From: a virus
Lineage: Duplodnaviria > Heunggongvirae > Uroviricota > Caudoviricetes
Virus record (IMG/VR): IMGVR_UViG_2872198387_000003
Length of the DNA: 30,004 nt
Strand: one strand, 5' to 3'
Part shown: positions 1 to 30,004 of the stretch, one piece after another
Position numbering within the stretch: the first letter of the stretch is position 1
Layout of the letters: the number at the start of each line of letters is the position of its first letter
Translations under genes and position numbers: made by a program
The notes under the pieces: generated by a model
Told to the model about the DNA's origin: nothing
Database searches by the model: none
Seen by the model: only the letters and a program-made list of their open reading frames with translations

Positions 1-84
1 ATGGCGGGTTATTTGTCCTGGTTATTCCCCCGTTGTAAAATCTCTCCTAAACTTAACGGTACGGCACCACACTTCGGGGATGAA

Positions 85-276
85 ATGTTCGCGCTGGTAC
101 TTTTTGTTTGCTACCTAGATGGCGGTTGTGAAGATATTGTTGTGGATGTCTACAACACGGAACAGCAGTGTCTTTATTCTATGAGCGATCAACGGATCCG
201 CCATGGCGGTTGTTTTCCGATTGAGGATTTTATAGATGGTTTCTGGCGACCAGCACAGGAGTATGGTGATTTTTAA
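85..276 (+). CDS. yebW: small protein YebW
   Basis: 63-aa ORF MFALVLFVCYLDGGCEDIVVDVYNTEQQC... recognised from memory as E. coli YebW. It sits next to pphA as in K-12. The ORF-track extension back to nt 1 is probably upstream read-in. Confidence 0.7.
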   Translation: MFALVLFVCYLDGGCEDIVVDVYNTEQQCLYSMSDQRIRHGGCFPIEDFIDGFWRPAQEYGDF

Positions 277-532
277 TTATTGCAGTTGCACAAGAGTCAG
301 TTAGCCCCCAAAGACAGCACCGGTATCAATATAATGCAGGTTGCCAATATCCACGCGATGTCGCAACGGTGTATGACCAAACCAGAAATGATCAGCACCT
401 GTAATTCCCTGCCCTTTTGGGCGTTCACCTAATCGCGAGCGGCTCCACAAGACCTGATGCAAATCAACGTCCTTTTGCCATTCATAAACTGAGGTGTACT
501 GGCAATAGCGGACACTACCATTTGTTCTTTTT

Positions 533-1351
533 TTAAGCAGCCATCTGATGATATTTTTCCCTGAAGGCTGCCGGGGAGATATTCCCCAGACGAGAGTGAC
601 GACGCTGACGATTGTAGAAAATCTCAATGTATTCCCGTATTACTGAGATGGCTTCATCCCGGTTATTAAAACGATAGTGGCTCAGGCTCTCATTTTTCAG
701 CGTTCCCCAGAAGCTTTCCATCGGAGCGTTGTCGTAACAGTTACCTTTACGCGACATTGATGTTTTCAGACCAGACTGCTCCTGTATGACCCGGTAATCG
801 TATGCGCAGTACTGTGAACCTCGATCAGAGTGGTGGATTAGCCCGGCAGGTGGGCGCTGGCTCCTGAGCGCCATAAACAGGGCTTTACCTGTCAGCTCTT
901 TTGTCATGCGCTCTCCCATGGCGTAGCCGACAATTTCGCACGTATAAACATCTTTGATGCCAGCGAGGTACAACCATCCCTCCTGTGTGGCAACATACGT
1001 CAGGTCCGCCACCCAGACCTGATTTGGTGCTGTAGGAGCGAACGTCTGGTTCAGCAGATTTGGCGCAACTGGCAGATTGTGGTTCGGGTTCGTAGTCGCT
1101 CTGAACTTGCGTTTCTGCTTACAGCGTAGCCTTAGCTCCTTACGAAGACGTGCCAGTCGGTCACGACCAACGATGATGCCATTCTCTGCCAGCTCCGTCT
1201 GGAGCCGCCGGGTTCCATATGTTTCGCGAGTGCGGATATGTGCCACCTTAATCTCCAGTTTTAGCCGCTCATCACTTTGTTTTCTGTCTGAGGGTTCATG
1301 CTGTACCCAGTTGTAATAACCGCTCCTGGATACACCAAATACCTGACACAT
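533..1351 (-). CDS. IS600 OrfB (DDE integrase-type transposase)
   Basis: 272-aa ORF with an IS3-family DDE core (...WVADLTY..., ...HSDRGSQY..., ...DNAPMESFW...). Lies downstream of orfA in the -1 frame. Confidence 0.9.
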   Translation of the reverse strand: MCQVFGVSRSGYYNWVQHEPSDRKQSDERLKLEIKVAHIRTRETYGTRRLQTELAENGIIVGRDRLARLRKELRLRCKQKRKFRATTNPNHNLPVAPNLLNQTFAPTAPNQVWVADLTYVATQEGWLYLAGIKDVYTCEIVGYAMGERMTKELTGKALFMALRSQRPPAGLIHHSDRGSQYCAYDYRVIQEQSGLKTSMSRKGNCYDNAPMESFWGTLKNESLSHYRFNNRDEAISVIREYIEIFYNRQRRHSRLGNISPAAFREKYHQMAA

Positions 1352-1386
1352 CGCTTCAATGGGAAATTGTTGTCGCCATTGTTCGA

Positions 1387-1689
1387 TTAACGCGTATTTT
1401 TCAGCGACTCCTGTGCAAAATACGCTGTTGCTTTTTTTAATATATCTCGCTCAAGGCGAGCTTCATTTAACGCCTTACGCAGTTGCAGAATTTCAGATTC
1501 CAGTTCAGCCACCGTGCGGGAACCAGGAGTACCGAGCCCTTTTCTGGCGGCGGTAACCCATTGTCCTAAAGTGCCTTCAGGAAGAGATAATCGGGAAGCG
1601 CCTTCACTGATCGAAAGTTGATTTTCAAGAACCGTTCTGACAGCTTCGGCTTTGAACTCTTTAGAGTAACGTTGGGTTTTTCTGCTCAT
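1387..1689 (-). CDS. IS600 OrfA (HTH transposase subunit)
   Basis: 100-aa ORF MSRKTQRYSKEFKAEAV..., found identical in all four IS600 copies. SD-like GGAGC upstream. Confidence 0.9.
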   Translation of the reverse strand: MSRKTQRYSKEFKAEAVRTVLENQLSISEGASRLSLPEGTLGQWVTAARKGLGTPGSRTVAELESEILQLRKALNEARLERDILKKATAYFAQESLKNTR

Positions 1690-2805
1690 TATTAGCTCCT
1701 TCTGATGCCATTCTATTTCAGGAAGGAGTGTCCGTTAAACTCAGGCTACCTCAAACATCATCTGGATAATCGGCATGAGCAATAACATGCTTGCCGGTGC
1801 GACTGTGTACTTCAAGAATAAAGGGCAAATGCTGACATTTTTCCAGCGCCGTTTTCGCTTGTTTCTGTTGATTATCTGCCAGCGCAATAAACCAGTCGCC
1901 GCCATTCATCAACCACAAAGACATCTGCTGGAATGCCAGCGCATCCATCGCCATCTGTTCATGATTGCCTCTTACCGCACGAACCCAATGTTGTTCCAGT
2001 AACTGCAGACAACGTAAACTTTGCGGCCCACGATCGATAACGTCTCCCACTGAGATAAGTAAATCTCGCCACGGATCAAAACGACAATGCCATAATTTGC
2101 GGCGCAACTGCTCAAGACAACCGTGTATATCGCCAGAAAGCCAGATATGTCGCCATTGATGACCCGCAATTCTCTGATAAACGGGCGCAGGCTGTTTCAT
2201 CAATATTTTCCTCCCGCGCTAAAGATCACATAATCTTAACAAGAATGTTAAAAAACGCTGGACTCAGACAGTAGAGTGTGTGTTATGGTTGACTATAAAG
2301 TCAGCGAAGGAAATGCTTCTGGCTTTTAACAGATAAAAAGAGACCGAACATGATTCCTGTTTTCGTCAACAAACAATAAAACCCTTTAAAATTAATGCGT
2401 TGAATAAATTTACGTTCATCTTTTAATCCCTGACACGTACCATTGCATATTAATACATTCAACCAGTTACCATTTTTTTCGAGTTTTTTAGAGAAATTTT
2501 CGGGAATATTTCAGGTCAATCCATGCAGACGCAAGCAATTCCTGTATTGAATAATTCCGTAGCAATTATGTAAAATCATCTCCGGCTGATTTTCATTCAA
2601 ACTCGCGCTATCGAACATCCATCAGCCAGCCGTGGCACGTTCTTGCATACGACGTGCTACGGTTTCCTTTACGATTTGGGGTTGCGACTTTACCTCTATT
2701 GATAATGCATTCCGGCAGAACGTTCAAATATGAAGTACGATGTTTAACTAACCGAAAAACAAGAACAATACGGTGCAAGCAAGCTATTCACAGTTAACTG
2801 AAACA

Positions 2806-2822
2806 GTATCGTTTTTTTACAG
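2806..2822 (+). promoter_or_regulatory. MxiE box (MxiE/IpgC-dependent promoter element) upstream of ipaH
   Basis: GTATCGTTTTTTTACAG matches the published MxiE-box consensus GTATCGTTTTTTTANAG at 17/17. A TATAAT lies at 2842-2847, 19 nt downstream, and the ipaH start is about 130 nt downstream. Confidence 0.8.
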
Positions 2823-2950
2823 CCAATTTTGTTTGTCCTTTTATAATAAAAAAGTGCTGAAGTTCATTTCATGGAATGAACTTCATAAAAACTCCTACTT
2901 ATTTCTTTTAACAAAGCCATTTGTCCATCGGCTTTAACTGAATGTCCATC

Positions 2951-4657
2951 ATGTTACCGATAAATAATAACTTTTCATTGTCCCAAAATTCTTTTTATAA
3001 CACTATTTCCGGTACATATGCTGATTACTTTTCAGCATGGGATAAATGGGAAAAACAAGCGCTCCCCGGTGAAAATCGGAATGAAGCGGTCTCCCTACTT
3101 AAAGAATGTCTCATCAATCAGTTCAGTGAGCTTCAACTGAATCGTTTAAATCTGTCCTCGCTACCTGACAACTTACCACCTCAAATCACTGTTCTGGAAA
3201 TTACTCAGAATGCCCTAATATCATTACCAGAATTGCCAGCATCGCTGGAATACCTTGACGCCTGTGACAATCGCCTGTCAACACTTCCTGAATTACCCGC
3301 ATCTCTGAAACATCTTGATGTAGATAACAACCAACTAACCATGCTTCCTGAATTGCCTGCATTGCTGGAATATATTAATGCAGATAACAATCAGCTAACC
3401 ATGCTTCCTGAATTACCTACATCGCTGGAAGTGCTCTCAGTAAGAAATAACCAGCTGACATTTCTCCCTGAGTTACCTGAATCACTGGAAGCGCTCGATG
3501 TAAGTACTAATCTTCTGGAAAGCCTACCAGCCGTACCTGTAAGAAATCATCACTCAGAGGAAACCGAGATATTTTTCCGGTGCCGCGAGAATCGCATCAC
3601 ACACATTCCGGAAAATATACTTAGCCTTGATCCGACCTGCACTATCATCCTCGAAGACAATCCTCTGTCCTCACGGATCAGGGAGTCTCTGTCGCAACAA
3701 ACCGCCCAACCGGACTACCACGGCCCACGGATTTACTTCTCCATGAGTGACGGACAACAGAATACACTCCATCGCCCCCTGGCTGATGCCGTGACAGCAT
3801 GGTTCCCGGAAAACAAACAATCTGATGTATCACAGATATGGCATGCTTTTGAACATGAAGAGCACGCCAACACCTTTTCCGCGTTCCTTGACCGCCTTTC
3901 CGATACCGTCTCTGCACGCAATACCTCCGGATTCCGTGAACAGGTCGCTGCATGGCTGGAAAAACTCAGTACCTCTGCAGAGCTTCGACAGCAGTCTTTC
4001 GCTGTTGCTGCTGATGCCACTGAAAGCTGTGAGGACCGTGTCGCGCTCACATGGAACAATCTCCGGAAAACCCTCCTGGTCCATCAGGCATCAGAAGGCC
4101 TTTTCGATAATGATACCGGCGCTCTGCTCTCCCTGGGCAGGGAAATGTTCCGCCTCGAAATTCTGGAGGATATTGCCCGGGATAAAGTCAGAACTCTCCA
4201 TTTTGTGGATGAGATAGAAGTCTACCTGGCCTTCCAGACCATGCTCGCAGAGAAACTTCAGCTCTCCACTGCCGTGAAGGAAATGCGTTTCTATGGCGTG
4301 TCGGGAGTGACAGCAAATGACCTCCGCACTGCCGAAGCCATGGTCAGAAGCCGTGAAGAGAATGAATTTACGGACTGGTTCTCCCTCTGGGGACCATGGC
4401 ATGCTGTACTGAAGCGTACGGAAGCTGACCGCTGGGCGCTGGCAGAAGAGCAGAAATATGAGATGCTGGAGAATGAGTACCCTCAGAGGGTGGCTGACCG
4501 GCTGAAAGCATCAGGTCTGAGCGGTGATGCGGATGCGGAGAGGGAAGCCGGTGCACAGGTGATGCGTGAGACTGAACAGCAGATTTACCGTCAGCTGACT
4601 GACGAGGTACTGGCCCTGCGATTGCCTGAAAACGGCTCACAACTGCACCATTCATAA
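2951..4657 (+). CDS. ipaH: IpaH-family type III secreted E3 ubiquitin ligase (LRR + NEL domains)
   Basis: The N-terminus MLPINNNFSLSQNSFYNTISGTYADYF... is followed by LPELPxSLxxL leucine-rich repeats. The C-terminal domain is the conserved IpaH type, including the catalytic CEDR motif and ...GAQVMRETEQQIYRQLTDEVLALRL. The ORF also opens at ATG 2942; the start at 2951 was chosen by family conservation. Confidence 0.95.
   Translation: MLPINNNFSLSQNSFYNTISGTYADYFSAWDKWEKQALPGENRNEAVSLLKECLINQFSELQLNRLNLSSLPDNLPPQITVLEITQNALISLPELPASLEYLDACDNRLSTLPELPASLKHLDVDNNQLTMLPELPALLEYINADNNQLTMLPELPTSLEVLSVRNNQLTFLPELPESLEALDVSTNLLESLPAVPVRNHHSEETEIFFRCRENRITHIPENILSLDPTCTIILEDNPLSSRIRESLSQQTAQPDYHGPRIYFSMSDGQQNTLHRPLADAVTAWFPENKQSDVSQIWHAFEHEEHANTFSAFLDRLSDTVSARNTSGFREQVAAWLEKLSTSAELRQQSFAVAADATESCEDRVALTWNNLRKTLLVHQASEGLFDNDTGALLSLGREMFRLEILEDIARDKVRTLHFVDEIEVYLAFQTMLAEKLQLSTAVKEMRFYGVSGVTANDLRTAEAMVRSREENEFTDWFSLWGPWHAVLKRTEADRWALAEEQKYEMLENEYPQRVADRLKASGLSGDADAEREAGAQVMRETEQQIYRQLTDEVLALRLPENGSQLHHS
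3224..3523 (+). repeat. five tandem 60-bp units encoding the IpaH LRR modules
   Basis: CTTCCTGAATT(A/G)CC(T/C)GCA..CTGGAA... recurs every 60 bp, giving 20-aa repeats LPELPASLEYLDACDNRLST, LPELPASLKHLDVDNNQLTM and so on. Confidence 0.85.
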
Positions 4658-4699
4658 TCACATCGCATAAACCACAGACCGGACTGACTCCGGAAAAAC

Positions 4700-4721
4700 G
4701 GAGGCCCGCCCCCGGGCCTCC
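4700..4721. terminator. GC-rich hairpin between convergent ipaH and tfa
   Basis: GGAGGCCC-gccccc-GGGCCTCC is an 8-bp perfect stem lying 43 nt after the ipaH stop. There is no clear U-tract, so its role as a terminator is tentative. Confidence 0.35.
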
Positions 4722-4836
4722 CCGGATTCATCCGTTTCCCTGTTCAGCCTGACAGCACGCCCCGGCTGCCGGATGACAGACTCCGCTTCGGTAAGCAAAG
4801 CGGTCTTCTGTGATTCCGCCAGTTGCGGCTTATTCA

Positions 4837-5400
4837 TTACTCAACGTCAAACGCCCGAATTGAAGCCAAATCATCCAGACCGCTCAGCTCCTCTTTCATT
4901 TCACGCTGACGGCGATAAATCTCATCGTTGCGATCGACCTGCGCCTGCACCATTGCTGCCGCCAGTTCTTCCAGTTCCGGCATCGACAGTTTCACCTGCT
5001 GATTATCGGCATCGCTCCACGCCATATGTGTTTGTGCTGTGACAGATTTTGCCAGCATGACTACCGGGGACAGGCGGCCCAGTGAATCGGGACCAGCATT
5101 CCAGATACGACCGTTCCATTCAAACGTGAACAGCTTCGCCTCCTGTTCTGCGCGCCATGCTTCAATTTCCTGACGTCTGGCCTCTCTGGCCGCTTCCAGC
5201 ATTTCTGGTGTCACAGTGAATGGGGCTATCTCACCCCATTTGCCGCTTTGCAGTTCCTGCCAGATTTGCTGACCCGTCGGAGCGACATCATCAGCGGTGG
5301 CTGTGTAGGGGACTGCCTGGTCCCTGTCGTCAAAAAAAACGTCACAGTCTACTGCGCCACTTTCGGTATAACGGGGATTAATGATTTTTTTAATTTCCAC
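4837..5400 (-). CDS. phage tail fibre assembly (chaperone) protein
   Basis: 187 aa from GTG 5400, preceded by GAGGAA. It directly follows a tail-fibre 3' end whose stop overlaps this SD. Acidic C-terminus ...ELEELAAAMVQAQVDRNDEIYRRQREMKEEL. The family call was made by eye. Confidence 0.6.
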   Translation of the reverse strand: MEIKKIINPRYTESGAVDCDVFFDDRDQAVPYTATADDVAPTGQQIWQELQSGKWGEIAPFTVTPEMLEAAREARRQEIEAWRAEQEAKLFTFEWNGRIWNAGPDSLGRLSPVVMLAKSVTAQTHMAWSDADNQQVKLSMPELEELAAAMVQAQVDRNDEIYRRQREMKEELSGLDDLASIRAFDVE

Positions 5401-5410
5401 GGTGCATTCC

Positions 5411-5577
5411 TCACGATGTGCGAATAAAAAGCCCGGGCATTGCGCCAGAGACATGAGCATCCGGCACCCCGGACAGGGCGCAATATGACCCCGGTAATGA
5501 ATGCTCTGAACATCCCGTAATGAAAAATTGTGGGGATGCTATATACGTTCCGGTGGGAGTACTGGGCACTGAAATCC
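5411..5577 (-). pseudogene. 3' stub of a phage tail fibre gene
   Basis: The frame ...ISVPSTPTGTYIASPQFFITGCSEHSLPGSYCALSGVPDAHVSGAMPGLFIRTS-stop ends just before the tfa start. Its upstream part is replaced by IS-derived sequence at about 5578. Confidence 0.45.
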
Positions 5578-6042
5578 CTGATATCGTGTTCTCTGGCGAT
5601 CCGGGCAACAACAGCCCCAGGCTGTAACGCCTGCTTAGCCAGACGGACCTTAAATTCACGGCTATAGCTGGTTCGCCGTTCTTTTCGCCATGAGCCTTCT
5701 CTGATTTGAGGCTCTGTTAATTCCTTCTTTCTGTTGGCATAAAGGATGGCGTCAAGTTGAGCGAATGAAACTGAATCGGGCAATGGCCATGCGATACCGG
5801 ATGCAAGAAATCGCTGAAAAAGCGTATGTATTGTGGAATGACTGAGACCCAGACGCTGAGCGATGGCCCGGATGGTCAGTTTATCTTCAAATCTTAAACG
5901 CAGGGCATCAGGCAAATAAGAACGGAAGCAGGGAATATCTTTTGTTGTCTGGGAATTCATCGTTCGTGTCCATCAATATAGATGGGCGCGATTGTTGCCA
6001 GACAGGACAATTTTCACAAGACGTCGCTGATGGGGCGCTTAC
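5578..6042 (-). mobile_element. truncated IS remnant(s) with a transposase N-terminal HTH fragment; family unresolved
   Basis: The ORF from 5960 has LTIRAIAQRLGLSHSTIHTLF...GIAWPLPDSVSFAQLDAILY (IstA/IS408-like), then RRTSYSREFKVRLAKQALQPGAVVARIAREHDI (IS66/IS3 OrfA-like). It then runs into tail-fibre DNA. The outer end reads GTAAGCGCCCCATCAGCGACG and abuts IS911 nt 61. Confidence 0.5.
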
Positions 6043-6103
6043 TGTTGTTCTGAGGTGAGCATATCACCTCTGTTCAGGTGGCCAAATTCAGTGTGCCACT
6101 TCA
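6043..6103 (-). mobile_element. IS911 left-end remnant (first 61 bp)
   Basis: The reverse complement equals nt 1-61 of the complete IS911 at 15036 (TGAAGTGGCACACTGAATTTGGCCACCTGAACAGAGGTGATATGCTCACCTCAGAACAACA). Confidence 0.9.
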
Positions 6104-6259
6104 AATTAAGCATTGCCAGAATGATTACATACCAGCGTTAATGGCTAACCAACGAAGCCAAGGTTGGTAATTAAGGAGTTCTCCACGGGTGAGGTGGAGT
6201 GCGTGCGCCGGACACGGGTGAGTATCCGGCATGTTCTTTAAAAATCTGAATACCTTGAC

Positions 6260-6706
6260 TCAAAAATCATTATTGAAATTGTAGTCCATGAGATACTCAT
6301 TTTTACAGGAGGGGCATTGAGTTTTCGTATATTTATCGCCTTCCTCGATAGGGAAAGGTTGCAATATAGATATTGCTCTCTTCGCAAAACATTCTGGACA
6401 AAAATACATGGTAATCTTGCCAGAGCTAGTATTGCACTGTCTGGCATACACAATCGTTCCAGTAATCAATTAGCGAGGTTCGCAGTCTTCACTTTGGAAC
6501 TTAAACTTTTCTATCTCCGTGAGTTTTGCTTTGAGCGCAGCCTCATTGCTTTTAGAGATTGTCAGCTCATCAATGAGAGACAAATATTCAAGCTGAATGC
6601 TTGACAACTTAGAGTTTATTTCAGACACAGCGCGATCAACCTCAGCCTGAGTTTTTGCTTCATTGAATAATTTTAACATTGATGCAGTCTCTTTGAGAGC
6701 TGACAT
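6260..6706 (-). pseudogene. coiled-coil + zinc-ribbon protein split by one in-frame TAA
   Basis: The ORFs 6470-6706 (78 aa, heptad-rich) and 6260-6469 (69 aa, CPEC...CPSC) are contiguous in one frame and separated only by TAA at 6470-6472. The downstream piece would need a TTG start. AT-rich. No family recognised. Confidence 0.5.
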
Positions 6707-6736
6707 CGCTAATACATCACTTGCTCACTCTTCTTA

Positions 6737-6781
6737 TTGTTGGGGTATTCAGATTATACAAATTTCTTGTTGTTGGGGAAT
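6737..6781 (-). promoter_or_regulatory. candidate promoter with flanking 9-bp direct repeats (operator-like)
   Basis: On the minus strand a TATAAT (6753-6758) is bracketed by CCCCAACAA at 6737-6745 and 6770-6778. It lies 30-70 nt upstream of the ATG at 6706. Confidence 0.35.
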
Positions 6782-6936
6782 AACAGGAACCACCTCGCCT
6801 GACGTAGTTAAAAGCAGGCACACAACGCGAAATGACGCGGCGGTAAGTATGGCGGAGTTATTCCTTCCCCGTTGAGGACACCGGGTTGTCAGGTTGACCA
6901 TACGCTTAAGTGACAACCACGCCACAACACTCCATG

Positions 6937-6992
6937 TTGATTGGTACCTTTGGCGGCATCAGTTTCATTGCTGGCTGATGTCCGCCCTTTTT
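6937..6992 (+). ncRNA. dicF: DicF-like sRNA
   Basis: TTGATTGGTACCTTTGGCGGCATCAGTTTCATTGCTGGCTGATGTCCGCCCTTTTT resembles remembered K-12 DicF (...GTTTGGCGGTATCAGTTTT...GCCGCCCTTTTT). The terminal hairpin GGCGGCATCAG/CTGATGTCCGCC is followed by a U-tract. The prophage early-left context fits. Confidence 0.6.
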
Positions 6993-7198
6993 AAAGTGAA
7001 TTTTGTGATGCGGTGAATGCGGCTGAGCGCACGCGGAACAGTTAAAAAGCGATTAGTTCCCACGTATCGGGTGGTTATGGGTTTCCCTGTATCCGGCGTT
7101 AATTGTTAACTGGTTAACGTCACCTGGAGGCACCAGGCACCGCATCAACAAAGTTCACTTCGGTGATGAAAGGTAAGAGAAAATGTTGAATGTAGCTA

Positions 7199-7227
7199 TT
7201 GAAAACCAGAACGGGTGGAATTATAGT
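7199..7227 (+). promoter_or_regulatory. sigma70-type promoter of the rha leader
   Basis: TTGAAA, 17 nt spacer, TATAGT. Homologous in position to the pR'-like promoter of the second module at 19062-19091. Confidence 0.5.
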
Positions 7228-7287
7228 GCATCTGCACCTCATAAAACGGGGGCCGGGCGTGGAAACCCGAACGTTACTCGAGCGCAT

Positions 7288-7310
7288 AGCCGCGCTGAAG
7301 CGGTTTTTTT
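7288..7310 (+). terminator. weak intrinsic terminator in the rha leader
   Basis: AGCCGC-gctgaa-GCGGTT followed by T7. Same position as the stronger terminator of module B. Confidence 0.45.
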
Positions 7311-7338
7311 ATGCGTAATGCACAGCTCCATTCAAATT

Positions 7339-7450
7339 ATGGTGGGATGTGCAGGGCAGTCGCAAGACTGGCCGGGTTCTCGAGTGACCGGTATTTCCAC
7401 CCCTGTACGTCTCACCACCCTTATGGTCGTGGAAAACCTCGGTGGTGAGT
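7339..7450 (+). ncRNA. c4/CI-type structured antisense RNA candidate, copy A
   Basis: Hairpins are CAGTC-GCAA-GACTG, CCGG-gttCTCGAGTGA-CCGG and CTCACCACC-21 nt-GGTGGTGAG. The CTCGAGTGA loop is complementary to TCACTCGAG (7462-7470), which overlaps the rha SD. A diverged copy at 18843-18945 keeps all helices through compensatory changes. Confidence 0.65.
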
Positions 7451-7479
7451 TAATTAACTTATCACTCGAGGATGCCATC

Positions 7480-8021
7480 ATGGCTACTATCCCTGCCCTT
7501 TCTCACCCTGACGTAACCATCGAAAACGGTCGCGCTGTCACTACGTCTGTTGCGGTTGCAGAGTTCTTCCACAAACGACACGACAATGTGTTACGTGCCA
7601 TCGCAAATACTGAATGCTCACCTGAATTTAACGCCCTCAATTTTGAGGACGTCACCTACACCGACACCAAAGGCGAAAAACGTCCAATGTACCAAATCAC
7701 CAAAAACGGCTTCGTTTTCCTGGTGATGGGCTTCACTGGGAAAAAAGCCGCTGCATTCAAAGAGGCCTACATCGCTGATGTTCGACCGCATGGAGGCAGA
7801 ACTGCACCAGAATAATACCCCGTCCGCTGACAAGATGATTCCGGGTAACGGTCGCACTCTGGTTGTGCACTTCGACGAACACGGCAATATCAGATTCACC
7901 GAAACTGTTCCTGACGGTGCACTGGTCTGTACCCTGGATACTTTCCAGTTTTATCTGGAAAAACAGGGGTGGGCTCTTGTAAACCGGAGCGCAATTAAAA
8001 ATATGACCGTAGAGCAGCTGC
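7480..8021 (+). pseudogene. rha: Rha-family phage regulatory protein, frameshifted and interrupted by IS2
   Basis: ATG 7480 follows GAGGA. Motifs VTTSVAVAEFFHKRHDNVLRAI and GFVFLVMGFTGKKAAAFKEAYIA are present. The frame breaks near 7780 and continues in another frame (FDRMEAELHQ...). IS2 sits 4 codons before the original stop (tail at 9358-9371). Confidence 0.75.
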
Positions 8022-8112
8022 TAGACTGGCCCCCTGAATCTCCAGACAACCAGTATCACTTATTTAAGTGATAGTCTTAATACTAGTTTTTAGACTAGTC
8101 ATTGGAGAACAG

Positions 8113-8478
8113 ATGATTGATGTCTTAGGGCCGGAGAAACGCAGACGGCGTACCACACAGGAAAAGATCGCAATTGTTCAGCAGAGCTTTGAACCGGGGA
8201 TGACGGTCTCCCTCGTTGCCCGGCAACATGGTGTAGCAGCCAGCCAGTTATTTCTCTGGCGTAAGCAATACCAGGAAGGAAGTCTTACTGCTGTGGCCGC
8301 CGGAGAACAGGTTGTTCCTGCCTCTGAACTTGCTGCCGCCATGAAGCAGATTAAAGAACTCCAGCGCCTGCTCGGCAAGAAAACGATGAAAAATGAACTC
8401 CTCAAAGAAGCCGTTGAATATGGACGGGCAAAAAAGTGGATAGCGCACGCGCCCTTATTGCCCGGGGATGGGGAGTAA
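8113..8478 (+). CDS. insC: IS2 OrfA (InsC)
   Basis: 121 aa [26 protein letters not shown]... The ORF-track start at 8068 is an upstream extension. Confidence 0.9.
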
Positions 8479-9341
8479 GCTTAGTCAGCCGTTGTCTCCG
8501 GGTGTCGCGTGCGCAGTTGCACGTCATTCTCAGACGAACCGATGACTGGATGGATGGCCGCCGCAGTCGTCACACTGATGATACGGATGTGCTTCTCCGT
8601 ATACACCATGTTATCGGAGAGCTGCCCACGTATGGTTATCGTCGGGTATGGGCGCTGCTTCGCAGACAGGCAGAACTTGATGGTATGCCTGCGATCAATG
8701 CCAAACGTGTTTACCGGCTCATGCGCCAGAATGCGCTGTTGCTTGAGCGAAAACCTGCTGTACCGCCATCGAAACGGGCACATACAGGCAGAGTGGCCGT
8801 GAAAGAAAGCAATCAGCGATGGTGCTCTGACGGGTTCGAGTTCTGCTGTGATAACGGAGAGAGACTGCGTGTCACGTTCGCGCTGGACTGCTGTGATCGT
8901 GAGGCACTGCACTGGGCGGTGACTACCGGCGGCTTCAACAGTGAAACAGTACAGGACGTCATGCTGGGAGCAGTGGAACGCCGCTTCGGCAACGATCTTC
9001 CGTCGTCTCCAGTGGAGTGGCTGACGGATAATGGTTCATGCTACCGGGCTAATGAAACACGCCAGTTCGCCCGGATGTTGGGACTTGAACCGAAGAACAC
9101 GGCGGTGCGGAGTCCGGAGAGTAACGGAATAGCAGAGAGCTTCGTGAAAACGATAAAGCGTGACTACATCAGTATCATGCCCAAACCAGACGGGTTAACG
9201 GCAGCAAAGAACCTTGCAGAGGCGTTCGAGCATTATAACGAATGGCATCCGCATAGTGCGCTGGGTTATCGCTCGCCACGGGAATATCTGCGGCAGCGGG
9301 CTTGTAATGGGTTAAGTGATAACAGATGTCTGGAAATATAG
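8436..9341 (+). CDS. insD: IS2 OrfB (InsD, DDE transposase)
   Basis: 301-aa ORF overlapping orfA in the -1 frame, with a DDE region ...WCSDGF..., ...LTDNGSCY..., ...SNGIAESF... Confidence 0.9.
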
Positions 9342-9417
9342 GGGCAAATCCAGCTGCTAAGTATTAAATAACTTTCCTGAGATTTCCTTTGTAAGACTGT
9401 TTATTAAGGAGGCTTCC

Positions 9418-9639
9418 ATGATTGCTCATCACTTCGGAACTGATGAAATACCACGTCAGTGTGTGACTCCTGGCGATTATGTTCTTCATGAAGGTCGGAC
9501 ATATATCGCCTCGGCAAACAATATTAAAAAGCGAAAACTTTATATTCGTAGCCTGACTACAAAAACATGCATTTCTGACTGCATGATTAAAGTCTTCCTC
9601 GGTCGTGATGGTTTACCTGTAAAGGCGGAGTCATGGTAA
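9418..9639 (+). CDS. kilR: Rac-type cell-division (FtsZ) inhibitor KilR
   Basis: 73 aa [44 protein letters not shown]... recognised as KilR from memory. SD AAGGAGG upstream. Confidence 0.8.
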
Positions 9640-9809
9640 TGACTAAGAAAATAAAATGTGCTTATCACCTTTGCAATAAAGAAATTGAAGAAAGCAAAAT
9701 CATTACAAGACCACTTCATTTCATGCGTGGAGTTATACCAACGACGGAAATGAAAAAATATTGTAGTGAAATCTGTGCCGAAAAAGACCAGATGGCACAC
9801 GAACTTTAA
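9639..9809 (+). CDS. ydaE: Rac-type small zinc-binding protein YdaE
   Basis: 56-aa ORF, below the track cutoff: [61 protein letters not shown] overlap with the kilR stop. Confidence 0.75.
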   Translation: MTKKIKCAYHLCNKEIEESKIITRPLHFMRGVIPTTEMKKYCSEICAEKDQMAHEL

Positions 9810-9883
9810 TTAACTGACTATCCGAAACTGAATTTATGCCAGCAATGGCAGGGATTCGCTCAACCTTAATTAAGGAGAAAAAC

Positions 9884-10159
9884 ATGATTACCAGTTATGA
9901 AGCCACTGTTGTAACTACTGATGACATTGTTCACGAGGTTAATCTGGAAGGAAAGCGTATTGGCTACGTGATTAAGACAGAAAATAAAGAAACCCCATTC
10001 ACTGTGGTTGATATCGACGGTCCATCAGGCAACGTTAAAACACTTAACGATGGTGTAAAAAAAATGTGTCTGGTGCACATAGGAAAGAATCTGCCCGCAG
10101 AAAAAAAAGCCGAATTTCTGGCAACTCTGATTGCAATGAAATTAAAAGGTGAAATCTGA
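9884..10159 (+). CDS. racC: Rac-type protein RacC
   Basis: 91 aa from the ATG after AAGGAG: MITSYEATVVTTDDIVHEVNLEGKRIGYVIKTENKETPF... recognised as RacC from memory. Confidence 0.8.
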   Translation: MITSYEATVVTTDDIVHEVNLEGKRIGYVIKTENKETPFTVVDIDGPSGNVKTLNDGVKKMCLVHIGKNLPAEKKAEFLATLIAMKLKGEI

Positions 10160-10258
10160 AAAAAAGAAAGCCTGCACACTGTGCAGGCCTGAATGAAGAA
10201 CCTGGGACATTTATTCATCACTCGCAGTAATTTTAATCTGAGTTGAGGTTAAAAAACA

Positions 10259-11675
10259 ATGAACACCGATAAACAAGTTTACCCACTGTATTACGAAGCA
10301 AAAAATGACAAAGTAAGAAAACGTCTCGGTATTAAAGGCGGTTTTTACTGGGCTGAAGCGAAAAAATTATCCATTGCCATCTCCCGTGGTGCTGTTGCGA
10401 TTGACGATGCAGGCTACGATGAAGATGACTTTAAAAAACCTGTTCGCGTCAATTTGCCCGTTGTTGATGACCTCCCGCCAGAAGGCGTATTTGATACGGA
10501 ATTCTGCAACCGTTACGAAAAAGGCGGGGAAGATGGCATCACAATGGTATTTATCGCATCTTCTCCCTCTGTTCAGGACAAACCGGCCAGCACTGACAAT
10601 ACCAACGTCAACGGCGAAGACATGACAGAAATTGAGGAGAACATGCTCCTGCCAGTTTCCGGTCAGGAACTGCCCATTCGCTGGCTTGCGCAACACGGCA
10701 GCGAAAAACCAGTAACGCACGTTTCACGCGACGAACTCCAGGCATTACACATTGCTCGGGATGAAGAACTACCAGCTGTTACTGCCCTGGCTGTTTCCCA
10801 CAAAACCAGCCTGCTCGATCCGCTGGAAATTCGCGATCTCCACAAACTGGTGCGTGATACTGACAGAGTTTTCCCTAATCCAGGCAATTCAAGCCTGGGG
10901 CTGATGACTGCTTTTTTCGAAGCATACATGGACGCAGACTACACCGATCGCGGTCTGCTGACAAAAGAGTGGATGAAAGGAAATCGTGTTTCACGCATCA
11001 CGCGCACGGCTTCCGGCGCTAATGCTGGCGGCGGGAACCTCACCGATCGCGGCGAAGGTTTCGTTCACGATCTGACGTCACTGGCGCGCGACGTAGCCAC
11101 TGGCGTACTGGCTCGTTCAATGGACGTGGACATTTATAACCTTCATCCGGCACACGCTAAACGTGTCGAGGAAATTATCGCTGAAAATAAACCGCCCTTT
11201 TCTGTTTTCCGCGACAAATTCATCACCATGCCTGGCGGGATGGATTATTCCCGCGCCATCGTGGTTGCGTCAGTGAAAGAAGCACCGATTGGTATCGAGG
11301 TCATCCCCGCTCACGTCACTGAATATCTGAACAAGGTACTGACTGAAACCGATCATGCCAACCCTGATCCGGAAATCGTGGATATTGCCTGCGGTCGCTC
11401 CTCTGCCCCGATGCCGCAACGTGTAACAGAAGAAGGAAAACAGGATGATGAAGAAAAAACGCAGCCATCTGGCGCAATGGCAGATGAACAGGCAACGGCT
11501 GAAACAATGGAACCGGATGCAACTGAACATCATCAGAACACGCAGCCGCTGGATGCTCAGTCACAGGTAAATTCTGTTGATGAGAAATATCAGGAACTAC
11601 GGGCAGAACTCCATGAAGCCCGGAAAAACATTCCGCCCAAAAATCCTGTCGATGCAGACAAATTACTGGCTGCCT
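10259..11675 (+). pseudogene. recE: exodeoxyribonuclease VIII (RecE), N-terminal 470 aa only
   Basis: ...[45 protein letters not shown]...[17 protein letters not shown] matches remembered Rac RecE. The C-terminal nuclease domain and recT are absent. Reading stops in IS600-derived sequence at 11676. Confidence 0.85.
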
Positions 11676-11687
11676 TGAGGTAGCCTG
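11676..11687 (+). other. 12-bp fragment of the IS600 orfA-proximal terminus
   Basis: TGAGGTAGCCTG equals the first 12 nt of the IS600 end seen intact at 28305. It directly abuts the opposite terminus of IS600 copy 2. Confidence 0.6.
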
Positions 11688-11730
11688 TGAGGTGTACTGG
11701 CAATAGCGGACACTACCATTTGTTCTTTTT

Positions 11731-12549
11731 TTAAGCAGCCATCTGATGATATTTTTCCCTGAAGGCTGCCGGGGAGATATTCCCCAGACGAGAGTGACGA
11801 CGCTGACGATTGTAGAAAATCTCAATGTATTCCCGTATTACTGAGGTGGCTTCATCCCGGTTATTAAAACGATAGTGGCTCAGGCTCTCATTTTTCAGCG
11901 TTCCCCAGAAGCTTTCCATCGGAGCGTTGTCGTAACAGTTACCTTTACGCGACATTGATGTTTTCAGACCAGACTGCTCCTGTATGACCCGGTAATCGTA
12001 TGCGCAGTACTGTGAACCTCGATCAGAGTGGTGGATTAGCCCGGCAGGTGGGCGCTGGCTCCTGAGCGCCATAAACAGGGCTTTACCTGTCAGCTCTTTT
12101 GTCATGCGCTCTCCCATGGCGTAGCCGACAATTTCACACGTATAAACATCTTTGATGCCAGCGAGGTACAACCATCCCTCCTGTGTGGCAACATACGTCA
12201 GGTCCGCCACCCAGACCTGATTTGGTGCTGTAGGAGCGAACGTCTGGTTCAGCAGATTTGGCGCAACTGGCAGATTGTGGTTCGGGTTCGTAGTCGCTCT
12301 GAACTTGCGTTTCTGCTTACAGCGTAGCCTCAGCTCCTTACGAAGACGTGCCAGTCGGTCACGACCAACGATGATGCCATTCTCTGCCAGCTCCGTCTGG
12401 AGCCGCCGGGTTCCATATGTTTCGCGAGTGCGGATATGTGCCACCTTAATCTCCAGTTTTAGCCGCTCATCACTTTGTTTTCTGTCTGAGGGTTCATGCT
12501 GTACCCAGTTGTAATAACCGCTCCTGGATACACCAAATACCTGACACAT
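11731..12549 (-). CDS. IS600 OrfB
   Basis: 272-aa ORF with one substitution relative to the other copies (EATSVIREY versus EAISVIREY). Confidence 0.9.
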   Translation of the reverse strand: MCQVFGVSRSGYYNWVQHEPSDRKQSDERLKLEIKVAHIRTRETYGTRRLQTELAENGIIVGRDRLARLRKELRLRCKQKRKFRATTNPNHNLPVAPNLLNQTFAPTAPNQVWVADLTYVATQEGWLYLAGIKDVYTCEIVGYAMGERMTKELTGKALFMALRSQRPPAGLIHHSDRGSQYCAYDYRVIQEQSGLKTSMSRKGNCYDNAPMESFWGTLKNESLSHYRFNNRDEATSVIREYIEIFYNRQRRHSRLGNISPAAFREKYHQMAA

Positions 12550-12584
12550 CGCTTCAATGGGAAATTGTTGTCGCCATTGTTCGA

Positions 12585-12887
12585 TTAACGCGTATTTTTC
12601 AGCGACTCCTGTGCAAAATACGCTGTTGCTTTTTTTAATATATCTCGCTCAAGGCGAGCTTCATTTAACGCCTTACGCAGTTGCAGAATTTCAGATTCCA
12701 GTTCAGCCACCGTGCGGGAACCAGGAGTACCGAGCCCTTTTCTGGCGGCGGTAACCCATTGTCCTAAAGTGCCTTCAGGAAGAGATAATCGGGAAGCGCC
12801 TTCACTGATCGAAAGTTGATTTTCAAGAACCGTTCTGACAGCTTCGGCTTTGAACTCTTTAGAGTAACGTTGGGTTTTTCTGCTCAT
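12585..12887 (-). CDS. IS600 OrfA
   Basis: Identical 100-aa ORF. Confidence 0.9.
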   Translation of the reverse strand: MSRKTQRYSKEFKAEAVRTVLENQLSISEGASRLSLPEGTLGQWVTAARKGLGTPGSRTVAELESEILQLRKALNEARLERDILKKATAYFAQESLKNTR

Positions 12888-12960
12888 TATTAGCTCCTTC
12901 TGATGCCATTCTATTTCAGGAAGGAGTGTCCGTTAAACTCAGGCTACCTCAGTATTCCCT

Positions 12961-13100
12961 TAGAGTTAATCTTTAATTGGTCTTTAATTAAATCTTTTAT
13001 TTAATACTTAAAGTTAATCTCTAATTGTGTCTTTAAGTTAACTTTAAGTAATACTATAAGTTAATCTTTAATTGTGTCTTTAAGTTAACTTTAAGTTAAG
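12961..13100. repeat. three tandem ~48-bp AT-rich units containing CTTAAAG-type motifs
   Basis: Units lie at 12961-13008 (diverged), 13009-13056 and 13057-13100: TAAGTTAATCTTTAATTGTGTCTTTAAGTTAACTTTAAGT.... On the minus strand they are preceded by the palindrome GTCCCTACAGGGGC (13099-13112). Confidence 0.85.
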
Positions 13101-13293
13101 CCCCTGTAGGGACTAGAGACCATAATTAAGATGATTGTGTCTTATTGCTATTCACTTATCGACTGACCCAGAGCACACAGGAAGCATTCACTTTAAGTAG
13201 AACGCTTGGTGTCTGTAATTGGTCATCCCGCCCCTGAAAGGATGCGATAAGTTACGGTTAGTTGTCCTAGAAGAGAAAACTTTTTGTGTCCCT

Positions 13294-13316
13294 TCTCCCT
13301 ATAGTGAGTCGTATTA
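13294..13316 (-). promoter_or_regulatory. T7 RNA polymerase class III-type promoter (23/23 consensus)
   Basis: The minus strand reads TAATACGACTCACTATAGGGAGA. The +1 G is at 13299, and transcription would run toward 12952. Confidence 0.85.
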
Positions 13317-13404
13317 ATTATCCCTTGATAAGTAGAGAAAACTATGAGTCAAAAACATGACCACACAGGTCTGTAGTAAGTGTCATCCTAGACTATGGTC
13401 TCCT

Positions 13405-13607
13405 CTAGGTCTCCTTATAAACATCAGCCATCACATTGACCAGCCTATCAACCTCGACCTCTTTAGCATAACGGTCGTACGTAATAGACCCTGAACTATG
13501 CCCCATGATCGCCTGTGCATACGCCAACTCGACCCCATGTTGTTTTAACTGGGTCGCAACTGTATGTCTAAACGAGTGAAACGCTATGTAAGTATCCCGC
13601 ATAATCG
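13405..13607 (-). pseudogene. tyrosine integrase, C-terminal fragment
   Basis: ...YIAFHSFRHTVATQLKQHGVELAYAQAIMGHSSGSITYDRYAKEVE... carries the HxxR, GH and catalytic Y motifs. The upstream boundary depends on the unresolved IS end and could reach about 13645. Confidence 0.8.
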
Positions 13608-13665
13608 TGCCATTCACATTTAGAGATCCTCCGGCATACTCAATCTGCCAATTAAGGAGATCGCT

Positions 13666-13932
13666 ATGCGTAAAGCCCGTTTTACTGAGCATCAGATCAT
13701 CGCCGTGATTAAGTCGGTTGAAGCCGGACGAACTGTTAAAGATGTCTGCCGGGAGGCCGGTATCTCTGAAGCCACCTACTACAACTGGAAGTCCAGATAC
13801 GGTGGCATGGAGGCTTCTGATATTAAAAAGATTAAAGAGCTTGAGGACGAGAACCGCCGTCTCAAACAGATGTTTGCCGACCTGAGCCTGGAGAACCGGG
13901 CGCTGAAGGACGTTATCGAAAAAAAGCTTTAA
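13666..13932 (+). CDS. IS3-family OrfA (HTH + leucine zipper)
   Basis: 88 aa MRKARFTEHQIIAVIKSVEAGRTVKDVCREAGISEATYYNWKSRYGG... Confidence 0.85.
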   Translation: MRKARFTEHQIIAVIKSVEAGRTVKDVCREAGISEATYYNWKSRYGGMEASDIKKIKELEDENRRLKQMFADLSLENRALKDVIEKKL

Positions 13933-14777
13933 AACCAGCCTGTAAGCGTGAGCTGGTCACTCATCTGATAACGACATTCGGACTCAGTATCCGTCAGGCC
14001 TGCCGGAGTCTGAACCTGAGCAGAACGGTTTACCATTACCGCCCGGATACCACGCGTGATGAACCCGTTATTGTCGCGTTGCAGGCAGTGGCAGAGCGAT
14101 ACCCACGATACGGTTTTCCGAAACTCTTCCAGGTTCTGCGGCGACAGGGATACCCATGGAATCACAAAAGGATCCACCGTATTTACTGTCTGCTGAAGCT
14201 GAATTTTCGCCGTAAGGGCAAACAACGGTTGCCGGTGCGTAATCCCTCGCCACTGGCCACGTCGGAAGCGCTGAACCAGAGTTGGTCTGTCGATTTTATG
14301 CATGATGCCCTGGTCTGTGGCCGTCGTTTTCGTACGTTCAATGTCGTTGATGACTTTAACCGTGAGGCGTTGTCGATTGAAATCGACCTGAATCTGCCAG
14401 CTCTACGCGTGGTCCGTGTACTCGACAGGATCGCGGCAAACCGTGGCTATCCGGTCAAGCTGCGCATGGATAATGGTCCGGAATTTATCTCCCTGACACT
14501 GGCTGAATGGGCAGAGAAACATGCAGTAAAACTGGAGTTTATCCAGCCGGGTAAGCCGACGCAGAACGCTTTCATTGAGCGCTTTAACCGGACATACCGT
14601 ACAGAAATACTCGATTTTTATCTGTTCAGAACGCTGAATGAAGTGCGGGAAATCACGGAAAAATGGTTGTCAGAATATAACTGTGAACGCCCGCATGAAT
14701 CACTGAACAATATGACGCCAGAGGAATATCGACAACACCATTATTTGGCCGGGATCTCAAAAAATGCCTGGAACTAA
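13926..14777 (+). CDS. IS3-family OrfB (DDE), expressed as an OrfAB fusion by -1 frameshift
   Basis: The frame is open from about 13917: ...KPACKRELVTHLITTFGLSIRQACRSL...WSVDFMHD...RMDNGPEF...NAFIERFN.... The first ATG in this frame is at 14079. Confidence 0.8.
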   Translation, partial: ALKPACKRELVTHLITTFGLSIRQACRSLNLSRTVYHYRPDTTRDEPVIVALQAVAERYPRYGFPKLFQVLRRQGYPWNHKRIHRIYCLLKLNFRRKGKQRLPVRNPSPLATSEALNQSWSVDFMHDALVCGRRFRTFNVVDDFNREALSIEIDLNLPALRVVRVLDRIAANRGYPVKLRMDNGPEFISLTLAEWAEKHAVKLEFIQPGKPTQNAFIERFNRTYRTEILDFYLFRTLNEVREITEKWLSEYNCERPHESLNNMTPEEYRQHHYLAGISKNAWN

Positions 14778-14827
14778 AACGGGTCTATTTACAGCTAAGC
14801 CGCTACGGTCTACGAGGACTTTAGGCA

Positions 14828-15035
14828 ACAACGTCCGATTAAACCATTTACTCACCTGCTCACCGTAACCGTTCTTCATGAGACGCAGACCATCGAACAC
14901 CATAGCGTCATCACCGTCAGCGCCTCTACGGGTCTCTACAAGCGCCATAAAGTCAGCCAATATAAAACCATAGGCCCCATCGACCAGAGGCACACAGCGG
15001 TCACTATGAGCGTTCTTGATGCTCTTACCGGGTAG
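14828..15035 (-). pseudogene. tyrosine integrase, middle fragment
   Basis: LPGKSIKNAHSDRCVPLVDGAYGFILADFMALVE...VSKWFNRTLL(PKVLVDRSG). This is the typical ...R.VPL segment after the catalytic Arg. It is cut by IS911 at 15036. Confidence 0.7.
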
Positions 15036-15107
15036 TGAAGTGGCACACTGAATTTGGCCACCTGAACAGAGGTGATATGCTCACCTCAGAACAACACAGG
15101 TGCTCCA

Positions 15108-16276
<1,169 letters not shown>

Positions 16277-16284
16277 CCACTTCA

Positions 16285-16357
16285 AGTAGTAGACGCCGTT
16301 ACGCTGGTAGAGATAGTAGACTGCTGGAAGTTTGTGACTACTGGATAGCTGAATCAT
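16285..16357 (-). pseudogene. tyrosine integrase, N-terminal 24 codons
   Basis: MIQLSSSHKLPAVYYLYQRNGVYY is an integrase-type N-terminus (...NGVYY(FR)). It starts 115 nt downstream of tRNA-Gly on the same strand and is cut by IS911. Confidence 0.55.
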
Positions 16358-16471
16358 ATGTCTGTATGCCCTGAGAGGGTTACACAGTGGGTTACAGTAA
16401 GTAACTCTGCAAGGAGGCTTAAAGCCGTATCCCTTAGGATTCAGTAGGTTGGAGTACTTTAAGAAAGGTCA

Positions 16472-16546
<75 letters not shown>

Positions 16547-16549
16547 ATA

Positions 16550-16625
<76 letters not shown>

Positions 16626-16627
16626 GC

Positions 16628-16704
16628 TGGCCCACCACCGAGGACTCGAACCTCGCACCGTCAACTTAGAAGGTTGATGCTCTATCCGGATGAGCTAGTG
16701 GTGG
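16628..16704 (-). tRNA. tRNA-Arg (anticodon UCU)
   Basis: CCACCACTAGCTCATCCGGATAGAGCATCAACCTTCTAAGTTGACGGTGCGAGGTTCGAGTCCTCGGTGGTGGGCCA. All stems are perfect. The first base pair is an unusual C1-G72. Confidence 0.85.
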
Positions 16705-16705
16705 T

Positions 16706-16782
16706 TGGTGGCCCTTGCTGGACTTGAACCAGCGACCTGGCGATTATGAGTCGCTCGCTCTGACCAACTGAGCTAAAGGGCC
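16706..16782 (-). tRNA. tRNA-Ile2-like (anticodon CAU, ileX/ileZ type)
   Basis: GGCCCTTTAGCTCAGTTGGTCAGAGCGAGCGACTCATAATCGCCAGGTCGCTGGTTCAAGTCCAGCAAGGGCCACCA. The T-arm and anticodon arm closely resemble remembered ileX rather than the elongator Met tRNA. Confidence 0.85.
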
Positions 16783-16870
16783 GGAGGCAGAATAATAACC
16801 ATATGTCATCACATCTGCAAACTCATCTGACCACCAGCGCGTTTAACGCCCTGTGCCATTTTTCAGGCAC

Positions 16871-16894
16871 AAAAAAACCCGCATAAAGCGGGTT
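16871..16894 (-). terminator. intrinsic terminator after ant
   Basis: The minus strand reads ACCCGC-tttat-GCGGGT followed by T7, about 95 nt after the ant stop. Confidence 0.75.
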
Positions 16895-17543
16895 CTTTCA
16901 AGTGTCCATGTCTGCTATTCGCCTCGCGATACAGCTTTGCGAAGCTTACCGGAATTGAAGCAGTTTATGTGCAAAAATGCAAGAACTTTTTTAAAGCTGC
17001 ATCAACCTTTCCACCAGTTTATCTCTGCGAACAACAAACCAACCATTGGCTCTCGCCAGTTCCAGCCATGACTCAAGGGAAATAACAATATCATCATCCC
17101 GTAACTGAATTGTGGAAACAGTGACACCGCCTCTCTGATAACAGAGAACTCGCGTGTCGTAACTTTTCTGGCATGAAACTGGCGTTGACGGATCCCTTTG
17201 ACTGAAATAGCAGTCTTCCAGTTTTTCGAACACATCCCACGCCTGATCGGTTTCGAGCATTTTGCCGTGGCGTGCTGCGCCTCGTTCTGTCCAGAGGATG
17301 AGGGAGCGGGCTTTGGGTGAAACTGGATTTTGTGAGTAGTTTAAAGCGACCCGCAATTCTTTAAGGTCATTACCAACAACTTTGAAAAAGTGTTTCCCTT
17401 CAACGAAGCGTACTTTGTTCTCATGATGATTCTGGCGAATACGCACCGGCTCAGTGCCGTAAAGCTGCGCCAAAAGTTCGGTGGTAATAACAGGAATCTG
17501 TGAGGTGTACTGGCAATAGCGGACACTACCATTTGTTCTTTTT

Positions 17544-18362
17544 TTAAGCAGCCATCTGATGATATTTTTCCCTGAAGGCTGCCGGGGAGATATTCCCCAG
17601 ACGAGAGTGACGACGCTGACGATTGTAGAAAATCTCAATGTATTCCCGTATTACTGAGATGGCTTCATCCCGGTTATTAAAACGATAGTGGCTCAGGCTC
17701 TCATTTTTCAGCGTTCCCCAGAAGCTTTCCATCGGAGCGTTGTCGTAACAGTTACCTTTACGCGACATTGATGTTTTCAGACCAGACTGCTCCTGTATGA
17801 CCCGGTAATCGTATGCGCAGTACTGTGAACCTCGATCAGAGTGGTGGATTAGCCCGGCAGGTGGGCGCTGGCTCCTGAGCGCCATAAACAGGGCTTTACC
17901 TGTCAGCTCTTTTGTCATGCGCTCTCCCATGGCGTAGCCGACAATTTCACACGTATAAACATCTTTGATGCCAGCGAGGTACAACCATCCCTCCTGTGTG
18001 GCAACATACGTCAGGTCCGCCACCCAGACCTGATTTGGTGCTGTAGGAGCGAACGTCTGGTTCAGCAGATTTGGCGCAACTGGCAGATTGTGGTTCGGGT
18101 TCGTAGTCGCTCTGAACTTGCGTTTCTGCTTACAGCGTAGCCTTAGCTCCTTACGAAGACGTGCCAGTCGGTCACGACCAACGATGATGCCATTCTCTGC
18201 CAGCTCCGTCTGGAGCCGCCGGGTTCCATATGTTTCGCGAGTGCGGATATGTGCCACCTTAATCTCCAGTTTTAGCCGCTCATCACTTTGTTTTCTGTCT
18301 GAGGGTTCATGCTGTACCCAGTTGTAATAACCGCTCCTGGATACACCAAATACCTGACACAT
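17544..18362 (-). CDS. IS600 OrfB
   Basis: Identical 272-aa ORF. Confidence 0.9.
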   Translation of the reverse strand: MCQVFGVSRSGYYNWVQHEPSDRKQSDERLKLEIKVAHIRTRETYGTRRLQTELAENGIIVGRDRLARLRKELRLRCKQKRKFRATTNPNHNLPVAPNLLNQTFAPTAPNQVWVADLTYVATQEGWLYLAGIKDVYTCEIVGYAMGERMTKELTGKALFMALRSQRPPAGLIHHSDRGSQYCAYDYRVIQEQSGLKTSMSRKGNCYDNAPMESFWGTLKNESLSHYRFNNRDEAISVIREYIEIFYNRQRRHSRLGNISPAAFREKYHQMAA

Positions 18363-18397
18363 CGCTTCAATGGGAAATTGTTGTCGCCATTGTTCGA

Positions 18398-18700
18398 TTA
18401 ACGCGTATTTTTCAGCGACTCCTGTGCAAAATACGCTGTTGCTTTTTTTAATATATCTCGCTCAAGGCGAGCTTCATTTAACGCCTTACGCAGTTGCAGA
18501 ATTTCAGATTCCAGTTCAGCCACCGTGCGGGAACCAGGAGTACCGAGCCCTTTTCTGGCGGCGGTAACCCATTGTCCTAAAGTGCCTTCAGGAAGAGATA
18601 ATCGGGAAGCGCCTTCACTGATCGAAAGTTGATTTTCAAGAACCGTTCTGACAGCTTCGGCTTTGAACTCTTTAGAGTAACGTTGGGTTTTTCTGCTCAT
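18398..18700 (-). CDS. IS600 OrfA
   Basis: Identical 100-aa ORF. Confidence 0.9.
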   Translation of the reverse strand: MSRKTQRYSKEFKAEAVRTVLENQLSISEGASRLSLPEGTLGQWVTAARKGLGTPGSRTVAELESEILQLRKALNEARLERDILKKATAYFAQESLKNTR

Positions 18701-18842
18701 TATTAGCTCCTTCTGATGCCATTCTATTTCAGGAAGGAGTGTCCGTTAAACTCAGGCTACCTCACTGGTTATGGGTGATCGGGGAGAGAGTTTCAACAGA
18801 GATTTGAGTGGTCATAACGATAACTCCGTACATTTGGAAATT

Positions 18843-18945
18843 ATCGCCACCGACGACGCCAATCGAACTGGTGGCGAACTGTGCAGGGTTGGCGTAACCG
18901 GGTACGGAAACCGGCGAGCCTTTCGGCTCCCCCACACAGCCCGCC
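18843..18945 (-). ncRNA. c4/CI-type structured antisense RNA candidate, copy B
   Basis: Minus-strand hairpins are GAGCC-GAAA-GGCTC, CCGG-tTTCCGTAC-CCGG and TCGCCACC-18 nt-GGTGGCGA. The TCCGTAC loop is complementary to GTACGGA (18825-18831), which overlaps the ant SD GGAG. This copy aligns with copy A at 7339-7450. Confidence 0.65.
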
Positions 18946-18978
18946 ATAAATCGCGAATGTGACTGTGCAAACGATATG

Positions 18979-19000
18979 AAAAAAGACGCGGGCGCGTCTC
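18979..19000 (-). terminator. tR'-like intrinsic terminator of the late leader
   Basis: The minus strand reads AGACGC-gccc-GCGTCT followed by T6, about 65 nt downstream of the predicted pR' start. Confidence 0.8.
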
Positions 19001-19061
19001 ATATCGCTCCGTAAACATCCGGGACGCCAATCCCGACGCCAGATTTTGCTGGCGCGTGAGG

Positions 19062-19091
19062 AATATAGCCCCGGATAACAGATTGAGTCAA
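19062..19091 (-). promoter_or_regulatory. pR'-like late promoter
   Basis: The minus strand reads TTGACT, 18 nt spacer, TATATT. The -35 element contains the Q stop codon TGA, the usual lambdoid position for pR'/qut. Confidence 0.65.
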
Positions 19092-19642
19092 CAAACGGTT
19101 TTTAGATCCCCGGAAGAGAATGCATCACGCATCGGTAGATAGAGCATATATTCAGCAAGATTTAGCCATACATCTACCCGACTGCAGCACGTCCGGAAAC
19201 ACCACTCAGGGTGTGCGTCATTCAGCAATTCAGCCATTTTACGCTTAGTCATCCCCCGCCCTTCATACCGTTGCCGGAGGACACTAATCAATCCAGGATG
19301 CTCTGCCAGCACCTCACTTATGACTCTATCAATACATAACGCCTCTGCATCAGTACAATGCGCCAGCCAGGTCTTTTGCTTGCCATTGATCATCTCTCGC
19401 AAAAACGCTTCCAGCTCAGGTTTCTCTATTCCCGCTTTTTTCATCCTGCGCAGGGCTTCATTGACGGCTGTTTTCGTCAATTTTTTGGATGCCAGCAACT
19501 GGTTAAACATATTTCCCGTCTTACCGCCGCCAATATACGACCAGCGCCCCCACATGCGCAGTTTTCCCTGAATCCAGACACTTTCCAGCGTGGTGAGACG
19601 AAGGTGTTCCCCGCTTTTGCCTGTATTTGTTGGGTAAATCAT
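19088..19642 (-). CDS. late-gene antiterminator Q (Phage_antitermQ type)
   Basis: 184 aa from MIYPTNTGKSGEHLRLTTLESVWIQGKLRMWGRWSYIGGGKTGNMFNQLL.... The start overlaps the upstream stop (ATGA). The ORF-track start at 19762 overlaps the preceding gene and was rejected. Confidence 0.8.
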   Translation of the reverse strand: MIYPTNTGKSGEHLRLTTLESVWIQGKLRMWGRWSYIGGGKTGNMFNQLLASKKLTKTAVNEALRRMKKAGIEKPELEAFLREMINGKQKTWLAHCTDAEALCIDRVISEVLAEHPGLISVLRQRYEGRGMTKRKMAELLNDAHPEWCFRTCCSRVDVWLNLAEYMLYLPMRDAFSSGDLKTVC

Positions 19643-19929
19643 AAATAACCTTCCTTTCTCCAGATTTCTTGTGTGCGAAAAACACCTTCTGCATGCATCA
19701 GGCGTAATTCTTCTTTGGTGTAATCGCTGGTTTTTACCCGCCCGTCGATTAAATCGTGGCATGAGCTACAGGCAATCGCTGCCTGCATATCGTGTGGTTT
19801 TGTCGCTGTTCCGCACGTCCCCGCCAGCCTGTAATGCGCCAGCACAGAAGTTTCGGGATTGTGATTGCAGTAGCCAGGAATTCTGACGGTGCACATCTGC
19901 CCCCGCGCCGCTTTACGTAAATCCACCAT
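19639..19929 (-). CDS. YbcO-like nin-region protein (DUF1364)
   Basis: 96 aa MVDLRKAARGQMCTVRIPGYCNHNPETSVLAHYRLAGTCGTATKPHD...ACSSCHDLIDGR resembles remembered DLP12 YbcO. Confidence 0.7.
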   Translation of the reverse strand: MVDLRKAARGQMCTVRIPGYCNHNPETSVLAHYRLAGTCGTATKPHDMQAAIACSSCHDLIDGRVKTSDYTKEELRLMHAEGVFRTQEIWRKEGYL

Positions 19930-20528
19930 TACGCAAACTCCAGTAACTGCGCGGCCACATTTTCGACTTCCTCCGGAGAGGAAAATTTACGGAACAGGAT
20001 CCAGTTCCACAGCACATTCAGTACAGATTTATAAACCTGCTGAAACTCGGTTTCGTCCATGTTCGCAAATGCGATAGATTTTGCCCTGCGCCCACGACTA
20101 CCATCAGGATAAATATGCTCGGTGTAAAATCCGGCCTGAATGGTTACCCACTCGCGGAAAGCGTCAAACGACTTTAGCAATGCCGTATCCCGGGTTCTGC
20201 ATGTCGCAACTGTATTAAGGTATTGCTCTGCGGCATCACTCAGGGCTGGAGTGTGTTCCCGACCTACTGATTCGCACAGGTAATCAACGAAGCCTGATAC
20301 CAGTTTTCGTTCGCGAGGCGTGATCGCCCCACCGACCGGAGTCCAGTAATCAAATCCCAGTTGCAGGAGTTTGAAAAAACGCTTGTGGAATGCGTAGTTA
20401 CGCACACGCTTAAAGTCTGCGTGTATCCACTCACCTATTTTGATTTGATGCAAAAAATCGCAACTCTCCGGCGTCGCCGGGAGAAGTAATCCGGAAGAGG
20501 TTTGTTTGACCAGTTGTATATGCGCCAT
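19929..20528 (-). CDS. lambdoid nin-region protein (DUF1367-like)
   Basis: 199-aa ORF with SD GGAGAA upstream and a TAATG overlap with the next gene. The family assignment is from memory only. Confidence 0.6.
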   Translation of the reverse strand: MAHIQLVKQTSSGLLLPATPESCDFLHQIKIGEWIHADFKRVRNYAFHKRFFKLLQLGFDYWTPVGGAITPRERKLVSGFVDYLCESVGREHTPALSDAAEQYLNTVATCRTRDTALLKSFDAFREWVTIQAGFYTEHIYPDGSRGRRAKSIAFANMDETEFQQVYKSVLNVLWNWILFRKFSSPEEVENVAAQLLEFA

Positions 20529-20661
20529 CGTAGTTCTCCGCTGGCGCAGTAGAATGGGTGTTCAGCCCGTTATGTAGTATACCAGAATTAATGCCAATAC
20601 TAACAGGGTAATGCTGCCAACTTACTGATTTAGTGTATGATGGTGATTTTAAGGTGCTTGC

Positions 20662-20937
20662 GTGGCTTCCATTTCCATCAGATGTCCTTCCTGCTCCGCT
20701 ACTGAAGGCGTGGTGCGTAACGGCAAAAGCACTGCCGGACATCAGCGCTATCTCTGCTCTCATTGCCGTAAAACATGGCAACTACAGTTCACTTACACCG
20801 CCTCTCAGCCCGGTACGCACCAGAAAATCATTGATATGGCCATGAATGGCGTCGGATGTCGCGCCAGTGCACGCATTATGGGCGTTGGCCTCAACACGGT
20901 TTTACGTCACTTAAAAAACTCAGGCCGCAGTCGGTAA
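20662..20937 (+). CDS. insA: IS1 InsA
   Basis: 91 aa [48 protein letters not shown]... Confidence 0.9.
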
Positions 20938-21359
20938 CCTCGCGCATACAACCGGGCAGTGATGTGATTGTCTGCGCTGAAATGGACGAACATTGGGGCT
21001 ACGTCGGTGCTAAATCACGTCAGCGCTGGCTGTTTTACGCGTATGACAGGATACGGAGGACGGTTGTGGCGCACGTCTTCGGTGAACGCACTCTGGCCAC
21101 ACTGGAGCGTCTTCTGAGCCTGCTGTCGGCCTTTGAGGTCGTGGTATGGATGACGGATGGCTGTCCGCTGTATGAATCACGCCTGAAGGGAAAGCTGCAC
21201 GTTATCAGCAAGCGTTACACTCAGCGCATTGAGCGACATAATCTGAATCTGAGACAACATCTGGCAAGGCTGGTACGGAAGTCACTGTCGTTCTCAAAAT
21301 CGGTGGAGCTGCATGACAAGGTCATCGGGCATTATCTGAACATAAAACACTATCAGTAA
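20856..21359 (+). CDS. insB: IS1 InsB (expressed as an InsAB' fusion)
   Basis: 167-aa ORF in the -1 frame relative to insA. Confidence 0.9.
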
Positions 21360-21376
21360 GTTGGAGTCATTACCTA

Positions 21377-21628
21377 CTAACAGGATGCTCTGACTCGCAA
21401 TTCATCCAGCAGTTTATCATTTCCCATAATGTCACTTACCCTCATCGGTAAAAAAATTGCCTTTCGACCATTACGATACATTATTGATTTTGGGGTTTCA
21501 GGGAAGTAATCCATTTCGACTATAACTGACAGGTCATCACGACGTATGACTGCGTATTTGCTACTAAATAGTTTCTTTATTTTTTCCACGATGCCCCCAG
21601 GTTTATAAGTACAAACGGTTATATCCAC
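21377..21628 (-). CDS. hypothetical protein (AT-rich moron candidate)
   Basis: 83-codon ORF with a GTG start and no SD. An internal GTG (VEKIKKLF...) has a GGGGG upstream. The stop lies inside the IS1 target duplication. No recognisable family. Confidence 0.3.
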   Translation of the reverse strand: MDITVCTYKPGGIVEKIKKLFSSKYAVIRRDDLSVIVEMDYFPETPKSIMYRNGRKAIFLPMRVSDIMGNDKLLDELRVRASC

Positions 21629-21784
21629 ATAGAGACAAAAATATTAATCTGATAAATATTTATTTCACGCCGTATATTTGATTGTTTAATGTGCAAGTAC
21701 AATGACTTTTATTTTTTGTTGTGTATATAATCAAATATATGGTTATTTTTCACCCTGCGTATTCAGCACGCAACAAAAAACCCG

Positions 21785-21806
21785 CCGAAGCGGGTTTAGT
21801 GCGGGT
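21785..21806 (-). terminator. intrinsic terminator at the 3' end of the hok mRNA
   Basis: The minus strand reads AAACCCGC-ttcg-GCGGGTTTTTT. Confidence 0.8.
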
Positions 21807-21864
21807 GCGTTGAGGATGCCTGACACATGAGAGGTGGCGAGGGATTTCTCCCCCGCCTGGTCTC

Positions 21865-22020
21865 TTACTCCTCAGGTTCGTAAGCTGTGAAGACAGCGAC
21901 CTCCGTCTGGCCGGTTCGGATTCGTACCTCGCAGAGGTCTTTCCTCGTTACCAGTGCCGTCACTATGACGGTTAAACAGATGACGATCAGGGCGATTAAC
22001 ATCGCCTTTTGCTGCTTCAT
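21865..22020 (-). CDS. hok: Hok/Gef-family type I toxin
   Basis: 51 aa MKQQKAMLIALIVICLTVIVTALVTRKDLCEVRIRTGQTEVAVFTAYEPEE (HokD/RelF-like). An in-frame upstream ATG at 22077 gives a 70-aa Mok-like form, as in mokC/hokC. Confidence 0.9.
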   Translation of the reverse strand: MKQQKAMLIALIVICLTVIVTALVTRKDLCEVRIRTGQTEVAVFTAYEPEE

Positions 22021-22068
22021 AGCCTGCTTCTCCTTGCCTTTCGGCACGTAAGAGGCTAACCTACATTT

Positions 22069-22143
22069 GTGAGACATAGATTGGGCCTCAGATTAATGTT
22101 AAGCGTCTTGCAGGACGCGTAATGTTAACTGGGGCTTTTCTCT
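22069..22143 (+). ncRNA. sok: Sok-like antisense RNA
   Basis: Plus-strand promoter TTGCCT, 17 nt spacer, TAACCT (22034-22062). The transcript GTGAGACATAGATTGGGCC...ACTGGGGCTTTTCTCTG is antisense to the mok start region and parallels remembered R1 Sok (..GACATAGGG...ACGGGGCTATCTTCTTTCTG). Confidence 0.6.
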
Positions 22144-22358
22144 GTCTGCCTTACAGTGGCATGCCCGAGGCAGACAGCCTCAAGCACCCGCAGCAATCTT
22201 ACCGATACCGATAAGAAAACGCTATTTTTTATTGCCAGCACCTTCTATCCAGGCTAATTTATCTGCGTCAGAACGGCGCAATGCGCTCGCCTGAGATACG
22301 TTTACTTGCCATGGTAACAACAGGTAACGGCAATTGCTGTTTCTGTTTTGTTTCCTTC

Positions 22359-22389
22359 AAAAACCCCGGACCATCAATCCGGGGTTTTT
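22359..22389. terminator. bidirectional intrinsic terminator
   Basis: AAAAA-CCCCGGA-ccatcaa-TCCGGGG-TTTTT. On the minus strand it closes the DUF551/peptide operon just before the hok locus. Confidence 0.8.
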
Positions 22390-22394
22390 GTTTG

Positions 22395-22478
22395 TTAACC
22401 CCAACGGCAAATCGAATACACCACCAGCGCCACCGCCATCGCAATTCCTACCGTGGTGAATGCCTCAGGCCAGGTCAT
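22395..22478 (-). CDS. 27-aa hydrophobic peptide (unannotated small ORF)
   Basis: MTWPEAFTTVGIAMAVALVVYSICRWG. AGGAGG lies 6 nt upstream. The ATGA overlaps the DUF551 stop, and a terminator lies 6 nt after its stop. Confidence 0.55.
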   Translation of the reverse strand: MTWPEAFTTVGIAMAVALVVYSICRWG

Positions 22479-22840
22479 TGATTCACCTCCTGCGGTGGTT
22501 CCGGTAGCGGCATCCAGTGAGTTGAGCTCTCTACTTCAACGCCGTCTTTGTCCACAAAAGCCATCTTATTCCCGCCACGAGTGGGGCAAAAAACCTTATC
22601 CCAGGAACCGGGGAATACATTCCCGAGATCATCGAGAAGAATCACATCGCAATATTCAGCAGGAACTGCATCACTACAGCTTATCCAGCCAGCCAGAGTT
22701 ACCGGAGAGTTGCCAGCCTTACGCATGGCCATTTCCACGATTTCAACCATATCTCCTGGTGGAATTTTACAAAGTTGCCCAATACATTTCTGCTGCCTGG
22801 CATATTCGAGAATGTGCTCCAGTTTGGTTCGATTAATCAT
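22475..22840 (-). CDS. DUF551-type phage protein
   Basis: 121 aa ending ...HWMPLPEPPQEVNQ, the typical DUF551 WMPLPEPP motif. TAATG overlap with the upstream gene. Confidence 0.7.
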   Translation of the reverse strand: MINRTKLEHILEYARQQKCIGQLCKIPPGDMVEIVEMAMRKAGNSPVTLAGWISCSDAVPAEYCDVILLDDLGNVFPGSWDKVFCPTRGGNKMAFVDKDGVEVESSTHWMPLPEPPQEVNQ

Positions 22841-23505
22841 TATTTATCTCCCTTAAGCATGGCAGCGCGGCAGGCGTTCCAGCCATCAACATAATCAAAC
22901 GTATTACTATCGTTTGGCCCGATTTCATCCGGCACTATCGGCTCTGGTTGGATAGTGACGTTGGCAAAGGCAGCACGCAAACCGGTTTTAATTTCTTCGA
23001 TTTCATCAGAGCCAAGCGATGAATCTGACAGTGCGTGATGGAATGCGTAAGCCATGTCGTCGTTTACTGCAACCGGCACTGCCGGCGCTGCGTAAAGCGG
23101 TGTTATATCTGCCCGAAAATCACATGCTTTATGCAGTCGTACCCAACGCTCAACTTCCGCTTTGTAAAAATATATAGCAGTGAACGTATTAGATTCCTGG
23201 TCAACTTGAGTAAACGTCACCTTCCACGCTACAGCTACGGCTTTCCATCCATCAGGTTGTCGCATTCGCGGGGCAGCATAAAGCTCATGCATTCCATCAG
23301 GCAGCGAGTGACCCACATACTCACCGAACCCGTCAATACACATGCCCCCATCTTCAACAATGCATTCCGCTACAGGCTCTGCTTCCAGTGATGCCAGAGC
23401 GATAAGCGCCAGTTCACGAATTTCACCGCCGTCTATATCGTCAATATCATCGCGGCCAGAAATGTTAGCCAGCCATTGCAGTCGCTCTTTGGTAATAGTA
23501 GTCAT
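22840..23505 (-). CDS. hypothetical acidic phage protein
   Basis: 221-aa ORF with an ATGA overlap with the HNH gene. It contains an internal repeated (E)LYAAP motif. No confident family. Confidence 0.6.
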   Translation of the reverse strand: MTTITKERLQWLANISGRDDIDDIDGGEIRELALIALASLEAEPVAECIVEDGGMCIDGFGEYVGHSLPDGMHELYAAPRMRQPDGWKAVAVAWKVTFTQVDQESNTFTAIYFYKAEVERWVRLHKACDFRADITPLYAAPAVPVAVNDDMAYAFHHALSDSSLGSDEIEEIKTGLRAAFANVTIQPEPIVPDEIGPNDSNTFDYVDGWNACRAAMLKGDK

Positions 23506-23867
23506 GCCGTAGCCCCTTCTTGATATTTTTCAAACCAGAACACAACCGGGTCAGATTTCATTTCAACCAATCCCATACGAACCAGCGCTTTGCCTTTCCC
23601 GGACGCAAGGAATTCACGACGACCATCACTGATAATTCGTCGATAATCTTCCAGGCTACTGCAATGCTTGTGCAGATTGCATGGGTGGCATTCTGGTACC
23701 ATGTTGGATATATCGTCACGTTCCTGGTGAAGCATATTTCCATCAAAACGAATGACCGGTTTTACATGGTCTGCATGCCACTTTTCGCCAAGTTCGCAGC
23801 CGCAATAAGCGCAGCGACCACCGAACTTCATGCGCAGTTCTGCACGTTGTTTTTTCGTCAGTGCCAT
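23502..23867 (-). CDS. HNH endonuclease
   Basis: 121 aa from MALTKKQRAELRMKFGGRCAYCGCELGEKWHADHVKPV...PECHPCNLHK (CxxC, HxxH, N and CxxC). SD AAGGAA upstream. The ORF-track start at 23957 was rejected. Confidence 0.8.
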   Translation of the reverse strand: MALTKKQRAELRMKFGGRCAYCGCELGEKWHADHVKPVIRFDGNMLHQERDDISNMVPECHPCNLHKHCSSLEDYRRIISDGRREFLASGKGKALVRMGLVEMKSDPVVFWFEKYQEGATA

Positions 23868-23868
23868 A

Positions 23869-24087
23869 TCAGCTTTCCTTATACGGATTAATTTTATTGT
23901 GCAGTGTGTTGAATGACGCCCATACCACGTCGTTATACAATTCAATAACTGGCTCAATTATTTTTCCGATTATCCAGACAAAAATTTGCGGGGATATCGG
24001 TGTCATCAACACGATAAACAGAATGAGAAACAGGAATTCTGTTGTTCTACTCTTTCGCGGATATTTTTTTCTAAATAATGTAACCAT
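23869..24087 (-). CDS. small membrane protein (hypothetical)
   Basis: 72 aa with the TM segment FLFLILFIVLMTPISPQIFVWIIG. The stop is 1 nt before the HNH ATG and its 3' end contains the HNH SD. AT-rich. Confidence 0.4.
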   Translation of the reverse strand: MVTLFRKKYPRKSRTTEFLFLILFIVLMTPISPQIFVWIIGKIIEPVIELYNDVVWASFNTLHNKINPYKES

Positions 24088-24179
24088 TCATTACCGCCCT
24101 TTCGGGCGGTCTCCTGATGATTTGAGGGTGCAGAAATCCCTCCGGTTAAGGATTAAATTTTTAACAGTGCTAAATTTAA

Positions 24180-24536
24180 TTATTCAGTTCTGGATTTTGT
24201 CGCCCTGCGTATCCGCGCTTTCGCGTTACGCTCAATCTGTATCAGCTTTTCTATATTTCTCCGCCTTTCCTGTTCCTCCTGGCGCAATAGCCTTACATCA
24301 TCTGCCAGTCTGGTTTCTCTTTTTGCCACAGAGAGCATCCAGTCAAACGGCTCCACAACCGCACCGCAGATTTTACAGCGGACCTGACGCTCTTTTTCGT
24401 CAACCCGTACAGAGGCGTGATGGCAATATGGTCTTTCCGATGGCTTATAAAGAAAATTAACCTGATTACGAGGGTCATCCTCTTTTATCGGAAATAAAAC
24501 GATATTGCTTAACTCATCTTCTGGTTTTATTTCCAT
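24180..24536 (-). CDS. zinc-ribbon / coiled-coil phage protein (hypothetical)
   Basis: 118 aa from MEIKPEDELSNIVLF... after AGGAGAGGAG. It has C-H...CxxC followed by a basic helix. An alternative ATG lies at 24593. Confidence 0.6.
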   Translation of the reverse strand: MEIKPEDELSNIVLFPIKEDDPRNQVNFLYKPSERPYCHHASVRVDEKERQVRCKICGAVVEPFDWMLSVAKRETRLADDVRLLRQEEQERRRNIEKLIQIERNAKARIRRATKSRTE

Positions 24537-24593
24537 GCTCCTCTCCTTTGATGCGAATGCCAGCGGTAATTGAAGCCTGATAGCTAATTTCAT

Positions 24594-25016
24594 TCACAGT
24601 ATCGCCTCCTGAAAATTACCCTGATAGAAAGCCAGTACACGCTGCATAGCTTCGCTCTTCCGGCACTCGCGACAGATTATATTCAGGCGCCTGTCGTAGC
24701 GGCGTATTTCTCCGTCAGGTAATGACCAGATAAGGTCCGGATCAACAACAACCGGTTTCCTCACCTTTACTCTCGAGAGTTTTTTGCGGGCGCTTTGCCA
24801 GTCCTTGCGAGCCTGTTCAGACGGGAATAAGCCGTAGCCAGAATTATATACATCACCACTTGCGACCAGTTCTATGCATAAGCGACCGACAGACGCACGA
24901 CTGATACCTGTTTCATCGGACAACTGCCGAATCGTGACCCGACCGTCCTGATGCACGAGTTCCACAATTCGCGTCTTCAGTTCTTCCCGCTGTTCGGGAG
25001 TAAAAGGTTTCGCCAT
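24594..25016 (-). CDS. winged-helix DNA-binding protein (YdaW/DUF977-like)
   Basis: 140 aa after AGGAGG. N-terminal wHTH ...GRVTIRQLSDETGISRASVGRLCIELVASGDV. It follows the DnaC-like gene, as ydaW does in Rac. Confidence 0.55.
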   Translation of the reverse strand: MAKPFTPEQREELKTRIVELVHQDGRVTIRQLSDETGISRASVGRLCIELVASGDVYNSGYGLFPSEQARKDWQSARKKLSRVKVRKPVVVDPDLIWSLPDGEIRRYDRRLNIICRECRKSEAMQRVLAFYQGNFQEAIL

Positions 25017-25030
25017 AAATCCTCCTGAAA

Positions 25031-25774
25031 CTACTTAACAACCCTCGAATGGCTAACATTCGGACGCCAGCTCTCCCAGTTAAAATTAACCCAGCGCCCG
25101 CCGTTCATGACCATGCGATCCATCACCCGCTCGCCGAGAAGTGTATTCATCGCTGCATGGTTAATATTTGTCAGCATCCCCACACCGCGTAACGATGCCG
25201 TCCGGCGATCAACAATCTGGTTCAGTACCACCTGCTCGTTTTTCGTATCCCGCTGCATGCCAATTTCATCCAGGACCAGCAGGTCAACACCACAAAGCTC
25301 CTGTAAAAATTTTTCACCGGATTTGCCGTTGTCGTAGCTCTCATGCAACACGCTCATGACATCGGACACGGTGACGATAATCACGCTACGCCCCTTCGCC
25401 ATCAGCCGGTTGCCAATCGCGGCTGCAAGATGATTTTTTCCGGTGCCGGGCTTACCGCTGAACACAAAATTCGTACAGCCTGTCATCAGTTCGTCAGCTA
25501 TGGATTTCGCCTGACTCAGTGCATGTCGCTGACCGTCGTTCTGCGCCCGGTAATTCGCAAACGAACACTTCCGGTGCAACGGCTGGATGCCGGAGCGGAG
25601 GATTTTTTCCACCCGCAACTGACGATTCAGGCGGTTGATCTCCTCGCAACGTTTCTGGCCTTCAGCAAGTTGCCACTCGCGCCACTCCGCAACCGTTCTG
25701 AATGGGGCGGTTACATGTGGTGGGGTCAGTCTGCGGATACGCTCCAGAACGCCTCCTGTCGCAATATTTTTCAT
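25031..25774 (-). CDS. DnaC-like replicative helicase loader (YdaV-like AAA+ ATPase)
   Basis: 247 aa with Walker A GKPGTGKNHLA and Walker B DLLVLDEIG. Confidence 0.85.
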   Translation of the reverse strand: MKNIATGGVLERIRRLTPPHVTAPFRTVAEWREWQLAEGQKRCEEINRLNRQLRVEKILRSGIQPLHRKCSFANYRAQNDGQRHALSQAKSIADELMTGCTNFVFSGKPGTGKNHLAAAIGNRLMAKGRSVIIVTVSDVMSVLHESYDNGKSGEKFLQELCGVDLLVLDEIGMQRDTKNEQVVLNQIVDRRTASLRGVGMLTNINHAAMNTLLGERVMDRMVMNGGRWVNFNWESWRPNVSHSRVVK

Positions 25775-26612
25775 GGTCTGTTACCCCCTGAAGCCTAGCG
25801 GGATCGCACTGTCCGGCAACGAGACGGTGTTAACCTGTCGGAGCAACGTCTCAGGCCGAACACCTTTCGGCGCGAACAGACCCTGGTATTCATTGGCGAT
25901 GCTGTGTCGAATCACCTGCTCAGGTGTAAAACCCTGCTGACGGAATTTTTCCAGTTCCCGTATCGCCCCGTTAGCGCCCAGCTCCGTTCGAATCGGTTTT
26001 CGCAATGCCTGCCTGAACTGGACCCACTCATGCCAGAGTGTTTCTGGCAACCAGTCGGGCAGATCAACTGACAACGGGTCAAATTTTTTCTGGCGAACAG
26101 CCCCACCGATAACCAGAATTCCCTGCTCGGTGTGCCTTGCGATATCACTGCGCCGCAAGACACATATCCCGGTTTCAACAGCACCGATTTTGAGCAGTGA
26201 TTTCTGTCGCGGAGAATTTCGGTCAAGCTCGATCCCACACCGGACACCGTTCCTGTCAGTCACGACGATATCAATCCGCCCTCCGCAACCGTCACCACGC
26301 TCTGGCACCGGATACTCACGACAGACATCCAGGCCAGCAGCCTGCAACGCAACCACCGCAGAATTACAAAATTCCGCTGCAGTACCGCCAGATAATCTCC
26401 CCTCAAGCACTCCAGCCACAAAATCCCGAAACTCCCTTCCGGAAGGGAAGGGTTTGGGATGGGTTAGATCTGTTTTTAGATCTTTATCTGTATCTTTATT
26501 AGTTGCCTTTGTGTTGGCATCTAGACTGGCCCCCTGAATCTCCAGACAACCAGTATCACTTATTTAAGTGATAGTCTTAATACTAGTTTTTAGACTAGTC
26601 ATTGGAGAACAG

Positions 26613-26978
26613 ATGATTGATGTCTTAGGACCGGAGAAACGCAGACGGCGTACCACACAGGAAAAGATCGCAATTGTTCAGCAGAGCTTTGAACCGGGGA
26701 TGACGGTCTCCCTCGTTGCCCGGCAACATGGTGTAGCAGCCAGCCAGTTATTTCTCTGGCGTAAGCAATACCAGGAAGGAAGTCTTACTGCTGTGGCCGC
26801 CGGAGAACAGGTTGTTCCTGCCTCTGAACTTGCTGCCGCCATGAAGCAGATTAAAGAACTCCAGCGCCTGCTCGGCAAGAAAACGATGAAAAATGAACTC
26901 CTCAAAGAAGCCGTTGAATATGGACGGGCAAAAAAGTGGATAGCGCACGCGCCCTTATTGCCCGGGGATGGGGAGTAA
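26613..26978 (+). CDS. insC: IS2 OrfA (InsC)
   Basis: Same 121-aa product as copy 1. Confidence 0.9.
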
Positions 26979-27841
26979 GCTTAGTCAGCCGTTGTCTCCG
27001 GGTGTCGCGTGCGCAGTTGCACGTCATTCTCAGACGAACCGATGACTGGATGGATGGCCGCCGCAGTCGTCACACTGATGATACGGATGTGCTTCTCCGT
27101 ATACACCATGTTATCGGAGAGCTGCCCACGTATGGTTATCGTCGGGTATGGGCGCTGCTTCGCAGACAGGCAGAACTTGATGGTATGCCTGCGATCAATG
27201 CCAAACGTGTTTACCGGCTCATGCGCCAGAATGCGCTGTTGCTTGAGCGAAAACCTGCTGTACCGCCATCGAAACGGGCACATACAGGCAGAGTGGCCGT
27301 GAAAGAAAGCAATCAGCGATGGTGCTCTGACGGGTTCGAGTTCTGCTGTGATAACGGAGAGAGACTGCGTGTCACGTTCGCGCTGGACTGCTGTGATCGT
27401 GAGGCACTGCACTGGGCGGTGACTACCGGCGGCTTCAACAGTGAAACAGTACAGGACGTCATGCTGGGAGCAGTGGAACGCCGCTTCGGCAACGATCTTC
27501 CGTCGTCTCCAGTGGAGTGGCTGACGGATAATGGTTCATGCTACCGGGCTAATGAAACACGCCAGTTCGCCCGGATGTTGGGACTTGAACCGAAGAACAC
27601 GGCGGTGCGGAGTCCGGAGAGTAACGGAATAGCAGAGAGCTTCGTGAAAACGATAAAGCGTGACTACATCAGTATCATGCCCAAACCAGACGGGTTAACG
27701 GCAGCAAAGAACCTTGCAGAGGCGTTCGAGCATTATAACGAATGGCATCCGCATAGTGCGCTGGGTTATCGCTCGCCACGGGAATATCTGCGGCAGCGGG
27801 CTTGTAATGGGTTAAGTGATAACAGATGTCTGGAAATATAG
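26936..27841 (+). CDS. insD: IS2 OrfB (InsD)
   Basis: Same 301-aa ORF as copy 1. Confidence 0.9.
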
Positions 27842-27858
27842 GGGCAAATCCAGCATCA

Positions 27859-27961
27859 TGTTCGAACACCACTCCAACATCTGTTTGAACACCTGTTAAA
27901 TTTCTCTCTTGTTTTGTTTGAACATCTGCTTCCTTTCTGCTTCTTCTGGCCTGAACAGATG
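27859..27961. repeat. iteron-like repeats inside the initiator gene (candidate ori)
   Basis: TGTTCGAACA (27859), TGTTTGAACA (27882) and TGTTTGAACA (27915), plus the half-site TGAACAGATG (27952). AACA(T/C)CTG extensions recur. Spacing is 23-33 bp, and each core is a near-perfect dyad. Confidence 0.5.
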
Positions 27962-28368
27962 CTTTTCCTGCGGCTGATTTTTTGGTTAATTTTTCTCTGA
28001 CAGATGCCAGATCTTCCTCAATCCGAAGATGCATCCATTCGTCGCCGTTATCACAAAAAAACTCCCGCAAGGATGGTTCAACATCAACCCATCGCTCGTT
28101 AGTCAGACGGGCAATTTTTGCCAACCTGTTTTTGGGTATTGGCTTTCCTGTTTGCCAGTAATTGAACATCAGCAACAAATACGCGCCGTGCTCCTCTGCT
28201 GACAAATGCATGGTGTCAGCCAGGTAATCAGCTATGTACAGTTGCATGTATGGTAATGCGGCCATAATTGCCCCGTATGATGCTACCCGGTTGCTTAGAA
28301 TAAGTGAGGTAGCCTGAGTTTAACGGACACTCCTTCCTGAAATAGAATGGCATCAGAAGGAGCTAATA

Positions 28369-28671
28369 ATGAGCAGAAAAACCCAACGTTACTCTAAAGA
28401 GTTCAAAGCCGAAGCTGTCAGAACGGTTCTTGAAAATCAACTTTCGATCAGTGAAGGCGCTTCCCGATTATCCCTTCCTGAAGGCACTTTAGGACAATGG
28501 GTTACCGCCGCCAGAAAAGGGCTCGGTACTCCTGGTTCCCGCACGGTGGCTGAACTGGAATCTGAAATTCTGCAACTGCGTAAGGCGTTAAATGAAGCTC
28601 GCCTTGAGCGAGATATATTAAAAAAAGCAACAGCGTATTTTGCACAGGAGTCGCTGAAAAATACGCGTTAA
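28369..28671 (+). CDS. IS600 OrfA
   Basis: Identical 100-aa product, with synonymous differences at the DNA level. Confidence 0.9.
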   Translation: MSRKTQRYSKEFKAEAVRTVLENQLSISEGASRLSLPEGTLGQWVTAARKGLGTPGSRTVAELESEILQLRKALNEARLERDILKKATAYFAQESLKNTR

Positions 28672-28706
28672 TCGAACAATGGCGACAACAATTTCCTATT
28701 GAAGCG

Positions 28707-29525
28707 ATGTGTCAGGTATTTGGTGTATCCAGGAGCGGTTATTACAACTGGGTACAGCATGAACCCTCAGACAGAAAACAAAGTGATGAGCGGCTAAAAC
28801 TGGAGATTAAGGTGGCACATATCCGCACTCGCGAAACATATGGAACCCGGCGGCTCCAGACGGAGCTGGCAGAGAATGGCATCATCGTTGGTCGTGACCG
28901 ACTGGCACGTCTTCGTAAGGAGCTGAGGCTACGCTGTAAGCAGAAACGCAAGTTCAGAGCGACTACGAACCCGAACCACAATCTGCCAGTTGCGCCAAAT
29001 CTGCTGAACCAGACGTTCGCTCCTACAGCACCAAATCAGGTCTGGGTGGCGGACCTGACGTATGTTGCCACACAGGAGGGATGGTTGTACCTCGCTGGCA
29101 TCAAAGATGTTTATACGTGTGAAATTGTCGGCTACGCCATGGGAGAGCGCATGACAAAAGAGCTGACAGGTAAAGCCCTGTTTATGGCGCTCAGGAGCCA
29201 GCGCCCACCTGCCGGGCTAATCCACCACTCTGATCGAGGTTCACAGTACTGCGCATACGATTACCGGGTCATACAGGAGCAGTCTGGTCTGAAAACATCA
29301 ATGTCGCGTAAAGGTAACTGTTACGACAACGCTCCGATGGAAAGCTTCTGGGGAACGCTGAAAAATGAGAGCCTGAGCCACTATCGTTTTAATAACCGGG
29401 ATGAAGCCATCTCAGTAATACGGGAATACATTGAGATTTTCTACAATCGTCAGCGTCGTCACTCTCGTCTGGGGAATATCTCCCCGGCAGCCTTCAGGGA
29501 AAAATATCATCAGATGGCTGCTTAA
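28707..29525 (+). CDS. IS600 OrfB
   Basis: Identical 272-aa ORF. Confidence 0.9.
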   Translation: MCQVFGVSRSGYYNWVQHEPSDRKQSDERLKLEIKVAHIRTRETYGTRRLQTELAENGIIVGRDRLARLRKELRLRCKQKRKFRATTNPNHNLPVAPNLLNQTFAPTAPNQVWVADLTYVATQEGWLYLAGIKDVYTCEIVGYAMGERMTKELTGKALFMALRSQRPPAGLIHHSDRGSQYCAYDYRVIQEQSGLKTSMSRKGNCYDNAPMESFWGTLKNESLSHYRFNNRDEAISVIREYIEIFYNRQRRHSRLGNISPAAFREKYHQMAA

Positions 29526-29568
29526 AAAAAGAACAAATGGTAGTGTCCGCTATTGCCAGTACACCTCA

Positions 29569-30004
29569 GGACGCCTGCATCAAAACGTTCAGAAACGACA
29601 TCGGTCAAACCATAATCAATGGTAAGCTGAATATCAATTTCAGGATGCGATTTCAGGAATGTGCGCATGGCTGGTAACAATATCGTTTTTGCTGCATGTT
29701 CTACAGTAGTAATACGTATTGTCCCGGATGGGCGGTTCTGCAGATCGCTCAGGGATGTCAGGGCAGAATCTATGTCATGCAATATAGGGCCAAGAACAGA
29801 CAAAAGATGCTCGCCCGCTTCAGTGGGTACAACGCTGCGCGTGGTTCGCGTCAGAAGCCGCAATCCCAATCGTTCTTCTATACGGCGCACTATCTGGCTT
29901 AAAGCTGACTGCACCATGCTCAGGCGGGCTGCTGCGCGAGTGAAGCTACGCTCCTCTGCAACGACGACAAACGCCATCAGATCAGCGATTTCTTCACGCT
30001 TCAT
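29569..30004 (-). pseudogene. LysR-family transcriptional regulator, truncated by IS600
   Basis: MKREEIADLMAFVVVAEERSFTRAAARLSMVQSALSQIVRRIEERLGLRLLTRTTRSV... has an HTH followed by the start of the substrate-binding domain. After ...SERFDAGV the frame runs into IS600. The ATG is at the window edge. Confidence 0.8.

Follow-up and report, generated by a model that had tools for sequence, protein, structure and literature searches.

The two small RNA modules carried by a 30,004-nt stretch of Caudoviricetes DNA (IMG/VR record IMGVR_UViG_2872198387_000003; the window denotes this whole stretch) are very likely each an IsrK-C4 module, the form that the P1/P7 c4 antisense system takes in lambdoid prophages, operating by the mechanism set out below. 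Both modules, copy A on the plus strand and copy B on the minus strand, belong to the C4 RNA family, fold as its members do, and contain complementarities that covary across the family. The element is not new, having been catalogued and partly characterised before. Citron and Schuster are said to have described in 1990 an antisense RNA, the c4 RNA of P1 and P7, that controls icd-ant (cited in PMC2864571). Some lambdoid prophages have since been stated to encode an "IsrK-C4 immunity system" (Barquist et al. 2013, PMC3632133), and a paper on motifs includes c4 and c4-a1b1 among those of Proteobacteria and phages. The word immunity is carried over from P1 and, for the modules described here, would be better softened.

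A scan of the whole window with Rfam at its curated thresholds matched RF01695 (C4 antisense RNA) at 7335-7422 (+) with 76.7 bits and at 18951-18867 (−) with 77.6 bits, against a gathering threshold of 45 bits. Both matches span model positions 1-87 of 87 and lie about 30 bits above the threshold. Directly upstream of each C4, RF01394 (IsrK; threshold 50 bits) matched at 7234-7310 (+) with 59.6 bits and at 19055-18979 (−) with 75.6 bits. The c4-a1b1 motif (RF03163; threshold 46.7) scored 52.2 bits in copy B and 18.3 bits in the copy A leader, in which the a1 and b1 sites are nevertheless present and complementary. Indeed, all six elements (a1 b1 / b' a' / a2 b2) occur in both copies, and the layout is the complete one of P1 c4. 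The C4 RNA of either copy has a three-helix fold consisting of a long closing stem, a tetraloop hairpin and a hairpin with a loop of 9-12 nt; the minimum-energy folds coincide with the RF01695 structure (copy A, −44.0 kcal/mol, z = −5.0; copy B, −45.9 kcal/mol, z = −4.6). A conserved acceptor-like stem and a CCACC 3' tail are visible in the C4 sequence. The IsrK leader by itself is not unusually stable (z = −0.08); its assignment is based on the model score and on covariation. On the strength of these Rfam matches and C4 folds, the "leader" and "weak terminator" that the original prediction had read from the sequence are identified as an IsrK-type RNA and the IsrK terminator.

Copy A comprises the following parts:

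7199-7227, plus strand: promoter-like site, TTGAAA (7199-7204), 17 nt, TATAGT (7222-7227), 10 of 12 positions matching the consensus
7234-7310, plus strand: IsrK-type leader RNA (RF01394), two hairpins and a terminator
7259-7265, plus strand: putative decoy site a1, GTGGAAA, in the loop of leader hairpin 2
7274-7282, plus strand: putative decoy site b1, TTACTCGAG, in the leader
7288-7305, plus strand: terminator stem, followed by a T-run; the lone terminator-like site found on the plus strand by consensus scan
7335-7422, plus strand: C4 antisense RNA, 88 nt (RF01695, fold, covariation)
7340-7356 with 7401-7417, plus strand: C4 closing stem, 17 bp
7357-7370, plus strand: C4 hairpin P2, with a GCAA loop
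7371-7392, plus strand: C4 hairpin P3, bearing the b' loop
7376-7387, plus strand: b' loop GTTCTCGAGTGA, 12 nt, containing CTCGAGTGA
7394-7400, plus strand: a', TTTCCAC, single-stranded junction
7412-7448, plus strand: hairpin TCACCACC/GGTGGTGA (−17.3 kcal/mol, z = −3.1)
7429-7435, plus strand: a2, GTGGAAA, in the loop of the 7412-7448 hairpin, after C4
7462-7473, plus strand: b2, TCACTCGAG(GAT), with TCACTCGAG itself at 7462-7470
7480-8023, plus strand: controlled gene, a Rha-family pseudogene (Pfam PF09669, E = 1.8e-28)

Every motif that had been picked out in copy A from the sequence was found again in its place: the promoter TTGAAA/17 nt/TATAGT, the leader site, the terminator, and the site overlapping the Shine-Dalgarno sequence. 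The promoter-like site is the sole one on the plus strand in 7000-7600 by consensus scan, a result that speaks to position only, and the predicted transcript start lies near 7234. The proposed complementarity between the 12-nt loop and the Shine-Dalgarno-proximal site was confirmed as nine Watson-Crick pairs, which extend to 12 when two G.U pairs are included. The leader site is likewise complementary to the loop, although over 9 nt, allowing one G.U pair, and not over 7. Site b2 covers the rha Shine-Dalgarno sequence GAGGA (7468-7472), 9 nt before the ATG at 7480. Two further points of the original prediction needed revision. The "~110-nt structured RNA" folds strongly but is composed of the 88-nt C4 RNA (7335-7422), whose 3' tail is CCACC, and a separate hairpin (7412-7448). 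The single antisense element that had been described is the b' set; a second set, a1/a'/a2, had been overlooked. The 5' strand of the 7412-7448 hairpin doubles as the 3' strand of the C4 closing stem, and the closing stem and the a2-presenting hairpin are therefore mutually exclusive. At this shared strand, an A-to-G difference between the two copies is compensated in both partners.

The corresponding parts of copy B are:

19062-19091, minus strand: promoter-like site, TTGACT, 18 nt, TATATT
19068-19016, minus strand: c4-a1b1 motif (RF03163, 52.2 bits)
18979-19055, minus strand: IsrK leader RNA (RF01394, 75.6 bits)
19030-19024, minus strand: a1, TTGGCGT, in the leader
19013-19008, minus strand: b1, TACGGA, in the leader
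19000-18983, minus strand: terminator (per-sequence scan)
18867-18951, minus strand: C4 antisense RNA (RF01695, 77.6 bits; fold)
18910-18902, minus strand: b' loop, TTTCCGTAC
18895-18889, minus strand: a', ACGCCAA
18825-18877, minus strand: target region, the a2 hairpin followed by b2
18877-18844, minus strand: hairpin TCGCCACC/GGTGGCGA, with a2 in its loop
18862-18856, minus strand: a2, TTGGCGT
18832-18826, minus strand: b2, GTACGGA, overlapping the Shine-Dalgarno sequence GGAG (18828-18825)
16994-18815, minus strand: controlled gene, ORF6N-domain, anti-repressor-like (Pfam PF10543)

The two copies align end to end with 75% column identity. A full-length second copy at 18813-19091 had been predicted; it aligns as the reverse complement, an orientation that had not been given. 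The changes between the copies are those foreseen: CAGTC/GACTG becomes GAGCC/GGCTC, closed by GCAA and GAAA loops; TCACCACC/GGTGGTGA becomes TCGCCACC/GGTGGCGA; and the antisense loop and both of its targets have changed together, to TCCGTAC, GTACGGA and TACGGA. Site b2 (GTACGGA) lies 9 nt before the ATG at 18815 (start codon 18815-18813, minus strand). The promoter-like site comes directly after a gene for a Q-type antiterminator (minus strand, 19088-19762); it is near-identical to the mapped isrK promoter region of Gifsy-1, for which promoter activity has been reported (PMC4825925).

A degenerate C4-core pattern retrieved 120 viral contigs; the 5' half of C4 was clean in 107 of the matches, and the alignment made from them comprised 101 distinct sequences. 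Across these relatives the C4 stems are 99.6-100% paired, with compensatory changes: the closing stem has 99.9% of its cells paired and 9 of 17 pairs changed on both sides, and P2 is 99.6% paired with all five pairs changed on both sides. The antisense pairings behave in the same way, with a1:a' 99.1% paired (6 of 7 pairs changed on both sides) and b1:b' 86.6% paired (9 of 9). The observed covariation values were not attained in any of 500 column shuffles, and sliding the partners by 1-3 columns reduced pairing to 37-46%. The helix of the a2-presenting hairpin is 95.8% paired, with three pairs changed on both sides. Counting columns for a2:a' and b2:b' gave 49-51% pairing and was discarded, since MAFFT had misplaced these short downstream sites; for this reason an alignment-free test was relied upon, in which 116 distinct loci were searched for an exact complement of at least 7 nt within 130 nt downstream. 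A complement to a' was found in 93% of loci, compared with 5% when the antisense was swapped between loci, and a complement to b' in 78%, compared with 3% when the loops were swapped. The complementarity between loop and downstream site is thus far beyond chance. In nearly all loci b2 ends 9-12 nt before the start codon, on the Shine-Dalgarno sequence. The P1/P7 c4 logic first read from the sequence is therefore upheld twice over, by RF01695, which was built from P1/P7 c4 and scores both copies, and by an antisense layout that covaries in 101 relatives. An apparently poor pairing of the IsrK terminator helix (46.7%) was set aside, since the stem varies in length and had been misaligned; per-sequence scans locate the terminator in copy A as well as in copy B.

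These data led us to propose the following mechanism. A constitutive promoter would yield a short terminated leader RNA of IsrK type (~77 nt), while part of the transcripts would read through the terminator. The C4 RNA (~85-88 nt, tRNA-like, with the conserved CCACC 3' tail) would be excised from the read-through transcript; in P1, C4 is cut out of its transcript by RNase P. Through its b' loop and a' junction, C4 would then base-pair with the a2 and b2 sites, either of the same transcript or of sister transcripts. Because b2 covers the Shine-Dalgarno sequence, the anti-repressor-type gene that follows, which is Rha in copy A and ORF6N/AnrP-like in copy B, would remain untranslated. The second copies of the sites in the leader (a1, b1) would compete for C4, so that the ratio of leader to C4 would set expression of the gene. 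Transcription, processing, translational repression and the decoy role are steps that we infer; the translational block is suggested by the covariation of b' and a' with sites that overlap or adjoin the Shine-Dalgarno sequence, and the repression of anti-repressor synthesis, which would maintain lysogeny or immunity, is suggested here by the domains of the controlled genes (Rha, PF09669; ORF6N, PF10543). The a and b sequences of copies A and B are unrelated, and the predicted duplexes favour each RNA's own downstream target over that of the other copy (C4-A, −33.4 vs −19.0 kcal/mol; C4-B, −26.1 vs −18.5 kcal/mol). On these grounds the two copies should act independently and without cross-talk, as do P1 and P7.

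The modules share with P1/P7 c4 the RNA family, as judged by covariance model, the a1 b1 / b' a' / a2 b2 layout, the position of b2 on the ribosome-binding site and the setting of specificity by a few loop bases. They differ in the host element, P1 in the one case and a lambdoid prophage in the other, and in the site that is blocked, which in P1/P7 belongs to the small upstream gene icd and here would belong to the anti-repressor-type gene itself (Rha or ORF6N). Unlike that of P1/P7 c4, the leader here ends in its own terminator and, by analogy with IsrK, would accumulate as an sRNA.

A different mode of action is that of P4 CI and N15 CA, where transcription is terminated prematurely and the target of control is replication (P4) or an antA operon (N15). 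C4 pairing might in this manner terminate transcription prematurely and not block ribosomes, a reading that would suit the terminator found right after b1 in both copies as well as the situation in P1, where the block of icd translation leads to polarity on ant. As in P4 and N15, a processed small RNA would pair with repeats on both its sides. The RNAs are also structural homologues: IsrK resembles P4 seqA (PMC4825925), and the correspondence of IsrK to seqA and of C4 to CI has been drawn explicitly (PMC3632133). The downstream site here is, however, a Shine-Dalgarno sequence, and its occupation by b2 in nearly every locus points to translation. Consensus scans of both copies did not find a terminator-like site after a2/b2, and the Gifsy-1 operon is transcribed yet untranslated (PMC4825925, Table 1A). 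The surroundings are also other than those of a P4-type satellite, with a Q gene upstream of copy B and repressor, ydfA, ydfB and a DicF-like RNA upstream of copy A. We hold control by termination to be quite improbable.

The closest studied relative is found in Gifsy-1 (NC_010392), where isrK (34316-34240) and C4 (34214-34131) lie between a Q gene and an anti-repressor-like gene. The paper on this locus describes isrK, a 45-codon "orf45" and anrP (PMC4825925). When +1 is set at 34316, its A107 and U120/G121 fall on two AUGs at the C4 5' end, and orf45 therefore overlies C4, a2 and b2. By sequence and gene order, copy B is the counterpart of the antQ-isrK-orf45-anrP locus: both consist of a Q-type gene, a promoter, IsrK, C4 (inside "orf45" in Gifsy-1) and an ORF6N-type gene starting MTTQISVETLSP, and their a1, a' and a2 are identical (TTGGCGT/ACGCCAA). 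The b specificities differ, the loop being TCGGTGAT in Gifsy-1 and TTTCCGTAC in copy B, and the ORF that runs through C4 terminates at the start codon of anrP in Gifsy-1 but shares the reading frame of the controlled gene in both copies here. Copy A departs further from Gifsy-1, being placed in an early-left operon after a DicF-like RNA and before rha. The compensatory Gifsy-1 pairs G28/C162 and G31/C159 map onto a1 (TTGGCGT) : a' (ACGCCAA), which gives the a1:a' pairing experimental support in a close relative. The orf45/C4 region gives rise to a stable processed RNA, STnc1160, which is dependent on the isrK promoter; orf45 is conserved at the nucleotide but not at the amino-acid level (PMC4825925). 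An ORF of 45 aa at 7311-7448 was considered as the "orf45" of copy A and rejected as a coincidence, the numbering of the paper placing the orf45 start at the C4 5' AUG.

The model published for Gifsy-1 combines a cis structural switch with translational coupling, and C4 has no part in it as a trans-acting repressor. The read-through RNA would be inactive while its leader pairs with the C4 region; free IsrK sRNA would open this fold, and ribosomes translating the short ORF from the AUG at the C4 5' end up to the gene would switch the anti-repressor on. The model rests on reporter, native-gel and toeprint-type data (PMC4825925). It also fits two results that a plain trans-repressor-plus-decoy model does not predict, namely that a1 mutations raised anrP translation in cis and that constitutive STnc1160 failed to counteract IsrK (PMC4825925, Table 1D and Discussion). 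The frame of the C4 AUGG runs without a stop as far as the gene start in 50 of 72 distinct loci, compared with 27 and 9 for the other frames, and in copy A it is fused to rha. This excess may, however, come from the fixed C4 sequence and shared ancestry, and an early stop is present in 22 of the 72 loci, in addition to the lack of amino-acid conservation noted above. The cis switch also assigns no role to the covariation of b' and b2 exactly over the Shine-Dalgarno sequence. Moreover, the RNA belongs genuinely to the c4 family, and the c4 RNA of P1 is trans-acting. We regard the cis switch as rather unlikely, but it remains live as an alternative or a complement to repression by C4.

Whatever the mechanism, both controlled genes are inactivated in the window. 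The rha gene of copy A is frameshifted near 7775 and has IS2 in the place of its last codons (ORFs of IS2 at 8068-9341); in tblastn an intact 184-aa Rha homologue splits into frame 1 (7480-7779) and frame 2 (7739-8023). The copy B gene starts MTTQISVETLSPITHNQ, with its first 12 residues, MTTQISVETLSP, matching Gifsy-1 AnrP; an IS600-like insertion with transposase ORFs (about 17504-18764) interrupts it after codon 17. Accordingly, tblastn places its residues 1-17 at 18815-18765 and 16-185 at 17503-16994. With both genes inactivated, the modules are most likely relics in defective prophages, and nothing may be regulated in the window. A further reading is that they are inert and do nothing now, the genome being rich in IS elements and the two prophages decayed, so that only their sequence survives. 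The frameshift, the IS2 truncation and the IS600 split agree with present inactivity, as do the ORFs of IS1, IS2 and IS600 type throughout the window. The promoters and terminators are nevertheless intact, as are both RNAs, with the scores of full-length family members; an E. coli genome has a copy 100% identical to copy A, and its annotated Rha CDS is not flagged as a pseudogene; in E. coli FDAARGOS_943, too, the annotation gives an intact Rha CDS; and the RNAs could still be made and act on incoming phages with the same a/b sequences. Inertness is a serious possibility that we hold slightly less probable than its contrary.

The genome context supports the assignment to lambdoid prophages. 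Copy B follows DUF1367, YbcO and the Q-type antiterminator gene and precedes four tRNA genes, neighbours that place it in a late-promoter region. Copy A sits in an early-left operon. The E. coli genome with the identical copy has the order repressor, ydfA, ydfB, ydfC', module, rha, ydaE, recE, gam. A DicF-like RNA precedes copy A at 6939-6987 (38.8 bits, below threshold), and homologous viral contigs carry a full-scoring DicF at that position. A RefSeq 283-aa "Rha family" protein begins with 99 codons that are really promoter, IsrK leader and C4 RNA.

The attachment of copy A to a Rha-type gene, put forward in the original prediction, is real but represents the commonest arrangement and not a new one, as Rha forms the largest group of genes behind b2 (29 of 94). 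Next to it stand ORF6N with the P22 anti-repressor C-terminal domain (P22_AR_C; 14 genes), and Bro-N, KilA-N, P22_AR_N, a "derepression" family and several small unknown proteins also occur. By domain content, the usual targets are of anti-repressor type (Rha, ORF6N, Bro-N, KilA-N, P22_AR_N). APSE phages of Hamiltonella likewise carry isrK and c4 before a Bro-N gene (LR794149.1; PMC7313666), with a' and b' regions annotated in the paper that describes them (PMC7313666), although in another host clade and with another downstream domain. Relatives of copy A were detected by megablast in 774 of 5,426 complete E. coli genomes. A genome-wide pattern scan, informative on spread only and not on frequency, gave 127 entries among the matches listed, of which 93 are chance matches in high-GC genomes; the 34 that pass the closing-stem test (at least 15 of 17 pairs) come from Pseudomonas, Serratia, Erwinia, Kluyvera, Xenorhabdus, Aeromonas, Salinisphaera and Janthinobacterium.

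Little is new here, the result being a correct call on a catalogued element that guards two dead genes. A real RNA regulatory module was correctly recovered from reading the sequence without tools. A 2025 review handles the IsrK/orf45 system and the c4 antisense family apart (PMC12197685). The analysis shows that the experimentally studied IsrK/orf45 system and the c4 family are the same module, and this identity suggests a simple re-test of the Gifsy-1 mechanism. We tentatively raise the possibility, doubtful as it still is, that a single mechanism underlies both, in which "orf45" is the C4 gene, IsrK serves through its a1 and b1 sites as a decoy built into the module, and the "activation" of anrP by IsrK is titration of C4 off a2/b2. 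The location of G28/C162 and G31/C159 on a1:a' and the covariation of b' with the Shine-Dalgarno region are consistent with this reading; some of the published results do not simply fit it. If it is true, the ratio of leader to read-through at the IsrK terminator would be a general anti-repressor switch in hundreds of enterobacterial prophages, and arrays of modules with different a/b codes would provide several independent switches.

At a related E. coli locus, RefSeq has a CDS annotated as "Rha family phage regulatory protein" (283 aa), whose ~99 N-terminal codons span the C4 antisense RNA together with the IsrK leader and promoter that precede it; RefSeq carries no RNA gene at the IsrK/C4 stretch under this CDS. 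The real rha start is the ATG 3' of b2, the downstream site on the Shine-Dalgarno sequence, and not the RefSeq start. The over-long Rha reading occurs at three places:

L122:3985-4836 (E. coli NZ_CP065615.1), the RefSeq protein
window 7183-7815, at copy A
L010:4995-5846, a related locus

The frame that begins with the AUG at the C4 5' end (the published "orf45" in Gifsy-1) reaches the start of the gene without a stop codon in 50 of the 72 distinct loci, and the remaining two frames through C4 do likewise in 27/72 and 9/72. In copy A (window 7339-7482) and copy B (18947-18813, minus strand) the C4-AUG frame is in phase with the controlled gene.

In C4, the closing stem's 3' strand has an alternative downstream partner, GGTGGTGA or GGTGGCGA, with which it can form a hairpin presenting a2, the other downstream site:

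7412-7448, plus strand, a2-presenting alternative hairpin
18877-18844, minus strand, a2-presenting alternative hairpin

Between copies A and B, compensating change is seen in both the closing stem and this hairpin, and the two folds may represent a switch between precursor and processed RNA.

A DicF-like RNA and an STnc100-like stretch lie immediately upstream of copy A; in homologous viral contigs the DicF at the equivalent place reaches a full score. The nearest phage-database match to copy B is PP818812.1 (H21), 15544-15843, with 93.3% identity over 299 nt; this record is labelled an Actinobacillus pleuropneumoniae phage, an unexpected host for enterobacterial prophage sequence. Curated RNA matches elsewhere in the window, together with IS1-, IS2- and IS600-type ORFs, suggest that it derives from a Shigella-like chromosome carrying decayed prophages.

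RNAs outside the two modules:
6939-6987, plus strand, DicF-like RNA (38.8 bits, below the threshold of 48)
6999-7152, plus strand, STnc100-like stretch (36.5 bits, below the threshold of 47)
2631-2813, minus strand, CssrB (curated match, 151.6 bits)
13931-14073, minus strand, isrN (curated match, 156 bits)
22015-22189, minus strand, sok/CssrC (curated match, 118.1 bits)
16475-16782, minus strand, four tRNA genes 3' of the gene controlled by copy B (curated matches)

Complete modules, each comprising IsrK, C4 and a small rha encoding ~120 aa, also occur head to tail, two or three per array, with a spacing of ~656 nt, in these related loci:

L058:9640-11212
L007:6532-7448
L027:4571-5490
L029

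Within such arrays the a and b code differs from module to module, and among the related loci many different pairings of a' variants with b' variants (the antisense elements in C4) are found, as if the two had been swapped independently of each other.

Follow-up and report, generated by a model that had tools for sequence, protein, structure and literature searches.

The window analysed here, a stretch of 30,004 nucleotides from IMG/VR virus record IMGVR_UViG_2872198387_000003, contains the remains of a small integrated island between a tRNA-Gly gene and a copy of IS600 (Table 1). The tRNA gene ends in GGGTTCGATTCCC...GCCCGCTCCA and is followed by the left end of the island, TGACCTTTCTTA, an arrangement shared with the glyU site of E. 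coli FT130 and with an IMG/VR prophage contig (L034). The left arm and the tRNA together are 80% identical to positions 17931-18097 of the related locus L001. The integrase gene that follows is in pieces. The IS911 insertion is associated with the loss of approximately 1.24 kb of its 5' part (L001 18098-19341 are absent, leaving a gap in the alignment), and an IS3-family element has inserted further on, where the flanking alignments overlap by 4 bp, which suggests a target duplication. The same IS3-family element was also found within an integrase gene at another E. coli locus (H173), which was discarded as an unrelated prophage integrase. A preliminary description of this DNA had placed a tyrosine integrase beside a phage promoter; the ORF concerned (13405-13692, minus strand) is indeed of integrase type, but it represents only the C-terminal fragment of a gene broken by two IS elements and a deletion. 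IS600 cuts off the region on the other side, as had been claimed, truncating the island after base 12952 and joining it to a truncated recE gene.

Table 1. Features of the island remnant and its borders in the window
Feature	Position	Strand	Basis or remark
IS600	11688..12951	-	99.8% identity over 1264 bp to annotated IS600
AT-rich repeat block, TTAACTTAAAGA-like units, superperiod 47 bp	12964..13099	-	18% GC
Imperfect palindrome GTCCCTACAGGGGC (CCCT-AC-AGGG)	13100..13113	-	Directly before AT-rich repeats
Conserved leader block TAACCGTAAC...GCATCC-TTTCAGGGGC-GGGATG, hairpin	13221..13260	-	
T7 class III-type promoter (-17 to +6)	13294..13316	-	Exact consensus match
Spacer between integrase and promoter	13317..13404	-	Single copies of units forming variable tandem arrays in relatives
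Integrase C-terminal fragment, stop codon 13405-13407	13405..13586	-	98.9% identical to L001 19580-19756; tyrosine recombinase C-terminal matches
IS3-family element, 1207 bp, within integrase gene	13587..14793		
Tyrosine integrase internal fragment	14794..15035	-	95.9% identical to L001 19342-19583
IS911 insertion	15028..16287		98.7-99% identity to annotated IS911; IS3-family ORFs
Island left arm between attL and integrase gene	16379..16471	-	
tRNA-Gly(UCC), last of prophage-type cluster Met-Arg-Thr-Gly; integration target, attL side	16472..16546	-	ARAGORN

The promoter sequence, TAATACGACTCACTATAGGGAGA, agrees with the T7 class III type at 23 of 23 positions, with zero mismatches. It occurs once in the window, and none of 100 dinucleotide shuffles matched it, even when three mismatches were allowed. 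Over 26 bases, AATTAATACGACTCACTATAGGGAGA, the promoter region is identical to T7 phiOR. The promoter starts 88 bp 3' of the stop codon of the integrase-type ORF, on the same strand, and is directed away from it; both the perfect match and this spacing are as first reported. In 16 related loci, 16 of the 17 T7-type sites match at all 23 positions. The IS600 ORFs lie on the same strand as the promoter, and a T7-type polymerase would read from it straight into IS600. The units present as single copies in the spacer are tandemly arrayed in relatives, with GATGACCATAGGC reaching 12.5 copies in FT130. T7 primase-type pentamers (TGGTC) are concentrated in such arrays 5' of the promoter, an observation that carries no evidential weight because the repeats themselves produce it.

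Downstream of the promoter, the approximately 340 bp originally described as free of ORFs of 60 aa or more do not contain any of at least 40 aa (positions 12952-13293). The leader block found there is present in 16 of 16 island loci checked. Its hairpin stems vary yet stay complementary (CATCC/GGATG, TCTCC/GGAGA, TTCCC/GGGAA, TTTCC/GGAAA, TGCGA/TCGCA), a covariation that was judged by eye, the MAFFT alignment having lost the stem register. A palindrome had also been noted, and it is present although imperfect. For the adjoining repeats, previously estimated at about 48 bp, Tandem Repeats Finder gave a period of 47 with 2.8 copies and 87% matches (12964-13096), or alternatively a period of 11-12 bp. 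The GC content of the block is 18%, compared with 49% for the whole window, and an AT-rich trough is located 200-380 bp 3' of the promoter in all nine islands for which it was computed. By analogy with T7, we propose that the AT-rich block is the unwinding part of a promoter-dependent origin.

The repeats had been likened to the genome ends of T7-group phages. This likeness holds for motifs but does not extend to homology: in a sensitive short-word BLAST of the modules against the ends of T7, T3, K11 and K1F, promoters alone were matched, and for that reason the CTTAAAG repeats are regarded as a motif-level resemblance and were dropped as homologues of the T7 end repeats. The comparison of the entire region 12952-13404 with the T7 genome end likewise gives a motif-level resemblance only. 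When these 453 bp were searched against phages by BLAST, the sole match was 59 bp around the promoter in Salmonella phage Vi06, and an Rfam search of the noncoding modules of L001 and L014 yielded no credible match.

A family of tRNA-Gly islands

Of 5426 complete E. coli genomes, 91 contain these 453 bp with the same island surroundings, and every copy is chromosomal. The integrase family is present in 385 of the 5426 genomes, and a further 20 loci were collected from 14 other genera; the hosts of the islands include E. coli, Klebsiella, Citrobacter, Enterobacter, Proteus, Pectobacterium, Morganella and others. Intact elements measure 4182-6447 bp between direct repeats of 17-23 bp at tRNA-Gly, and all their listed genes share one direction. 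Their order is the integrase gene, often followed by a gene for RAZR/PD-T7-4, then one to four phage-RNA-polymerase promoters, cargo, and a mimic of a phage concatemer junction near the right end. Comparison with these islands supports the earlier view of the locus as the remnant of a mobile element. Preserved in the window is the dead left third of a tRNA-Gly-integrating island of 4.2-6.5 kb that insertion sequences have broken. It retains the tRNA, fragments of the integrase gene, the promoter, the leader and the AT-rich repeats, and has lost a hairpin, a second promoter, the KilA-N gene, a small ORF, the junction mimic and attR.

The first cargo gene codes for a variable DNA-binding protein of the KilA-N, Rha or Ant-like kind, and no cargo protein matched a PHROG family. 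In larger islands a capsid-like protein of 330 aa with an HK97 fold is encoded; no capsid gene is present in the 4.3-kb type, of which the window copy is a member. The capsid-like protein has no match in the PDB by sequence. Its AlphaFold model, predicted from database homologues and of moderate quality (pLDDT 70), matches solely HK97-fold capsid and encapsulin structures (157 PDB chains at E <= 1e-3, with TM-scores of 0.3-0.45). For the DUF6971 protein the sole match is the uncharacterised structure 5EUR, and a 60-aa family has no significant PDB match. Two traits of satellites are apparent. The islands possess their own tyrosine integrase and att sites, the 17-23 bp repeats at tRNA-Gly, of which the window copy retains fragments only, and their virion and replication gene set is incomplete, comprising at most the HK97-fold protein and the DUF6971 protein.

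The promoters of the islands have a single orientation. Their core, CACTA[TA]AGG, was found 41 times on the gene strand within 20 islands, never on the other strand, and never in 186 kb of flanking DNA; in 80 metagenome loci, which were picked solely by homology of the capsid protein, the counts were 129 for the gene strand and 0 for the opposite one. The promoters match those of T7, K11, KP32-like or K1F/Kayfunavirus phages. Their specificity regions correspond to phage promoters that are present three to nine times per phage genome in the K1F/Kayfunavirus, KP32-like and K11-like Przondovirus groups, and K11-like, KP32-like and T7 types are combined within single islands, an example being the 6.4-kb island of K. 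pneumoniae ATCC 13883.

Junction mimics and circular assemblies

In the T7-group concatemer junction, a particular sequence extends across the left cut site; the islands have a copy of it near their right end, just before attR. This true mimic of the genome end lies some 1.5 kb further right in intact islands and is missing from the window. In 1.28 Mb, all 57 occurrences of the mimic are on the gene strand. T3 and a K. pneumoniae island match at 26 of 27 positions (E 5e-7), and T7 and a metagenome circle at 18 of 18. Alignments of 80 nt gave z = 6-8 against the cognate phage type, compared with 1.6-6 for K1F-versus-T7/T3/K11 comparisons. The junction type co-varies with the promoter class in 40 loci with none discordant, although these loci share ancestry and the counts are not independent events. 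At the level of sequence, the islands carry a putative packaging signal matched to a helper, which is absent from the window copy.

At T7-group ends, a pre-repeat of the CCTTTAAGAATTTACCACAAAAATCTGAG type is followed by TCTCAYAGT and then by a C-run with CATAG. Of these, the pre-repeat block and the C-run recur in intact islands. The first bases past the presumed cut differ consistently, being TCTAATAG or TGTAATAG in islands versus TCTCACAG in phages, and a right-hand boundary of a terminal repeat was not found in the islands. The terminase is predicted to cut within ...AAAAATCTSAGNNNNTA/TSTAATAG, at the slash.

A candidate free form is a 6,487-bp circular metagenome assembly without a tRNA (L029). 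A second assembly, from another sample and made with another assembler (L030), is 100% identical to it and circularly permuted, and a contig from a third sample (L031) spans the junction of the circle. Such an assembly could alternatively stem from tandem chromosomal copies. Other metagenome contigs of 6.2-6.9 kb were rejected as circles, none of them having a terminal overlap and several ending at att cores. A K. pneumoniae-type island (L006) had no match in the phage collection and a single plasmid match of 197 bp, and the IMG/VR hits that were examined are embedded in long contigs, including at least one of prophage DNA that carries an island.

Probable satellites of T7-like phages

T7 is the textbook virulent phage, and we know of no natural satellite of it. 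In the searchable full-text literature, neither a description of the island family nor a natural T7 satellite was found. The comparative evidence favours one of the two possibilities raised in the preliminary description, namely a satellite that borrows a T7-type RNA polymerase and packaging signals. On the strength of sequence comparison, we consider it likely that this Enterobacterales-wide island family acts as a satellite of virulent T7-like phages (Studiervirinae), the window copy being its dead left part, and that the family is induced, and probably replicated and packaged, by such phages. The RAZR/PD-T7-4 gene beside the integrase, an anti-T7 gene, is a further link to T7. The phage RNA polymerase, made on infection, would fire the island promoters and serve as a direct induction signal for the cargo genes. 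A promoter with its 3' AT-rich repeats would act as a T7-type replication origin, on the model of the promoter-plus-AT-rich origins of T7. After excision, the helper terminase would cut the circle or concatemer at the junction mimic and package it. Islands of the 4.3-kb type would enter helper capsids as multimers, while those of the 6.4-kb type may use capsids made with the HK97-fold protein that they encode. The particle would inject a new cell, where the integrase would insert the island into tRNA-Gly.

Several known systems offer partial parallels. The origins of T7, primary (phi1.1A/B) and secondary (phiOL, phiOR), have either a single promoter or two in tandem, with an AT-rich stretch downstream, and the AT-rich motif of the islands, AAAGATTAAYTTA, resembles the sequence just after phiOL. 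The predicted origins of the islands differ in having a 190-nt conserved hairpin leader between promoter and AT-rich block and in showing no detectable homology beyond the promoter. In laboratory work, T7 could replicate, package and transduce plasmids that had a T7 origin, a pac site and a terminal repeat (Chung and Hinkle, 1990, cited in PMC13236587 and PMC9860248). The islands contain the same minimal cis signals as these phagemids, a T7-RNA-polymerase promoter with an AT-rich region and a concatemer-junction sequence. In contrast, they are natural and integrative (integrase and tRNA-Gly att site), they carry cargo genes and often promoters of several phage genera, their copy of the junction is short and diverged, and they are known here from sequence.

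Like the PICIs and cf-PICIs of Proteobacteria, the islands are small, integrative and presumed to depend on a helper, and the HK97-fold capsid-like protein of the larger ones recalls the cf-PICIs. The hallmark genes of PICIs are AlpA, a Stl-like repressor, a primase-replicase and a small terminase, to which cf-PICIs add a portal and head-tail connectors. Searches of the island ORFs with Pfam, PHROG, NCBIfam and PADLOC revealed no AlpA, Stl-type regulator, primase-replicase, small terminase, portal or head-tail connectors. The islands are also half the size of PICIs or less, their presumed helpers are strictly virulent T7-like phages, and the proposed trigger is not derepression by a phage protein but the direct recognition of promoters by the phage RNA polymerase. 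The exploitation of a lytic phage would be shared with PLE of Vibrio cholerae and with the PICMIs of Vibrionaceae, the latter reportedly minimal (about 6 kb) and packaged as concatemers. Those elements differ from the islands in genes, integration site and hosts, and to our knowledge they have neither phage-RNA-polymerase promoters nor T7-type junction mimicry.

The islands might instead be defence islands, spread by other routes, in which the phage promoters are infection sensors for abortive-infection or interference genes, or decoys for the RNA polymerase. Many of them hold RAZR/PD-T7-4, a zinc-finger and DUF4145 (HEPN) protein and a proven anti-T7 abortive-infection gene. It adjoins the integrase gene (E 1.9e-101), lying directly after or overlapping it in 13 of 22 islands compared, and a frequent overlap of PD-T7-4/RAZR with an integrase gene is indeed mentioned in (Vassallo, 2022). 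RAZR has been described as an abortive-infection RNase triggered by the portal of T7 and T3 (PMC13017515); in the text of that paper accessible to a term search, integrase, island and satellite do not occur, and 'T7 promoter' appears in the methods only. In addition, variable KilA-N, Rha or Ant-like proteins such as those of the first cargo gene are common in interference modules, and several promoter specificities per island fit a broad sensor. However, RAZR lies 5' of the island promoters, so that in an integrated island it is not transcribed from them. In the 4.3-kb type the gene is absent: the intact islands of E. coli FT130 and NCTC10973 (4.2-4.3 kb) lack it, and the window has no room for it between the integrase stop and the promoter. 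A purely defensive role, which we hold to be unlikely, leaves unexplained the co-varying junction mimic, the HK97-fold protein and the circular 6.5-kb form, while defence and satellite roles are compatible.

The other possibility raised in the preliminary description, an integrative T7-like element, would make the locus a decayed temperate prophage. An integrase by a tRNA, an exact T7 promoter and T7-like end motifs are what such a prophage might leave behind, and temperate T7-like phages exist, as indicated by what is reported of LUZ100, a T7-like Pseudomonas phage with temperate features. Nevertheless, the intact relatives are complete at 4.2-6.5 kb between their att repeats, with one small gene set across many genera, and single islands bear promoters of several phage genera, which a phage would not need. 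Genes for an RNA polymerase, a DNA polymerase, a terminase or a tail are lacking from more than 100 related loci, the listed island ORFs have no match to any of these or to a portal, and the layout that had been predicted (tRNA-Gly, integrase, promoter, repeats, then early genes or RNA polymerase) does not exist among them, which makes this origin highly improbable. Vector contamination or a chimeric assembly with a laboratory T7 promoter, considered from the start and conceivable given how widely cloning vectors carry the exact 23-bp promoter, can be dismissed with near certainty, as the flanks are island sequence, not vector, and the 91 complete E. coli chromosomes with the same arrangement come from many sources and are joined by other genera.

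Returning to the satellite interpretation, we favour, with somewhat less assurance than the general proposal, a more specific picture of widespread, undescribed mini-satellites of strictly virulent T7-like phages that combine promoter sensing of multiple specificities, promoter-dependent origins and packaging through junction mimics, the larger members building or remodelling capsids with an HK97-fold protein of their own and carrying RAZR. The natural promoter arrays amount to a catalogue of more than 30 polymerase specificities. If the islands are satellites, phage RNA polymerase promoters would constitute a hard-wired sensor of infection, unlike the derepression that operates in PICIs and P4. 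The recently solved defence protein RAZR would then belong to a mobile element which is in turn dependent on T7-like phages. Finally, a route of gene transfer via lytic podophages would exist in E. coli, Shigella and Klebsiella, which would bear on phage therapy with T7-like phages.

The island remnant in the window

The homologue of the 453-bp region (12952-13404) in E. coli FT130 (locus L001) forms part of a 4,276-bp element, which is flanked on one side by the 3' end of tRNA-Gly (glyU) and on the other by a direct repeat of 23 bp from this end. It comprises, in order, a 543-aa integrase gene, an array of 13-bp tandem repeats, a pair of exact T7 promoters, a leader, a palindrome, AT-rich repeats, a hairpin, a promoter-like site of variant sequence, the KilA-N gene, a small membrane-protein ORF and attR. 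The window aligns to part of this element only, namely the tRNA-proximal arm, two integrase fragments and the promoter module down to position 12952. Because the integrase gene is broken by IS911 and an IS3-family element and all island sequence to the right was taken away by IS600, the window copy is an inert remnant. It is now fused to a truncated recE, and the joining of island and Rac-type prophage DNA by IS600 indicates that DNA was deleted or rearranged here and that the IS did not simply insert. Vector contamination is ruled out by the natural context, since the 453-bp region is present in 91 of 5426 complete E. coli genomes and is chromosomal in all of them.

The target in the window is the tRNA-Gly(UCC) of a prophage-type Met-Arg-Thr-Gly cluster, not glyU; the two tRNA genes have their 3' end in common. 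A sister island occupies the same cluster in an IMG/VR prophage contig (L034), and with this alternative site islands can therefore sit inside prophages. The window is also dense in IS3-family elements, with at least four IS600-like ORF pairs, and this crowding fits a Shigella-like genome.

Coordinates of features in the window and in related loci
Feature	Location	Strand	Remark
IS600-type ORF pairs	window 533-1689, 11688-12951, 17544-18700, 28369-29525		
Truncated exodeoxyribonuclease VIII (RecE)	window 10259-11683	+	residues 1-474 of 877; abuts far side of IS600
IS600	window 11688-12951	ORFs on promoter's strand	past the repeats; 99.8% identity over 1264 bp
AT-rich repeat block	window 12964-13099		period 47 bp, 2.8 copies, sub-period 11-12 bp
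Imperfect palindrome GTCCCTACAGGGGC	window 13100-13113		within ORF-free stretch
T7 promoter TAATACGACTCACTATAGGGAGA	window 13294-13316	-	0 mismatches
Tandem arrays GATGACCATAGGC, CCTATGTGGT	L001 19772-19933, 19956-20004; window 13317-13404		between integrase and promoter
Integrase fragments	window 14794-15035 and 13410-13586		matched to L001
IS3-family element	window 13587-14793		splits the two integrase fragments
IS911	window 15028-16287		in place of ~1.24 kb of integrase gene
tRNA-proximal arm	window 16379-16546		matched to L001
tRNA cluster Met(CAT)-Arg(TCT)-Thr(TGT)-Gly(TCC)	window 16472-16782; L034 3461-3771	- (window)	lambdoid-prophage type; alternative integration site
Hairpin GGTGATGATATTTATAACAATCAATCACC	L001 20535-20570		follows AT-rich repeats
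T7 sequence CTCTAAGAATGGTGATTATATTGTATTAGTATCACC	T7 ~39,330-39,360; T7 stretch L003 830-860		~100 nt 3' of phiOR
Conserved ~100-nt pre-cargo stretch	L001 20870-20985; L006 (E. coli ESY003) 9360-9476; L007 9190-9302; L014 10215-10321; L022 9970-10067		AAGTCATTCTGTYTGCATCCTGTYGCCTGCTGGTCTCCC...GGGGACTTGAGTRGGTCAG
DUF6971 gene	L006 10325-10735		directly 5' of capsid-like gene
Junction-like motifs	L013 (Pectobacterium carotovorum) 10759, 12916		~2.2 kb apart

The window holds a single T7 promoter, a second site being absent even with up to 3 mismatches permitted, and none of 100 dinucleotide shuffles yielded such a site. The promoter starts 88 bp past the stop of a same-strand tyrosine-recombinase ORF, and no ORF of at least 40 aa is found in the ~340 bp downstream. 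The repeat block has a GC content of 18%, versus 49% window-wide. Every element listed in the preliminary description is present, including the exact promoter, the integrase spacing, the ORF-free stretch, the repeats and the IS600 cut; its palindrome is there as well, in imperfect form. At the level of motifs the module resembles the stretch directly after phiOL; apart from the promoters, no homology of the window module to phage ends was detected.

Among the islands, all 16 loci checked have a block TAACCGTAAC with a hairpin after it, the stems of this leader hairpin vary yet stay complementary, and an AT-rich trough lies 200-380 bp 3' of the promoter in all nine islands computed. In T7 origins an AT-rich stretch comes after one phage promoter or two, and the island module shares this arrangement. 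By this analogy the module may tentatively be regarded as a promoter-dependent origin and induction switch of the island.

The hairpin that follows the AT-rich repeats in islands, a part removed from the window by IS600, resembles by eye a T7 sequence near phiOR that BLAST did not recover. Copy numbers of the tandem arrays (x12.5 and x3.8 in L001) differ by strain: FT130 has 12.5, NCTC10973 has ~2, and the window has just single copies. A T7 primase recognition pentamer, TGGTC, is present in every array unit and lies on opposite strands in the two arrays.

Hosts, gene layout and promoters of the island family

Alignment of the integrase recovered 20 more loci in one-genome-per-species data, from Klebsiella, Citrobacter, Buttiauxella, Shimwellia, Enterobacter, Proteus, Pectobacterium, Lonsdalea, Edaphovirga, Morganella, Rouxiella, Serratia and Limnobaculum, as well as one unclassified Enterobacteriaceae isolate, one E. 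coli and one Shigella flexneri genome; the integrase family is present in 385/5426 E. coli genomes. Elements having both direct repeats measure 4182-6447 bp, and all listed island genes share a single orientation. In the common 6.3-6.5 kb layout the integrase is followed by a DUF4145 gene corresponding to the anti-T7 defence gene PD-T7-4/RAZR (E 1.9e-101) and then by a noncoding stretch of ~1 kb. Next come a KilA-N, Rha or Ant-like gene, which varies, a 60-aa gene that is conserved, the DUF6971 gene, another conserved gene of 330-390 aa and finally attR. The window's type is shorter (4.2-4.4 kb) and devoid of the 60-aa, DUF6971 and 330-390 aa genes; RAZR is missing from two of its three examples (FT130 and NCTC10973) and kept in MDK9L1.

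In all islands printed, a conserved ~100-nt stretch lies directly 5' of the first cargo gene. It holds a small hairpin and TTCTGTT, one base off the T7 class II pause signal, ATCTGTT.

Phage-type promoters occur in the noncoding stretch of every island examined, usually in two clusters ~550 bp apart, all directed toward the cargo. The core CACTA[TA]AGG was found 41 times on the gene strand of 20 islands, and not once on the opposite strand or in 186 kb of flanks. In an independent set of 80 metagenome loci, picked solely by homology to the 330-aa protein, the counts were 129 and 0 for the two strands, with more than 30 distinct promoter specificity regions. The sites are genuine phage promoters that recur several times within a phage genome of 39-41 kb: ACTAAACTATCACTATAGGGAGA matches K1F and Kayfunavirus, AATTAGGTAGCACTATAGGGAGA KP32-like Przondovirus and AATTAGGGCACACTATAGGGAGA K11-like phages. 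In Pectobacterium and Morganella islands the core takes the variant forms CACTATTGGGAGA and CACTAACGGGAGA. T7-type sites are exact at 23/23 positions in 16 of 17 cases (16 loci) despite diverged surroundings, which points to selection on the sites.

One island type combines two K11-type sites, one T7 and one KP32-type site. Its four promoters are identical, in identical order and spacing, in the type strain K. pneumoniae ATCC 13883 (L008), E. coli ESY003 (L006) and many other E. coli, suggesting recent transfer between genera. The same cargo, with capsid-like proteins 91-98% identical, also accompanies an unrelated integrase (~29% identity) and no tRNA-Gly in eight metagenome contigs (L043-L045, L060, L061, L063, L069 and L080), and protein cluster P0007 comprises 2495 sequences. 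Exchange of the cargo module between integration modules seems to have occurred, and the module is common in E. coli.

Junction mimicry, the capsid-like protein and a circular relative

The preliminary description had placed an end-like signal in the window. A mimic of a T7-group genome end lies elsewhere, ~200-280 bp before attR, and has been lost from the window. In every complete island having a junction match, it aligns with the phage concatemer junction at the left cut site; the FT130 sequence CATTTAAAATTTCCCACAAAAATCTCAGCGTCTA / TCTAATAGTA...CATTCCCCCATATACC aligns to CCTTTAAAATATACCATAAAAATCTGAGTGACTA / TCTCACAGTG...GTTCCCCCATAGGGGG of T7. The match reaches 26/27 between T3 and a K. pneumoniae island (E 5e-7 in 484 kb) and 18/18 between T7 and a metagenome relative, and a K1F-type block GATGAGTTTTGAC takes the identical position in eight other islands. 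Alignments of 80 nt gave z = 6-8 for islands versus their cognate phage type and, in K1F-versus-T7/T3/K11 comparisons, non-cognate values of 2.4-5 for most islands; the Proteus island scored alike with T3 and K1F. In 1.28 Mb, all 57 occurrences of the motif fall on the gene strand. In the Pectobacterium carotovorum island a junction-like motif is seen twice.

Junction type and promoter class co-vary fully in 40 loci with 0 discordant, although these share common ancestry and do not represent 40 independent events. K1F-type junctions accompany solely K1F-class promoters (22 loci), and T7/T3-type junctions solely T7, K11 or KP32-class promoters (18 loci). At the sequence level, this association is what helper mimicry would predict.

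Homologues of the conserved 330-aa protein are hypothetical only, one being labelled DUF4043. Its AlphaFold model (pLDDT 70) matches solely HK97-fold capsid proteins and encapsulins, with 157 PDB chains at E <= 1e-3 and low TM-scores (0.3-0.45), and its BFVD matches are major capsid proteins. The DUF6971 protein encoded directly upstream has a charged, probably helical C-terminal half, and its sole structural match is the uncharacterised PDB 5EUR; that it is scaffold-like is a guess.

A relative with a different integrase assembled as a 6,487-bp circle that lacks a tRNA and whose ends overlap by 141 bp. From another sample, a different assembly program yielded a 100% identical, circularly permuted contig, and a third contig spans the identical junction of capsid-like gene, junction mimic and integrase.

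A probable satellite of T7-like phages

Sequence comparison establishes that the islands integrate at tRNA-Gly, that their phage promoters are exact, that they contain the junction mimic and that all listed genes run in one direction, and we consider it likely that the family represents satellites. The preliminary description had offered a satellite or the remnant of a T7-like element; the evidence favours the former, while the gene set, which is compact and conserved, and the mixed promoter specificities exclude a decayed T7-like prophage. A purely defensive island is less likely, and defence and satellite roles can go together. RAZR has been described as an RNase that acts by abortive infection once the T7/T3 portal has activated it (PMC13017515), and its gene often overlaps an integrase gene (Vassallo et al., PMC9519451). 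Defence alone would not account for the junction mimic, the capsid-like protein or the circle. In the RAZR paper, a search by terms brought up neither an island nor a satellite, and 'T7 promoter' appears there in connection with methods (PMC13017515).

According to the satellite model, the phage RNA polymerase would fire the island promoters and the cargo would be expressed; the island would excise and replicate using phage enzymes, and the helper terminase would cut at the junction mimic. The 4.3-kb type might be packaged as multimers in helper capsids and the 6.4-kb type in capsids involving its own HK97-fold protein, before the integrase inserts the island in a new host. Cutting the circle at the mimic would give a linear map with the end, attP, integrase, RAZR where present, phage promoters and cargo, and all island genes would therefore point away from the leading end. 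Transcription-driven genome entry by T7 needs genes that point away from the leading end, and the predicted island map would share this arrangement. Plasmids with a T7 origin, a pac site and the terminal repeat are replicated, packaged and transduced by T7 (PMC13236587), whose pac is reported to comprise PacB plus PacC (PMC9860248).

Neither islands with T7-type promoters nor a satellite of T7-like phages were found described in the searchable full texts. An inert remnant in the window has led to a family of high interest. Satellites are already known as a kind, and this family would be new among them, with a new induction logic.

Follow-up and report, generated by a model that had tools for sequence, protein, structure and literature searches.

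A Q-adjacent locus of a lambdoid prophage as a likely Shigella/E. coli copy of the IsrK-C4-antirepressor cassette

What controls an antirepressor gene that lies a short distance behind a Q-like antiterminator gene, and does Q take part in that control? The question is raised by a stretch of viral DNA of 30,004 nucleotides, hereafter the window. A preliminary description, made from the sequence alone, had read the promoter and terminator following Q as the late promoter pR' and its terminator tR', so that the antirepressor would require both Q-mediated read-through and relief from an antisense RNA of the c4 type. All the minus-strand elements on which this proposal was built, from Q to a tRNA array, were found again where they had been placed. 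Our analysis argues for a different wiring: we consider it likely that the locus is a Shigella/E. coli version of the IsrK-C4-antirepressor cassette, which has entered between the final codons of Q and a Q-linked unit made of a promoter-like site, a -10-like element and a terminator. This cassette is a lambdoid relative of the P1/P7 immI module and has been characterised experimentally in Salmonella Gifsy-1. The arrangement was already known: the RNA family that we find anew is a curated one, and the locus has been published.

The Q-like gene (19088-19642; all features of the locus lie on the minus strand) belongs to the DUF1133 family and is a distant relative of Q21. The longest open reading frame reaches 19762, and the family profile begins at the ATG at 19642. 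The frame matches Pfam DUF1133 (5e-108), PF06530 weakly (26.6 bits) and PHROG 753, 'anti-termination protein Q-like'; its nearest PDB matches in a sequence search are the Q21 entries 6p18 and 6jnx, at a weak E-value of 0.013. The protein is 100% identical to that of Shigella flexneri. Its TGA stop codon (19090-19088) falls inside the -35 element of a sigma-70 promoter-like site (19062-19091), predicted by a promoter scan and by comparison with the homologue, in which its equivalent is PisrK. The -35 hexamer TTGACT (19091-19086) and the -10 hexamer TATATT (19067-19062) are spaced by 18 nt and agree with the consensus at 10 of 12 positions.

The promoter-like site is followed by an IsrK-type leader or a1b1 element of 77 nt (18979-19055, the 5' end being at about 19055), which was delimited by Rfam and a terminator scan. 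Two hairpins at its 5' end precede a single-stranded target, behind which lies an intrinsic terminator with a stem at 19000-18983 and then a T-run (a U-run in the RNA). The leader is a full-length match to the Rfam isrK family (75.6 bits for a gathering score of 50), overlaps a c4-a1b1 match at 19068-19016 (52.2 bits for a gathering score of 46.7) and has a fold z-score of -4.9. Two of its sites are complementary to the C4 RNA encoded downstream. The a1-type site GGGAUUGGCG in hairpin 2 (19025-19034) can pair with a single-stranded C4 segment, ACGCCAACCC; RNAduplex gives this duplex -18.3 kcal/mol, and the long-range pairing is present in the MFE structure of the whole leader. The upstream b1-type target UACGGAG (19007-19013, including TACGGA at 19013-19008) is complementary to the C4 loop through a short pairing of six Watson-Crick pairs and one G-U.

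The predicted C4-type antisense RNA, which we refer to as copy B, spans 18867-18951 and matches Rfam C4 (RF01695) over model positions 1-87 of 87, with 77.6 bits against a gathering score of 45. The RNA homologous to a first copy, copy A, that had been anticipated here is hence a full-length C4 at 18951-18867, although its size is 85 nt and not about 100 nt. The covariance search that had been suggested for copy B places all three families, isrK, c4-a1b1 and C4, above their gathering scores; c4 and c4-a1b1 have been catalogued as motifs since 2010 (Weinberg et al., PMC2864571). The MFE fold of C4 reproduces a long closing stem enclosing two hairpins, of which the first keeps 5/5 pairs across 17 distinct sequences, with compensatory base-pair changes. 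The specificity loop UUUCCGUAC occupies 18910-18902 and the conserved segment a', ACGCCAACCC, 18895-18886. Complementary to the loop is also a downstream b2-type target, GUACGGAG (18824-18831), which lies over the Shine-Dalgarno (SD) sequence of the antirepressor gene, ant: GTACGGA (18831-18825) overlaps the SD GGAG (18827-18824), 9 nt before the ant ATG at 18815.

Copy A, with isrK at 7234-7310 and C4 at 7335-7422 (76.7 bits with Rfam C4), follows the same pattern with different sequences: its loop is GUUCUCGAGUGA, and its targets are ACUCGAG (7276-7282) and UCACUCGAGGA (7462-7472). A cassette in the nin region of Stx prophages has the loop UCGGUUUC and the targets GAGACCG and GAAACC, while a Salmonella locus (L231) shares the loop UUUCCGUAC and both targets with the window. 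We extended this comparison to the 142 cassettes obtained by a pattern search of viral contigs and from Q-anchored loci, which comprise 82 distinct sequences and 24 loop classes. In nearly all classes, the reverse complement of the loop recurs at two fixed places, one in the interval between leader hairpin 2 and the terminator, the other on or just before the downstream SD. Covariation was measured as contiguous pairing in position-restricted windows; this measure superseded whole-RNA duplex energies, which are noisy because of the G+C-rich stems. Across the 24 classes and 82 distinct cassettes, cognate and non-cognate combinations gave 7.4 and 4.95 at the upstream site, and 8.67 and 5.22 at the SD site (permutation p = 2e-5 in each case). 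With three curated covariance models above threshold and a loop-target complementarity that recurs with different sequences, the pattern is more than chance. The earlier identification of a c4/immI-type RNA, whose loop is complementary both to a leader site and to the antirepressor SD site, is confirmed by the Rfam match and by the covariation of the loop with both sites. Antisense gating of ant by C4 is strongly supported by these comparisons.

The same RNAs have been studied in Gifsy-1, where the order is antQ - PisrK - isrK (77 nt, with its own terminator) - orf45/STnc1160 - anrP - isrJ (Hershko-Shalev et al. 2016, PMC4825925). The placement of a c4-like module behind Q, which had been thought unusual, is therefore found in a described prophage, antQ-PisrK-isrK-orf45(STnc1160)-anrP having the identical gene order. 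PisrK drives anrP transcription at a basal level, yielding a long transcript that is translationally silent; STnc1160 is a stable RNA processed from this read-through transcript; and IsrK provided in trans activates anrP translation 139-fold (PMC4825925). In the model of these authors, the long transcript is remodelled by IsrK, and anrP is translationally coupled to orf45 (PMC4825925).

Taken as published, this model gives C4 no antisense role: the region over C4 would be an orf45 mRNA coupled to ant, with IsrK in trans opening the orf45 ribosome-binding site. Experiments in Gifsy-1 argue for it, namely orf45 start- and stop-codon mutants, 30S toeprinting and compensatory mutants, and the conserved AUG opens a frame in the window too (at 18947). 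The frame itself, however, is not conserved. Among cassettes it ranges from 15 codons to open-ended; of the 82 distinct ones, 16 end it within 20 codons, 33 at 20-39 codons and away from the ant start, and 18 near that start. In the window, the frame from 18947 runs in phase through the ant ATG at 18815 with no stop, so that it is fused to ant and AUGA-type coupling is absent. The Gifsy-1 authors themselves noted that orf45 is conserved in nucleotides and not in amino acids (PMC4825925). Nor does orf45 coupling explain why the loop covaries with the SD site and the leader site. Judging from these comparisons, the region over C4 is an RNA and not a conserved open reading frame, and we regard the published model, as an account of this locus, as unlikely. 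No separate icd-like frame lies between C4 and ant in the window.

Antisense control by C4, our preferred reading, suggests the following sequence of events. As shown for the homologue, a constitutive cassette promoter (19091-19062) would produce a short terminated IsrK, and partial read-through would yield a long transcript from which C4 (18951-18867) is released by processing. The variable loop UUUCCGUAC would then pair with GUACGGAG over the ant SD, as the covariation suggests, and this pairing may block translation of the ORF6N antirepressor as in P1/P7. Since the target is present a second time in the leader, together with an a1 site, free IsrK can compete for C4; through UACGGAG and the a1 site it may titrate C4 and so relieve the block on ant. 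Such a decoy role would explain the activation of anrP by IsrK in trans in Gifsy-1. We infer it here, given that the published model differs and that STnc1160 did not counteract IsrK toxicity. The loop sequence would set the immunity specificity, of which many exist. For the strain of the window, promoter activity, C4 processing and ant repression are presumed by analogy with homologues.

A further layer, resembling the CI RNA of P4, may also be considered: C4 would pair with the nascent leader target, raise termination and thereby autoregulate read-through into C4 and ant. The preliminary description had hinted at it from a target lying 8-10 nt before the terminator stem in both copies. The fixed position is borne out, with the target at 6-10 nt in nearly all loop classes, but the distance in copy B is 6 nt. 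The idea is also not new, a P4-CI/seqA-like role in termination having been discussed for STnc1160 by the Gifsy-1 authors, who describe IsrK as a structural homologue of P4 seqA (PMC4825925). Constitutive STnc1160, on the other hand, enhanced and did not reduce IsrK-dependent toxicity in Gifsy-1. We consider such a layer rather unlikely.

Does Q enter this scheme through pR'? If TTGACT-18-TATATT were pR' and the leader terminator tR', ant would be the first late gene and would need both a Q-modified polymerase and relief from C4. The position is the classical one, since the promoter begins at the stop codon of Q, with a short terminated RNA behind it (10.1101/651190). The leader has a -10-like CAAAAU at +7 to +12, which might in principle serve for sigma-dependent pausing; this element is equally conserved in cassettes located in nin regions. 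Furthermore, an anrP transcriptional fusion in a Gifsy-1 lysogen increased 8-fold when IsrK was supplied in trans, an effect that could include AntQ feedback.

The distribution of the cassette argues against this assignment. Near matches to 19110-18765 are found in 752 of 5426 complete E. coli genomes (about 14%) and in 244 phage records, mostly of Stx phages. In the nin regions of O157/Stx1 prophages, TTGACn-18-TATATT, leader and terminator occur with C4 and ant in the order NinE - cassette - NinG ... Q, so that several genes separate the cassette from Q and its late promoter. The same promoter at the same offset is also seen behind NinE/methylase genes, NinB, other ant genes, integrase-like genes and many others. 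The proposed survey for Q-pR'-RNA-ant synteny gives little comfort to the pR' assignment, as a DUF1133 Q lies upstream in only 16 of about 117 C4-anchored viral contigs. Conversely, when loci were anchored on Q genes 87-96% identical to that of the window (n = 82), the cassette was present at a fixed distance in 32 and absent from 50, and in these 50 the last approximately 8 residues of Q differ. At a broader scale, of 19 species-level Q loci only that of Salmonella has the cassette behind Q. By these comparisons, the IsrK-C4-ant cassette is portable and travels with its own predicted promoter.

Expression in lysogens points the same way. IsrK, STnc1160 and IsrJ are abundant in Gifsy-1 lysogens under all tested conditions, with lytic genes silent (PMC7067206). 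This abundance, together with the basal transcription of anrP from PisrK, implies that Q is not needed for read-through, contrary to what had been proposed. Some effect of Q on the IsrK terminator is possible, because high levels of AntQ suppress termination globally.

If the promoter after Q belongs to the cassette, where is the promoter of Q? In the 50 cassette-less loci, the Q stop is directly followed by a different conserved element with a strong terminator, and the window, phage pPE4 and E. coli CFS3292 all have a homologous element directly behind the stop codon of ant. In the window, it comprises a promoter-like unit TTGCAT-17-TTCAAT-5-TAAGCT (16943-16982), whose final hexamer resembles a second -10 element, and the intrinsic terminator GAACCCGC-UUUAU-GCGGGUU with a U-run (16871-16895), previously listed as the second terminator. 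Folding confirms the terminator at 16895-16871 (z -3.96), which the terminator scan misses because the U-run is partly absorbed into the stem. The hexamers are weak: TTCAAT has no A at position 2. The site is not listed by the promoter scan. We searched for the unit with the pattern TTGnnn-(16-18)-TT[G/C]AAT-(4-6)-TAnGCT, which gives a total of 78 matches in 1.2 Mb on both strands. Of the 50 cassette-less loci, 48 have it at -3 from the Q stop; it is found 835-891 nt after Q and just past ant in 29 of 30 cassette-bearing loci, and once in the window, at 16982-16943.

The association of this unit with Q extends further. In Q homologues of 56-65% identity from Klebsiella, Enterobacter, Citrobacter, Buttiauxella and others, the layout of the unit overlaps the Q stop and a terminator follows; no isrK or C4 was found after Q in loci of this type. 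In Rac-SA53, TTGATT-17-TATCTT-5-TAAGAT precedes toxin and lysis genes, and in intact relatives the lysis genes come after the Q-linked unit. Downstream of the promoter and leader at 19091-18979, there are instead C4, ant and the second promoter-like/terminator unit, with no late genes directly.

The defining layout of a Q-dependent cassette is that Q is directly followed by a promoter, then another -10-like element and a terminator (10.1101/651190). Because the unit has this layout and stays with Q, we infer that 16982-16871 is the probable pR'/tR'. The competing assignment at 19091-18979 is not supported: C4 and ant are found with the same promoter, leader and terminator in nin and other non-Q contexts, 50 of 82 close Q relatives carry the other unit in that place, cassette-bearing phages keep that unit after ant, other genera with a DUF1133 Q have the second architecture at the Q stop, and in lysogens read-through reaches anrP and STnc1160 with lytic genes untranscribed. 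We therefore consider it quite improbable that the promoter inside the Q stop is pR', and the wiring drawn from it is probably wrong. With the cassette upstream of the 16982-16871 unit, ant lies upstream of the late leader and would not be gated by it. Early transcription through Q would then enter the cassette and could feed antirepressor synthesis during induction. A literature search for a defined pR' of a Rac-type Q found none.

In Gifsy-1, the place after anrP is that of isrJ. The distance between the 5' ends of IsrK and of the RNA in the isrJ position is 837 nt from the LT2 coordinates, 838-854 nt in two Salmonella loci and about 842 nt in the window once the insertion sequence is left out, and a terminated unit of IsrJ-like size occupies this position after ant in the window. 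An identity with IsrJ is nevertheless not claimed, the Rfam isrJ model matching none of the window, L207 and L231 even at permissive E-values.

What remains of the switch in the window? The antirepressor gene is split by an IS600 element of 1264 bp (17501-18764) with terminal inverted repeats TGAGGT..., encoding orfA (18700-18398) and orfB (18362-17544). Its flanks (18767-18765 and 17500-17498) carry a 3-bp duplication that reads CAG on the minus strand and CTG on the plus strand. The 5' fragment of the ORF6N antirepressor (18765-18815) comprises 17 codons up to the target duplication, and the 3' fragment covers 16991-17497; removing IS600 and one repeat copy in silico restores an in-frame ORF6N protein of 185 amino acids ending at 16991. 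Intact ant orthologues are found in pPE4 and in E. coli and Salmonella loci, and genes downstream of cassettes are nearly always of antirepressor type (ORF6N, Ant/BRO or Rha). The window holds four near-identical copies of IS600. Beyond the terminator lies the tRNA array Met(CAU)-Arg(UCU)-Thr(UGU)-Gly(UCC) (16472-16782). Late genes sought past the tRNAs were not found in the window, only IS911/IS3-type elements and open reading frames without Pfam or PHROG matches: the late region has been replaced by IS elements. As IS600 splits ant after codon 17, the cassette is dead here as a protein switch and could still make only its two RNAs, IsrK and C4. The switch in this Shigella window is thus a fossil, its antirepressor interrupted and its late genes lost.

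For specialists, comparison across loci is of modest use: it shows that the IsrK/C4/antirepressor unit is a mobile cassette that brings along its own promoter and comes in many immunity specificities. It also joins the Gifsy-1 literature on IsrK, in which P1 c4 is not cited, to the P1 immI paradigm. Tentatively, and with slightly less than even confidence in the whole, we propose that IsrK is the a1b1 decoy of C4, that the Gifsy-1 switch and P1 immI form one portable hetero-immune family, and that DUF1133-type Q has an undescribed late unit, TTGnnn-17-TT[G/C]AAT-5-TAnGCT plus a terminator, upstream of which the cassette sits. If this is true, a single cassette family with dozens of loop specificities has spread through lambdoid prophages. 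The second conserved unit, the probable late promoter of DUF1133 Q, is relevant to Q-dependent expression of toxin and lysis genes in Rac- and Gifsy-like prophages.

Among known systems, Gifsy-1 is similar in its DUF1133 Q-like gene, its promoter at the stop of that gene, a terminated IsrK of 77 nt, an RNA of about 85 nt and an antirepressor of ORF6N type. The a'-a1 pairing of the window, ACGCCAACCC with GGGAUUGGCG, corresponds to helix b-I, which compensatory mutations validated in Gifsy-1 (PMC4825925). The window differs from Gifsy-1 in that ant is split by IS600 and late genes are gone, in that its frame over C4 is fused in phase to ant whereas orf45 ends in an AUGA overlap, and in that no Rfam isrJ match follows ant whereas isrJ follows anrP. 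For the immI module of P1/P7, Citron and Schuster reportedly gave in 1990 the order P51 - a1 b1 - c4 - a2 b2 - icd - ant1/2. There too (Rfam RF01695/RF03163), an antisense RNA is cut from the transcript that it targets, complementary sites lie upstream and downstream, the latter over a ribosome-binding site, the loop sets hetero-immunity and the output is an antirepressor. Unlike immI, the locus lies in a lambdoid prophage context, and its leader has its own intrinsic terminator and, in the homologue, is the IsrK small RNA; the cassettes lack a conserved icd-like frame, b2 lies on the ant SD itself, and the antirepressors are of the ORF6N, Ant/BRO and Rha types. The CI RNA of P4 (seqA/seqC) is likewise a processed small RNA flanked by complementary sites in one transcript, but its output is termination upstream of replication genes, whereas the downstream site in the window overlaps an SD. 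Finally, the Q-dependent late cassette of lambdoid phages consists of Q, pR', a sigma-dependent pause element, tR' and late genes. The promoter at 19091-19062 resembles such a cassette in its position right after Q and its short terminated RNA (10.1101/651190), yet it is the unit at 16982-16871, and not this promoter, that is evolutionarily linked to Q.

The second isrK/C4 cassette of the window, copy A, lies on the plus strand at 7199-8071, where a promoter-like sequence (TTGAAA-17-TATAGT) is followed by isrK, the C4 antisense RNA and a Rha-family gene. Its C4 loop differs from that of copy B, the cassette located after the antiterminator gene Q, and a Q gene is absent from the window upstream of 7199-8071. 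The Rha-family gene is frameshifted (pieces at 7480-7815 and 7778-8071) and abuts an IS2-like element (8040-9400). Two cassettes with different loop specificities also occur within a single Salmonella prophage, L207: the one at 790-976 has the loop UCGGUGAU and lies in a nin-like region, and the one at 4088-4268 has the loop UUCCUUUUUC and follows Q. Both L207 cassettes carry an upstream target and an SD target that match their own loop.

In copy B, the 5' end of C4 contains an AUG whose stop-free frame is in phase with the start codon of the antirepressor gene ant (18947-18815, minus strand). In the Salmonella prophage Gifsy-1, orf45 terminates in an AUGA overlap, whereas the corresponding frame of the window continues into ant without a stop.

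The prophage is heavily IS-ridden, with four IS600 copies of 99.8-100% identity (490-1753, 11688-12951, 17501-18764 and 28305-29568) and a second IS2-like copy at 26540-27854. Past the tRNA array, the only matches in 13900-16470 are to integrase fragments and to elements of the IS911/IS3 type, and the prophage lacks its late (lysis/structural) region. An IpaH-type effector gene (2942-4657, plus strand; LRR_TTSS and NEL E3 ligase domains) is consistent with a Shigella origin. Rfam matches on the minus strand comprise CssrB (2631-2813, 151.6 bits), isrN (13931-14073, 156 bits) and sok (22015-22189, 118 bits), the last adjoined by a hok-like ORF.

A conserved unit on the minus strand at 16982-16871 combines a promoter-like sequence (TTGCAT-17-TTCAAT-5-TAAGCT) with a terminator. 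Units of this type accompany DUF1133-type Q genes in several genera; this is probably the so far undescribed late promoter/terminator of that Q family. In phage Rac-SA53 (3537-5223 of locus L230), the pertussis-like toxin genes eplBA lie between a DUF1133-type Q and the lysis genes, the position held by stx in Stx phages.

Follow-up and report, generated by a model that had tools for sequence, protein, structure and literature searches.

A candidate lambda-style origin within the linker of a YdaU-type initiator gene, interrupted by IS2 in a Rac-like prophage remnant

Origins inside initiator genes and the Rac prophage

Gram-positive phages offer examples in their replisome organiser genes (SPP1 gene 38 with oriL, lactococcal rep): the N-terminal domain of the product binds repeats within its own gene, beside an AT-rich region. 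A palindrome beyond the AT-rich region also forms part of ori-lambda, and oriJ, the origin of the Rac prophage, has been known genetically for decades. Proteins of the DUF1376 family, to which the Rac product YdaU is related, are common in the prophages of Proteobacteria, and the Pfam label is still that of a domain of unknown function. The lambda origin lies within gene O and consists of several dyad-symmetric initiator sites followed by an A+T-rich region of ~40 bp (PMC5043065). Iteron plasmid origins (RK2, P1, pSC101, R6K) likewise set phased sites beside an A+T-rich element, some with G+C-rich flanks (PMC5043065). Rac itself is reported to have an active oriJ (PMC3945230; also Potrykus et al, 2000, as cited in PMC11014345). 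The MG1655 record NC_000913 carries no oriJ feature, and no sequence-level definition of oriJ was found in the literature searched; the only coordinates found under that name are those of primers labelled 'oriJ', which their authors describe as merely framing it (De Paepe, 2014).

The locus described here is an IS2-split ydaU-type gene in a Rac-like prophage remnant of a Shigella-type genome, contained in a window of 30,004 nt, which is the whole stretch of DNA analysed. We propose that it is probably the vegetative origin, in the style of lambda, of a Rac-like lambdoid prophage, situated in the linker of the initiator gene and disabled in this copy. The analysis established the sequence anatomy, its conservation, selection at the DNA level, a predicted fold and the gene context. 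The gene contains at least three dyad-symmetric sites followed by an A+T-rich region, with a loader/helicase gene downstream and selection on the DNA, and the lambda ori-in-O layout invoked by the first-pass annotation was supported by all the computational tests that were run. As in lambda, the putative origin would lie inside the initiator gene, flanked by the part that binds DNA and the part that interacts with the loader; dyad sites precede the A+T-rich region along the direction of transcription, the next gene is a helicase loader, and the operon is under the prophage repressor. There are differences as well. The N-terminal domain is DUF1376 rather than that of lambda O and only the C-terminal 80-90 aa match 'O-like' PHROGs, so that the protein, whose N-domain matches DUF1376 alone in Pfam, falls outside the lambda O family, although it would work in the manner of lambda O. 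The sites are of 10-14 bp as opposed to 19 bp in lambda and their spacing is uneven (33, 33, 12, 11), the A-rich element is a short-period tandem repeat, and the loader of this lineage is DnaC-like and not lambda P, although P-like loaders occur in some homologues. With iteron plasmid origins the candidate shares helically phased sites adjoining an A+T-rich element, but it does not belong to that class, which is defined by direct repeats outside the rep gene and by DnaA boxes: its repeats are in-gene dyads, and consensus scans of the repaired region for DnaA boxes and IHF sites gave no match. The Gram-positive replisome organisers belong to another Pfam family and other hosts, and the likeness to the SPP1 and lactococcal phages is one of description. 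In K-12 Rac, the ydaU linker is nearly identical to that of the window across both iterons and A-rich tract; past the tract, the window gene differs by an extra domain of ~113 aa and another GC dyad.

The interrupted gene and its repeat array

The genes and insertions concerned are the following.

25031 to 25774, minus strand: ydaV-type gene for a DnaC-like helicase loader, 6 nt downstream of the initiator gene
25781 to 26521, minus strand: 3' part of the initiator gene (aa 137-382), with the inserted domain and the O-like C-terminal domain
26517 to 26521 and 27853 to 27857: 5-bp target duplication of IS2, GCATC
26522 to 27852, plus strand: IS2, 1331 bp, with terminal inverted repeats
27853 to 28265, minus strand: 5' part of the initiator gene (gene nt 1-413, aa 1-137), with DUF1376 and the start of the linker
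28307 to 29569, plus strand: IS600-like element of the IS3 family, at whose edge (~28306) the alignment with alleles L001 and L002 breaks

The first-pass annotation had recognised IS2 and its GCATC duplication, and the exact ends of the element are now placed at 26522 and 27852; a second copy, 99.9% identical, lies at 8022-9352. Deletion of IS2 in silico, which had been suggested as a check, restores an in-frame, minus-strand ydaU-type ORF of 382 aa. An uninterrupted version of this ORF exists in E. coli, where strain FDAARGOS_944 has the intact ydaS/T-ydaU-ydaV region at 5011369-5013995 of NZ_CP065613, and the uninterrupted allele L001 is colinear across the insertion site with a 5-bp overlap. 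The element was thought to fall exactly between the repeats and the AT-rich part, and this has to be corrected: it inserted after gene nt 413, 6 nt past the end of the last dyad (R4 below), inside the tail of the site array, as the family alignment shows two more conserved elements of the CAAC type, CCAACA and GCAACTAAT, past the insertion towards the A-rich tract. The suspected loss of both the protein and the putative origin holds, since IS2 truncates the protein after residue 137 and puts 1.3 kb between the main site array and the A-rich tract. The IS600-like element, present in four copies in the window (99.7-100% identical), is a second lesion: it has replaced the sequence upstream of gene nt -42, and the promoter and the ydaS/ydaT/racR region are therefore absent. 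Between them, the two insertions leave the replicon dead in this window.

DUF1376 is the only Pfam match of the initiator (aa 5-87, window 28005-28253) and, at 87.7 bits against a cut-off of 30.1, exceeds the Pfam gathering score, which places the protein in the YdaU/DUF1376 family of phage replication initiators. It also matches phrog_6451 (E 6e-115), and RefSeq labels the uninterrupted allele 'YdaU family protein' or 'phage replication initiator YdaU family protein'. The N-terminal domain models as a predicted winged helix; Foldseek matches of the model to winged-helix proteins were not significant (best E 0.026), and a comparison of recognition-helix residues with iteron type among the homologues yielded no simple rule of co-variation. 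At the other end, aa 279-356 (window 25862-26095) form an O-like domain matching phrog_678, 'replication initiation O-like' (E 6e-23), and phrog_2509. The inserted domain (aa 164-276, window 26102-26440) matches phrog_1347, of unassigned function, and nothing by sequence in Pfam, NCBIfam or PDB; it gives the bare impression of a PD-(D/E)xK-like motif (RIDIVVTD...GIELD...K). The product of the loader gene matches Pfam IstB_IS21 and Bac_DnaA, NCBIfam NF009043 and phrog_50, with similarity to DnaC (NF005931), and in homologues the next gene is DnaC-like, of the lambda P family, or DnaB. To judge from this gene order, the initiator gene holds the place that lambdoid replication modules reserve for 'O'.

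Repeats and A-rich tract alike fall within the linker that separates DUF1376 from the O-like domain. They are listed below, together with a cluster further upstream, the repeat units being given as read on the coding (minus) strand.

28068 to 28100, minus strand: upstream iteron-like cluster AACGAGCGATGGGTTGATGTTGAACCATCCTTG, containing GATGTTGAAC, in the segment coding for the recognition helix
27948 to 27961, minus strand: weak repeat R1, CATCTGTTCAGGCC, containing the half-site TGAACA (27952-27957)
27915 to 27928, minus strand: iteron R2, CAGATGTTCAAACA, core TGTTCAAACA
27882 to 27895, minus strand: iteron R3, CAGGTGTTCAAACA, 33 nt after R2
27871 to 27884, minus strand: weak repeat R3b, ACAGATGTTGGAGT, 12 nt after R3
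27859 to 27872, minus strand: iteron R4, GTGGTGTTCGAACA, a perfect 10-bp dyad, 11 nt after R3b
26460 to 26516, minus strand: the two CAAC-type elements, then the A-rich tract, CAACACAAAGGCAACTAATAAAGATACAGATAAAGATCTAAAAACAGATCTAACCCA, 57 nt, gene nt 414-470
26433 to 26448: perfect GC-rich palindrome TCCCTTCCGGAAGGGA, 16 bp, immediately after the A-rich tract

The three copies of TGTT(C/T)GAACA that had been noticed at 27859, 27882 and 27915 are confirmed and occur nowhere else in the 30 kb, against 0.24 copies expected from shuffles, none of which (0/100) matched the observed count. A repeat search recovers the same three dyads as a 12-nt family, TGTTYGAACAYC. The fourth half-site and the recurring AACA(T/C)CTG extensions are equally real. 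With the two weaker copies, the exact dyads make up an array over gene nt 305-407 whose spacings (33, 33, 12 and 11 nt) approximate whole helical turns, and R1 is kept in K-12 Rac, in phage Rac-SA53 and in Citrobacter. The upstream cluster is weaker than the main array and coincides with a second peak of synonymous identity (0.73-0.84 vs 0.44 expected, 20 homologues); the family DNA there reads AACGACCGTTGG..GACGTTGAA...TCGTTGAAC, with motif matches at gene nt 184/195 in many homologues. For this gene alone, the largest 9-mer family (at most one mismatch) was equalled in 7/200 and 0/60 synonymous-codon shuffles, a modest result from a statistic that saturates at 3-4 copies and is insensitive; it was replaced by positional motif and synonymous-site tests. 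The single-gene repeat test being only modest, the weight of evidence is in the comparative data.

The A-rich tract has the form of a degenerate (GATNNA)5 and contains two GATC sites, with A making up 57% of the coding strand. No 40-mer of the repaired ydaU-ydaV unit is lower in GC than positions 26465-26504 (0.23), directly downstream of the array. The short direct repeats described on this side are present, TAGATCT having its only two copies in the window at 26465 and 26477, 12 nt apart; their total count is at chance level, their adjacency is not. The tract is positionally homologous to the (GATACA)n or other A-rich tracts of 35+ homologues, and we propose it as the unwinding element. The palindrome next to it was read at first as 14 bp (26434-26447); it is present, with a true length of 16 bp, and may provide the GC flank of that element. 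A dyad with a stem of at least 6 stands at the equivalent place in 11/37 homologues vs 2.3 expected, its counterparts being CCCCCCCGGGGG in Rac and GCGCGCGTGCGCG in Rac-SA53, a viable phage that retains the array, the tract and a GC dyad.

Selection on the DNA beyond the encoded protein

Lack of conservation of the repeats in homologous initiator genes had been named as a refutation of the origin reading; the outcome is the opposite, the layout being kept in about 35 homologues that have diverged to 42-84% identity and range from Enterobacterales to Azotobacter. At the same position of the gene these carry 3-5 short repeats with a period of ~11 nt, followed by (GATACA)n or by (GAAGA)n/(CAGAA)n/(AGAAA)n. 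GTTSAAC/GTTYRAAC is found 51 times within the 110 nt that lead up to the AT minimum, compared with 6.0 +/- 2.2 in synonymous shuffles. Since the layout is conserved in such distant relatives, it constitutes a sequence-level candidate for the origin of the family.

It could be objected that the repeats are a DNA shadow of a low-complexity protein linker (VQT..VQT, DTDKD), free of any DNA function. In favour of this, the same tripeptide, Val-Gln-Thr, is encoded in R2 and R3, (GATACA)n is read as Asp-Thr in all 23 of the 23 tracts picked by their DNA pattern, and the AF2 model (pLDDT 81) shows residues 80-123 as one long helix and the rest as disordered. Nevertheless, R4 lies in another reading frame and encodes VFEH, and the copies occupy different frames in 16 of the 17 homologous genes that have at least two; moreover, neither 11 nor 5 nt is a multiple of 3, so that repeats of these periods cannot give protein repeats. 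Synonymous-codon identity rises to 0.73-0.99 against a baseline of 0.44, about twice that found elsewhere, exactly where amino-acid identity is lowest. In (DT)n tracts, here defined on the protein sequence, Asp is always GAT (89/89) and Thr always ACA (77/77), even in hosts of 60-65% GC, whereas GAC and non-ACA codons prevail outside the tracts in the same genes. Reading frames, codon use and synonymous identity already largely refute the protein-linker explanation, which we consider very unlikely. Diversity among 27 distinct close Rac-type alleles is alike in the linker (pi 0.015) and the N-domain (0.017), the linker being no more conserved, and the close-allele comparison is consequently without power. 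The diverged sequences demonstrate selection at the array and the tract on the DNA sequence itself, beyond the protein that it encodes.

Constraint of this kind might also be imposed by an RNA element, the dyads folding into hairpins in the ydaU mRNA that control its translation or stability. TGTTCAAACA and TGTTTGAACA are able to pair around a 13-nt loop, and the single strand folds better than shuffles (z -3.1). The consensus fold of 15 homologues, for its part, reaches only -4.45 kcal/mol with a covariation term of -0.44, and the only pairing in it is the self-complementarity of one site; in several lineages (L104, L108, L120) all copies are direct, and hence there is no hairpin partner. With no match to an Rfam family and a weak consensus fold that lacks covariation, the RNA element was rejected as extremely improbable.

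(GATACA)n tracts and the origin of DUF1376-type prophages

The tract that follows the iterons extends beyond the YdaU family. Among 120 loci of IMG/VR with (GATACA)4 or longer, 102 have the tract 300-600 nt into an ORF, where it is read as Asp-Thr, and the ORFs concerned belong mostly to initiator families, among them DUF1376/YdaU, Phage_rep_org_N, DUF6291, and phrog_3926/10469 ('replication initiation / DnaD-like'). In the Phage_rep_org_N genes the same tract lies just as far from the start codon, the 90 nt upstream of the tracts are enriched in short repeats (p 1e-8), and the hosts range from Enterobacterales to Azotobacter and beyond. No mention of (GATACA)n as an origin-type repeat was found in the literature searched. 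We suggest tentatively, as a possibility short of a likelihood, that (GATACA)n is a specific shared origin element, constant after lineage-specific iterons in unrelated initiator families. It has a 3-nt sub-period and a strong strand asymmetry; the initiator or the helicase machinery could recognise it as a single strand or load there, by a logic like that of the trinucleotide repeats in bacterial unwinding elements. It could at the same time be a universal joint for the exchange of specificity modules and loader-interaction modules.

Such a joint leads to another explanation, that the array and tract are under selection as DNA and yet are not an origin, being operator or roadblock sites for the control of its own operon by YdaU, or a conserved joint that favours recombination of the specificity module (N-domain and sites) with exchangeable C-terminal modules, with the origin elsewhere, for instance in or near ydaV. 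Window-type and Rac-type genes diverge exactly past the A-rich tract, the C-terminal modules vary widely (O-like, DnaT-like PF17948, others), and an identical (GATACA)n in several unrelated initiator families is the expected look of a shared recombination joint. Furthermore, the published 'oriJ' primers map inside ydaV, ~0.7 kb downstream of our candidate (De Paepe, 2014). The amplicon that they define, however, has no repeats, no AT dip and no origin-like features, and a recombination joint would not explain why purifying selection acts on iteron-like repeats that are not the same in every lineage, nor why period-5 purine tracts stand in place of (GATACA)n. Initiator sites, then the least stable DNA of the unit, then a GC flank form the canonical layout of an origin, and we regard a non-origin function as unlikely.

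For binding, melting, loader recruitment and origin activity at the proposed in-gene origin, we infer the following course. The winged-helix domain of DUF1376 would bind the helically phased dyads CAGRTGTTCRAACA, probably as dimers, its targets being the three strong and two weak copies at nt 305-407 and perhaps an auxiliary cluster at nt 166-198. The resulting nucleoprotein complex would stress the adjoining A-rich, strand-asymmetric tract, which would melt with the GC-rich dyad as its boundary. The O-like C-terminal domain may then recruit the DnaC-like YdaV loader, by which host DnaB would be placed on the opened DNA. Transcription of ydaS-T-U-V through the site would make the proteins and at the same time aid opening, as in lambda.

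Prophage replicons killed by IS insertions are typical of Shigella, and the one described here, lost to IS2 and an IS600-like insertion, is ordinary debris in its own genome. The finding nonetheless provides a precise candidate for the Rac-type origin: within ydaU, five phased dyads followed by an A-rich tract and a GC dyad. The candidate extends to the whole DUF1376 initiator family. Origins would thereby become annotatable in DUF1376-type prophages, and the odd conservation of the 'linker' seen by annotation pipelines would be explained. The roles of the region in cis, as DNA, and in trans, as protein, would be separable by synonymous recoding. If the broader proposal is upheld, the constant (GATACA)n beside variable iterons in several initiator families could indicate that phage origins share an unwinding or loading element.

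Iterons, A-rich tract and insertions at the initiator gene

Deletion in silico of the IS2 element and one GCATC copy from the ydaU-type initiator gene restores an in-frame 382-aa ORF on the minus strand; an uninterrupted counterpart (99.7% identity) is present in two complete E. coli genomes and also in about ten IMG/VR contigs. In one E. coli genome, FDAARGOS_944, the intact ORF is split by PGAP into two YdaU pseudogene pieces, probably a mis-call. Pfam DUF1376 covers residues 5-87 of the repaired product (E 7e-25), and PHROGs assigns its N-terminal half to a YdaU-type 'primosomal protein' family and residues 279-356 to 'replication initiation O-like'. The downstream neighbour is a DnaC-like loader gene (25031-25774). 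The AlphaFold2 model of residues 1-137, run with a 42-sequence alignment (pLDDT 81), predicts a winged-helix fold with the topology helix, helix, (strand), helix, helix, two-stranded wing and a long helix at 80-123; a Foldseek search with this model returned only MarR-type winged-helix matches, none of them significant. The relevant features of the window are the following.

R1, minus (coding) strand: weak repeat, unit CATCTGTTCAGGCC
R2, minus (coding) strand: strong repeat, unit CAGATGTTCAAACA
R3, minus (coding) strand: strong repeat, unit CAGGTGTTCAAACA
R3b, minus (coding) strand: weak repeat, unit ACAGATGTTGGAGT
R4, minus (coding) strand: strong repeat, unit GTGGTGTTCGAACA
26522-27852: IS2, 1331 bp, with recognisable terminal inverted repeats; a second IS2 copy lies at 8022-9352
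26460-26516: A-rich stretch of 57 nt, on the far side of IS2 from the TGTTYGAACA copies
26433-26448: perfect 16-bp palindrome, TCCCTTCCGGAAGGGA, next after the A-rich stretch
26102-26440, minus strand (6462-6862 in L001, the uninterrupted allele): extra domain formed by aa 164-276 (about 113 aa); it follows the A-rich tract and precedes the O-like C-terminus
489-1751 (minus), 11688-12949 (minus), 17501-18762 (minus) and 28307-29569 (plus): four nearly identical IS600-like (IS3-family) elements

The three TGTTYGAACA dyads reported by the first-pass annotation are present exactly at 27859, 27882 and 27915, and the 30-kb window has no other copy (0.24 expected by shuffling, with none of 100 shuffles reaching three). 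They form a 12-nt family in a repeat search of the window, and the fourth half-site of that annotation is real, corresponding to the weak repeat R1. The repeat cores are spaced start-to-start by 33, 33, 12 and 11 nt, distances that approximate whole numbers of helical turns. No 40-mer in the entire repaired ydaU-ydaV unit has a lower GC than the core of the A-rich stretch (40 nt; GC 0.23, coding strand 57% A), and the stretch holds, 12 nt apart, the window's only two copies of TAGATCT, as had been noted; the palindrome, described as 14 bp at 26434-26447, is indeed perfect but extends to 16 bp. The statistics obtained from the window's gene alone are modest.

IS2, flanked by its GCATC duplication (26517-26521 and 27853-27857), truncates the initiator protein past residue 137 and places 1.3 kb between the A-rich tract and the main array. 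This agrees with the proposal that it inactivates both protein and putative origin. Its insertion was thought to fall exactly between iterons and AT-rich part; the separation stands, but the family alignment identifies two further array elements beyond IS2, CCAACA and GCAACTAAT, the counterparts of the relatives' conserved CAACGG...CCAACTAAT, and puts the insertion inside the array's tail. In addition, the IS600-like copy at 28307 replaced all DNA upstream of the initiator gene, and the promoter and ydaS/ydaT/racR region are therefore absent there. With protein truncated, tract moved off the array and promoter region lost, the replicon in the window is dead. Rac-like prophage pieces are scrambled in the window, a recE-like segment (10229-11675) adjoining an IS copy. 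Over 4.5 kb that take in both IS junctions, the window and Shigella flexneri SFBU1023 are 99.6% identical.

Conservation of the layout and constraint on the DNA

Since close Rac alleles are too alike to inform, diverged homologues were gathered from three Pseudomonas phages and 53 loci (one genome per species; N-domain identity 42-100%), covering Citrobacter, Kluyvera, Enterobacter, Pantoea, Serratia, Rahnella, Klebsiella, Pseudomonas, Propionivibrio, Frateuria, Azotobacter and various MAGs. The repeats are conserved: about 35 diverged homologues carry 3-5 short repeats with a period of about 11 nt at the equivalent gene position (nt ~330-480), most commonly AACGACCGTTCAACG / CGTTGAACG, with GCGAACGCA or CACCTGTTCAACA in some lineages. 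Directly after them comes (GATACA)2-8, in place of which some lineages have (GAAGA)n, (CAGAA)n, (AGAAA)n or AATAAAGATNCAGATAAAGAT; the coding strand of the tract is A-rich or purine-rich in every case, and the tract is the gene's AT minimum even in genes of 57-65% GC. A GC-rich dyad (stem at least 6) lies at most 75 nt past the tract in 11 of 37 genes (2.3 expected), and may be a GC clamp bounding the unwinding element. Such dyads include CCCCCCCGGGGG, CCCCCCACAGGGGGG and AAGCGCGCTCCGCGCTT, among others (window 26433-26448; comparison loci L090 at 474-487, L125, L132, L119, L127 and L128). Array, tract and GC dyad are all kept in Rac-SA53, a viable inducible phage. In a sub-branch from Pseudomonas, Kosakonia and Phytobacter (L112-L115, L118), a T5orf172/MUG113 (GIY-YIG-like) domain is inserted past the DUF1376 domain, and different repeats (CCGTAGTAGCTACGG type) are displaced downstream, with (GATACA)n at about nt 650; both lie behind the insert, which indicates that repeats and tract travel together.

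Several observations indicate that the constraint acts on the DNA. GTTSAAC/GTTYRAAC, a strict motif picked after seeing the data, is found 51 times within the 110 nt that precede the AT minimum of 38 genes, against 6.0 +/- 2.2 (maximum 12) in shuffles preserving each protein and its codon usage; independently of that pick, its positions are concentrated, 47 of 84 matches lying no more than 60 nt from the AT minimum. The copies stand in different reading frames in 16 of the 17 genes with at least two linker copies; in the window's gene, R2 and R3 both give Val-Gln-Thr, whereas R4, in a shifted frame, gives Val-Phe-Glu-His, and repeat periods of 11 and 5 nt could not give protein repeats. In a synonymous test requiring no chosen motif (codon alignment of 20 homologues, sequence pairs sharing the amino acid, per-pair baseline, distant pairs only), same-codon use is 44% in the N-domain and 73-99% over iterons and tract (alignment columns 111-160), where amino-acid identity is lowest (0.27-0.58). 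Within protein-defined (Asp-Thr)n tracts, Asp is always GAT (89/89) and Thr always ACA (77/77), whereas in the remainder of these genes Asp is GAC in 62% and Thr is non-ACA in 83%. A role of this region at the RNA level is unlikely: no Rfam family matches it, the consensus fold of 15 homologues reaches only -4.45 kcal/mol with negligible covariation, and several lineages have every copy in the same orientation, leaving no hairpin partner.

A second peak of synonymous constraint (same-codon identity 0.73-0.84 vs 0.44) covers gene nt 166-198 (window 28068-28100, minus strand), where the winged-helix domain has its putative recognition helix encoded. The family DNA there, AACGACCGTTGG..GACGTTGAA...TCGTTGAAC, is similar to the linker repeats, and the window's copy has GATGTTGAAC. 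This segment may serve as an auxiliary cluster of sites, or be the sequence from which the linker repeats arose. A search for iteron sequences that co-vary with the recognition helix demonstrated none.

A candidate origin in the 'O' slot

On this computational evidence, we consider it likely that the linker array and A-rich tract form a replication origin. By analogy with lambda, the phased dyads would be bound by the winged-helix domain of the initiator, whose complex would open the adjoining A-rich, strand-asymmetric tract; the O-like C-terminus would then pass the DnaC-like loader and DnaB to the opened DNA, with transcription running through the site from a RacR-controlled promoter. The element would work like the lambda ori in gene O, whose layout is summarised in PMC5043065. 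According to that source, A+T-rich DNA opens more readily under supercoiling when its flanks are G+C-rich, which fits the GC-rich dyad past the tract. The N-domain of the ydaU-type initiator is DUF1376, which places the protein outside the lambda O family. In homologues, the gene downstream of the initiator encodes a DnaC/IstB-like protein, a lambda P family protein (PF06992) or DnaB helicase. Lambdoid replication modules are known to use these three types of partner, so the ydaU-type gene occupies the 'O' slot.

Across prophages (P0011, P0066, P0105, P0106; comparison locus L086 2950-4020), one combination of N-domain, iterons and tract occurs with various C-terminal modules, including the DnaT-like ssDNA-binding domain PF17948 (Rac-SA53 'primosomal protein I') and the O-like C-terminus, the breakpoint lying immediately past the A-rich tract. 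K-12 Rac-type ydaU is common with the window's gene through the end of this tract and divergent beyond, and K-12 YdaU is devoid of the extra domain. The latter matches phrog_1347 (unknown function) and had no match in Pfam, NCBIfam or PDB sequences; its motif RIDIVVTD..GIELD..K may be PD-(D/E)xK-like.

The element is probably the same as Rac oriJ, since the K-12 sequence is nearly identical. No sequence-level definition of oriJ was found in the literature searched, and the MG1655 record holds no such feature. The sole primer pair found labelled oriJ, described as 'framing oriJ' by De Paepe et al. (2014), yields a 155-bp amplicon in E. coli K-12 ydaV (L087, the K-12 locus, 8241-8395). It comes from around the part of ydaV that codes for Walker A, some 0.7 kb further downstream than the iterons and A-rich region, and contains no origin-like features.

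(GATACA)n across initiator families

An exact IMG/VR scan for (GATACA)n with n of at least 4 gave at least 120 loci (L141-L260); 102 of the 120 listed have the tract inside an ORF, 300-600 nt from its start, where it encodes Asp-Thr. It is not restricted to DUF1376 genes, the ORF N-termini coming from several initiator families: DUF1376 (14), Phage_rep_org_N (8) and DUF6291 (5) by Pfam, and phrog_3926 'replication initiation protein' (53), phrog_10469 'DnaD-like helicase loader' (47) and 'replisome organizer' families by PHROGs. All 30 loci inspected carry 3-6 lineage-specific short repeats in the 60-90 nt preceding (GATACA)n, the last abutting the tract, and short repeats are significantly enriched ahead of it across 105 loci relative to flanking controls (p 1e-8 and 2e-11). 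The window's 26465-26504 is a degenerate copy of this tract. No published mention of (GATACA)n in the context of initiator genes was found in the literature searched. The overall layout is one of variable iterons and a constant hexamer tract, and (GATACA)n may be a specific recognition element, a shared joint for recombination, or simply a favoured unwinding sequence that slippage keeps uniform.
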